Source: Dickeya solani IPO 2222 (GTDB lineage: Bacteria; Pseudomonadota; Gammaproteobacteria; Enterobacterales; Enterobacteriaceae). Taken from it: 32,000 nucleotides of DNA. Below the pieces are notes generated by a model. That model ran no database searches, was not told where the DNA came from, and was given only the letters and a program-made list of their open reading frames with translations. Shown in pieces: positions 1 to 32,000 of the stretch; within the stretch, counting starts at the first letter, position 1; each line of letters starts with the position of its first letter. The DNA is taken from positions 1,320,001-1,352,000 of the forward strand of contig NZ_CP015137.1 of assembly GCF_001644705.1 (NCBI RefSeq), given 5' to 3'. The translations under genes and the position numbers were made by a program.

Positions 1-638
1 CCATAGGTCGCACCGGTACCTTCGCGCGGCAGCCAGACCACCTCGGCGAAATCCAGATGGCGATAGTCGATGCAATCCGCCTGCAATGGTACTTCGATAA
101 ACGCCTGCACCTGCGGCGGGTTATCCTGTTGTGATAACTGTTCCAGAATGCTTTTGATCGCCGGCAGCGCGGTTTCATCCCCCATCAGCAGCACCTGACG
201 GGTGTTTTCCGACAACACCCACTCATAACCGCCGTTATCGCCGGCAAAATCGCCGCGCGGCGCCACCACCTGCAGTTCCGCACCGGGCTGTGCGTTCAAC
301 GCCCAAGCCGAAGCCGGGCCTTCGGTGCCATGTACCACGAATTCCACCACCATTTCTCCGGCGACGGTATCCAGACTGCGCAGCGTGTAGGTGCGGGGGA
401 TCGGGCGTTGTGGTTTAGGCATTGCCTGCACCAGCTTATACCACTCGCCGACATCCGGCAGGCGCGACGGCGTGCCGTCCTCGGCGGGCAGCAACACCTT
501 AATTCGTTGATCCGGCGAGCAGATTTTCATCTGTTTCACCGCGTCGCCGCTGAATACACAACGCATCAGCGATGGGGTAAGCAATGTCTTGTGGGCCAAC
601 GTAACATCAAACACTTTATATTCCTTTACCCCAGCCAT
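1..638 (-). CDS. Siderophore-interacting protein (SIP/ViuB-type FAD-binding ferric-siderophore reductase family). N-terminal part only; the C-terminus runs off the window start.
   Basis: Reverse-strand translation from ATG (complement of 636-638) gives MAGVKEYKVFDVTLAHKTLLTPSLMRCVFSGD...RTYTLRS...GPASAWA...LLMGDETALPAIKSILEQL. It has the RxYT FAD-binding motif and the layout typical of SIP/ViuB/YqjH proteins. It is absent from the ORF track because it is truncated by the window edge. A Fur box lies upstream. Confidence 0.7.
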   Translation of the reverse strand, partial: MAGVKEYKVFDVTLAHKTLLTPSLMRCVFSGDAVKQMKICSPDQRIKVLLPAEDGTPSRLPDVGEWYKLVQAMPKPQRPIPRTYTLRSLDTVAGEMVVEFVVHGTEGPASAWALNAQPGAELQVVAPRGDFAGDNGGYEWVLSENTRQVLLMGDETALPAIKSILEQLSQQDNPPQVQAFIEVPLQADCIDYRHLDFAEVVWLPREGTGATY

Positions 639-744
639 AACTCGCCTCTACCTCTCTGCTTGTGACTCTCCGGCAACATGCCGCCTGTTGATGACTTGTG
701 CCGACAACGGCCTCAAACCCCGCACAGTTTTATCATTTACCCAC

Positions 745-763
745 GATAATGAGAAACATTATT
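745..763. promoter_or_regulatory. Fur box (iron-responsive operator) upstream of the siderophore-interacting gene
   Basis: GATAATGAGAAACATTATT matches the 19-bp Fur consensus GATAATGATAATCATTATC at 16/19 positions. It lies about 110 bp upstream of the minus-strand SIP start. Confidence 0.65.
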
Positions 764-887
764 GAGTCAATTTCTATTCTCATGACAGCCATAACCCGCT
801 GCCTCCGGATTGCACGCGGGATCACGGTTTTATCCGCTGCTTTTCGCCTATTCTGATTATTGGTTATTCACGAGATAAGGAGACCTC

Positions 888-998
888 ATGACACGCGTTA
901 TCCGGTGTTATCGCCTGAGCCTCTCCGGCGATTGCCGCCCCTGGTTCAACATCGACCACCGTCTCACCAACGATTTCCCACGCCGGTTTCATGCCTGA
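888..998 (+). CDS. tnaC: TnaC-type tryptophan-sensing leader peptide of the tryptophanase operon (36 aa)
   Basis: ATG at 888 is preceded by AAGGAG (877-882). Translation: [36 protein letters not shown]. It contains the WFNID core of E. coli TnaC (..KWFNIDNKIVDHRP*) with the same Trp-x3-Asp-x7-Pro spacing (W19, D23, P31). It sits 95 nt upstream of tnaA, is below the ORF-track size cutoff, and is in a different frame from the 860..2494 ORF. Confidence 0.8.
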
Positions 999-1093
999 TT
1001 CAGCTACACGCTGATTTTTCTCTTTTATTTCAATCTATGTTGACGTCATACCGCGGCAGTTACGTCTGCTGGTGGGCGTCGTGGAGATATCGC

Positions 1094-2494
1094 ATGAAAC
1101 GCATTCCTGAGCCTTTTCGCATCAAAATGGTAGAAAACATCCGAATGACCACCCGCGACGAACGGGAGCGCGCCCTGCAGGAAGCAGGCTATAACCCGTT
1201 TCTGCTGCGCAGCGAGGATGTCTATATCGACCTGCTGACCGACTCCGGCACCGGCGCCATGAGCGACCGTCAATGGGCAGGGCTGATGATGGGCGACGAA
1301 GCCTACGCCGGGTCGAGAAACTATTACCACCTGTGCGATCAGGTGAAAGCGCTGCTGGGTTATCCGTTCACCATTCCCACCCATCAGGGGCGCGGCGCGG
1401 AGCAAATCCTGTTCCCGTGTCTGATTGCCAAAAAACAGCGCGCCGGCGGCGGCAAGAAACCGGTGTTTATTTCCAACTTCCATTTCGACACCACCGCCGC
1501 CCACGTGGAACTGAACGGCGCGCGCGCCATCAACGTGGTGACGCCAAAAGCCTTCGACACCACCACCTATTACGACTGGAAGGGCGACTTCGACCTTGAC
1601 CTGCTGCACACCACCATCGAGCAACACGGCGCGGACAACGTGGTGGCGATCATCACCACCGTCACCTGCAACAGCTCCGGTGGTCAGCCAATCTCGATGG
1701 GCAACATGCGCGAGGTGTATCGCATCGCGCAGCAGCACGGAATTCCGGTGGTGATCGACTCCGCCCGCTTCTGCGAAAACGCCTGGTTTATCAAACAGCG
1801 CGAAGCCGGCTACGAAAACCGTTCGATCAAGGAGATCGTCCACGAGATGTACCAATACGGCGACATGCTCACCATGTCGGCGAAGAAAGACCCGATGGTG
1901 AACATTGGCGGCCTGTGCTGTTTTCGCAGCGATGAAGATCTGTTCAATGAAGTGCGCATCCGCTGCGTGCCGATGGAAGGCTTCGTCACCTATGGCGGTC
2001 TGGCCGGGCGCGACATGGAAGCGCTGGCCATCGGGCTGGAGGAAGGGATGAACGAGGATTATCTGACCTACCGCATCGGTCAGGTGACCTACCTTGGCGA
2101 ACGCCTGCGTGCCGGCGGTATCCCGATTCAGTACCCGGTGGGTGGGCACGCGGTGTTTGTCGATGCGAAAAAGCTGCTGCCGCATATCCCGGCGGAACAG
2201 TTTCCGGCACAGGCGTTGAATAACGAGCTTTATCTGGAAGCGGGCATCCGCAGTGTGGAAATCGGCTCATTGCTACTGGGGCGGGATCCGGACACCGGCG
2301 AACAGAAACCATCGCCGCTGGAACTGCTGCGCCTGACCATCCCGCGCCGGGTGTATACCAACGATCACATGGATTACATCGCCGACTCGCTGATCGCGCT
2401 GAAGGAAAGAGCCAGCGCGATTAAAGGCCTGACCTTCACCTATGAGCCGCCGGTATTACGCCACTTTGTCGCTCGCCTGAAACCGGTGGAATAA
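1094..2494 (+). CDS. tnaA: Tryptophanase (tryptophan indole-lyase, PLP-dependent)
   Basis: [15 protein letters not shown]...[12 protein letters not shown]...[12 protein letters not shown]...[13 protein letters not shown]...[15 protein letters not shown]...[14 protein letters not shown] aligns along its length with E. coli TnaA, including the SAKKD PLP-lysine motif. It is closer to TnaA than to tyrosine phenol-lyase. I chose the start at ATG 1094 (GGAG at 1083-1086); the 860 start in the ORF track is an upstream read-through of the leader region. Confidence 0.9.
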
Positions 2495-2523
2495 CGCTCC
2501 ACCATAAAACCCGCCATAAAAAA

Positions 2524-2547
2524 AGCCAGCGGAACACGCCGCTGGCT
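2524..2547 (-). terminator. Rho-independent terminator of sgrS; the hairpin is shared with convergent tnaA
   Basis: Stem AGCCAGCGG (2524-2532) pairs with CCGCTGGCT (2539-2547) around a 6-nt loop. A 7-nt A-run (2518-2524) on the plus strand gives a U-run for the minus-strand transcript. There is no U-run on the plus-strand side. Confidence 0.75.
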
Positions 2548-2626
2548 GGTGAACAGCACCATTACTCAGAACATGGCGGCGGTATCCCGCCGCCGTTCTC
2601 ACTCTCATTCGATGTTGCCGCCTGCC

Positions 2627-2773
2627 TTACAGCCAGCGGCGATAGTCTTCCTCATCCATCTCCGGGATCTGCCATTGGGTAACCTGCAGCAGCAACGCCA
2701 TCCGCTGGGCGGCGGTGAGTACCCCCCATCCCCGGCAGAGCCAGTGCTGATAAAAGCGGAATAACCGGCACAT
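2627..2773 (-). CDS. sgrT: SgrT-like small protein encoded within SgrS (48 aa)
   Basis: Minus-strand ATG at 2773. Translation: MCRLFRFYQHWLCRGWGVLTAAQRMALLLQVTQWQIPEMDEEDYRRWL*. It resembles E. coli SgrT (MRQFYQHYFTATAKLCWLRWLSVPQRLTMLEGLMQWDDRNSES) at FYQH and QR(M/L)..L....QW. It is not in the ORF track (<60 aa); the track's 2605..2811 minus ORF is a different frame. Confidence 0.65.
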   Translation of the reverse strand: MCRLFRFYQHWLCRGWGVLTAAQRMALLLQVTQWQIPEMDEEDYRRWL

Positions 2774-2884
2774 ATTGCCTCCCCATCACGGCGGTTGATG
2801 CACTGAACCATTCACTGACTCAAAGTATCCGCGTAATATAGGGAAAAATATATTGATGACCTTGAGTCGTGGAGTTCCCCTTTT

Positions 2885-4552
2885 ATGTCTTCGCCACGCC
2901 TGCAACAACAGTTCATCCGGCTATGGCAATGCCTGCAGGGTCAGGATACCAACACCACGCTGCAGGAGCTGGCGCTGCTGCTCAACTGCTCGCGCCGCCA
3001 TATCCGTTCCCTGCTGAACGCCATGCAACAACAGGGCTGGCTCACCTGGCAGGCAGAAGCCGGGCGCGGTAAACGCTCGCGCCTCAGCTTTCTCTATACC
3101 GGATTAACCCTGCAACAGCAGCGCGCCGAAGACTTGCTGGAGCAAGACCGCATCGACCAGTTGGTGCAACTGGTGGGCGACAAGGAAACCGTACGCCAGA
3201 TGCTGCTGTCCCATCTCGGCCGCAGCGTGCGACAAGGGCGTCACCTGCTGCGCATCCTGTATTACCGGCCGATGCATAACCTGTTGCCCGGCAGCGCGCT
3301 GCGGCGTTCGGAAACCCACATCGCCCGCCAGATTTTCAGCGGCCTGACCAGCCTAAATGAGGAAAATGGGGAACTGTTGCCGGATATCGCCCACCACTGG
3401 CAGGCGCTGTCGCCGCTGCACTGGCGTTTCTATCTGCGCCCGGCCATTCGTTTTCACCACGGCCGGGAACTGACCATGGAAGACGTGATCGCCTCGTTGT
3501 CCCGGCTGACGGCGCTGCCGCTGTTCTCACACCTGACCGACATCGCCTCCCCCACGCCGTTCGTGCTGGATATCCGGCTCAGCATGCCGGACGACTGGCT
3601 ACCGTGGCTGCTCGGCAGCGTACCGGCGATGATCCTGCCCAAAGAGTGGCAAACGCTGCCGGACTTTATGCGCCAGCCTATCGGCACCGGGCCGTATCAG
3701 GTGGTGCGCAACTCACCCAACCAGTTGAAAATCGCCGCGTTTGATGACTATTTCGGCTACCGGGCGTTGATTGACGAAGTCAGTATCTGGGTGCTGCCGG
3801 ACGCGCCGATCATTCCCGCCTGTACGGTCACGCTGCAAGGCGACGATACCACCGACAATGAACTGGAGAACCGGCTGGAAGAAGGCTGCTATTTCCTGCT
3901 GTTCGACCGCCGTTCGCCGCAGATGGCGGACTCGGAGATCCGTCACTGGTTGTGTCAGGTGCTGAGCCCGGTGGCGATGCTGGGCTTGGCCGATAGCCCG
4001 TACCAGAGCGAGTGGTCTCCCGCTTACGGCCTGCTGCCGCGCTGGCATCACAGCCCGCCGCGAGCGGTGCGGGAAAAACCGGTCGGCCTGACTCACCTCA
4101 CCCTCACCTGCTACCGCGATCACCCCGAATACGAAGTGATAAGCAGCATTATGGGCCGTCTGCTGGCGTCGCACGGCGTCACGTTGACGCTACGCAGCCT
4201 GGAATTCGACGCCTGGTGTCAGGGCGACGACGCCAGCGATCTCTGGCTCGGCAGCGCCAACTTCTATCTGCCGCTGGAATTTTCGCTGTTCGCGATGCTG
4301 TACGAACTGCCGCTGCTGCGGCACTGCCTGGGCGATGACGAACTGGAACACACCGCTCGCCAGTGGCGTCAGGGCCAGTTATCGCTGGCGGAGTGGTGCC
4401 AGTCGCTGGTCAGCCGCCAGCAACTCCATCCGCTGTTCCACCACTGGCTGCGGTTGCAGGGTCAGGTCAGCATGCGCGGGCTGCGCATGAACACGCTGGG
4501 CTGGTTCGATTTCAAATCCGCCTGGTTTGCGCCGCCAAACCCGACAGCATAA
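2885..4552 (+). CDS. sgrR: SgrR transcriptional regulator (wHTH plus solute-binding-protein-like domain)
   Basis: [16 protein letters not shown]...[39 protein letters not shown]...[22 protein letters not shown] is near-colinear with E. coli SgrR (YabN). It is divergent from sgrS. Confidence 0.9.
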
Positions 4553-4612
4553 CCGCCTGCCGGCGGTTATGACGCTTTTCCTAATGTGACAAACACTTTA
4601 CAATACCGCCGT

Positions 4613-4708
4613 TCTCAACGGGGTGCGGCCAACGTTCGTGTACGTTTGCGTCGCTGAGAAAATACCCGTCGAACCTGATCCGGTTAATACCGGCGAAGGG
4701 ATTTGAGA
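4613..4708 (+). promoter_or_regulatory. TPP (THI-box) riboswitch in the thiB leader
   Basis: P1 arms TCTCAA (4613-4618) and TTGAGA (4703-4708) enclose GGGGUGC...CUGAGAAAAUACCCGUCGAACCUGAUCCGGUUAAUACCGGCGAAGGGA. This matches the conserved THI-box core (GGGGUGC, CUGAGA, ACCC, AACCUGAUC-GG-UAAU-CC-GCG-AGGGA). It lies 54 nt upstream of the thiB start. Confidence 0.85.
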
Positions 4709-4761
4709 CTGCATCTTGCTTGCTCAAAGACCTTTGCCGCCTTCAACAATTGGAGCGCAAA

Positions 4762-5745
4762 GTGTTAAAGAAATTACTGTCCTGCCTGTTACTGCTGTCT
4801 GCCCCCGTGTTCGCCAAACCGACCCTGACGGTCTACACCTATGATTCATTCTCCTCGGAGTGGGGCCCCGGTCCGGGCGTCAAAACCGCGTTTGAAAAAG
4901 AGTGCAACTGCGAGCTGAAATTCGTGGCGCTGGAAGACGGCGTCGCCCTGCTCAACCGCCTGCGTATGGAAGGCAAAAATACCCCGGCGGACGTGGTGCT
5001 GGGGCTGGATAATAATCTGGTGCAGGCGGCGGCGCAGACCGGCCTGTTCGCCCCGCATGGCGTCAACACCAGCGGGCTGACGGTGCCCGGCGGCTGGCAC
5101 AACGACACCTTCCTGCCCTTCGATTACGGCTATTTCGCCTTCGTCTACAACAAGGACAAACTGAAGAACCCGCCCAAAAGTCTGCGTGAACTGGTGGAAA
5201 GCGACCAGCCGTGGAAAGTGATCTATGAAGATCCGCGCACCAGCACGCCGGGTCTGGGACTGCTGCTATGGATGCAGAAAGTCTATGGCGACAAGGCGCC
5301 GCAGGCCTGGCAGAAACTGGCGGCCAAAACCGTCACCGTCACCAAAGGCTGGAGCGAAGCCTACGGCCTGTTCCTGAAGGGCGAAGCCGATCTGGTGCTG
5401 AGCTACACCACCTCGCCGGCTTACCACCTTATCGCCGAGAAGAAAGACAATTACGCGGCAGCCAGTTTCAGCGAGGGCCACTACCTGCAGGTGGAAGTGG
5501 CGGCACAACTGGCCGGCAGTAAAAACCCGCAACTGGCGGCACGCTTCCTGCAATTCATGGTCAGCCCGACCTTCCAGCAGATCATTCCCACCACCAACTG
5601 GATGTACCCGGTGATCAAAACCGAGCTGCCCGCAGGCTATAACACCCTGCCTCTGCCGGCCACCGCGCTGGAGTTCACCTCGCAGCAGGTGGCCGAACAG
5701 CGTGCGAATTGGGTGCAGGCATGGCAACGCGCCGTCAGCCGCTGA
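4762..5745 (+). CDS. thiB: Thiamine/TPP ABC transporter periplasmic binding protein
   Basis: From GTG 4762 (GGAG at 4752-4755): [30 protein letters not shown]...GPGPGVK...[19 protein letters not shown]...SYTTSPAYH, colinear with E. coli ThiB (TbpA). The ORF-track start at 4720 would fall inside the riboswitch expression platform. Confidence 0.9.
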
Positions 5746-7331
5746 TTCCCGGCTGGCTGTGGCCGGGGCTGCTGGCGGCCGCGCTGTTGACCGGCACCGC
5801 GGCGCTGGCGTTCGCCGCGTTATGGCTGGACGCGCCCGGCGCGCCCTGGCAATCGCTGTGGGATGACAGCTACCTGTGGCATGTCATCCGCTTCAGCTTC
5901 TGGCAGGCGCTGCTGTCGGCGCTGCTTTCCACCCTACCCGCGCTGTTTCTGGCGCGGGCGTTGTACCGCCGCCGCTTTCCCGGCCATCGGTTGCTGTTGC
6001 GCCTGTGCGCGATGACGCTGGTGCTGCCGGTGCTGGTGGCGGTATTCGGCATCCTCAGCGTCTACGGCCGCGAGGGCTGGCTGGCCCGCCTGCTGATGCA
6101 GTTCGGTATCGAATACCGTTTTTCGCCTTACGGTTTACAGGGCATTTTGCTGGCCCACGTCTTTTTTAATCTGCCGCTGGCGACCCGGCTGTTTGTGCAG
6201 GCGCTGGAAGGCATCGCCACCGAGCAGCGCCAGTTGGCGGCGCAGCTTGGCCTGCGCGGCTGGCACTTTTTCCGACTGGTGGAGTGGCCGTGGCTGCGCC
6301 GTCAGCTGTTGCCCGCCGGTGCGCTGATTTTCATGCTGTGTTTCGCCAGCTTCGCCACCGTGCTGGCGCTGGGCGGCGGTCCGCGTGCCACCACTATCGA
6401 ACTGGCGATCTATCAGGCGCTGAGCTTCGATTATGACCCGGCGCGCGCCGCGTTGCTGGCGCTGTTGCAAATGGTGTGCTGCCTGGGGCTGGTGTTGCTC
6501 AGCCAGCGGCTGGGCCAGTTGCTGGCGGTGGGCGCCGGCAATCGCCTGAGTTGGCGCGACCCGCAGGACAGCCGGTTCAGCCGCGTTGCCGATACGCTGC
6601 TGATTGCGGCGGCGCTGCTATTGCTGTTGCCGCCGCTGCTGGCGGTGGTGGTGGACGGCCTGAATCGCTCGCTGCCGGACGTGTTGCGCCAGCCCGCGCT
6701 ATGGCAAACGCTCTGGACCTCGCTGCGCATCGCGCTGGCCGCCGGCGCGCTCAGCGTGGTGCTGACGTTGATGCTACTGTGGAGCAGCCGGGAACTAAAA
6801 CTGCGCCAGCGGCGGCTGCCCGCCCAATTATTGGATGTAAGCGGAATGCTGATTCTGGCGATGCCGGGGATTGTGCTGGCGTCCGGTTTTTTCCTGCTGT
6901 TTAACCGCACCGTCGGGTTACCGGCTTCCCCTTACGGACTGGTGGTATTGACCAACGCGCTGCTGGCCATCCCCTATGCGATGAAAGTACTGGAAAACCC
7001 GATGGTCGACACGGCGGCGCGTTATAGTCTGTTGTGCCAGTCGCTGGATATCCGCGGCTGGCATCGTCTCAGGGTGGTGGAGCTGAAGGCGTTACGCGCG
7101 CCCATCGCGCAGGCGCTGGCCTTTGCCAGCGTGCTGTCGGTGGGCGATTTTGGCATCATCGCCCTGTTCGGCAACGAACAGTTCCGCACCCTGCCGTTTT
7201 ATCTTTATCAGCAGATTGGCGCTTATCGCAGCGCCGACGGCGCGGTGACGGCGCTGCTACTGCTGCTGCTGTGTTTTATGCTGTTTACCCTGATTGAGAA
7301 ACTGGCAGGCCTTAATGATCGCGCTCGATAA
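5721..7331 (+). CDS. thiP: Thiamine ABC transporter permease
   Basis: [13 protein letters not shown]...[21 protein letters not shown]...[23 protein letters not shown]...[14 protein letters not shown] matches E. coli ThiP. The start at 5721 overlaps the thiB 3' end by 25 nt. Confidence 0.9.
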
Positions 7332-8007
7332 GTTAACCTACCTCTACCAACACCTGCCGATGCACTTTGATTTACAGGTGCAGCCCGGCGAACGCATTGC
7401 CATTCTGGGCCCGAGCGGCGCGGGCAAAAGCACCTTGCTCAGCCTGATCGCCGGTTTCCTGCCGGCCGACAGCGGTCGGTTACGGCTTAACGGACAAGAT
7501 CACTTCGCCACGCCGCCGGCAAAACGCCCGGTGTCGATCCTGTTCCAGGAAAATAACCTGTTTCCTCACCTGACGCTGGCGCAGAATATCGCGCTCGGCC
7601 TGCACCCCGGCCTGAAACTGACCGCAGACCAACGAGGGACGCTGCGTGATATCGCCAGCCGCATGGGGCTGTCGGACTTACTGGAACGCCTGCCGTCGCA
7701 GGTGTCCGGCGGCCAACGGCAACGGGTGGCGCTGGCGCGCTGCCTGATTCGCCAGCAGCCAATCCTGCTGCTGGACGAGCCGTTCTCCGCGCTCGACCCG
7801 GCGCTGCGTCAGGAAATGCTGGCGCTGGTGGACGAGATCTGCCGGGATCGCCAGTTGACGCTATTGATGGTATCGCACCAGTTGGAAGACGCCGCGCGCA
7901 TTGCACCGCGCAGCGTACTGGTGGTGGACGGCCGCATCTATCACGATGGCCCAACCGGGGAACTGGCTAACCACCCGGATGCGGCGCGGATCTTGGGTTT
8001 GAGGTGA
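7315..8007 (+). CDS. thiQ: Thiamine ABC transporter ATP-binding protein
   Basis: [20 protein letters not shown]...[11 protein letters not shown] (Walker A)...[13 protein letters not shown] (signature)...[11 protein letters not shown] (Walker B), colinear with E. coli ThiQ. The start at 7315 overlaps the thiP stop. Confidence 0.85.
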
Positions 8008-8037
8008 CAGCTCGGTCTGGGGTGACAGCTTGGTCTG
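8003..8037. repeat. Tandem 17/18-bp direct repeat spanning the thiQ stop codon
   Basis: GGTGACAGCTCGGTCTG (8003-8019) and GGTGACAGCTTGGTCTG (8021-8037) match at 16/17 positions and are separated by one G. Copy 1 contains the thiQ TGA. Confidence 0.8.
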
Positions 8038-8067
8038 AAATGACTGAGTGAAACCCCACCAAAAAAA

Positions 8068-8083
8068 TGTGATCTTCCGCACA
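8068..8083. promoter_or_regulatory. Candidate CRP-cAMP site upstream of ivbL-ilvBN
   Basis: TGTGA-TCTTCC-GCACA against the consensus TGTGA-N6-TCACA (9/10). A possible promoter, TTGTCT(8111-8116)-N18-TTAGAT(8135-8140), would centre the site near -71.5 (inferred). E. coli ilvBN is known to be CRP-activated. Confidence 0.4.
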
Positions 8084-8178
8084 ACTTTGTCTTTTCAGTG
8101 CGACAGAGCCTTGTCTGATTTTCCGCACTCATGGTTAGATGAAGACGCTGATTAACCCAAACGAATATAAGGTTCTCC

Positions 8179-8280
8179 GTGAAACACGCCGCCCCTACTT
8201 TCGCACTACTAAACAACACCGCGCTGCTTGACGCGGTCGTCGTCGTGCGCGTGGTGGTCGTGGTCGGCAGCGCGCCGTAA
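8179..8280 (+). CDS. ivbL: ilvBN leader peptide (Val/Leu-rich attenuation peptide, about 33 aa; start codon uncertain)
   Basis: The frame ending at TAA 8278-8280 reads (V/M)KHAAPTFALLNNTALLDAVVVVRVVVVVGSAP*. E. coli IvbL reads MTTSMLNAKLLPTAPSAAVVVVRVVVVVGNAP. GTG 8179 is preceded by AAGG (8169-8172). The ORF-track entry 8228..8413 is the wrong frame. Confidence 0.75.
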   Translation: MKHAAPTFALLNNTALLDAVVVVRVVVVVGSAP

Positions 8281-8307
8281 CGGGTTCCGAATCAAGCCTA
8301 GATTCAC

Positions 8308-8346
8308 AAACCCCGCCGGCGCAAGCCGAGCGGGGTTTCTTTTTTC
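8308..8346 (+). terminator. ilvBN attenuator (rho-independent terminator after the leader peptide)
   Basis: AAACCCCGC (8308-8316) pairs with GCGGGGTTT (8330-8338) and is followed by CTTTTTTCC. It lies 28 nt after the ivbL stop and about 40 nt before the ilvB ATG. Confidence 0.8.
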
Positions 8347-8387
8347 CACCCTCCCCGCTCCTCCTGACACCGGTTCTGATAAAGGAT

Positions 8388-10058
8388 ATGACTATGCGTT
8401 ATACAGGAGCTGAGCTGATCATCCGTCTGCTGGAGCAGCAAGGCATTACCACAGTGACCGGTATTCCAGGCGGCGCGGCGCTGCCGCTGTACGATGCGTT
8501 GGGGAAAAGCCGCACCATTCGCCACGTACTCGCCCGCCATGAACAGGGGGCTGGATTCATCGCACAGGGTATGGCGCGCGCCAGCGGTAAGGCAGCGGTT
8601 TGCATGGCGTCCAGCGGTCCCGGCGCCACCAACCTGCTCACCGCCATCGCCGACGCCAAACTCGACTCTATTCCGTTGGTGTGTATCACCGGCCAGGTGC
8701 CGTCCGGCATGATCGGCACCGATGCCTTTCAGGAAGTGGACACCTACGGCATCTCGATTCCGGTCACCAAGCACAACTATCTGGTGCGCGACATCAGCGA
8801 GCTGCCGCAGGTGATCAATGACGCCTTCCGACTGGCGCAGTCCGGTCGCCCCGGCCCGGTCTGGGTGGACATTCCCAAAGACGTACAAACGGCCACCATC
8901 GAGCTGGCGGAACTGCCCGCACCGGCAGCGCTGTCCCCGGCCCCTGTCATCGACGCCGACGCCCTGCGCGCCGCCGCCGCCATGATCAATCAGGCCAAAC
9001 GACCGATCCTGTATCTGGGCGGCGGCATCATCAGCGCCGGCGCGCATCGGCAGGCTATCGAGCTGGCGGAACGCGCCGGGCTGCCCACCACCATGACGTT
9101 GATGGCGCTGGGCGCCATGCCGGTGGATCACCCGCTGTCGCTCGGCATGCTCGGCATGCATGCCGCTCGCTACACCAATATGATCCTGCAGCAGTCGGAC
9201 TTGTTGATCGTGCTGGGCGCCCGCTTTGACGATCGCGCTATCGGCAAAGCGGAAGAATTCTGCCCGGATGCCCGCGTGATCCATATCGATATCGATCCAG
9301 CGGAGTTCGGCAAGATTCGCCAGCCGCACGTGGCGCTTCACGCCGATGTGGCTCAGGCGTTGGATCAGTTGCTGCCGCTGGTCGACCATCAGCCGCGCGC
9401 TGACTGGCTCGCCCAGGCGCGCGCCCTGCAACGCGATTTCCCGTTCAGCATGCCCAACGCCGACGATCCGCTCAGCCATTACGGGTTGATCCGCGCCGTG
9501 GCCGAGCAACTGGACGATCAGGCCATCATTACCACCGATGTGGGCCAGCACCAGATGTGGGTAGCGCAGGCGTATCCGCTGCGGCGCTCGCGTCAGTGGC
9601 TGACCTCCGGCGGTTTCGGCACCATGGGTTTTGGCGTGCCCGCGGCTATCGGCGCCGCACTGGCGGAACCGCAGCGCACCGTGGTCTGCTTTTCCGGCGA
9701 CGGCAGCCTGATGATGAACATTCAGGAAATGGCCACCGCCGTGGAAGAGAACCTGAACGTAAAAATCGTGCTGATGAACAACCAGTCGCTGGGGCTGGTG
9801 CACCAGCAGCAGGATCTGTTCTACCAGCAGAATTTTGTGGCCTCCGACTACCGCTATCAGACCAACTTTCTGGCGATTGCCGCCGGATTCGGCTTCGCCA
9901 CTTGCGATCTGAACGCCGCTGAAAACCCGCAAGCCGCCCTGCGCGACGCCCTGCAACAACCCGGCCCGGCGTTAATTCACGCCGCTATCGATATCAACGA
10001 AAAAGTGTTCCCGATGGTACCGCCGGGTGCCGCCAACATTGAGATGATTGGAGATTAA
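8388..10058 (+). CDS. ilvB: Acetolactate synthase I (AHAS I) large subunit
   Basis: ..YTGAELIIRLLEQQGITTVTGIPGG..LPLYDAL...ARHEQGAGFIAQGMAR...GPGATNL.TAIADA.LDSIPL.CITGQVP..MIGTDAFQE.DTYGISIP.TKHNYLV is colinear with E. coli IlvB through to PMVPPGAAN.EM.G. Confidence 0.9.
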   Translation: MTMRYTGAELIIRLLEQQGITTVTGIPGGAALPLYDALGKSRTIRHVLARHEQGAGFIAQGMARASGKAAVCMASSGPGATNLLTAIADAKLDSIPLVCITGQVPSGMIGTDAFQEVDTYGISIPVTKHNYLVRDISELPQVINDAFRLAQSGRPGPVWVDIPKDVQTATIELAELPAPAALSPAPVIDADALRAAAAMINQAKRPILYLGGGIISAGAHRQAIELAERAGLPTTMTLMALGAMPVDHPLSLGMLGMHAARYTNMILQQSDLLIVLGARFDDRAIGKAEEFCPDARVIHIDIDPAEFGKIRQPHVALHADVAQALDQLLPLVDHQPRADWLAQARALQRDFPFSMPNADDPLSHYGLIRAVAEQLDDQAIITTDVGQHQMWVAQAYPLRRSRQWLTSGGFGTMGFGVPAAIGAALAEPQRTVVCFSGDGSLMMNIQEMATAVEENLNVKIVLMNNQSLGLVHQQQDLFYQQNFVASDYRYQTNFLAIAAGFGFATCDLNAAENPQAALRDALQQPGPALIHAAIDINEKVFPMVPPGAANIEMIGD

Positions 10059-10061
10059 CTC

Positions 10062-10355
10062 ATGCAGACCCCATCCATTACCGCACAGGTCACGCTGGAA
10101 CTCTCGGTACGCAACCACCCGGGCGTGATGTCGCACGTGTGCGGGCTATTCGCCCGCCGCGCTTTCAACGTGGAAGGCATCATGTGTATGCCGCTGCCGG
10201 GCAACGAGCAAAGCCGCATCTGGCTACTGGTGAAAGACGACCAGCGCTTGCCGCAGATGATCAGTCAGGTGGAAAAGCTGGAAGACGTGCTGCAGGTGAC
10301 TCGCCACGGCGAAGAGATGCATATCTTTGATCAGGTGGCTGAGTTTTACCGCTGA
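10062..10355 (+). CDS. ilvN: Acetolactate synthase I small (regulatory) subunit
   Basis: The 97-aa product [33 protein letters not shown]...[24 protein letters not shown] matches E. coli IlvN (96 aa). It starts 3 nt after ilvB. Confidence 0.9.
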
Positions 10356-10362
10356 ACCGCAG

Positions 10363-10389
10363 GGGCCATACCGCCCCCCGGTATGGCCC
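10363..10389. terminator. GC-rich hairpin between convergent ilvN and yabI (possible bidirectional terminator, no clear U-run)
   Basis: GGGCCATACCG (10363-10373), loop CCCCC, CGGTATGGCCC (10379-10389): a perfect 11-bp stem. Confidence 0.45.
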
Positions 10390-10400
10390 TCGATCCAAAC

Positions 10401-11168
10401 TCAGCCATTCAGAATTTGCCACAGCAGGCGACGGTACACCGGCATCAACGGATGCTGCCACAACTGCCACAGACTAACGGCGGCGATAACCGACACCAGC
10501 GGCGCCAGCCAGTACAAACGCGAAGCCGTCAACCCACCGGTTGATTCGGCTTTGGCTCCACGACGGGCACGCCACAGGCGCCACACCAGCCAGCCAGCCC
10601 CCCACAGCAAGATAGCCGTGATTAACAGCAGCCACTTGAAACTGCCGCTGTCGGCCTGCTTGGGGATATCGATCGCCACGCCGGCCAGAATGCCGGGCAG
10701 CAGATAAACCGGCGGCCAGGTGAGACAGCCGATGATATTCGGCAACGCAAAGCGCCGGGGCGACAACTCCAGCATCCCCGCCACCATCGGGATCAGCGGA
10801 CGAGTCGGGCCAAAAAACCGCCCAATCAGAATGGTCGCCATATTATGCTGATGCAGCATTTTTTCGGTGCGATACAGGTAAGCTCGGTGCTTTTGCAGGA
10901 ACGACCAGTTATGCAGCCGGTCCTTGAAACGCCAGCCGATAAAATAGGAAATCCAGTCTCCCAGCAGGCAACCGATGATGCCCATGCCCCAGGCCGGATA
11001 CAGCCCCATATTGCCGCTGCCGATCAACGCCCCCAACGACGCCATCATCAGCGTGCCGGGCAACAGCAGCCCCACCAACGCCAGTGACTCCAGAAACGCC
11101 ACCAGCAGTACCGCCGTCAGCGACCAGGCTAACGATTGTGTGATCAGATGCTCCAGCCAGGCTTCCAT
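10401..11168 (-). CDS. yabI: DedA-family inner membrane protein YabI
   Basis: MEAWLEHLITQS...VAFLESLALVGLLLPGT..MA.LGALIGSG...GDWISYFIGWRFK...GRFFGPTRPLIPMVAGML...NIIGCLTWPP.YLLPGILAG.AIDIP is colinear with E. coli YabI. Confidence 0.85.
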   Translation of the reverse strand: MEAWLEHLITQSLAWSLTAVLLVAFLESLALVGLLLPGTLMMASLGALIGSGNMGLYPAWGMGIIGCLLGDWISYFIGWRFKDRLHNWSFLQKHRAYLYRTEKMLHQHNMATILIGRFFGPTRPLIPMVAGMLELSPRRFALPNIIGCLTWPPVYLLPGILAGVAIDIPKQADSGSFKWLLLITAILLWGAGWLVWRLWRARRGAKAESTGGLTASRLYWLAPLVSVIAAVSLWQLWQHPLMPVYRRLLWQILNG

Positions 11169-11429
11169 AAATCTCTACATTTCTGCTTTTTTATGAACAA
11201 AGATAACGGGATGATAGCAGGAAACGGTGGGAATATGGCAGATAGTAGTAAAAGCGCGGCTGACGCGAGGTTAACCATTACTGGACAGCTACGTCCTTGA
11301 AGCAGCAACATTTTGTTGTTATAAAAGCATCACTTTAAGAAAATAAATGGATTGACTCATGTAAGAAGCGAGGATTGCTTTTCCTGTTGGCACATTGCGG
11401 AACAACAGAGTTAAGTTAGGGTAAACAAT

Positions 11430-11996
11430 ATGAAAAAAATAGCACATGCTTCGCTGTTAATAGCGCTATTGGTATCATTACAAGCCTATGCATCTATTAA
11501 TTTAATCAAGAATGAGGATAAAACCCTATCAAGTGAAGTAATAAAATATGGAAATAAAAAAGGGCTAGTTGATATAAAACCCCAGAGCGATCAGAGCTTT
11601 GACATTATTGACGACGGGAAATACATAGGAACAATCATTCCAGCCAAAGGATTTCATAAAAACTATTACCCACTGTGCTTTATTGGTTGGTCAACTGATA
11701 AAAAAACAATATCAAAAATCATCCTATCAATAGGGCAAGGATATTTTGAACTTTCCCTCTGTTCAAAACTTGATGCAATAGGAAAAATAGAGGAAAAGGG
11801 AAGAACCTTTATTGGCTTTGTATACACTGTAGGGTTGAGAGACAGATATGCTCAAAACTACTTTCTCATTGAGCTTAATAGAGAAAAAAGAACTATAGAA
11901 GATAAAAGTCAACTCATTGAAAAATTTCAAAATGATTCAGAAAAAAAGAGCATAGCTGATCTTAGAAGAGATATAAAGAAAATTGATGAGAAATAG
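11430..11996 (+). CDS. Secreted (SPase I signal peptide) protein of unknown function, paralog 1 of a tandem pair
   Basis: MKKIAHASLLIALLVSLQAYA|SI is signal-peptide-like. The C-terminal ~125 aa are about 60-65% identical, by eye, to the next ORF (shared PLCFIGWS, SIGQG.FE, IGFVYTVGLRDR, NYFLIEL). AT-rich codon usage. I recognise no family. Confidence 0.6.
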   Translation: MKKIAHASLLIALLVSLQAYASINLIKNEDKTLSSEVIKYGNKKGLVDIKPQSDQSFDIIDDGKYIGTIIPAKGFHKNYYPLCFIGWSTDKKTISKIILSIGQGYFELSLCSKLDAIGKIEEKGRTFIGFVYTVGLRDRYAQNYFLIELNREKRTIEDKSQLIEKFQNDSEKKSIADLRRDIKKIDEK

Positions 11997-11998
11997 CA

Positions 11999-12556
11999 AT
12001 GAAGAGAATATTGGCAATAATAACATTATCAATGTCACTTCAAGCGCATGCATCAATTACGTTGACGCCGATTGATAGCAGCAATCTATTATTGCAGCTG
12101 TCGATAAAAACACAACCCTTGGGAATAGACCAGATAAAAATAGATAATGGACAATCTTTTGACATTACTGAAAACGGTAAATATCTAGGCACACTAATCC
12201 CTGCCGAGGGTTATTATAGAAAATACAATCCGCTATGCTTTATTGGTTGGTCTATAGACAAAAAAGAAATCAGTAATATTGTTCCATCTATTGGTCAGGG
12301 TGATTTCGAAAGCTCAATCTGCCTAAGTCTCGATGCTGTTGGGAAAATAGAAGTAAAAGAAAAAACATATATAGGATTTGTTTATACAGTTGGATTAAGA
12401 GACAGACGAGCTAAAAACTATTTTTTGATTGAGTTAGATAAAGATAAAATAACGATCGCAGATAAAAGTGCACTTGTCGATAGTCTACAAAATAATAGTG
12501 ATGAAAAAAGCATTGTAATGCTCAGGAAATATTTCTCTCAAAACATCTCACGTTAA
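11999..12556 (+). CDS. Secreted protein of unknown function, paralog 2 of the tandem pair
   Basis: MKRILAIITLSMSLQAHA|SI is signal-peptide-like. It starts 2 nt after the paralog-1 stop (operon). Conserved blocks are as for paralog 1, including two conserved Cys. Confidence 0.6.
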   Translation: MKRILAIITLSMSLQAHASITLTPIDSSNLLLQLSIKTQPLGIDQIKIDNGQSFDITENGKYLGTLIPAEGYYRKYNPLCFIGWSIDKKEISNIVPSIGQGDFESSICLSLDAVGKIEVKEKTYIGFVYTVGLRDRRAKNYFLIELDKDKITIADKSALVDSLQNNSDEKSIVMLRKYFSQNISR

Positions 12557-12602
12557 TCCAGACGTACCATTAATTATAAATCCAGCAGGAAAATAGAGGG
12601 AA

Positions 12603-12989
12603 TTATAACAGCAATTCAAAATAAGTAGCATTATCTTCACGATTAACGGAAAGCACAATAAATTTATTTTTATCTGGCGATTCCCATACCTCTCGGTAAC
12701 CATCATCCATATTGAGCGTAAACTTCAATAATTTCAAATAGTTCCTTAACGTCTCAATATCGGTGGTATTTTCAAAATATATACCAGTGACCTGCTTCCC
12801 AGGCCCTTCAGCATCGCCGTGTTTAATTTGATATTTTTGAGATATTTTTGGTGCATTTATTATTATTGGATCAGTTAAACTACTATTATCCGAAGAAGAA
12901 AATTGATGCTCTAATCCGCTATTGGAAATAATAAAATAAGCGATTGGCACACCTAAGACGAAAAAAATAATTATCATTTTCTTTCTCAT
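12603..12989 (-). CDS. Small membrane-anchored or secreted protein; candidate immunity protein for the upstream putative effector
   Basis: The N-terminus MRKKMIIIFFVLGVPIAYFIISNS is a hydrophobic anchor or signal, followed by a Ser-rich linker and a ~90-aa domain. Its ATG (12989-12987) directly abuts the TAA (12992-12990) of the upstream gene, indicating translational coupling. The position matches the usual effector-immunity gene order. Confidence 0.5.
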   Translation of the reverse strand: MRKKMIIIFFVLGVPIAYFIISNSGLEHQFSSSDNSSLTDPIIINAPKISQKYQIKHGDAEGPGKQVTGIYFENTTDIETLRNYLKLLKFTLNMDDGYREVWESPDKNKFIVLSVNREDNATYFELLL

Positions 12990-13691
12990 TTAATCACCAT
13001 TAAAGAAGTTATTATGTATTTCACTACCATCCTCTACTGCAATACCAACTTTATCTGATGTGGAACGAGAGTACGGTTTTATAGTTAACATAAACGATGG
13101 TAAAAAACCTAAGTATGGTCTAACATTTGGATTCTTATCTGGATCAGGAAATAACATCGGCCTGAATGTTTTATTTTTAAATGAACCAATGGGACCATAA
13201 AAATCCCATCGTCTCAAAGCATCCTCTTTACTCACTGGCTTTAATTCAGGAAAGTAATTTTTATTATATATAGCCCTATAAAAACCTAGTAAATCAGATA
13301 CTAAATCTTCACCACTAAATCCACTATCGGTGATAGCACTGAAAGGGAATGAATCCTGCAAATTTTCAAATCGACAAGCTACTTTCATCATCATGGCAAG
13401 AGCAATACTATATCTTTCATATAAAGTAGTCCCTTTTTTTATTCTCCAAACAACATATTTAGATATTCCAATATTTTTTTTGAATTTCCACATCCCTTGA
13501 AAATACTTAACATCATAGTATGGTTGACTTCCATTTTCACCTGCTTCGAACTGATTAAGCAAAGCTTTTATATCAAAGCCTTGAGCATGCCCCAAGTCAA
13601 CCCACCCTAAAACTTCTGTATATACTAAACCATAGCTTTTAAAAGTAGCTTCAGAGCCATTTAATATATCTGAGCGTTTACTCATAGTCAT
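12990..13691 (-). CDS. Hypothetical 233-aa protein; candidate Hcp-dependent T6SS effector of unknown activity
   Basis: It lies 34 nt downstream of an Hcp gene on the same strand and is followed by a coupled membrane-anchored ORF. It has no signal peptide or TM segment. I recognise no family motif: no HExxH, no exact GxSxG, a single Cys. Confidence 0.5.
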   Translation of the reverse strand: MTMSKRSDILNGSEATFKSYGLVYTEVLGWVDLGHAQGFDIKALLNQFEAGENGSQPYYDVKYFQGMWKFKKNIGISKYVVWRIKKGTTLYERYSIALAMMMKVACRFENLQDSFPFSAITDSGFSGEDLVSDLLGFYRAIYNKNYFPELKPVSKEDALRRWDFYGPIGSFKNKTFRPMLFPDPDKNPNVRPYLGFLPSFMLTIKPYSRSTSDKVGIAVEDGSEIHNNFFNGD

Positions 13692-13725
13692 CTCATTCCA
13701 TTGAAGTTGATATAATCAAATGATA

Positions 13726-14205
13726 CTACATTGTAGAATCTCTCCAAAACATATAAGAATTTGTGCGTGCAGCAACATTTTCCCACTCAATAGTATTGAA
13801 CTTAATAGAAATATTCTCACATGGCTGTATATCGTTATGCGTTAATGAATTTGGATAAAAACAGCTAATATTTGATATTATTGCGCCTAAAAGGTTTATC
13901 TTGAAATATAATTCAATCCCTCCAGAAATACTGGTTCTGAAAATGGAAAAATTACATGTCAGCGTTTCATTTTCATTTAATGCTTGGGATATTAATGGCG
14001 TGGCTTTATCTATTGGCTTTCGTACCTGAACAGGATGAAATGATATGTTTTCTTCACGCATAACATTAGTATTTAATTCATATATAAATATCTCATTCTC
14101 ATGCCCAGCCTGATACAGGTTCCCTATTGATGGAGCGGTAGAACATCCAGCTGATATAAGCCCTTGTTTTTCTCCATGAAGCGAAAGGTAAATAATGTTT
14201 GCCAT
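13726..14205 (-). CDS. hcp: Hcp (TssD) family type VI secretion tube/chaperone protein, orphan copy
   Basis: The 159-aa product MANIIYLSLHGEKQGLISAGCS..SIGN.YQ.GHE..I....L...V........H.P....KPIDKATPL...A...E.L...F.F.RTS..GG.ELY.KI.L..A.I......P......D.QP.E.I...N.IEW has the length and N-terminal pattern of Hcp1-family proteins (compare MANLIYLTLNGKQQGLISAGCST.. type sequences). No other T6SS core genes are in the window. Confidence 0.75.
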   Translation of the reverse strand: MANIIYLSLHGEKQGLISAGCSTAPSIGNLYQAGHENEIFIYELNTNVMREENISFHPVQVRKPIDKATPLISQALNENETLTCNFSIFRTSISGGIELYFKINLLGAIISNISCFYPNSLTHNDIQPCENISIKFNTIEWENVAARTNSYMFWRDSTM

Positions 14206-14371
14206 ATCAAGTCCCTGATTACATTAGTTTAGGTGTATAAAGCTACTAATCATTACAATTTATGTCAACGATAAATAAAAACCGGAATGTTCAGGCCTAA
14301 CACTGTCGTTATGCCCCTGAAAGGAGTTTTGCCTTTCTGAAAGAGAATCTCTAACTCGTTCGCTAAATATG

Positions 14372-14405
14372 AAAAAAGCCGATTACTCAGAGGCAGTCGG
14401 CTTTT
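14372..14405 (-). terminator. Rho-independent terminator downstream of the ABC-transporter operon (bidirectional appearance)
   Basis: The sequence is AAAAAAGCCGA-ttactcagaggcag-TCGGCTTTT: a stem flanked by an A-run and a T-run, about 55 nt after the last ATPase gene stop (14458). Confidence 0.7.
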
Positions 14406-14457
14406 CACATAATACTTTCACCTTAGCGTTTGATGAGCAAATTATCGCCATTTACGC

Positions 14458-15145
14458 TCATCCCCCCAAATACATCCGCTTCACCTCCGGATTGGCCAGA
14501 ATCTCCCGTGCCGGGCCGTGCAATACCATGCGGCCGTTTTCCAACACATAGGCGCGATCGGCAATTTTCAGCGCAGCGGTGGCGTTCTGCTCCACCAGCA
14601 GGATGGTGATGCCTTCCTTCTGCAACTGCTTGATGGTTGAGAATAATTCGCCCACCACTTTCGGCGCCAGTCCCAGGCTTGGTTCGTCCAGCATCAGTAG
14701 CACCGGTTCGCTCATCAGCGCGCGGGCGATAGCCAGCATCTGCTGCTCACCGCCGCTCATGGTGCCGGCCATCTGGCTGCGCCGCTCTTTGAGACGCGGG
14801 AACAGCGCGTACATTTTGTCGCGCAAGTAGGCAAAGTTAACCGGGTTGTTGTAAGCGCCCATGCGCAGGTTTTCTTCAATCGTCAGATTGGTGAACACCT
14901 TGCGCCCTTCCGGCACCAGCGCCAGCCCTTTACGGACGATCTGGTGCGTTGGGCTGTGGGAAATGTCCTCGTTGAGAAAACCGACCGTCCCGGTGGATTT
15001 CACCAGATTGATGATACCGTTGAGGGTTGAGGTTTTCCCGGCGCCGTTACTGCCGATCAGGGTGACGATTTCGCTGTTGTTCACTTCCAGATCGATGCCT
15101 TTCAGCCCCTGAATCAGCCCGTAAAACACTTGCAGATCGCGGGCG

Positions 15146-15153
<8 letters not shown>
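14458..15153 (-). CDS. HAAT-family (branched-chain amino acid type) ABC transporter ATP-binding protein, LivF-like
   Basis: GSNGAGKTSTL (Walker A), MSGGEQQMLAIARAL (signature), LLMLDEPSLGLAP (Walker B), and a C-terminal NPEVKRMYLG typical of LivF. Confidence 0.85.
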
Positions 15154-15914
<761 letters not shown>

Positions 15915-15925
<11 letters not shown>

Positions 15926-16958
15926 TCGCGCTTCTCCTGCGGATATCCCAGATTTCCTGCTTGCCCAGCAGCCCTTCGCGGGCGAACAGCATGATCACCA
16001 GCAGCACCAGTGAGAACACCACCATCCGCAGCCCTGGATGCGCCCCCAGATCCTGGCCGAACAACGTCAGCGGTTGATCGAGGAAACGCAGCCACTCGCC
16101 GCTGCCGATCACGATGATCGTGCCGAGAATGGCGCCGGTAGTGCTGCCCAGCCCGCCGAGTACAATGATGATCAGCAACTGGAAGGTCAGCATGAAGTCG
16201 AACAGATCCGGCGAGATGATCGTCAGCAACGACGCCAGCAGCCCGCCGCCGATGCCCTCGAAAAAGGCACTGGTGGCAAAGGCACAGGTTTTGATGCGAA
16301 AGGTATTGATGCCCATCGCAATCGCCGCGTCCTCATCGTCGCGCACCGCTTTCATGGCGCGGCCGTATTTGGAGTACACCAACTGTAGGATGAACAGCAC
16401 CGCCGCCAGCGCGATGAAACCGCACCAGTACAGAATGTGACTGACCTGCGGGATCTCGTTCAGACCGATGGCGCCGTTGGTGAATTGCGGGTTATTGATG
16501 GCGAAGATCTTGATGATGAAGCCGAACCCCAGTGTGACGATCGCCAGATAATCGCCGCGCACGCGGAATACCGGAAACGACAGGCACACCGCCACCGCCG
16601 CCGCGCATACGCCGCTGATGATCAGCGCCGGCAGAAACGACGCGTGCACCGCCAGAATCAGCGGGTTGGGCGCCGTCATCTCAAACATGTTGGTTTTGGC
16701 ATCCGCGCTCAGCAGCAGCAACGCCGTAATGTAAGCGCCGATCGCCACAAACCCGTTAGGCTCCAGAGACAGCTGCCCGGTCACGCCGTTAATCAGGTTA
16801 TAGCTGACCGCCAGAATCATAAAAATGAAGATGTTACAGAAGATACGCACGATATAGTCGTTAAACAGCGCATCCAGCCCGGTCAACGCCAGCAGGGCCA
16901 GCGCAAACACAGCGAGGTACCCCAGCCACATCGTCGGGGAAGTCTGCGGCATTCTCAT
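15915..16958 (-). CDS. HAAT-family ABC transporter permease, LivM-like
   Basis: A multi-TM 347-aa protein with LivM-like blocks (GQLSL....F..IGAY, RAMKAVRDDE.AA.AMGIN). Its ATG overlaps the upstream TGA (TGATG at 16960-16956). Confidence 0.8.
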
Positions 16959-17860
16959 CAGAAACGGCTCCTTTCCAGTCGTTCGTCGCCCATGATGCCT
17001 ACCGGCCTGAACAGCAACACCAGAATCAAAAACATGAAGGCAAAGGCGTCTTTATAGCCGCCCAGCTCCGGAAACAGCGCCACCGCCACCACTTCGGTAA
17101 AACCGAGGATAAAACCGCCGATCACCGCCCCGGTGACACTACCGATGCCGCCCAGTACCGCCGCGGCGAAGGCTTTCAGGCCGATCAATACCCCCATCAG
17201 CGGATCGATAGAGGGGTAGCTGATGGCGTAGAACACGCCGCCCAGCGCCGCCAGCGCGCTGCCGAGCGCGAACACGAAGGCGATGATCTGGTTGGCGTCG
17301 ATGCCCATCAGCCGCACAGTGTTGACGTCAAACGCCACCGCGCGGATCGCCATCCCCTGCCGGGTGCGATACAGAATGCACAGGATCACCGCCAGCAGCG
17401 CCAGCGTCATCAACGGTACGATCCAGGCCACATTGGTGACGACGATCGGCCCGAGATTGATGGTCTGATTAAAGAACGGCGGCGACTCGAAGTAGCGCGG
17501 GCTACCGCCGAACACCACATTGAACAGGTTCTCCAGAAAGAAACTGACGCCGATGGCGGTGATCAGCATCGAGATCTTCGATGCCTGCCTAAGCGGGCGG
17601 TAGGCGATTTGATCGATGCCGATCCCCAGCAGCGCGGCGATGAGAATGGCGAGGATCACGGCGGCCCCGAAAGGCAGCCCGAGGGAGGTGAAACCAAGCA
17701 GGGCCATAAAAGCCCCGACCATCATGATATCGGCATGAGCAAAGTTGATCAGCCGCAGCACGCCGTACACCATGGTGTAGCCGATGGCGATCAGCGCGTA
17801 CATGCTGCCAAGGCTCATGCCATTGACCACTTGCTGCAAGAAAACGGCAAGATCCATCAT
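16958..17860 (-). CDS. HAAT-family ABC transporter permease, LivH-like
   Basis: A 300-aa multi-TM protein with NG...GS.YALIAIGYTMVYGVLRLINFAH, MGID and KAFAAAVLGGIGS..GA.IGG motifs as in LivH. Confidence 0.8.
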   Translation of the reverse strand: MMDLAVFLQQVVNGMSLGSMYALIAIGYTMVYGVLRLINFAHADIMMVGAFMALLGFTSLGLPFGAAVILAILIAALLGIGIDQIAYRPLRQASKISMLITAIGVSFFLENLFNVVFGGSPRYFESPPFFNQTINLGPIVVTNVAWIVPLMTLALLAVILCILYRTRQGMAIRAVAFDVNTVRLMGIDANQIIAFVFALGSALAALGGVFYAISYPSIDPLMGVLIGLKAFAAAVLGGIGSVTGAVIGGFILGFTEVVAVALFPELGGYKDAFAFMFLILVLLFRPVGIMGDERLERSRF

Positions 17861-17987
17861 GTCATCCTTTACTGTTAGGCTGCGCCCCGCCTTGTTATTC
17901 GCGGATGTCGCTGGCGGCGATGGTTCCGCGCGGCAAGGCGCCAGCCGTTAAGTGTGGTAGACCAGACAAACGGCGGGGCAAAGCCGA

Positions 17988-19124
17988 TTACGGATTGATC
18001 ACCGTTTTAAACACCATTTCGCCGCCTTTCACTTCGTTGATCACCGCCGGACGAATGGCGTCGCCGTCTTTCAGGGTCAGGGTGCCGGTGATGCCGGTGA
18101 AGTTGCTGGTGGCGCGGATCGCCTTGTTGACGCAGACGCGATCGTGCGGATCGCTACAGGTGTTCATCGCATTGACGATCATCTTGTAAGCATCCGCCGT
18201 CATCGCTCCCCAGGTGTGGGTCGGTTCCTTATATTTGGCGGTCCAGGCTTTGATGAACTTTTCCCCTTCCGGCGTCTGCTCTTTGGCGTTCGGCGAGTAG
18301 TAATCGGTGGTCATCCACCCTTCCACCGCGTCCTGCCCCATTTTGAAGAACACCGGGTCCGCCGCCAAACCATCGCCGCCGACCACCGGCACCTTCAGCC
18401 CGAGCTGCTTGGCCTGCACGGCGATCAGCGCGCCTTCGGTGTAATAAATCGGCATGTAGATCACGTCCACATTGTGGGATTTGATGGTGGAGAGCTGGGC
18501 TTTGAAATCTTTGCTGCCGCCGGGCGCCTGCACTTCAATCGGAATGGTGCCGCCGTTTTTCAGGAACTGGGTGCGGAACGATTTGGCCAGCCCGACCGAG
18601 TAGTCGTTGCTGCTATCGAACATGATGGCGGCTTTCTTCGCCTTCAGGTCGCGGGTCGCCAGATTGGCGCCGACCACGCCCTGAAAACTGTCGGAGAAGC
18701 AGACGCGGCTGACGTACTCCTTGCCTTTGGTTACACGATCGTTGGTGGCGGTCGGCGAGACGATCGGGGTTTTGGTGTCTTCCGCCATCTTGGTCATCGC
18801 CATGGTATTGGTGGAGGTCACCTCGCCGATCACCGCATCCACTTTATCGCTGGATACCAGGCGCTGCATGGCGGTGGCCGCTTCCACCTTGTCGCTCTTG
18901 TCGTCAATCACCACCAGCTTGATGGTGTCGCCATTCTTCAGTTTGGTTTCGATACCGTTAATCAGCTCCAGTCCTTTCAGAGACGGCTGACCGTAACCGC
19001 TCAATGCACCGCTCAGGGGCAATACCACGCCAATCTTGATGTCATCCGCCCACGCCCCCACCGAAGCCAGTGAAGACGATACGGCTACCGCTGCGACAGT
19101 AAATCTGAAAAATTTGTTCTTCAT
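17988..19124 (-). CDS. HAAT-family periplasmic substrate-binding protein (Leu/Ile/Val-binding-protein fold)
   Basis: From ATG 19124 (GAAGAGG RBS): MKNKFFRFTVAAVAVSSSLASVGAWA|DDIKIGVVLPLSGALSGYG, a signal peptide plus a type-I PBP N-terminus typical of LivJ/K-like proteins. The ORF-track start at 19151 is probably too far upstream. Confidence 0.8.
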   Translation of the reverse strand: MKNKFFRFTVAAVAVSSSLASVGAWADDIKIGVVLPLSGALSGYGQPSLKGLELINGIETKLKNGDTIKLVVIDDKSDKVEAATAMQRLVSSDKVDAVIGEVTSTNTMAMTKMAEDTKTPIVSPTATNDRVTKGKEYVSRVCFSDSFQGVVGANLATRDLKAKKAAIMFDSSNDYSVGLAKSFRTQFLKNGGTIPIEVQAPGGSKDFKAQLSTIKSHNVDVIYMPIYYTEGALIAVQAKQLGLKVPVVGGDGLAADPVFFKMGQDAVEGWMTTDYYSPNAKEQTPEGEKFIKAWTAKYKEPTHTWGAMTADAYKMIVNAMNTCSDPHDRVCVNKAIRATSNFTGITGTLTLKDGDAIRPAVINEVKGGEMVFKTVINP

Positions 19125-19636
19125 GATCGCCTCTTCAAAAATAAAGATCACATTCCAGTCGTGAAATGACGCTGCATACAGGGTGATAAAAAGAAGATCT
19201 GTGTAACAGGGTTATCTGCTATTCATCAGGGAAGAGGCAGCAATAAATATGCCAAAAGCACGAGAACAATTAATGTATTAATAATCAAAACATAAAAGAA
19301 AAAAATATGAGTAATTCCCACATCCCGCAGAACCGCCTTTGACGGCCATGCACCAATTCATCACCGTGATGCATTTTATTAGTGCGAAAACGATATTAGT
19401 TTTCACAGGTAAATCAACCAATAGCAAAATATGCAATATGGGCGATCAGACGTTTCCCCATAAATGTATTATTCTCTGTCTATTATTTTTCAACACGCCG
19501 GCTTCAGCGATTATTTCTGGAATAGTTTCATTTTCATCGTTTTATTCTGAATGAAATACCGTCGGGTTAAATAAATAAACATTCCTAACAACGATGCAAC
19601 ATCGTGATCTGACAGCCACAATATGGAGAATGCAAC

Positions 19637-19665
19637 TGGACAAATACTGTATATATATACATAAT
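19637..19665 (+). promoter_or_regulatory. Candidate sigma70 promoter of polB
   Basis: TGGACA (19637-19642) - 17 nt - CATAAT (19660-19665), about 40 nt upstream of the polB ATG. It overlaps the LexA-box-like sequence. Confidence 0.5.
19645..19664. promoter_or_regulatory. LexA (SOS) box upstream of polB
   Basis: TACTGTATATATATACATAA matches the consensus TACTG(TA)5CAGTA at 18/20; the right half is CAT instead of CAG. polB (dinA) is a known SOS gene in E. coli. Confidence 0.6.
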
Positions 19666-19704
19666 TCACCGTATTGTTTCACTGCTTCCTCTGGCTAGCA
19701 CCTC

Positions 19705-22077
19705 ATGACTCCTTCACCACCGCGTCAGGGATTCGTACTGACCCGCCATTGGCAGGACACGCCCGCCGGCATTCAGGTCGAATGCTGGCTGGCGACCGAT
19801 ACAGGCCCTTGCCGGGTCAGGTTATCGCCGCAGCAGGCGGTGGCGTTTGTGCCGATGCGTCATCAGGCACGGATTACCCAGTTGTTGAGCGGTGAAAGAC
19901 ACTGGCAATTGCGGCCGCTGGCGCTGAAAAACTTCCACCACGAGCCGCAACTCGGGCTCTACTGCCTGCAATACCGTCAATTGTTGCGTCTGGAAAAGAA
20001 ACTGCAGGAAGCGGGGATTCCGGTGTACGAGGCGGATATCCGCCCGCCGGAACGGTTTCTGATGGAACGCTTTATTACCGCTCCGGTCTGGTTCAGCGGC
20101 GAAGAAACCGCTGACGGCCTGATCGATCAGGTCAAGCTTAAGCCGGCGCCCGACTATCGTCCGCCGCTGAAAACCGTGTCGCTGGATATCGAAACCAGCC
20201 GTCACGGCGAGCTTTACTGTATCGGTCTGGAAGGCTGCGGCCAGCGTCAGGTATTTATGCTGGGGCCGGAGAACGGTAACGCCGACGATGCCGGCGACCT
20301 GACGCTGGAATACGTCGCCAGCCGCCCGCAACTGCTGGAAAAACTCAATCACTGGCTACAGACCTACGATCCGGATGTGATCATCGGCTGGAATCTGGTG
20401 CAGTTCGACCTGCGGGTACTGCAACAGCACGCCGAACGCTATCGCATTCCGCTACGGTTCGGGCGCGGCGGTCAGGAAATGGAGTGGCGCGAACACGGCT
20501 ACCGCCAGGGGCACTTTTTCGCCGGCGCGCCGGGTCGGCTGATCGTCGATGGCATCGAAGCGCTGAAGTCCGCCACCTGGAACTTCGCGTCGTTCAGCCT
20601 GGAGTTTGTCGCTCAGTCGCTGCTGGGCGAAGGCAAGGCCAGCGACAATCCCTACCAGCGGCTGGAAGAAATCGAACAACGCTTTCAACAAGACAAGCCG
20701 GCGCTGGCGCGCTACAACCTAAAAGACTGTGAACTGGTGACGCGCATCTTCGAGAAAACCCATCTGATGCCTTTTCTGCTGGAGCGCGCCAACGTGACCG
20801 GGCTGGCGGCGGACCGCAGCGGCGGCTCGGTGGCGGCGTTCACCCACCTTTACCTGCCGCGGATGCACCGGGCCGGATTCGTGGCGCCCAATCTCGGCGA
20901 AGTGCCGCCGGAAGCCAGCCCCGGCGGCTACGTGATGGATTCCCGCCCCGGTCTGTACGATTCGGTGCTGGTGCTGGACTACAAAAGCCTGTATCCCTCC
21001 ATCATCCGCACGTTTTTGATCGACCCGGTCGGCCTGGTAACCGGTTTGCAGCAACCGGATGAGCAACATTCGGTAGAGGGCTTTCGCGGCGCCTGGTTCT
21101 CCCGCCGCCACCATTGTCTGCCCGCCATCGTGGAAAGCATCTGGCATGAGCGCGACCTCGCCAAGCAGGAAAACAACAAGCCGTTGTCGCAGGCGTTGAA
21201 GATCATCATGAATGCGTTTTACGGCGTACTGGGGTCCAGCGGCTGCCGCTTTTTCGATCCGCGCCTCGCGTCCTCCATTACCCTGCGCGGTCACGACATC
21301 ATGCGCCAGACCCGCACCTTGATCGAAGCCAAAGGCTATCAGGTGATTTACGGCGATACCGACTCCACCTTCGTTTGGCTTAAACGCGCCCACAGTGAGG
21401 ACGACGCGAACATCATCGGTCATGAACTGGTGGCCTACATCAACGACTGGTGGCAACAGCATCTGCACCAGCAACACGGGCTGACCAGCGCGCTGGAGAT
21501 GGAGTACGAAACCCATTTTCACCGTTTTCTGATGCCCACCATTCGCGGCGCCGAACTGGGCAGCAAAAAACGCTACGCCGGCATGACCATTAACGCGCAA
21601 GGCGAGCAGATGGTGTTCAAAGGGCTGGAAACGGTACGTTCCGACTGGACGCCGCTGGCGCAGCAATTTCAGCAGCAGCTTTACCAGCGCATTTTTCACC
21701 GTGAATCGTATCAGGAGTGGGTGCGGGAGTACGTGGAAAAGACACTGAACGGCGAGCACGACGACCTGCTGGTGTACCGCAAGCGCCTGCGTCACAAACT
21801 GAGCGACTATCAGCGCAACGTGCCGCCGCAGGTACGCGCCGCCAGAATGGCCGACGACTACAACCGCCAGCATGACCGGCCGTTGCAGTACCAGAGCGGC
21901 GGCTGGATAAGCTACGTCATCACGGTGAATGGCCCGGAGCCGCTGGAAAATCGCCGCTCGCCGCTGGATTACAGTCACTACGTGGAAAAACAGCTACAAC
22001 CGGTAGCCGATGCTATTCTGCCTTTCATTCACGATGATTTTGCTACACTGGTTACCGGACAGATGGGGCTATTTTAG
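19705..22077 (+). CDS. polB: DNA polymerase II (family B)
   Basis: ..[21 protein letters not shown]...[21 protein letters not shown]...[19 protein letters not shown]...[16 protein letters not shown]...[10 protein letters not shown] is colinear with E. coli PolB. Confidence 0.95.
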
Positions 22078-22289
22078 TAATCTGGGGGTGCCTGACAGGT
22101 GACGAACAGGCTACCATCCAGTACCATAGCGCCCTTTCAAAATATCAGGCGTTCCCCCACACCCGCATCACAGGCTGTGCCCGACATCACGACTGTCGCG
22201 CAGGGCGGGTCAGGTATTGCCGGGCGCAGGGGGCGGCGGCCCTTTGCCCAGACATTCTCCGACAACGACGAGTATCGAGCTTAGAATTT

Positions 22290-25193
22290 ATGCCTTTTAC
22301 ACTTGGTCAACGCTGGATCAGCGATACAGAAAGCGATTTAGGATTGGGTACGGTGGTGGCGATAGACGCCCGCATGGTCACTCTGCTGTTTCCGGCCAGT
22401 GGCGAAAACCGCCTCTATTCCAGAAATGACGCCCCCATTACCCGTGTCATGTTCAATCCCGGCGATACCATTGCCAGCCACGAAAACTGGCAGTTACAGG
22501 TGGAGGATGTTCGTGATGAGAATGGCCTGCGCACCTATATCGGCCAACGGCTGGACACCGATGAACCCGCCGAACTGCGGGAAGTGTTCCTCGACAGCAA
22601 GCTAACGTTCAATAAGCCGCAGGATCGGCTGTTCGCCGGTCAAATCGACCGGATGGATCGCTTCGCGCTGCGTTACCGTGCGCATCGCCACCAGCTCGAA
22701 CAGGCGTTGCAGCCGTGGGGCGGGCTACGCGGCATGCGCGCCAGCCTGATTCCGCATCAGTTGCACATCGCCCGCGAAGTGGGCCAACGCCACGCGCCGC
22801 GCGTCTTGCTCGCGGACGAAGTGGGGCTGGGCAAAACCATCGAAGCCGGCATGATTATCCACCAGCAGTTGCTGGCGGGCCGGGCGGAACGCGTGCTGAT
22901 CGTGGTGCCGGAAACGCTGCAACACCAGTGGCTGGTGGAAATGCTGCGCCGTTTCAACCTGCTGTTCTCACTGTTTGACGATGAGCGCTACGCTGAAGCC
23001 CGCCTTGACAGCGACAATCCGTTTGAAACCGAGCAGTTGATCATCTGTTCACTGGATTTTGTACGCCGTAACCCGTCCCGTTTCGAACAACTGCTGGACG
23101 CCGACTGGGACCTGCTGGTGGTGGACGAAGCGCACCATCTGGTATGGAGCGAAGACGCGCCCAGCGCCGGATACAAGGCGGTTGAGCGTCTGGCGCGCGC
23201 CATCCCCGCGGTACTGCTGCTGACCGCAACGCCGGAGCAATTGGGTCAGGAGAGCCACTTTGCCCGCCTACGGCTGCTCGATCCGAACCGTTTCCATGAC
23301 TACCACGAGTTTATCGCCGAGCAGCAGCAATATCGCCCGGTGGCCGACGCGGTCACTCTGCTGCTGAGCGGCAACCGTATCAGCGACAGCGAACGCAACG
23401 CGCTCGGCGAGATGCTGGGCGAACAGGATATCGAGCCGCTGCTGAAATCCATCGCCAGCGACAGCGAAGACAGCGCCGCGGCGCGTCAGGAACTGATCAC
23501 CATGCTGATGGACCGCCACGGCACCAGCCGCGTGCTGTTCCGCAACACCCGTCAGGGGGTGAAAGGCTTCCCGAAACGCGAATTGCATCAGATCAAGCTG
23601 CCGTTGCCAACGCAGTACCAGACGGCGATCCGCGTGTCCGGCATCATGAATACCCGCAAATCCGCTGAAGACTGTGCGCGCGATATGCTCTATCCGGAGC
23701 AGATCTATCAGCAATTCGAAGACGACAACGCCACCTGGTGGAGCTTCGATCCGCGCGTCGAATGGATGCTGGATTTTCTGACCAGCCACCGCGACGAAAA
23801 AGTGCTGGTGATCTGCGCCAAGGCGGCCACCGCGCTGCAACTGGAGCAGGTACTGCGCTCGCGCGAAGCCATCCGCGCCGCGGTGTTCCACGAGGGGTTG
23901 TCGATTCTGGAACGCGACCGCGCCGCCGCTTATTTCGCTTCCGAAGAGGAAGGCGCGCAGGTGCTGATCTGTTCCGAGATCGGTTCCGAAGGCCGTAACT
24001 TCCAGTTCGCCAGCCACCTGATCATGTTTGATCTACCGTTTAACCCGGACCTGCTGGAACAGCGTATCGGCCGCCTGGATCGTATCGGCCAGAGCCGCGA
24101 TATCCAGATTCTGGTGCCCTATCTGGAAAACACCGCCCAGGCGCTGCTGGTACGCTGGTACCACGAAGGGCTGGATGCGTTCGAGCACACCTGCCCGACC
24201 GGCCGCTCAATTTATGACAGCCACTATGAGCAACTGCTCACCCTGCTCGCCAAACCGTCCGAACAGGTGGGGCTGGACGAGTTCATCCACACCTGCCGCC
24301 AGCAGCATGACGCGCTGAAAACCCAACTGGAACAAGGCCGCGACCGCCTGCTGGAGATGCATTCCAACGGCGGCGAACAGGCACAGGCGCTGGCCGAAGC
24401 GATCGCCGAGCAGGATAACGACGTCAATCTGGTGAATTTCGCCCTCAACCTGTTCGACATCATCGGTATTCATCAGGACGACCGCAGCGATAATATGATC
24501 GTACTGACGCCGTCCGATCATATGCTGGTGCCGGATTTCCCCGGCCTGCCGCAGGACGGTTGCACCATCACCTTCGATCGCGATCAGGCGCTGTCCCGCG
24601 AAGACGCGCAGTTCATCAGTTGGGAACACCCGCTGATCCGCAACGGGCTGGATCTGATCCTGTCCGGCGACACCGGCAGTTGCGCCGTGTCGCTGCTGAA
24701 AAACAAGGCGCTGCCGGTCGGCACCCTGCTGGCGGAACTGGTATACGTGGTGGAAGCGCAGGCGCCGAAGAAACTGCAGTTGACCCGCTTCCTGCCGCCG
24801 ACGCCGATTCGCGTCCTGCTCGACCGCAAAGGCGCCAATCTGGCGGCGCAGGTGGAGTTCGAGAGCTTCAACCGTCAGTTGAGCGCGGTCAATCGCCACA
24901 CCTCCAGCAAACTGGTGAACGCGGTGCAGGATGACGTGCATGACATGCTGCAGAAAGCCCAGCCGCTGGTGGAAGCGCAGGCGCAGACGTTGATCGCCGA
25001 CGCGCAGCGCAACGCCGAAACGCAGTTGCGCCGCGAACAGGAGCGGCTGGAAGCGCTCAAGGCGGTCAACCCGAACATCCGTGACGACGAACTGGAAGCG
25101 CTGGAAGAACAGCGCGAGCTGGTGCTGCTCAACCTGCAACAGGCCAACTGGCGTTTGGATGCCATCCGTCTGGTGATGGTGGCGCACCAGTAA
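22290..25193 (+). CDS. rapA: RNA polymerase-associated SWI2/SNF2 ATPase RapA (HepA)
   Basis: [23 protein letters not shown]...[33 protein letters not shown]...[11 protein letters not shown]...[11 protein letters not shown]...[22 protein letters not shown], 967 aa as in E. coli RapA. Confidence 0.95.
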
Positions 25194-25257
25194 GCCCCGT
25201 CGGTTGTCTATACACTTCGCGGCAAGGCCTGCCCTTGCCGCGATGCCGGAGCCATTA

Positions 25258-25911
25258 ATGGAACCCTACAATCCGCCCCGCGATCCCTGGCTACACATCC
25301 TGTATCAGGATCAGCACATCATGGTGGTGAACAAACCCAGCGGACTGCTCTCCGTTCCCGGCCGCGCCGAGGAACACAAGGACAGCATTATGACCCGCAT
25401 TCAGGCCGACTTTCCCACAGCCGAATCCGTCCATCGTCTGGACATGGCGACCAGCGGCGTGATGGTGGTGGCGCTGACCAAAGCGGCGGAACGGGAACTG
25501 AAACGCCAGTTCCGCGAACGGGAACCGAAAAAATCCTACATCGCCCGCGTCTGGGGCCACCTGGCGTCGGATGACGGATTGGTAGATCTGCCGCTGATTT
25601 GCGACTGGCCGAACCGCCCGAAACAAAAAGTCTGTTTTGAACAGGGCAAACCCGCCCAGACCGGCTATGCCGTGTTATCACGGGATAGCGACGGCACCAC
25701 CCGCGTGAAGCTGATGCCGATCACCGGCCGCTCGCACCAGTTGCGCGTCCACATGCTGGCGCTGGGCCACCCGATTCTCGGCGACGGGTTCTACGCCCAC
25801 CCGCAGGCGAAAGCGATGGCGCCCCGTTTGCTGCTGCACGCGCAGGAACTGGCGATCGCCCATCCGGCGTTTAACACGCCGATGCATTTTCGCTGCGAAG
25901 CGGATTTCTGA
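25258..25911 (+). CDS. rluA: 23S rRNA/tRNA pseudouridine synthase RluA
   Basis: MEPYNPPRDPWLHILYQDQHIMVVNKPSGLLSVPGR.EEHKDS.MTRIQ.D.P.AESVHRLDMATSGV.VVALTKAAERELKRQFREREPKK.Y.ARVWGH is near-identical in pattern to E. coli RluA. I chose ATG 25258 (GGAG at 25248-25251); ATG 25243 is an alternative. Confidence 0.9.
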   Translation: MEPYNPPRDPWLHILYQDQHIMVVNKPSGLLSVPGRAEEHKDSIMTRIQADFPTAESVHRLDMATSGVMVVALTKAAERELKRQFREREPKKSYIARVWGHLASDDGLVDLPLICDWPNRPKQKVCFEQGKPAQTGYAVLSRDSDGTTRVKLMPITGRSHQLRVHMLALGHPILGDGFYAHPQAKAMAPRLLLHAQELAIAHPAFNTPMHFRCEADF

Positions 25912-25974
25912 TACGAACGTTGGGGCAGGAAACAGGAGTTAACAGCAACCAGGCGACTATCAAAGGAAGAGAAA

Positions 25975-26931
25975 TCAGCGGGAAAACTTATTGATTTTGA
26001 GATACTCATAGGCGGCCTGAATATCCTGCGCTTTGCGCTTGGCCATTTCAATCATGCGCGGCGACAGGCCCTTGCCCATCATCTTGTCGGGGTGGTGTTC
26101 ACTCATCAGTTTACGATAAGCCCGTTTCACCGTGGCGGCGTCATCGCTGCTGCGCACTCCCAGCGTGCGGCAGGCGCTCTCCACCGTCGGCCCGTGCGAC
26201 GACACCGGCGGCCGCTGACCGTAAGACTGCCCGCCATACGACTGATTTCGCCGCTGGTAAGATTTGTTGCCCTGACGCGATGACTGATGGGTGTTCTGTC
26301 GTGACTGATAATTATTGTTCTGCCGTGATTGATAATTATTGTTCTGCCGCGACTGGTAACCGCTGCTGTTGTTCTGCTTTGATGACTGGTGGTTGCCGCG
26401 CTCCATATTGCGCATGAACAACTCGAACTGCTCGCGGGTCACGCCCAGTTCATCGGCGAACAGGTACAGCAACCGGCGCTCGCTAGGGTGCAATGCGCCG
26501 TCCACAAACGCCACCTGCAGTTGAATCTCCAGAAACATCCGGATCAAATCAAAGCGGCCGATACAGGCGTCGCGCAGTTTGCGCAGTTTGCTGCGTACCG
26601 GAAACTGGTTGGCTTTGCCTTCCCGGAACGCCTGTTGCGCGGCATTGCGCGCCTCGCCACGCAGCTCCAGCCGGTCCATCATGGTGGTGGCGATACGGAT
26701 ATCGGATTCCGTCACCCGGCCTTTCGACTTCGCCAGGTGCCCCATAGCCTGAAAGGTTGTCAGACAAAACAGCGCCTGGCGGGTGGCTTGCGCGGAAAAA
26801 AAGTCGCGCTGACGGGATGCACGGGCTCTGTCAAGCAAATGACCCAACAACAGTCCGATTATCAACCCGCCGACACCGGCGCTGGACGCAATCCCCAACG
26901 CTAGCCCCAGCAACTTTCCCCAATACCGCAT
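25975..26931 (-). CDS. djlA: DnaJ-like membrane co-chaperone DjlA with an expanded Q/N-rich linker
   Basis: It has an N-terminal TM (MRYWGKLLGLALGIASSAGVGGLIIGLLLG), a TerB-like middle part and a C-terminal J-domain (VKRAYRKLMSEHHPDK). At 318 aa it is longer than E. coli DjlA (271 aa) because of the linker. Confidence 0.9.
   Translation of the reverse strand: MRYWGKLLGLALGIASSAGVGGLIIGLLLGHLLDRARASRQRDFFSAQATRQALFCLTTFQAMGHLAKSKGRVTESDIRIATTMMDRLELRGEARNAAQQAFREGKANQFPVRSKLRKLRDACIGRFDLIRMFLEIQLQVAFVDGALHPSERRLLYLFADELGVTREQFELFMRNMERGNHQSSKQNNSSGYQSRQNNNYQSRQNNNYQSRQNTHQSSRQGNKSYQRRNQSYGGQSYGQRPPVSSHGPTVESACRTLGVRSSDDAATVKRAYRKLMSEHHPDKMMGKGLSPRMIEMAKRKAQDIQAAYEYLKINKFSR
26293..26364. repeat. 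24-bp tandem repeat (about 3 copies) inside djlA, encoding YQSRQNNN units
   Basis: GTTCTGTCGTGACTGATAATTATT (26293-26316) and GTTCTGCCGTGATTGATAATTATT (26317-26340), plus a diverged third copy (26341-26364). The protein reads ..GYQSRQNNNYQSRQNNNYQSRQNTHQ.. Confidence 0.8.
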
Positions 26932-27117
26932 ATACTCCTCAAATCCCCATGCCGTCGGCCAAAAATTGCTTTATCATACCCGTCATTTATCTTTGCTCCT
27001 AACGGCAACGCATAGAAAATGGCGGGGATTTTGCACTGGCGCCACGCCGGTGGCTGATATAGTCTCTGACCGTTTGCCGGCATGACGCCCTTGATGACGG
27101 AACACCAGATACCGCGT

Positions 27118-29493
27118 ATGAAAAAAAGTTTTCCAACCCTGCTGGCCTCATTAATTTGGTCGGCGCTGTACAGCCAGCACGCGCTGGCCGATCTCGCCTC
27201 TCAGTGTATGTCAGGCGTTCCCGTATATAATCGCCCGCTGGTCACCGGCGACACCAGCCAGTTGCCGGTGCATATCAAAGCCGACCAGTCGCAGGCTAAT
27301 TACCCGGACAGCGCCGTTTTTACGGGTAACGTCAACGTTGAGCAGGGTAACCGCGTGCTCACCGCAGATCAGGTACAGCTGAATCAGAAACAGCAGCCCG
27401 GTCAGGCCGATCCTATCCGCACCGTCACCGCCATCGGCAACGCGCATTACGATGACAACCAGGTCATCCTGAAAGGCCCGCGAGCCTGGTCCAACCTCAA
27501 CACCAAAGATACCGACGTGGAAAACGGCGACTATCTGATGGTGGGTCGTCAGGGGCGCGGCAATGCCGACAAGATGAAACAGCGCGAAAACAACCGTTAT
27601 ACCATTCTGGATAACGGTTCGTTTACATCCTGTTTGCCCGGCGATGATAGCTGGAGTGTAGTCGGTTCGGAAGTGATCCAGGACCGGCAGGAAGAAGTGG
27701 CTGAAATCTGGAACGCCCGCTTCCACATCGCCGGTGTTCCCGTGTTCTACAGCCCTTATATGCAACTGCCTATCGGCGATAAGCGCCGTTCCGGTTTTCT
27801 GATCCCCAATGCCAAATACGGTAATCGCAATGGCTTTGAACTGATCACCCCTTACTACTGGAACATCGCCCCCAACTACGATGCCACCATCACGCCGCAT
27901 GTGCAGACCAACCGCGGCGTTCAGTGGCAGAACGAGTTCCGTAATCTATCCCGCTTCGGTTTCAGCGTGGTCGAATTCGACTGGCTGCAAAACGATAGAC
28001 AGTATAAAAACGATGTCCTCTCCGGCAAATCCGGCTATGCCGCCGACGATAACTACACCCGTTGGCTGTTTCACTGGATGCACAGCGGTGTTGTCGATCA
28101 GGTCTGGCGTATCAACGTCGATTACACCAAGGTCAGCGATCAGAACTATTTCACCGACCTGGATTCGGTCTACGGCAACACCACCGACGGTTACGCCACC
28201 CAGAAATTCAGCCTGGGTTACGCTACCCGCAACTGGGACGCCACGCTGTCGACACGCCAGTATCAAATCTTCAGCAACCTGGCGAGTCAGGACGTGTACC
28301 GGGCGATGCCGCAGTTGGATATCAACTTCGCCAAGAATGATATCGGTCCCTTTGATTTATACCTTTACGGCCAGGCGGCGAAGTTCACTAACGTCAACCC
28401 TACTTATCCGGATGCAACCCGGCTCCATATTGAGCCGACGCTGTCGCTGCCGATTTCCAACGGCTGGGCTAGTCTGAGCACCGAAGCCAAGCTGATGGCC
28501 ACCCACTATCAGCAGGAAAATCTGGATATTTATCGAGCCAACCACGCCAGCAATGCGGATGCTACGTTGTTGAAAGGCACCGTGAATCGGGTGATGCCGC
28601 AGTTTAAGACCGATGGCAAAATGGTGTTTGAGCGCGATATGGACTGGGCGAAAGGCTATACCCAGACGCTGGAGCCACGGGTACAGTATCTGTACGTCCC
28701 GTACCGGGATCAGTCATCCATTCGCACCTATGACTCCACGTTGTTGCAGGCGGATTACGCCGGTCTGTTCCGCGATCGCACCTTCAGCGGTCTGGATCGC
28801 ATCGCGTCCGCCAATCAGGTCTCGACCGGCGTCACCACCCGTTTGTACGACAGCACGCTGGAAGAACGTTTCAACACGTCACTGGGGCAGATTTATTACT
28901 TTGAACGCCCGCGTACCGGGACATCGTCCACGATTGACCAGAACGATGACCGCGGCAGCCTGAGCTGGGCGGGAGACTCGTACTGGAAGTTCGCCGACAA
29001 CTGGGGCATCCGGGGCGGCGCGCAGTATGATCAACGCCTGAAGGACTTCACGCTCGGCGACGCCGTGCTGGAGTACCGTGGCGGCGGTGAACGTATGCTC
29101 CAGTTGAACTATCGTTTCGCCAGTTCGAAATATATTCAGGCTATGTTGCCGACCGTGACAAACCCAGGCTTCCAGCAGGGTATTTCCCAGATTGGCGCCA
29201 CGGCCAGCTGGCCGCTGACGGATCGCTGGGCTATCGTGGGCGCTTACTACTACGATACCAAAGCCAACCAACCGGCCGACCAGTTGCTGGGCCTGCAATA
29301 CAATACCTGCTGCTGGGCGGTTAACGTCGGCTATGAGCGCAAAATCACCAAGTGGAATAGCACCACCAATCAAAGCGTTTACGACAACAAGATAGGCTTT
29401 AGCTTTGAACTGCGCGGCCTGAGCAGCAATTACGGTCTGGGTACGGAAAAAATGCTGAAAACCGGTATTTTGCCTTACCAGCGCGCGTTCTGA
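27118..29493 (+). CDS. lptD: LPS assembly outer membrane protein LptD (Imp/OstA)
   Basis: [45 protein letters not shown]...AVFTGNV...[25 protein letters not shown]...[20 protein letters not shown] is colinear with E. coli LptD. I chose the start at 27118 rather than the ORF-track 27082. Confidence 0.9.
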
Positions 29494-29605
29494 TGGTGTT
29501 TGATGAATAATGTAACGTCGGGAACTCTGGCGGCAATAAACGTCTAATGACCGGTAGTGATTAAACATTTAACCCGCCCTGGCGGATAAAATTAACGGGA
29601 AAGGT

Positions 29606-30897
29606 ATGAAGAACTGGAGAGCGCTTGTTCTGGGACTGGCACTGAGTGCCAACATGGCGTTTGCGGCGCCGCAGGAGGTCAACAAGATCGCTGCGGTCGT
29701 CGACAACAGTGTGGTTCTGGAAAGCGATATCAATAGCCTGCTGCAGTCCGTCAAGATGAACGCGCAAGAAGCCGGTCAACAGTTGCCGGACGACGCCACG
29801 CTCCGTCACCAGATTCTGGAGCGTTTGATCATGGATAACATCATCCTGCAGATGGCGCAGAAGATGGGCGTTCAGGTAACCGACGAGCAACTGGATCGTT
29901 CTATCACCAACATCGCCGCGCAGAACCGCATGAGCGTGGACCAGTTGCGCAGCCGTCTGGCGGCCGAAGGCGTCAGCTTTGATACTTACAGCAGCCAGAT
30001 TCGCAAAGATATGGTCATTGCCGAAGTGCGTAACAGCGAAGTGCGCCGTCGCGTCACCGTGCTGCCGCAGGAAGTGGATTCGCTGGCTCAGCAGATTGCC
30101 AGTCAGGGAGCGAGTGGTCCCGAGGTTAACCTGAGCCAGATTCTGATCCCACTGCCGGAAAACCCGACGCAGGATCAGGTCGACAAAGCGGAAAGTCTGG
30201 CTAATCGTCTGGTGAAAGAAGCCTCACAGGGCGCCGACTTCGGCAAACTGGCTATCACCTACTCCGCCGATCCACAGGCGCTGAAAGGCGGGCAAATGGG
30301 TTGGGGCCGTCCGCAGGAATTGCCGTCGCTGTTCGCCGAACGTCTGACCAATCCGCAGAAAGGCCAGGTTCTCGGGCCGATCCGCTCCGGCGTTGGTTTC
30401 CATATTCTGCGCGTAAACGACACCCGTGGCAGCGATCAGTCCGTATCGGTGACCGAAGTACACGCCCGCCACATTCTGCTACGCACCTCGGTGGTCATGA
30501 ACGATGCGCAGGCCAAAGCCAGACTGGAAGACATCGCCGGCCAGATCAAAAGCGGCAAGTTAAGCTTCGCTAACGCCGCCAAACAGCTGTCGCAGGATCC
30601 GGGCACCGCCAATCAGGGCGGCGATCTGGGCTGGTCATCGCCGGACATGTATGACCCCTCATTCCGTGACGCGTTGACCCAATTGAAGAAAGGCGAAATC
30701 AGCGCGCCGGTGCATTCCTCCTTCGGCTGGCATCTGATTCAGTTGCTGGATACCCGTCAGGTGGACAAGACCGACGCCGCTCAGAAAGATCGCGCCTATC
30801 GCATGCTGTTTAACCGTAAATTCGCCGAGGAAGCACAAACCTGGATGCAGGAAAAACGCGCCGCGGCTTACGTGAAAATCCTGAATGGGCAGAACTG

Positions 30898-30898
<1 letters not shown>
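29606..30898 (+). CDS. surA: Periplasmic chaperone / peptidyl-prolyl isomerase SurA
   Basis: It has a signal peptide ([20 protein letters not shown]|AP), then [17 protein letters not shown] and two parvulin domains (..[13 protein letters not shown].. and ..[14 protein letters not shown]..). The product is 430 aa. Confidence 0.95.
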
Positions 30899-31891
<993 letters not shown>

Positions 31892-31899
<8 letters not shown>

Positions 31900-32000
31900 T
31901 CGCGTCCATCAAGGCCACTTCGCCCGCAAGCGTTTCGGCCAAAATTTTCTTAACGATCAGTTTGTGATCGACAGTATTGTTTCCGCCATCCACCCGCAGC
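31892..32000 (+). CDS. rsmA: 16S rRNA dimethyladenosine transferase RsmA (KsgA), N-terminal fragment running off the window end
   Basis: ATG 31892: [36 protein letters not shown].. is almost identical to the E. coli KsgA N-terminus. It overlaps the pdxA stop by 8 nt and is not in the ORF track (truncated). Confidence 0.9.

Follow-up and report, generated by a model that had tools for sequence, protein, structure and literature searches.

Among the toxins grouped in the Lipocone superfamily, TelC, a lipid II phosphatase that acts outside the membrane, is the only one that has been characterised biochemically. Burroughs, Nicastro and Aravind (eLife 2025; PMC12419801) placed the CapCone-1 family in the ClaspCone-CapCone-TelC clade of this superfamily, to which moderate HHpred links (66-88%) connect it. 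Members of CapCone-1 are marked by a Gly six residues before the His of the H2 motif, an S/GxxSxx signature before the Asp of H4, and a Glu in H3, and the published context network of the family contains an RHS N-terminal region (94), HCP upstream (8) and a PsbP/Mog1 domain downstream (PMC12419801). The downstream partner is labelled in that paper as a 'toxin effector transport mediating domain' and not as an immunity protein. No experimental work on any CapCone-1 protein was found in the literature searched. An ORF annotated with DUF4056 is part of a bicistron within the SPI-6 type VI secretion system (T6SS) cluster of Salmonella. In the T6SS clusters of Vibrio cholerae, the available text of one study (PMC5361080) describes arrays of orphan immunity genes that were left behind by effector displacement. 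Here, a locus of Dickeya solani IPO 2222 that bears on these systems is described; it is considered likely to be an auxiliary T6SS locus in which a single live effector module stands beside the remnants of another. As a bacterial warfare locus it is typical yet informative, and it does not represent a new type of system.

The window, a 32,000-nucleotide stretch of the D. solani chromosome, contains an AT-rich islet of 3.3 kb flanked by core-genome genes (Table 1). Two of the islet proteins, A and C, are each 100% identical to D. solani entries. The G+C content was 0.30-0.37 at about 11290-14400, and in every 300-nt window between about 11300 and 14300, compared to 0.54-0.69 in the left flank and 0.56-0.63 in the right flank. 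A sequence-only reading of the window had described an AT-rich islet with five ORFs in two convergent operons, with tight spacing in that of the minus strand, and devoid of mobility genes, vgrG, PAAR and T6SS core genes; the composition and the ORF coordinates bear out this description, and none of those genes was seen in the islet. The same reading had positioned the islet between yabI and polB. A yabI-like gene is indeed the left neighbour, and this flank is syntenic across every Dickeya locus examined; however, the right neighbour is a livKHMGF-like operon, and polB is located past that operon. The livF-like gene, which is the last gene of the operon, is 98.8% identical to its counterpart in L083, a related Dickeya locus. 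The corresponding islet of D. chrysanthemi Ech1591 directly adjoins polB.

Table 1. Features of the islet and its flanks (positions in the window).
Feature	Position	Strand	Basis or remark
yabI-like DedA family gene, left flank, core genome	10401-11168	-	NF008102 DedA, 2.5e-19
5' remnant of PG_binding_1+Muramidase (PF11860) effector gene	11359-11415	+	Alignment with L083
A (188 aa), with Sec signal peptide; putative immunity gene orphaned by loss of the muramidase effector	11430-11996	+	
B (185 aa), A paralog with Sec signal peptide; second putative orphan immunity gene	11999-12556	+	
C (128 aa), N-terminal membrane anchor and periplasmic domain; predicted cognate immunity protein	12603-12989	-	
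D (233 aa as called), CapCone-1 domain of the Lipocone superfamily; predicted cargo effector of a T6SS	12990-13691	-	Sequence comparison
hcp (tssD, 159 aa), orphan copy at the head of the minus-strand operon	13726-14205	-	Pfam, TIGR03344
hcp upstream region and right islet edge	14206-14457	-	Read from sequence
livF-like ABC ATPase gene, right flank, core genome	14458-15153	-	NF008626 LivF, 1.3e-80
livKHMGF-like ABC operon	14458-19151		Right of islet
polB	19705-22077		Beyond livKHMGF-like operon

The product of the first minus-strand gene matched TIGR03344 at 1.6e-49 (168 bits; cut-off 58.9), with residues 1-156 aligned to profile positions 1-166 of 167, and Pfam T6SS_HCP (PF05638) at 1.5e-18 (67.8 bits; cut-off 23.5). 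Judged by these profile matches the protein is a full-length Hcp/TssD, as had been proposed, and it shares 96% identity with the ortholog that D. fangzhongdai carries at this site. Upstream of the gene, a TTGACA hexamer (14268-14263) was read from the sequence, as was a hairpin with a T-run 3' of livF (about 14403-14371). Neither a match to a sigma-54 -24/-12 element nor a consensus sigma-70 site was called in the hcp upstream region of Table 1.

The second gene of this operon, D, is separated from hcp by 34 nt according to the called ORFs. Every homolog of D, however, begins at the third codon of this ORF (MSKRS...), and therefore translation probably starts at 13685, yielding a protein of 231 aa whose start is 40 nt after hcp. 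The N-terminus (MSKRSDI...) contains no hydrophobic segment and no signal peptide. Homologs of D number 484 across Enterobacterales. The sequence-only reading had not recognised D as a member of any described family, and its suggestion of a previously undescribed system does not hold: by blastp, D is 34-50% identical to six published CapCone-1 sequences (59-125 bits, E 1e-15 to 1e-41), and an HMM built here from the D family scores the same six sequences at 1e-43 to 1e-65. Among the files of the Lipocone paper (PMC12419801), the D motifs GWVDLGHA and DSGFSGEDL are present only in that for CapCone-1. Residues G29, W30, D32, G34, H35, E109, S123, S126, E128 and D129 are invariant in 23 D homologs, and these include the published family signatures as G29...H35, S123-x-x-S126-x-x-D129 and E109. 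As judged from these alignments and motifs, D belongs to CapCone-1 within the Lipocone superfamily.

Two related families were considered for D and set aside. Pfam DUF4056 (PF13265) gave no hit to D of the window at E up to 10, and the OMP beta-barrel context published upstream of CapCone-DUF4056 genes is absent; 21 of the 23 D relatives match DUF4056 weakly, and of six scored singly only P0056 (28.4 bits) exceeded the gathering threshold of 23.6 bits. When the D family was compared to TelC by hhalign, only the 13-14 residue H4 motif was aligned, at P about 0.1. An AF2 model of D (pLDDT 86.6, pTM 0.85) displayed a mixed alpha/beta structure with no predicted membrane helices, and the protein is hydrophilic; a Foldseek search of this model against PDB returned no fold match (best E 0.43, TM at most 0.17), and TelC was not returned. 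Because neither the profile nor the Foldseek comparison found a significant match, the link between D and the chemistry of TelC rests on the published superfamily analysis.

In all, 80 D-related loci across Enterobacterales were analyzed, and the published CapCone-1 contexts recur in the D family, with C only weakly Mog1/PsbP-like. A homolog of C lies directly 3' of D in 79 of the 80 loci, hcp adjoins D in nine, and in the Rhs proteins P0311, P0303 and P0307 the D domain forms the C-terminal tip, right after the end of the Rhs core (DPxxx...GL). The G+C content of the D-C cassette is more than 5 points below that of its flanks in 71/78 loci, and cassettes occur in up to three copies per genome at many different chromosomal sites. 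The lack of a signal peptide, together with hcp linkage and Rhs fusions in part of the family, is what is expected of a T6SS cargo effector. D thus behaves as a toxin in its genomic contexts, and we infer that it would be secreted by a T6SS, depend on Hcp and be toxic to recipient cells. These results favor the interpretation of the 233-aa protein as an effector in the sequence-only reading, which had also asked whether its homologs recur next to hcp or vgrG and a small membrane protein, and had concluded that the module would depend on a T6SS encoded elsewhere. With respect to the latter, the literature reports a functional T6SS in D. solani, outside the islet, that kills P. atrosepticum about 1000-fold, and hcp-vgrG-rhs loci elsewhere in the genome.

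The plus-strand operon encodes two proteins, A and B, that share 55% identity, each begin with a Sec-type signal peptide as read from the sequence, and belong to a family restricted to Dickeya. In five Dickeya loci (L081, L083, L084, L085 and L087), two to three A/B paralogs are encoded directly 3' of a muramidase gene. A is the counterpart of the first gene after the L083 muramidase gene, with 90% DNA identity, and B, which is 84% identical to Dd1591_0572, is the counterpart of the second. Comparison of the yabI-side interval across Dickeya loci revealed a deletion scar in the window relative to L083: positions 10300-11410 match L083 3955-5065 at 97%, and the alignment then jumps to L083 5870. 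The promoter region upstream of the muramidase gene is retained (11169-11358), and the remnant aligns base for base to the start of the L083 gene before it breaks off, leaving the first ~55 bp with TAA as codon 2. Since the paralogs follow a muramidase effector gene in sibling loci and the window keeps a stopped stub of that gene, A and B are interpreted as immunity genes that outlasted the deletion of their muramidase effector; a position directly downstream of the effector in five loci and the signal peptides are as expected for immunity to a PF11860 muramidase, which A and B would neutralise. The paralogs were correctly recognised as secreted by the sequence-only reading; however, they had been left unplaced, and the sibling loci allow them to be placed.

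Altogether, the following mechanism is proposed. In the hcp-D-C module of the minus strand, Hcp is a spare tube subunit that may carry D in its lumen. D would be a soluble CapCone-1 enzyme of roughly 26 kDa with a conserved His/Glu/Asp pocket, and, lacking a signal peptide, it would need a secretion machine to exit the cell. Once injected into the periplasm of a neighbouring cell, D may attack a phosphate-linked lipid head group on the outer face of the inner membrane; the candidate substrate is either a phospholipid or, by analogy with TelC, an undecaprenyl-diphosphate-linked precursor such as lipid II. C would be held in the inner membrane by its N-terminal helix, which a lipid anchor replaces in some alleles, and its small periplasmic domain would bind D that arrives in sibling cells and neutralise it. 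On the plus strand, the muramidase effector gene has been cut to its stub while its promoter, A and B remain, and A and B may protect D. solani from Dickeya strains that still fire the muramidase. The converse case is seen in D. dadantii, D. zeae and D. chrysanthemi, which have orphan copies of C without D.

As to C, the D-C junction is TAA/ATG with 0 nt in between. A K/R-rich start followed by a hydrophobic transmembrane helix is present in 83/86 C homologs, and a lipobox replaces this anchor in some Dickeya variants; therefore the domain should face the periplasm. Residues 40-128 of the C model (pLDDT >87) are arranged in the order beta-beta-alpha-beta-beta-beta-beta, and the best Foldseek matches, all weak (E 0.012, TM 0.39), were DcrB, EagT6, MOG1 and PsbP. 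This weakly suggests a Mog1/PsbP-like periplasmic domain, a likeness with no counterpart at the sequence level, as C matched nothing in Pfam or among PDB sequences. A BamE-like immunity protein of the sort paired with Lipocone toxins would be expected to have a two-helix hairpin and then three beta-strands, and the order of elements in the model differs. It could be argued that C is instead an Eag/DUF1795 (Mog1/PsbP) adaptor or chaperone that loads D, with the immunity protein absent or encoded elsewhere, considering that EagT6 is among the best structural matches and that the domain is treated as diagnostic of T6SS secretion in the eLife text (PMC12419801). We regard this as very unlikely, given the exported position of the domain, the lack of a Pfam match, a Cys pair that is conserved in many homologs, and a top structural match, DcrB, that is a periplasmic lipoprotein. 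Moreover, C diverges much faster than D (14-30% identity across genera, compared to 54-69% for D), and orphan copies as well as tandem copies (L001, L002, L007 and L046) follow the pattern of immunity genes and not of chaperones. Immunity, suggested by the adjacency of C to D and by its TM anchor or lipobox, thus fits better than the published transport role, in agreement with the earlier proposal of a coupled, membrane-anchored immunity protein.

The delivery and the activity of D can each be questioned as well. About 70 of the 80 cassettes lie among housekeeping genes with no T6SS gene within 10 kb, the Erwinia plasmid pJE05, of 2.7 kb, contains little apart from D and C, and other Lipocone families have been proposed as intracellular antiviral effectors. 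D-C could accordingly be a self-contained conflict or addiction module of two genes that is independent of the T6SS and next to hcp only incidentally in Dickeya and Pectobacterium, whether it stabilises a plasmid or islet, acts as a membrane toxin triggered by stress or phage, or uses another export route. However, the Rhs-tip fusions and the recurrent adjacency of hcp indicate T6SS-type delivery, a toxin without a signal peptide paired with a periplasmic partner is consistent with its arrival from another cell, none of the five islet proteins is matched by a PADLOC defence model, and validated Hcp-dependent effectors such as Ssp6 are also mostly unlinked; such a module is judged to be unlikely. 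There is a similarly small chance that D is a T6SS effector that does not cleave lipid head groups, being either a peptidoglycan hydrolase or a pore-former like Ssp4 and Ssp6. Pore formation has proved to be the activity of small enterobacterial effectors that are linked to Hcp and have membrane-associated immunity proteins, and direct homology to TelC could not be reproduced here; yet the invariant His, Glu, Ser and Asp residues match the Lipocone active-site pattern, which is typical of an enzyme, and the hydrophilic, helix-free character of the model with regard to membranes does not suggest a pore. The immunity proteins of Ssp6 (67 aa with two TM helices) and Ssp4 (four TM helices) also differ in architecture from C, which has 128 aa and one anchor, and D is mixed alpha/beta; by comparison with the published descriptions, D and C were not assigned to the Ssp6/Ssp4 families. 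An enzyme that acts on lipid head groups or lipid II, delivered by the T6SS and countered by C, is therefore retained as the preferred, analogy-based reading.

Compared to described systems, the nearest relative of D is CapCone-1 itself, with which it shares the identity reported above, the G-x5-H, Glu and SxxSxxD motifs, Mog1/PsbP downstream, HCP upstream and an RHS N-terminus; the authors of that family label the partner a transport domain, whereas the present evidence favors a periplasmic immunity protein. The published analysis (PMC12419801) assigns TelC-TipC of Streptococcus intermedius to this superfamily and clade, TelC has the short H4 motif (GEDxxxxDL) in common with D, and the model proposed for D-C resembles it in that the toxin acts beyond the cytoplasmic membrane and is countered by an extracytoplasmic immunity protein tethered to the membrane; it differs in family, in secretion system (T7SS) and in its Gram-positive host, with no significant profile or fold match. 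Similar to D-C, Ssp6-Sip6 of Serratia marcescens consists of a small effector without a signal peptide and an immunity gene directly downstream, found at variable sites, in several copies per genome and with occasional linkage to an orphan hcp or T6SS cluster; however, it belongs to another, Hcp-dependent orphan effector family of Enterobacterales, which forms an ion-selective pore. The colicin M-like T6SS effectors (such as T6EC1; Geller et al. 2024) act in the periplasm and are proposed to destroy lipid II, as D may do, but have the unrelated ColM fold and are specialised C-terminal domains, not Hcp cargo. DcrB and Eag proteins (DUF1795, Mog1/PsbP fold) are the closest structural matches of C, and DcrB is a lipoprotein like the lipobox alleles of C; Eag chaperones are cytoplasmic, unlike the membrane-anchored C with its exported domain. 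As for A, B and the orphan C copies, the V. cholerae arrays, in the available text of that study (PMC5361080), share the loss or replacement of an effector and the retention of immunity that protects against relatives. In Dickeya, by contrast, different species appear to have reciprocally lost one or the other of two effector modules at a single hcp islet, and the stopped 5' stub of the effector gene is directly visible as a scar. The D family was defined recently, in 2025, by computation only, in a paper that does not describe the Dickeya locus (PMC12419801); to that definition the islet adds an allelic history of effector loss and orphan immunity in Dickeya.

The islet stands out from its surroundings by composition, with a G+C content of 0.30-0.37 across every 300-nt window from ~11300 to 14300, against 0.54-0.69 in the left flank and 0.56-0.63 in the right. 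Exactly five ORFs lie within it: the plus-strand genes A and B, which encode secreted paralogs, and a minus-strand operon of hcp, D and C, in which hcp and D are separated by 34 nt and D and C meet at a TAA/ATG junction. The AT-rich islet and this spacing are as the sequence-only reading had described them; however, every D homolog begins at the third codon of D, so the start of this gene is likelier at 13685. Dickeya solani database entries match the products of A and C at 100% identity. No match to the islet was found by megablast against complete E. coli genomes, and none of the five proteins matched a PADLOC defence model. In the GC-rich flanks, antisense ORFs as long as 551 aa (8304-9959 on the minus strand, and others antisense to ilvI, livG and livM) overlap well-supported genes and look like compositional artefacts.

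Features of the islet and its flanks (positions in the window)
Feature	Position	Strand	Remark
ilvI	8388-10058		flank, core gene
97-aa ORF adjoining ilvI	10062-10355		matches ACT-domain small subunit annotated in syntenic loci
yabI, DedA family	10401-11168		flank, core gene
promoter region of muramidase stub	11169-11358	+	
muramidase gene stub	11359-~11415	+	aligns with first ~55 bp of the intact gene of L083, a muramidase-bearing allele; codon 2 is TAA
A	11430-11996	+	
B	11999-12556	+	
C	12603-12989	-	
D	12990-13691	-	
hcp	13726-14205	-	
livKHMGF-like ABC operon	14458-19151		opposite flank, core genes
polB	19705-22077		beyond livKHMGF-like operon, core gene

The 159-aa protein had been taken for an Hcp, and this was borne out by a match to TIGR03344 (TssD) along its full length (1.6e-49) and to Pfam T6SS_HCP (1.5e-18). 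The T6SS that the islet had been supposed to borrow is indeed encoded elsewhere in D. solani; it is active and cuts the survival of P. atrosepticum about 1000-fold in a tssM-dependent manner, and hcp-vgrG-rhs loci are also present in this species. A D. solani preprint reported sigma-54 -24/-12 elements upstream of hcp modules; no such element was found upstream of the islet hcp (14206-14457), and scans for sigma-70 promoters and terminators gave results no better than with shuffled sequence. The same preprint, on SlyA/ArcZ in D. solani, names an HcpD that disappears from a slyA mutant.

The predicted effector D, 233 aa long, matches no Pfam or NCBIfam model itself, but 484 homologs were found across Enterobacterales, with identities to D of 92% in Dickeya, 64-69% in Pectobacterium and about 55-60% in Yersinia, Serratia, Pantoea, Erwinia and Enterobacter. 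In an alignment of 23 homologs the residues G29, W30, D32, G34, H35, E109, S123, S126, E128 and D129 are invariant, and 21 of the 23 match Pfam DUF4056 weakly, always at profile positions 61-186. These weak matches led to the description of the Lipocone superfamily (Burroughs, Nicastro and Aravind, eLife 2025, PMC12419801), in which three CapCone families are defined by a glycine six residues ahead of the active-site histidine of helix 2 and by S/GxxSxx before the aspartate of helix 4. Both features are present in D, as GWVDLGH and SGFSGED; among the sequences deposited with that paper, motifs of the D type are confined to the CapCone-1 file, and D is 34-50% identical to six of the listed CapCone-1 members (E 1e-15 to 1e-41). 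The published CapCone-1 context network, with RHS N-terminal (94) and HCP upstream (8), was reproduced independently in its pattern here. On motifs and identity, the assignment of D to the CapCone-1 family is solid.

The chemistry of D can be addressed at the level of the superfamily. AlphaFold modelled D with confidence (pLDDT 86.6, pTM 0.85); however, Foldseek against the PDB returned no credible hit (best E 0.43; matches to YopH and CorA at TM < 0.17), and PDB sequence searches with D alone, a D profile and a C profile gave nothing meaningful. When the D family, in a shallow version and in one broadened to 120 sequences, was compared by hhalign with 24 Prok-TelC sequences from the eLife supplement, the H4 motif alone was aligned, non-significantly, and for this reason homology to TelC is not claimed here. 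The published HHpred network links CapCone-1 to the superfamily at 66-88% probability (PMC12419801), and what D attacks is read from the superfamily as a whole. TelC is a lipid II phosphatase that attacks phosphate-linked lipid head groups and, by analogy, D could plausibly cleave the phosphate-linked head group of a lipid, be it lipid II, another Und-PP-linked intermediate or a phospholipid. The product of the neighboring yabI weakly resembles the undecaprenyl-phosphate transporter UptA (E 1.3e-8, well short of the cut-off), and its position beside a predicted lipid-carrier toxin gene is probably coincidence. Ssp6/Sip6 and Ssp4/Sip4 were rejected as the identity of the D-C pair on comparison with their descriptions. 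A structural-bioinformatics survey of T6SS effectors makes no mention of Dickeya, Pectobacterium or Erwinia and does not obviously cover the D family, and no experimental characterisation of any CapCone-1 member was found in the literature searched.

A search of 1.84 billion representative proteins yielded 597 relatives of D, counted as cluster representatives at E <= 1e-3, and in three of these (P0311, P0303 and P0307, all Rhs proteins) the D domain directly follows the canonical end of the Rhs core. Among 80 loci surveyed from species-representative genomes, hcp adjoins the D cassette in nine, from Pectobacterium, Brenneria, Pseudenterobacter and Kalamiella. In a Salmonella study, a DUF4056-domain ORF that belongs to a bicistron within the SPI-6 T6SS cluster was flagged as a candidate effector. 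The single "phage" match, a 2-kb record without annotation, was set aside.

Members of CapCone-1 occur in Enterobacterales associated with plants, insects and humans, among them Yersinia pestis, Serratia, Pantoea and Enterobacter. D-C cassettes occupy many unrelated chromosomal sites, in up to three copies per genome (three each in, e.g., P. versatile CFBP6051, S. plymuthica NBRC 102599 and E. tracheiphila), and are also plasmid-borne; the G+C content of the cassette lies >5 points under that of the flanks in 71 of 78 loci. The 2691-bp, non-mobilizable plasmid pJE05 of Erwinia sp. Ejp617 (L089) carries little beyond D-C, with the D homolog at 1954-2658 and the C homolog following it across the record origin to about 410; the cassette may be the sole cargo of the plasmid or a module that stabilises it. 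Cassettes adjoin mfd repeatedly in Yersinia (L006, L009), Serratia (L022) and Pantoea (L024, L027), which suggests a site occupied since long ago or a hot spot for insertion. Candidatus Pantoea formicae has, 8 kb from the main cassette, a further D homolog that is truncated and paired with a C homolog of its own (L020, 18344-18993, minus strand).

A homolog of the 128-aa protein C is encoded directly downstream of D in 79 of the 80 loci, commonly with a 4-nt overlap. C diverges far faster than D, with 14-30% identity across genera against 54-69% for D in the same genera, and for this reason a word-index search with C gave only nine relatives, all from Dickeya. A K/R-rich start followed by a hydrophobic helix is present in 83 of 86 C homologs, a lipobox-type signal replaces the helix start in some Dickeya alleles, and most homologs outside Dickeya and Pectobacterium have a conserved cysteine pair (C-x5-C-W) that may form a periplasmic disulfide and is absent from the C of the window (alignment A4 of C homologs). 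Taken together, the anchor, the lipobox alleles and the cysteine pair place the folded domain of C in the periplasm. Residues 40-128 of C were modelled confidently, in the order beta-beta-alpha-beta4, and the best PDB matches (DcrB, EagT6, MOG1 and PsbP), though weak (E 0.012, TM 0.39), are consistent with one another and with the "PsbP/Mog1" label given in the published CapCone-1 network; a BamE-like fold was ruled out on topology. The C-type partner is annotated in the Lipocone paper as a transport-mediating domain (PMC12419801). However, C is membrane-anchored, occurs in tandem copies (L001, L002, L007 and L046) and persists as an orphan in Dickeya that lack D (Ech1591, D. dadantii and D. 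zeae), all of which argues for an immunity protein rather than a transport adaptor, and immunity is the likely role predicted for C.

The paralogs A and B belong to a family found in Dickeya alone. At the same locus in D. chrysanthemi Ech1591, D. dadantii, D. zeae and other strains labelled D. solani, a 283-aa PG_binding_1+Muramidase (PF11860) protein without a signal peptide is encoded; its gene faces an hcp gene and has two or three paralogs of A/B immediately downstream. Window positions 10300-11410 match L083 at 97% in DNA, reaching ~55 bp into the muramidase gene, and the match resumes at the first immunity gene; about 800 bp are missing, and A now follows the scar. The stub and the resumed match mark A and B as predicted orphan immunity genes that stayed behind the old promoter when the effector gene was deleted. 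In species that still have the muramidase, by contrast, all that is left of D-C is an orphan C. Over the 3' 276 nt of the window's C and the spacer downstream, identity to the D. dadantii orphan is 96.6% (window 12469-12989; L085 5001-5527), but the 5' part, which encodes the anchor, differs: the window has a TM helix where the orphan alleles have a lipobox-type signal (..NVGAC). This sequence pattern places a recombination breakpoint inside C, at about 12878. Each lineage at this mosaic locus keeps predicted immunity to the weapon it lacks. In D. fangzhongdai, an extra 237-aa gene, absent from the window and with no precomputed Pfam family, lies between C and B (L082, 9334-10047).

Altogether, hcp-D-C is probably a T6SS cargo effector-immunity module with the periplasm as its site of action. 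The T6SS would deliver D, as a predicted cargo of Hcp, into the periplasm of Gram-negative rivals. A broader joint reading is put forward tentatively and remains somewhat doubtful: D would be the first testable T6SS-delivered Lipocone (Wnt/SAA/TelC-related) enzyme, destroying from the periplasm a lipid-linked envelope precursor such as lipid II, and would be neutralised by a membrane-anchored immunity protein of Mog1/PsbP fold, not a transport adaptor, while the yabI-livF/polB islet would record the reciprocal loss of two effectors between sibling Dickeya species, each keeping immunity to the weapon given up.

CapCone-1 is a large and widespread family, and the islet is a compact entry point for experiments: the locus is genetically tractable, being a three-gene operon in a strain whose T6SS is active in laboratory conditions. 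Questions that can be approached through it are whether lipid carriers are attacked by T6SS-delivered Lipocone toxins, whether the Mog1/PsbP-like partner, whose likely role is corrected by the present analysis, is an immunity protein or an adaptor, and whether orphan immunity genes shape the coexistence of soft-rot species in infected tubers. The toxin-immunity architecture proposed from sequence was largely right, but it left the paralog pair unexplained, and the toxin it had called previously undescribed belongs to a family already described. The islet is no new kind of system; it is a CapCone-1 module beside a clear example of an effector lost and its immunity retained.

Follow-up and report, generated by a model that had tools for sequence, protein, structure and literature searches.

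The two adjacent genes A and B of the window (the whole stretch of 32,000 nucleotides from Dickeya solani IPO 2222 that was analyzed) probably encode periplasmic immunity proteins against an Hcp-linked muramidase of the DUF3380 type, and in D. solani they would act as orphan shields against relatives that keep this weapon. The two genes are as follows.

11430-11996, + strand: ORF A, 188 aa, paralog type A, predicted periplasmic immunity protein against a DUF3380-type T6SS muramidase.
11999-12556, + strand: ORF B, 185 aa, paralog type B, predicted immunity paralog, second array gene in other Dickeya.

An earlier note, made from the DNA letters, had described two adjacent ORFs separated by 2 nt, with cleavable-looking signal peptides, about 60-65% identity toward the C terminus, a divergent N-terminal part, and two conserved cysteines, and this description holds. 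The coordinates and the spacer (TAG-CA-ATG) are exact. BLASTP aligns A and B over 180 aa at 55% identity (E 2e-67), with 31% for residues 22-60, 60% for residues 61-188, and 70% for residues 64-150. Inspection of the sequences indicates that both N termini pass from a K/R-rich segment to a hydrophobic one and then to an AxA|S motif (..LQAYA|S in A and ..LQAHA|S in B), in agreement with the signal peptides described, which for A, B, and their homologs were judged by eye. Also, C83 and C111 are found in each of 40 Dickeya sequences, and in the wider family they are the only fully invariant residues, with Q55, F57, F84, G102, and E107 being nearly so. These two cysteines would form a disulfide in the A/B family.

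No match to A or B was found in Pfam or NCBIfam at E <= 1, including LprI (PF07007), PliC/MliC, and Ivy, and a phmmer comparison of A with PDB chains gave nothing below E 0.85. The AF2 model of A, obtained with a 40-sequence alignment, has a pLDDT of 86.7 and a pTM of 0.81, and it shows the signal segment as a low-confidence helix followed by mainly β strands, with short helices near both ends. Foldseek comparison of this model reveals no credible neighbor in the PDB (best E 0.055, TM <= 0.32) or in BFVD (best E 0.0086, TM <= 0.34 normalized to the query). The earlier assignment to an unknown family is therefore upheld, with no significant Pfam, NCBIfam, PDB-sequence, or Foldseek match for the family, and none of the Pfam, NCBIfam, PDB, and Foldseek searches pointed to a non-immunity family, whereas the earlier note had named a clear hit of that kind as speaking against its reading. 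For a confidently predicted fold that has no structural neighbor, the structure of a complex could show a new mode of muramidase inhibition.

The window protein is 100% identical to a D. solani protein. A first search returned 43 clusters at 90% identity, where all the named ones are from Dickeya and all are annotated as hypothetical. A word-indexed profile search with a broad alignment gave mostly Dickeya again, and other genera were reached by an exhaustive profile search over 1.84 billion representatives, with 34 of them at E <= 1e-3. The members outside Dickeya come from Pantoea dispersa, P. ananatis, Erwinia oleae, E. billingiae, Mixta intestinalis, and metagenomes. The P. ananatis homolog bears the UniProt name 'AgxX'; the literature on that name concerns an unrelated antimicrobial coating. 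In the literature, no paper was found that names or tests the A/B family or a DUF3380 effector from Dickeya, Erwinia, or Pantoea, and a search on Tge3/Tgi3 returned nothing relevant. The gene pairing reported here assigns a testable function to a family so far annotated only as 'hypothetical protein'.

A comparison of the slot between dedA and hcp in most Dickeya shows the gene for a protein of ~283 aa on the + strand, then one to four genes of the A/B family, and then a convergent hcp. This layout is seen in D. dianthicola (L003), D. fangzhongdai (L007), D. oryzae (L001), D. undicola (L002, whose contig stops short of the hcp position), and D. dadantii subsp. dieffenbachiae (L005). The 283-aa protein carries a PF11860 (DUF3380) N-acetylmuramidase domain (E 1.3e-58) along with PF01471 (PG_binding_1), and it aligns over its full length with the solved endolysins 7q4s, 5nm7, and 7rum (E 1e-29 to 1e-35). 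The first gene behind the muramidase in D. dianthicola and D. fangzhongdai shares 84-91% identity with A, and B shares 74-84% with the second gene of the array in these two species and in D. oryzae.

The same pairing is found beyond Dickeya. E. oleae (L016) has two hcp-muramidase-family units within its main T6SS cluster, and in M. intestinalis (L017) and P. dispersa (L019), the muramidase-family pair lies right after hcp in the core T6SS cluster. In these Erwinia, Mixta, and Pantoea loci, the pair sits within clusters of the form tssM-tagF-tssA-tssBC-hcp...tagH. Moreover, a metagenome contig (L011/L012) has a family member directly behind a PG_binding_1 + PF11860 protein, although this member shares with A only 22% identity by BLASTP and 17% in an alignment of the eight pairs. 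Family membership of the downstream ORFs was confirmed by HMM (E 1e-57 to 1e-66). In homologous loci, then, the family gene is immediately downstream of the muramidase gene and co-oriented with it, and hcp adjoins every genome locus whose contig extends that far. The two products also differ in their predicted compartment, because by inspection the muramidase has no N-terminal hydrophobic signal and the downstream protein has one, in all eight pairs. In the survey of genomic context that the earlier note had proposed as a check, no fewer than five genera or lineages have a family gene directly behind that of a PF11860 muramidase with T6SS/Hcp linkage. Members from P. ananatis and E. billingiae lack an accompanying PF11860 gene and stand amid LprI lysozyme-inhibitor genes in hcp islands.

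With respect to divergence, where the muramidases are 47-49% identical, their immunity proteins are 16-24% identical, and the divergence of the two partners is correlated (Spearman rho 0.83) over 28 pairs that are not phylogenetically independent. The immunity proteins diverge faster than the muramidases and in step with them. The muramidase partner identified in this way is an endolysin-type DUF3380 enzyme, which would be an Hcp-linked T6SS effector in plant-associated Enterobacterales.

However, because PG_binding_1 + DUF3380 is also the architecture of phage endolysins, it is the hcp/tss linkage only that points to T6SS delivery. Based on this, A and B could be general periplasmic inhibitors of lysozymes or muramidases, or envelope proteins, instead of strict T6SS immunity proteins, serving either for defense against enzymes of the phage endolysin type or for the housekeeping control of a domesticated endolysin. 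The muramidase operon of Dickeya, being convergent to hcp and not co-transcribed with it, would agree with such a role. Nonetheless, in Erwinia, Mixta, and Pantoea, the pair comes directly after hcp in the core tss cluster, which is the effector slot of the known 'hcp islands' as presented in parts of two earlier reports (PMC3235180, PMC9796082). Also, neither holin, spanin, nor prophage genes were found in the loci inspected, with no prophage genes flanking any locus seen, and the proteins do not match LprI, PliC/MliC, or Ivy. A general inhibitor or envelope role is thus considered improbable, and the T6SS immunity function is the one developed below.

In D. solani, the muramidase gene is represented by a scar upstream of A, and the following two features are distinguished.

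11169-11358, + strand: kept upstream (promoter/leader) region of the former muramidase gene, now the sole upstream region of A and B.
11359-11427, + strand: muramidase deletion scar of ~70 nt, with ~0.8 kb missing.

Alignment of positions 11100-11392 of the window with 4884-5176 of L007 gives 93.5% identity over 293 nt, covering the DedA-muramidase intergenic region and the start of the gene, and the upstream region of the window is 95.7% identical to 6777-7169 of L005. The 5′ part of the scar corresponds to the first ~34 nt of the muramidase gene (11359-11392, equivalent to L007 5143-5176), where ATG-GAA has become ATG-TAA, which puts a stop at codon 2. The following ~35 nt, unaligned by the tools used, are probably the 3′ end of the gene, and the alignment with L007 resumes at position 11428 of the window (L007 5999), just past the muramidase stop at 5994. 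The scar-A-B architecture is present in all the D. solani contigs read (24/24). The same junction is found in D. dadantii subsp. dieffenbachiae (L005 9324-9424), with the ATG-GAA start still intact, and the window is 95.4% identical to this locus over 1611 nt. That genome also has a second muramidase-D-hcp unit, frameshifted, with the scar-A-B module to its right. In two atypical genomes labeled D. solani (5.07 and 5.25 Mb), the muramidase is still intact. Judging from these sequences, the muramidase gene was lost from the locus of the D. solani lineage by an internal deletion of ~0.8 kb, and the orphan status of A and B refers to the locus level only. Together, the muramidase pairing and the deletion scar support the reading preferred in the earlier note, which was an array of orphan or extra immunity genes tied to T6SS cargo.

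Alternatively, the effector-immunity locus may have decayed and left A and B without a function, as pseudogenes in the making. Besides the loss of the effector, this would be in line with a truncated B of 124 aa in L005 and one D. solani assembly, and with a dN/dS for A and B, against orthologs placed behind an intact effector, of 0.12-0.23 and 0.15-0.32, respectively, both higher than the 0.03-0.09 of dedA. However, A and B are both intact in the window, as they are in 23 of the 24 D. solani contigs read, and the upstream region is conserved at 93-96%. Moreover, a comparison of A between the window and L005 shows 10 synonymous and 9 nonsynonymous codon changes (dN/dS 0.22), which is significantly fewer nonsynonymous changes than the 76% expected under neutrality (binomial p 0.0066). 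Since the same scar junction is present in L005 and in the window, this divergence of A probably accumulated after the loss of the effector, so the two copies would have separated in the orphan state, if the deletion predates their split. A has probably been kept under purifying selection since the shared deletion. For B, selection may be weaker, as suggested by its truncated forms. Taken together, simple decay of the two genes appears rather unlikely. Under the preferred explanation, the D. solani locus would be a clean natural example of 'weapon lost, shield kept', with a datable scar and continued selection.

A and B belong to an islet of ~3.2 kb with ~33% GC, lying between flanks of ~60% GC in the D. 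solani chromosome. On the left it is preceded by two acetolactate-synthase-like genes and a DedA-family gene, and on the right it is followed by the ABC ATPase of a liv-like operon. A scan of the islet for sigma-70 promoters and terminators performed no better than on shuffled sequences. The remainder of the islet consists of three genes on the opposite strand, on which A and B converge, as the earlier note had it.

13726-14205, - strand: hcp (tssD), PF05638 E 1.4e-18, TIGR03344 E 2.9e-48.
12990-13691, - strand: 233-aa protein, candidate Hcp-linked effector, 34 nt downstream of hcp.
12603-12989, - strand: 128-aa protein with a hydrophobic N terminus, probable immunity partner of the 233-aa protein, abutting the stop of the 233-aa gene.

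The Hcp of the window is a divergent allele, with a pN of ~0.32 against the Hcp found in the same slot in L001, L003, L005, and L007. The 233-aa and 128-aa proteins have no significant match in Pfam, NCBIfam, or PDB sequences, and a single-sequence AF2 model of the 233-aa protein reaches a pLDDT of 33.5.

Given this arrangement, A, B, or both could be extra immunity proteins against the neighboring 233-aa protein, which the earlier note had brought forward as a possible cognate toxin. Both gene pairs share the same low-GC islet, with 46 nt between their convergent ends. However, the 233-aa gene has its own abutting 128-aa partner. Homologs of the 233-aa protein with 55-59% identity are found on plasmids of Pantoea, Enterobacter, and Erwinia, and in the two plasmid records inspected, from Enterobacter ludwigii and Pantoea agglomerans, the homolog forms a bicistron with a gene of ~141 aa, whose product is a distant homolog of the 128-aa protein (24-25% identity, pairwise E 2e-6 to 5e-6). 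Neither an hcp nor an A/B family gene is listed near the 233-aa homolog in these two records, and a tblastn search of A against the whole plasmid collection found nothing. Also, A- and B-type genes are present in the loci of D. dianthicola, D. fangzhongdai, and D. oryzae, which are without the 233/128 pair, and in the window, A and B lie on the strand opposite to this pair, with the upstream region of the muramidase kept. The plasmid bicistron without A/B and the dedicated 128-aa partner suggest that 233/128 is a separate unit, which from its sequence looks like a toxin-immunity pair of its own, and that an immunity role of A and B toward it is unlikely. The 233-aa protein is most likely not the cognate toxin, and with plasmid homologs that carry their own partner in the two records inspected and no match of A in the plasmid collection, a service of A and B to it was rejected, being the least probable of the explanations considered here.

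Turning to the array itself, its genes cluster in four types, A to D, with 45-59% identity between types and 73-98% within a type. D. dianthicola carries ABCD, D. fangzhongdai AB-D, D. oryzae ABC, D. undicola CD, and D. dadantii subsp. dieffenbachiae D, while the window carries AB. The order A-B-C-D is constant across Dickeya species. Four types in a fixed order, together with a saturated dS between A and B, indicate that the duplication is ancient. The A-B duplication is therefore old, and the lineages differ by loss. A recent tandem duplication in D. solani was ruled out, since dS is saturated and orthologs with 74-95% identity occupy the same array positions elsewhere. Of the proposal in the earlier note that A and B are tandem diversifying paralogs, for which it had suggested a dN/dS analysis, the tandem paralogy stands and the recent duplication or diversification does not, because dS is saturated and the order is kept across species.

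The Dickeya muramidase alleles span 80-96% identity. In D. undicola, an allele at 83% is followed first by type C, and only C and D are present there, an arrangement that is compatible with allele-specific immunity and according to which A and B may not be the neutralizing partners of every muramidase allele. It is possible, although doubtful at this stage, that the family represents a structurally new class of muramidase inhibitors in which types A to D each neutralize different Dickeya DUF3380 muramidase alleles. If so, the set of paralogs retained would determine whether Dickeya species infecting the same plant coexist or one replaces the other, as when D. solani (A and B, no weapon) meets D. 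dianthicola (muramidase with A-B-C-D).

The explanation proposed is the following. In most Dickeya, the slot holds, after dedA, the muramidase gene, one to four family genes in the order A-B-C-D, and a convergent hcp. In the D. solani lineage, the muramidase gene was deleted, with its upstream region, A, and B being kept, and on the other side of the slot there is a different cassette, hcp-233aa-128aa. A and B would be exported by the Sec pathway to the periplasm, where they would bind the incoming muramidase and block the enzyme, by analogy with other T6SS immunity proteins against cell-wall hydrolases. In this scheme, we infer the export of the muramidase by the T6SS, its neutralization by direct binding, and a protective phenotype. 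A and B would then most likely shield D. solani against other Dickeya in which the muramidase is still a T6SS weapon, a role that bears on the competition among soft-rot pathogens with common hosts.

Tse3-Tsi3 and Tge2-Tgi2 are reportedly pairs of T6SS muramidase or glycoside hydrolase effectors with periplasmic immunity proteins, as Whitney and coworkers are said to have described in 2013. Like these pairs, the Dickeya system combines a signal-less peptidoglycan glycoside hydrolase with a periplasmic immunity protein encoded downstream. However, unlike Tsi3 and Tgi2, A has no sequence match to any PDB chain, and its best Foldseek TM is 0.32. Also, the catalytic domain of the muramidase is PF11860/DUF3380, which was not identified here as one of the Tge families.

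On the side of the phages, Gp110 of a Salmonella phage is said to be a DUF3380 endolysin, in work attributed to Rodriguez-Rubio and coworkers in 2016. The missing partner of A and B resembles the DUF3380 phage endolysins (7q4s, 5nm7, 7rum) in its PG_binding_1 + PF11860 architecture and its full-length alignment, whereas the enzymes of Dickeya, Erwinia, and Pantoea differ from them in being chromosomal, linked to hcp/tss, and followed by a dedicated periplasmic protein. With LprI (PF07007), PliC/MliC, and Ivy, A and B share a small size, predicted Sec export to the periplasm, and a predicted muramidase-neutralizing activity, and LprI genes neighbor family members in the hcp islands of Pantoea and Erwinia. 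Nonetheless, A and B stand apart from these inhibitors, with no Pfam match at E <= 1 and a predicted β-rich fold without a PDB neighbor.

Finally, the closest parallel is given by the orphan immunity arrays. In the parts of the literature considered here, such arrays are described in T6SS hcp islands of Pantoea and Erwinia (Carobbi et al. 2022, PMC9796082; Shyntum et al. 2014, PMC3942780), the islands themselves having been described earlier (De Maayer et al. 2011, PMC3235180), and in Vibrio cholerae (Kirchberger et al. 2017, PMC5361080); part of this last report also notes PF11860 as a T6SS effector domain in the I-type modules of V. cholerae. The Dickeya locus shares with the arrays of Pantoea, Erwinia, and V. 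cholerae an hcp-adjacent effector followed by immunity genes with signal peptides, where the effector is lost or displaced and the immunity genes are kept, as well as a new cassette (here hcp′-233-128) beside the old immunity genes. On the other hand, the A/B family is not among the families named in the parts of those reports consulted (Tai4, ACP-like, LprI, and Vgi), the Dickeya locus stands by itself as an hcp islet between dedA and the liv genes, outside the core cluster, and the effector loss in Dickeya is documented by an internal-deletion scar and not by displacement alone. Orphan T6SS immunity arrays and hcp-island peptidoglycan hydrolase effectors are therefore already known, according to these same partial sources (PMC9796082, PMC5361080, PMC3942780, PMC3235180), and what the Dickeya sequences would add is an unnamed immunity family of a known kind of system.

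The hcp gene of the window (13726-14205, minus strand) is a strongly divergent allele, with a pN of about 0.32 versus the Hcp found at the same chromosomal slot, between dedA and the liv genes, in D. dianthicola, D. fangzhongdai, D. oryzae, and D. dadantii. This allele and the adjacent genes for the 233-aa and 128-aa proteins look like a cassette that was swapped in, taking the place of the former hcp and of the immunity genes of types C and D.

The 233-aa protein matches no known family or structure, and its homologs, sharing 55-59% identity, are carried on plasmids of Pantoea, Enterobacter, and Erwinia. In the two plasmid records inspected, from Enterobacter and Pantoea, a gene of about 141 aa overlaps and follows the homolog, its product being a distant relative of the 128-aa protein, and hcp is not listed nearby. 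The 233-aa and 128-aa genes are thus an uncharacterised two-gene module of a toxin-immunity-like kind. The regions are as follows:

Window 12603-13691, minus strand: 233-aa and 128-aa gene pair
L021 3001-4120 and L022 3004-4130: pairs of a 233-aa homolog and a gene of about 141 aa, Enterobacter and Pantoea plasmid records

A composite locus in D. dadantii subsp. dieffenbachiae CM001978 (L005 6777-10962) contains two copies of the muramidase upstream region. The first copy leads into a muramidase gene with a frameshift, then a gene of type D and hcp. The second leads into the deletion scar that D. solani also carries, followed by A and by a B truncated to 124 aa, after which lies an N-terminally shortened homolog of the 128-aa gene.

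Variation is also observed under the D. solani label. The assembly GCA_000400565.1 (locus L009, 6570-7984) is 99.9-100% identical to the window, with B called at 124 aa and hcp at 136 aa, and is devoid of the segment corresponding to window 12752-13574, which takes in part of the 128-aa gene and part of the 233-aa gene. These differences may be true strain variation or an assembly artefact. Moreover, genomes that carry the D. solani label but have larger chromosomes (5.07 and 5.25 Mb) still possess an intact muramidase gene (P0253 and P0260), along with other paralog types (P0035 and P0040). Therefore, effector loss is not universal under the species label. Elsewhere in the window, a second GC dip (18500-19700, about 46-49%) covers the 5' part of the gene for a 387-aa periplasmic binding protein and its upstream region; Peripla_BP_5/6 is called at the corresponding position in other Dickeya loci, and inspection of the dip revealed nothing unusual.

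Regarding distant or unusual relatives, the family member P0097 from Pantoea ananatis (UniProt W8DUD9) bears the UniProt name "AgxX," for which a literature search returned unrelated papers only. Some Erwinia and metagenome members carry long C-terminal extensions past the domain of about 180 aa (P0053, 372 aa; P0057, 283 aa; P0061, 280 aa; P0075, 333 aa), one of them being a repeat region rich in proline and glutamine. Shewanella sp. (L018 7001-8315) has a PF11860 protein that is more distant, at 41% identity; the gene after it overlaps it and encodes 145 aa, and the region also carries Imm49 and lipase genes. Because this 145-aa gene gave no match to the family HMM, more distant muramidases may pair with another immunity family.

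Finally, in the hcp islands of Pantoea, Erwinia, and Mixta, genes for the LprI domain (PF07007), a lysozyme inhibitor, are interleaved with family members:

L013 8632-11537
L020 1742-7010
L017 5490-5885, Mixta intestinalis
L019 5993-6505, Pantoea dispersa

In E. billingiae, one LprI-domain gene lies directly after a different PG_binding_1 protein. This suggests that the same hcp island holds several parallel muramidase-inhibitor pairings.

Follow-up and report, generated by a model that had tools for sequence, protein, structure and literature searches.

TelC, an LXG toxin of the T7SS of Streptococcus intermedius, is a lipid II phosphatase. It is active only outside the cytoplasm, and its antidote, the immunity protein TipC, is extracytoplasmic and membrane-tethered. 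To date, head-group toxin chemistry of the lipid II type has been known from this Gram-positive toxin only. TelC falls in the same superfamily, Lipocone, and in the same clade, ClaspCone-CapCone-TelC, as the CapCone-1 family, whose members are predicted to be T6SS toxins attacking phosphate-linked lipid head groups; TelC and CapCone-1 share a His/Glu/Asp logic (Burroughs, Nicastro and Aravind, eLife 2025; PMC12419801). The literature that we searched contained no experimental work on CapCone proteins.

Another group of described systems comprises small cargo effectors that depend on Hcp and are paired with a periplasmic immunity protein, such as the Tse1/Tsi1 and Tae4/Tai4-type pairs. Here we describe a locus of Dickeya solani IPO 2222 that bears on both groups. 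The analysis covered a window of 32,000 nucleotides (contig NZ_CP015137.1, positions 1,320,001 to 1,352,000), in which a putative effector gene lies between hcp and the gene for a membrane-anchored partner (Table 1). The effector is a new member of a known, experimentally uncharacterised family. The order of the genes, family membership, motif conservation and the topology and fold of the partner are established by the analysis; T6SS dependence, toxicity, activity, substrate and the immunity role of the partner are predictions.

The locus and its genomic setting

The three genes occupy a ~3.2-kb island (32% G+C, in a genome of ~60%) bordered by a DedA/VTT-family gene (10401-11168) and a livF-like gene (14458-15153). 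The effector gene follows hcp directly, on the same strand and at a distance of 34 bp. An island is present at the same position in Dickeya fangzhongdai, where it holds an extra gene of 237 aa that is missing from the window; this gene is unrelated to the effector and had no Pfam match. In 80 genomes the effector-partner pair is inserted between unrelated housekeeping genes (AcrB, UvrB, BioD, SecF, catalase and alkaline phosphatase are examples), with 155 Pfam families represented among the upstream neighbours. Several genomes contain up to three copies, and copies are also found on plasmids, including the 2.7-kb pJE05 and conjugative IncF plasmids. Close relatives occur in Yersinia pestis, Y. 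pseudotuberculosis, Salmonella, Enterobacter, Serratia, Pantoea, Erwinia and Pectobacterium. A three-gene hcp-effector-immunity module carried on a horizontally acquired island appears to us the best explanation of the locus. Rfam searches of the island and of pJE05 returned nothing.

A hairpin and T-run separate the livF-like gene from hcp, so that hcp needs a promoter of its own. The region upstream of hcp contains a perfect TTGACA (14263-14268), but at a spacing of 16-18 nt from it there is no good -10 box. Sigma-70 and terminator scans of this region gave nothing above chance, and no site with the sigma-54 -24/-12 pattern was found in 14206-14457. Sigma-54 promoters have been reported for other D. 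solani hcp modules, and we count the lack of such a site here against the module reading.

The effector ORF is a real gene. One search returned 484 homologues at E<=1e-3, and a representative library contained 597 clusters of relatives at 50% identity. Translation probably starts at Met3 (13685), because 27/27 aligned orthologues begin MSKRS; this start would give a protein of 231 aa, as in D. fangzhongdai. The protein has a computed mass of 26.7 kDa and a pI of 8.7. A sequence-only reading that preceded this work had described it as a small stand-alone protein with no signal peptide, TM segment, PAAR, MIX or Rhs feature. This description agrees with Pfam and NCBIfam searches, which revealed no PAAR, VgrG, MIX or Rhs delivery domain, and with hydropathy, the maximum Kyte-Doolittle 19-residue window (0.78) indicating no hydrophobic segment. 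The composition was likewise given correctly: there is a single Cys (C106), there are two His (H35 and H226), and neither HExxH nor an exact GxSxG occurs. The strand (minus) was not stated there. The reported position downstream of hcp is also borne out, and the order hcp-effector-partner recurs in Pectobacterium, Brenneria, Kalamiella and Pseudenterobacter. Finally, the partner had been thought membrane-anchored or periplasm-facing and hence suggestive of a periplasmic target; it does combine an anchor with a folded extracytoplasmic domain, which indicates a periplasmic site of action.

Table 1. Features of the hcp-effector-partner locus (window coordinates)
Feature	Position	Strand	Basis
Low-G+C island, 32-39% vs ~60% in the flanks	11200..14450		Composition profile
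Hairpin followed by T-run, after the livF-like gene	14372..14404	minus	Sequence reading
hcp/tssD, 159 aa, first gene of the module	13726..14205	minus	TIGR03344 E=1.6e-49, PF05638 E=1.5e-18
Candidate effector ORF, 233 aa, ATG start	12990..13691	minus	ORF listing; sequence exactly as quoted in the sequence-only reading
Lipocone (CapCone-1) core, residues 5-141	13269..13679	minus	blastp, hhalign; secondary structure from AlphaFold2 model
His35 codon, predicted helix-2 catalytic histidine	13587..13589	minus	Invariant in 28/28 orthologues
Glu109 codon, predicted helix-3 catalytic glutamate (F108-E109)	13365..13367	minus	Invariant in 28/28; aligns with E of CapCone-DUF4056 WHE (hhalign)
Asp129 codon, predicted helix-4 catalytic aspartate (S123-G-F125-S126-G-E-D129-L-V-S132-D133)	13305..13307	minus	Invariant in 28/28
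C-terminal extension, residues 142-233, beyond the published Lipocone core	12993..13268	minus	Invariant alignment columns
Partner gene, 128 aa, ATG abutting the effector stop codon without gap	12603..12989	minus	ORF listing, sequence
Partner N-terminal hydrophobic anchor, residues ~5-23 after MRKK	12921..12977	minus	Kyte-Doolittle 19-residue maximum 2.30 at residue 5
Partner folded extracytoplasmic domain, residues ~40-128, PsbP/Mog1/DcrB-like	12606..12872	minus	AlphaFold2 pLDDT >90

Family membership and predicted active site

The effector almost certainly belongs to the published CapCone-1 family. In blastp, its residues 5-141 are 59% identical to the CapCone-1 member WP_125290769.1 (E=4e-55) and match 20 more listed members at E<1e-20. 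In hhalign, the effector aligns with distant short CapCone-1 (96.7%, E=4e-10) and with CapCone-DUF4056 (95.9%, E=6e-9). The genomic context is also that tabulated for CapCone-1, namely a protein that stands alone, a PsbP/Mog1-like gene right after it and, now and then, HCP neighbours. For CapCone-1 as a whole, the neighbour counts are 89 for PsbP/Mog1 and, for HCP, 8 upstream and 8 downstream (PMC12419801).

Library searches with the window effector had no match in Pfam, NCBIfam or PADLOC, and none to PF13265 (Pfam DUF4056) at E<=10; PDB sequence searches, with the single sequence and with a profile, returned nothing. Weak PF13265 matches were seen only on scanning the orthologues, in 24/28 of which they occur (best E-value 1.3e-6), and two distant relatives with listed scores reach 19.8-22 bits against a gathering threshold of 23.6 bits. 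As judged from these alignments, DUF4056 is a related sister family of which the effector is not a formal member; some of the effector orthologues carry the database name "DUF4056 domain-containing". The effector and CapCone-DUF4056 align in hhalign over the motifs YT-x-GG-x-D-x-x-H, (W)HE and SAFS-x-ED-x-x-S-N/D-x-LG, and they also share a beta-hairpin inserted between helix 2 and helix 3. Canonical DUF4056 proteins go with genes for outer-membrane beta-barrels (151 loci) and not with Hcp or PsbP-like genes.

Like CapCone-1, the effector is soluble, has a beta-hairpin clasp and carries all the diagnostic motifs. In the AlphaFold2 model (pLDDT 87.8, pTM 0.86), the clasp (22-32) consists of strands 22-25 and 29-32 and stands directly before helix 2 (33-52); an inserted beta-hairpin (58-85), helix 3 (90-113) and helix 4 (127-142) follow. 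The N-terminus forms short helical turns only. The model thus displays the soluble domain, the clasp running into helix 2 and the degenerate helix 1 by which CapCone-1 is defined, and its three long helices carry the His, the Glu and the Asp. In helix 2 of CapCone-1, the catalytic His is preceded by a Gly at -6 and an xD motif at -4, while in helix 4 the Asp comes after S/GxxSxx, with an aromatic residue and a Ser at -4/-3 (PMC12419801). The corresponding stretches of the effector read G29-W-V-D32-L-G-H35 and S123-G-F125-S126-G-E-D129, and E109 provides the acidic residue of helix 3. Residues G29, D32, H35, F108, E109, S123, F125, S126, D129, S132 and G136 are invariant in 28/28 orthologues. 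The clade usually has a small residue and an Asn at +3/+4 after the helix-4 Asp (PMC12419801). In the effector, +3 is the invariant S132 and +4 is Asp133 in 27/28 orthologues (Asn in the remaining one), a departure, though a conservative one since the pattern is only the usual one, that we count against the overall reading.

Two features mark the effector as a "long" subtype: a hairpin separates helix 2 from helix 3, and a conserved C-terminal extension of ~65 residues lies beyond the published core. The extension is strongly conserved up to about residue 206, after which the tail is variable, and most distant relatives align to effector positions 1-205. Its invariant residues are W162, D163, Y165, G166, K172, N173, P178, F181, P182, P184, L197, P198, F200, M201 and P206. 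It possibly forms a "cap" or takes part in binding of the substrate or of Hcp.

The partner protein and the link to Hcp

The extracytoplasmic domain of the partner has the topology beta-beta-alpha-beta-beta-beta-beta in the AlphaFold2 model. DcrB, a periplasmic lipoprotein, is its best Foldseek match (6e8a, probability 0.93, E=0.022, TM 0.35), with MOG1, PsbP and TiME also listed; the DcrB match is weak and comes without a sequence-family match, the partner having no DUF1795 or other Pfam match at E<=1. The anchor is present in 56/60 members of the partner family and a conserved Cys pair in 46/60. A homologous gene of ~140 aa follows the effector in nearly all of the 80 loci, and in orphan loci such as those of Yersinia the partner is the sole accompanying gene. 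Mean pairwise identity is 0.36 for the partner versus 0.60 for the effector, the two proteins co-diverge (Spearman rho 0.79), and the partner is tandemly duplicated in Pectobacterium. It is very probable that effector and partner form a toxin-immunity pair, the partner being most likely the periplasmic immunity protein. A relationship of the partner to Imm-BamE, the commonest immunity protein of Lipocone toxins, was considered and rejected: Imm-BamE has a two-helix hairpin followed by three beta-strands, a topology different from that of the partner, whose best fold is DcrB/PsbP/Mog1. The two share membrane anchoring only.

Hcp is adjacent to the effector in 9/80 loci (~11%) and absent from 71/80; no T6SS gene lies within 6 kb in 71/80. 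An orthologous Hcp (62-71% identity) is found directly upstream of the effector in the Pectobacterium and Brenneria loci, and Hcp is the sole recurrent non-housekeeping neighbour of effector loci. The neighbourhood search of the 80 loci turned up no VgrG, PAAR or adaptor gene. Both HCP neighbours and 94 RHS-fused domains have been reported for CapCone-1 (PMC12419801). The Salmonella SPI-6 T6SS cluster includes a DUF4056-annotated ORF, which is part of a bi-cistronic unit in variable region VR2. Taken together, these observations lead us to infer that the effector is likely delivered by the T6SS. Loading through Hcp as cargo is plausible, the evidence for it being gene adjacency in ~11% of the loci; a mass of 26.7 kDa is compatible with a fit inside the Hcp ring, albeit in the upper range. 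Serratia Ssp4, examined as a possible characterised relative, is unrelated and belongs to a pore-former family.

Alternative readings, proposed mechanism and known systems

The PsbP-like partner of CapCone-1 has been annotated as a transport-mediating domain and not as an immunity protein (PMC12419801). By extension, the D. solani partner could be a transport or secretion adaptor, in which case immunity would lie elsewhere or be unneeded. The Foldseek results do place it in the PsbP/Mog1/DcrB fold group, to which the DUF1795 Eag chaperones also belong. However, the anchor and the Cys pair are typical of an extracytoplasmic protein, the Pfam search gave no DUF1795 match, the closest structure is the periplasmic lipoprotein DcrB, and an Eag-type chaperone would find no TM helix to shield in the effector. 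The partner lies downstream of the effector, diverges rapidly and is tandemly duplicated, and in orphan loci there is no second candidate for an immunity gene. On these grounds, a role as an Eag/DUF1795 T6SS adaptor was rejected, and an adaptor function in general seems improbable to us. The T6SS connection can be questioned separately. On pJE05 no cargo other than the pair can be recognised, the pair also travels on conjugative IncF plasmids, and most loci are devoid of nearby T6SS genes; one could envision an addiction or exclusion module of plasmids and islands, or a toxin released by some other route, with the adjacency to hcp in Dickeya and Pectobacterium being secondary. Yet it is usual for Hcp-dependent cargo effectors to be encoded in orphan effector-immunity pairs at a distance from T6SS genes. 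Furthermore, the effector has no signal peptide and no receptor or translocation domain, no lysis gene accompanies it, Hcp alone recurs among its non-housekeeping neighbours, and 94 loci encode related CapCone-1 domains as RHS fusions. We therefore give little credence to a toxin-immunity pair that is independent of the T6SS and retain T6SS delivery as the favored reading.

As to the chemistry, the sequence-only reading had held that it could not be inferred from motifs and had compared the H-x4-D and E-x-H spacings, with reservations, to LAS/M15-type metallopeptidases, which would make the effector a zinc enzyme acting on peptidoglycan. H35 and D40 (H-x4-D) are indeed both invariant in the orthologues. 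But H226 of the E-x-H lies in the variable tail and is found in 4/28 orthologues only, leaving H35 as the single conserved His, and with one conserved His a His/Asp/His zinc site is impossible. Neither Pfam nor NCBIfam gave a peptidase match, Foldseek found no structural match to any peptidase, and H35 is fully explained as the helix-2 histidine of Lipocone proteins. The second conserved His of an H-x-H being missing, the peptidase was rejected on conservation, and we regard it as exceedingly improbable. Contrary to what had been thought, the motifs do suggest a chemistry, that of a CapCone-1 Lipocone protein with its predicted His/Glu/Asp site: SGFSGE, described there as a near miss to GxSxG, and LGHAQGFD, quoted there for its His, are the conserved helix-4 and helix-2 motifs of the predicted active site. 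Of the checks advised at the time, structure prediction gave the confident model described above, and a Foldseek search with it matched nothing in the PDB; the best hit (E=0.31, to YopH, TM 0.13) was treated as noise. We consider it fairly likely that the effector acts on lipid head groups. That the substrate is specifically lipid II is a tentative suggestion at best. In its favor, lipid II is the substrate of the one toxin of the clade that has been characterised (PMC12419801), and one relative contains a LysM peptidoglycan-binding domain. A Lipocone toxin directed instead against a glycerophospholipid head group, through a phospholipase-D-like or transphosphatidylation reaction, or against another envelope lipid (LPS, ECA or lipoprotein intermediates) is an option that we judge rather unlikely. 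It would accord with the presence in the superfamily of phosphatidylserine synthases working on phospholipid head groups and with the view of the Lipocone authors that the toxins may "also target other lipids" (PMC12419801). It would also accord with the failure to detect TelC-specific similarity in the effector: hhalign against 22 prok-TelC cores gave a probability of 0.6%, and the Foldseek search of the model against the PDB did not recover TelC (TM<0.2). In TelC, an Asp at +6 after the helix-4 Asp pairs with an Arg from a C-terminal helix (PMC12419801); both this Asp and the helix are absent from the effector, where the position is the invariant Leu135. The data presented here do not discriminate between these substrates.

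Leaving the substrate as a phosphate-linked lipid head group, we lean slightly towards the following scheme as a whole. The T6SS would export the effector, probably as cargo associated with Hcp, and neighbouring bacteria would receive it in their periplasm. There, the tail of a membrane lipid would enter the helical "cone", and the phosphate-linked head group of that lipid would be cut off or exchanged by His35, Glu109 and Asp129, residues that in this family are expected to form one pocket at the aperture of the cone. The most likely targets would be envelope precursors carried on undecaprenyl-(pyro)phosphate, lipid II among them, in which case cell-wall synthesis would be blocked; phospholipid head groups would be the main alternative. 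The partner, anchored in the inner membrane with its PsbP/Mog1/DcrB-like domain in the periplasm, would bind the toxin and thereby protect the producer and its kin. It is tempting to go further and to see here the first tractable Gram-negative T6SS effector that removes the head group of an undecaprenyl-linked precursor, together with a new class of periplasmic immunity protein and an extension (142-206) responsible for docking the toxin in Hcp or on its substrate. Taken jointly, these propositions are doubtful. Should the prediction be true, the compact module would offer a simple test system for Lipocone biochemistry in a genetically easy host, and attack on lipid carriers would join the known activities of T6SS effectors. 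The module would also settle whether the PsbP/Mog1-like proteins encoded beside such toxins serve as antidotes or assist secretion, a question that bears on the annotation of effector loci. For D. solani, it would represent one further likely weapon in an interbacterial arsenal that is only now under study.

These properties invite comparison with several known systems. In the proposed reading, the D. solani pair resembles TelC in acting outside the cytoplasm and in having a membrane-tethered extracytoplasmic antidote, but differs from it in the secretion route (T7SS, with an LXG domain, for TelC) and in the fold of the immunity protein. In the Lipocone HHpred network, two weak steps (66% and 69%) form the only path from CapCone-1 to prok-TelC (PMC12419801). 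Membership of the effector in the prok-TelC family was rejected on the hhalign, Foldseek and Leu135 evidence given above, and TelC is, by these comparisons, only a remote prototype. The partner recalls DcrB in its predicted inner-membrane tether and periplasm-facing domain; it differs from Eag chaperones in its anchor and Cys pair and in its position downstream of a TM-less effector. In organization, the module as read here resembles the Tse1/Tsi1 and Tae4/Tai4-type pairs: a small soluble effector without PAAR, VgrG, MIX or Rhs, encoded in a bicistronic effector-immunity pair that is often orphan and sometimes beside hcp, with an immunity protein exported to the periplasm. Tse1 and Tae4-type effectors, however, are amidases or muramidases that act on peptidoglycan, whereas the D. 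solani effector is a Lipocone protein predicted to act on lipid-linked head groups.

Assignment of the effector to CapCone-1

Searched with the 233-aa effector itself, Pfam, NCBIfam, PADLOC and the PDB sequences gave no match. A sequence search returned 484 homologues across the Enterobacterales (92% identity for the Dickeya fangzhongdai protein, about 67% for those of Pectobacterium, 55-60% for the rest), and in a representative library it matches 597 clusters at 50% identity. Weak DUF4056 matches in 24 of 28 orthologues led us to the description of the Lipocone superfamily by Burroughs, Nicastro and Aravind (eLife 2025; PMC12419801), whose source data give core sequences for each family. Their CapCone-1 list includes obvious orthologues: effector residues 5-141 are 59% identical to the listed WP_125290769.1 (E=4e-55), and 20 further listed members match at E<1e-20. 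In profile comparisons, the orthologue alignment matched distant short CapCone-1 sequences at 96.7% (E=4e-10) and CapCone-DUF4056 at 95.9% (E=6e-9). Judged by sequence, membership of CapCone-1 is solid.

The authors' defining motifs for the clade and for the CapCone group were checked in the 28 orthologues. Invariant throughout are the helix-2 histidine H35, preceded by Gly at -6 (G29) and xD at -4 (D32); the helix-3 glutamate (F108-E109); the helix-4 aspartate D129, which follows an S/GxxSxx with Phe-Ser (S123, F125, S126); and the helix-capping glycine G136. Only position 133 departs from the clade, with Asp in place of the usual Asn. The sequence-only reading was right about composition (a single Cys, C106; two His, H35 and H226; no HExxH, GxSxG or hydrophobic segment). 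Its view that the chemistry could not be inferred falls, since all the CapCone-1 motifs are present. Because these motifs are present and invariant, SGFSGE, dismissed as a near miss, and LGHAQGFD are not incidental and are predicted to be the two halves of the active site. The loose resemblance to LAS/M15 metallopeptidases, suggested from the spacing of His and acidic residues, can be rejected: one His is conserved, the second (H226) being kept in 4/28 orthologues, and such an enzyme is now highly improbable.

The structure prediction that had been recommended gave a confident AlphaFold2 model (pLDDT 87.8, pTM 0.86); the Foldseek search with it against the PDB returned noise only. The C-terminal third lies outside the published Lipocone core and is conserved, with W162, D163, Y165, G166, K172, N173, P178, F181, P182, P184, L197, P198, F200, M201 and P206 invariant. 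A distant relative of 316 aa from the representative library (P0161) carries a C-terminal LysM domain (PF01476, E=1.3e-5), which fits an envelope target; further long relatives, of 320-440 aa, are extended at the N- or C-terminus by sequence without a Pfam match.

Features of the locus (window positions) and of the AlphaFold2 effector model (residues)
Feature	Position	Strand	Remarks
Upstream region of hcp	14206-14457	-	hairpin, then T-run past livF, about 14372-14404
TTGACA (perfect)	14263-14268		upstream of hcp
hcp/tssD, 159 aa	13726..14205	-	TIGR03344 E=1.6e-49; PF05638 E=1.5e-18
Effector, 233 aa	12990..13691	-	ATG start; 34 bp after hcp
Beta-hairpin	residues 22-32		runs into His-bearing helix
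His-bearing helix	residues 33-52
Inserted beta-hairpin	residues 58-85
Long helix	residues 90-113		carries Glu109
Helix	residues 127-142		begins just ahead of Asp129
C-terminal third	12990-13268	-	residues 142-233
Partner, 128 aa	12603..12989	-	zero gap after effector
Paralogous gene, 185 aa	11999-12556	+	signal-peptide-like N-terminus
Paralogous gene, 188 aa	11430-11996	+	signal-peptide-like N-terminus

The locus and its relatives

The ORF stands as originally read, on the minus strand. Since every aligned orthologue begins MSKRS, translation probably starts at Met3, giving 231 aa. For the 128-aa partner there is a D. solani protein with 100% identity. The genes lie in an island of ~3.2 kb with 32-39% G+C, against ~60% for the genome, flanked by a DedA/VTT-family gene on one side and livF-like ABC genes on the other; in D. 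fangzhongdai the island occupies the same position. Two tandem paralogous genes (55% mutual identity) share the window's island and converge on the effector operon. They match nothing in Pfam, NCBIfam or PADLOC, are kept in the D. fangzhongdai island at 78-82% identity and do not occur at any of the 80 other effector loci; they may be orphan immunity genes. The D. fangzhongdai island (CP025003.1; locus L085, 11334-12047, +) has one gene more, lying between the partner and the two paralogues; its cytoplasmic-looking 237-aa product has no Pfam match, is unlike the effector and has left no remnant in the window.

Among 80 loci from species-representative genomes, a ~140-aa homologue of the partner nearly always comes next after the effector, and its start codon often overlaps the effector's stop codon. 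Upstream genes are unrelated and housekeeping (155 Pfam families among 148 neighbours). The sole recurrent exception is Hcp, which directly adjoins the effector in 9/80 loci (Pectobacterium, Brenneria, Kalamiella, Pseudenterobacter), where the three-gene module is inserted among housekeeping genes (bioD/uvrB, acrB/alkaline phosphatase, secF). In Yersinia the pair is by itself, its neighbours being a glycine-zipper gene and an ndh-like gene (pyridine nucleotide-disulphide oxidoreductase, PF07992).

Seven genomes have three effector-partner copies at separate chromosomal sites: Pectobacterium versatile (loci L001/L004/L011), P. carotovorum (L005/L007/L025), Serratia plymuthica (L017/L021/L068), Erwinia tracheiphila (L019/L061/L066), Rosenbergiella gaditana (L032/L053/L054), Ca. 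Pantoea formicae (L020/L058/L064) and Winslowiella arboricola (L030/L037/L067). Copies also occur on plasmids. The circular pJE05 of Erwinia sp. Ejp617 (L088, NC_017444.1, 2691 bp) has as its sole recognisable cargo an effector homologue (1954-2658) and a partner that runs from 2655 through the record origin to 410; it also has a 78-aa ORF, and Rfam revealed no replicon RNA on it. A Tatumella contig of 2774 bp (L056) shares 79% nucleotide identity across the effector gene. This suggests that the pair travels on very small replicons, or that both records are assembly fragments.

Immunity protein or adaptor

The partner family has no Pfam match. A hydrophobic N-terminal anchor is present in 56/60 members, and 46/60, the Dickeya partner not among them, have exactly two Cys in a conserved C..EAECW context. 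The domain was modelled at pLDDT >90, and Foldseek placed DcrB best (probability 0.93), also listing MOG1, PsbP and TiME. The predicted fold agrees with the 'PsbP/Mog1' gene tabulated downstream of CapCone-1 in 89 loci, which the authors label a 'toxin effector transport mediating domain' and take as diagnostic of T6SS secretion (PMC12419801).

Contrary to that annotation, from which an adaptor role would follow, we prefer to see the partner as a periplasmic immunity protein. Its family has the anchor and the Cys pair, and the effector offers no TM helix for an Eag-type chaperone to shield. Further reasons are the partner's faster divergence (mean pairwise identity 0.36, versus 0.60 for the effector), its co-divergence with the effector (Spearman rho 0.79), its tandem copies in Pectobacterium, and the lack of any other candidate immunity gene in orphan loci such as that of Yersinia. 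An adaptor appears rather unlikely. The Pectobacterium duplicates, two diverged copies after the hcp-linked effectors of P. versatile (L001, 6694-7598) and P. carotovorum (L007, 6694-7587), each carry the anchor.

Predicted action and known systems

Gene order, family membership, motifs and the partner's topology and fold are shown by the analysis; from there we infer a toxin of 26.7 kDa exported via the T6SS, probably in association with the adjacent Hcp, and arriving in the prey periplasm. There His35, Glu109 and Asp129 would cleave a phosphate-linked lipid head group, most plausibly of an undecaprenyl-linked envelope precursor, and in kin cells the membrane-tethered partner would neutralise the incoming toxin. 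The effector role and periplasmic target proposed at the outset hold as a predicted reading. Delivery of the pair by another route is improbable. CapCone-1 is counted among those families that have been taken into use as polymorphic toxins or T6SS toxins (PMC12419801). Other hcp modules of D. solani are reported to be preceded by sigma-54 promoters; upstream of this particular hcp a -24/-12 element was sought and none was found, which speaks against its control with the T6SS. The TTGACA there lacks an acceptable -10 box at a distance of 16-18 nt. Salmonella has an ORF annotated as DUF4056 in its SPI-6 T6SS cluster (variable region VR2), and this ORF has been listed as a candidate effector.

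Lipocone proteins are predicted to take phosphate-linked head groups off lipids or to exchange them (PMC12419801), and action on such a head group is a reasonable family-level prediction for the effector. Experiments have covered two kinds of member: phosphatidylserine synthases, and the T7SS toxin TelC, which cleaves lipid II and works only outside the cytoplasm. A literature search for experimental work on CapCone proteins found none. A phospholipid or other envelope lipid as substrate, rather than lipid II, is an alternative of fairly low probability; lipid II itself is a guess by analogy with TelC. The bridge to TelC is weak in sequence and model: hhalign against 22 prok-TelC cores gave a probability of 0.6%, and at +6 the effector has Leu135 in place of the Asp specific to TelC. 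The published HHpred network links CapCone-1 to YfiM families (83-88%) and ClaspCone-3 (66%), and prok-TelC to ClaspCone-2 (69%) only (PMC12419801). The effector is an added member of a known, computationally defined toxin family of predicted function. What we contribute is the placement of the Dickeya locus in CapCone-1, the argument for its PsbP/Mog1-like neighbour as immunity protein, and the finding that the analogy with TelC is only a transitive one.
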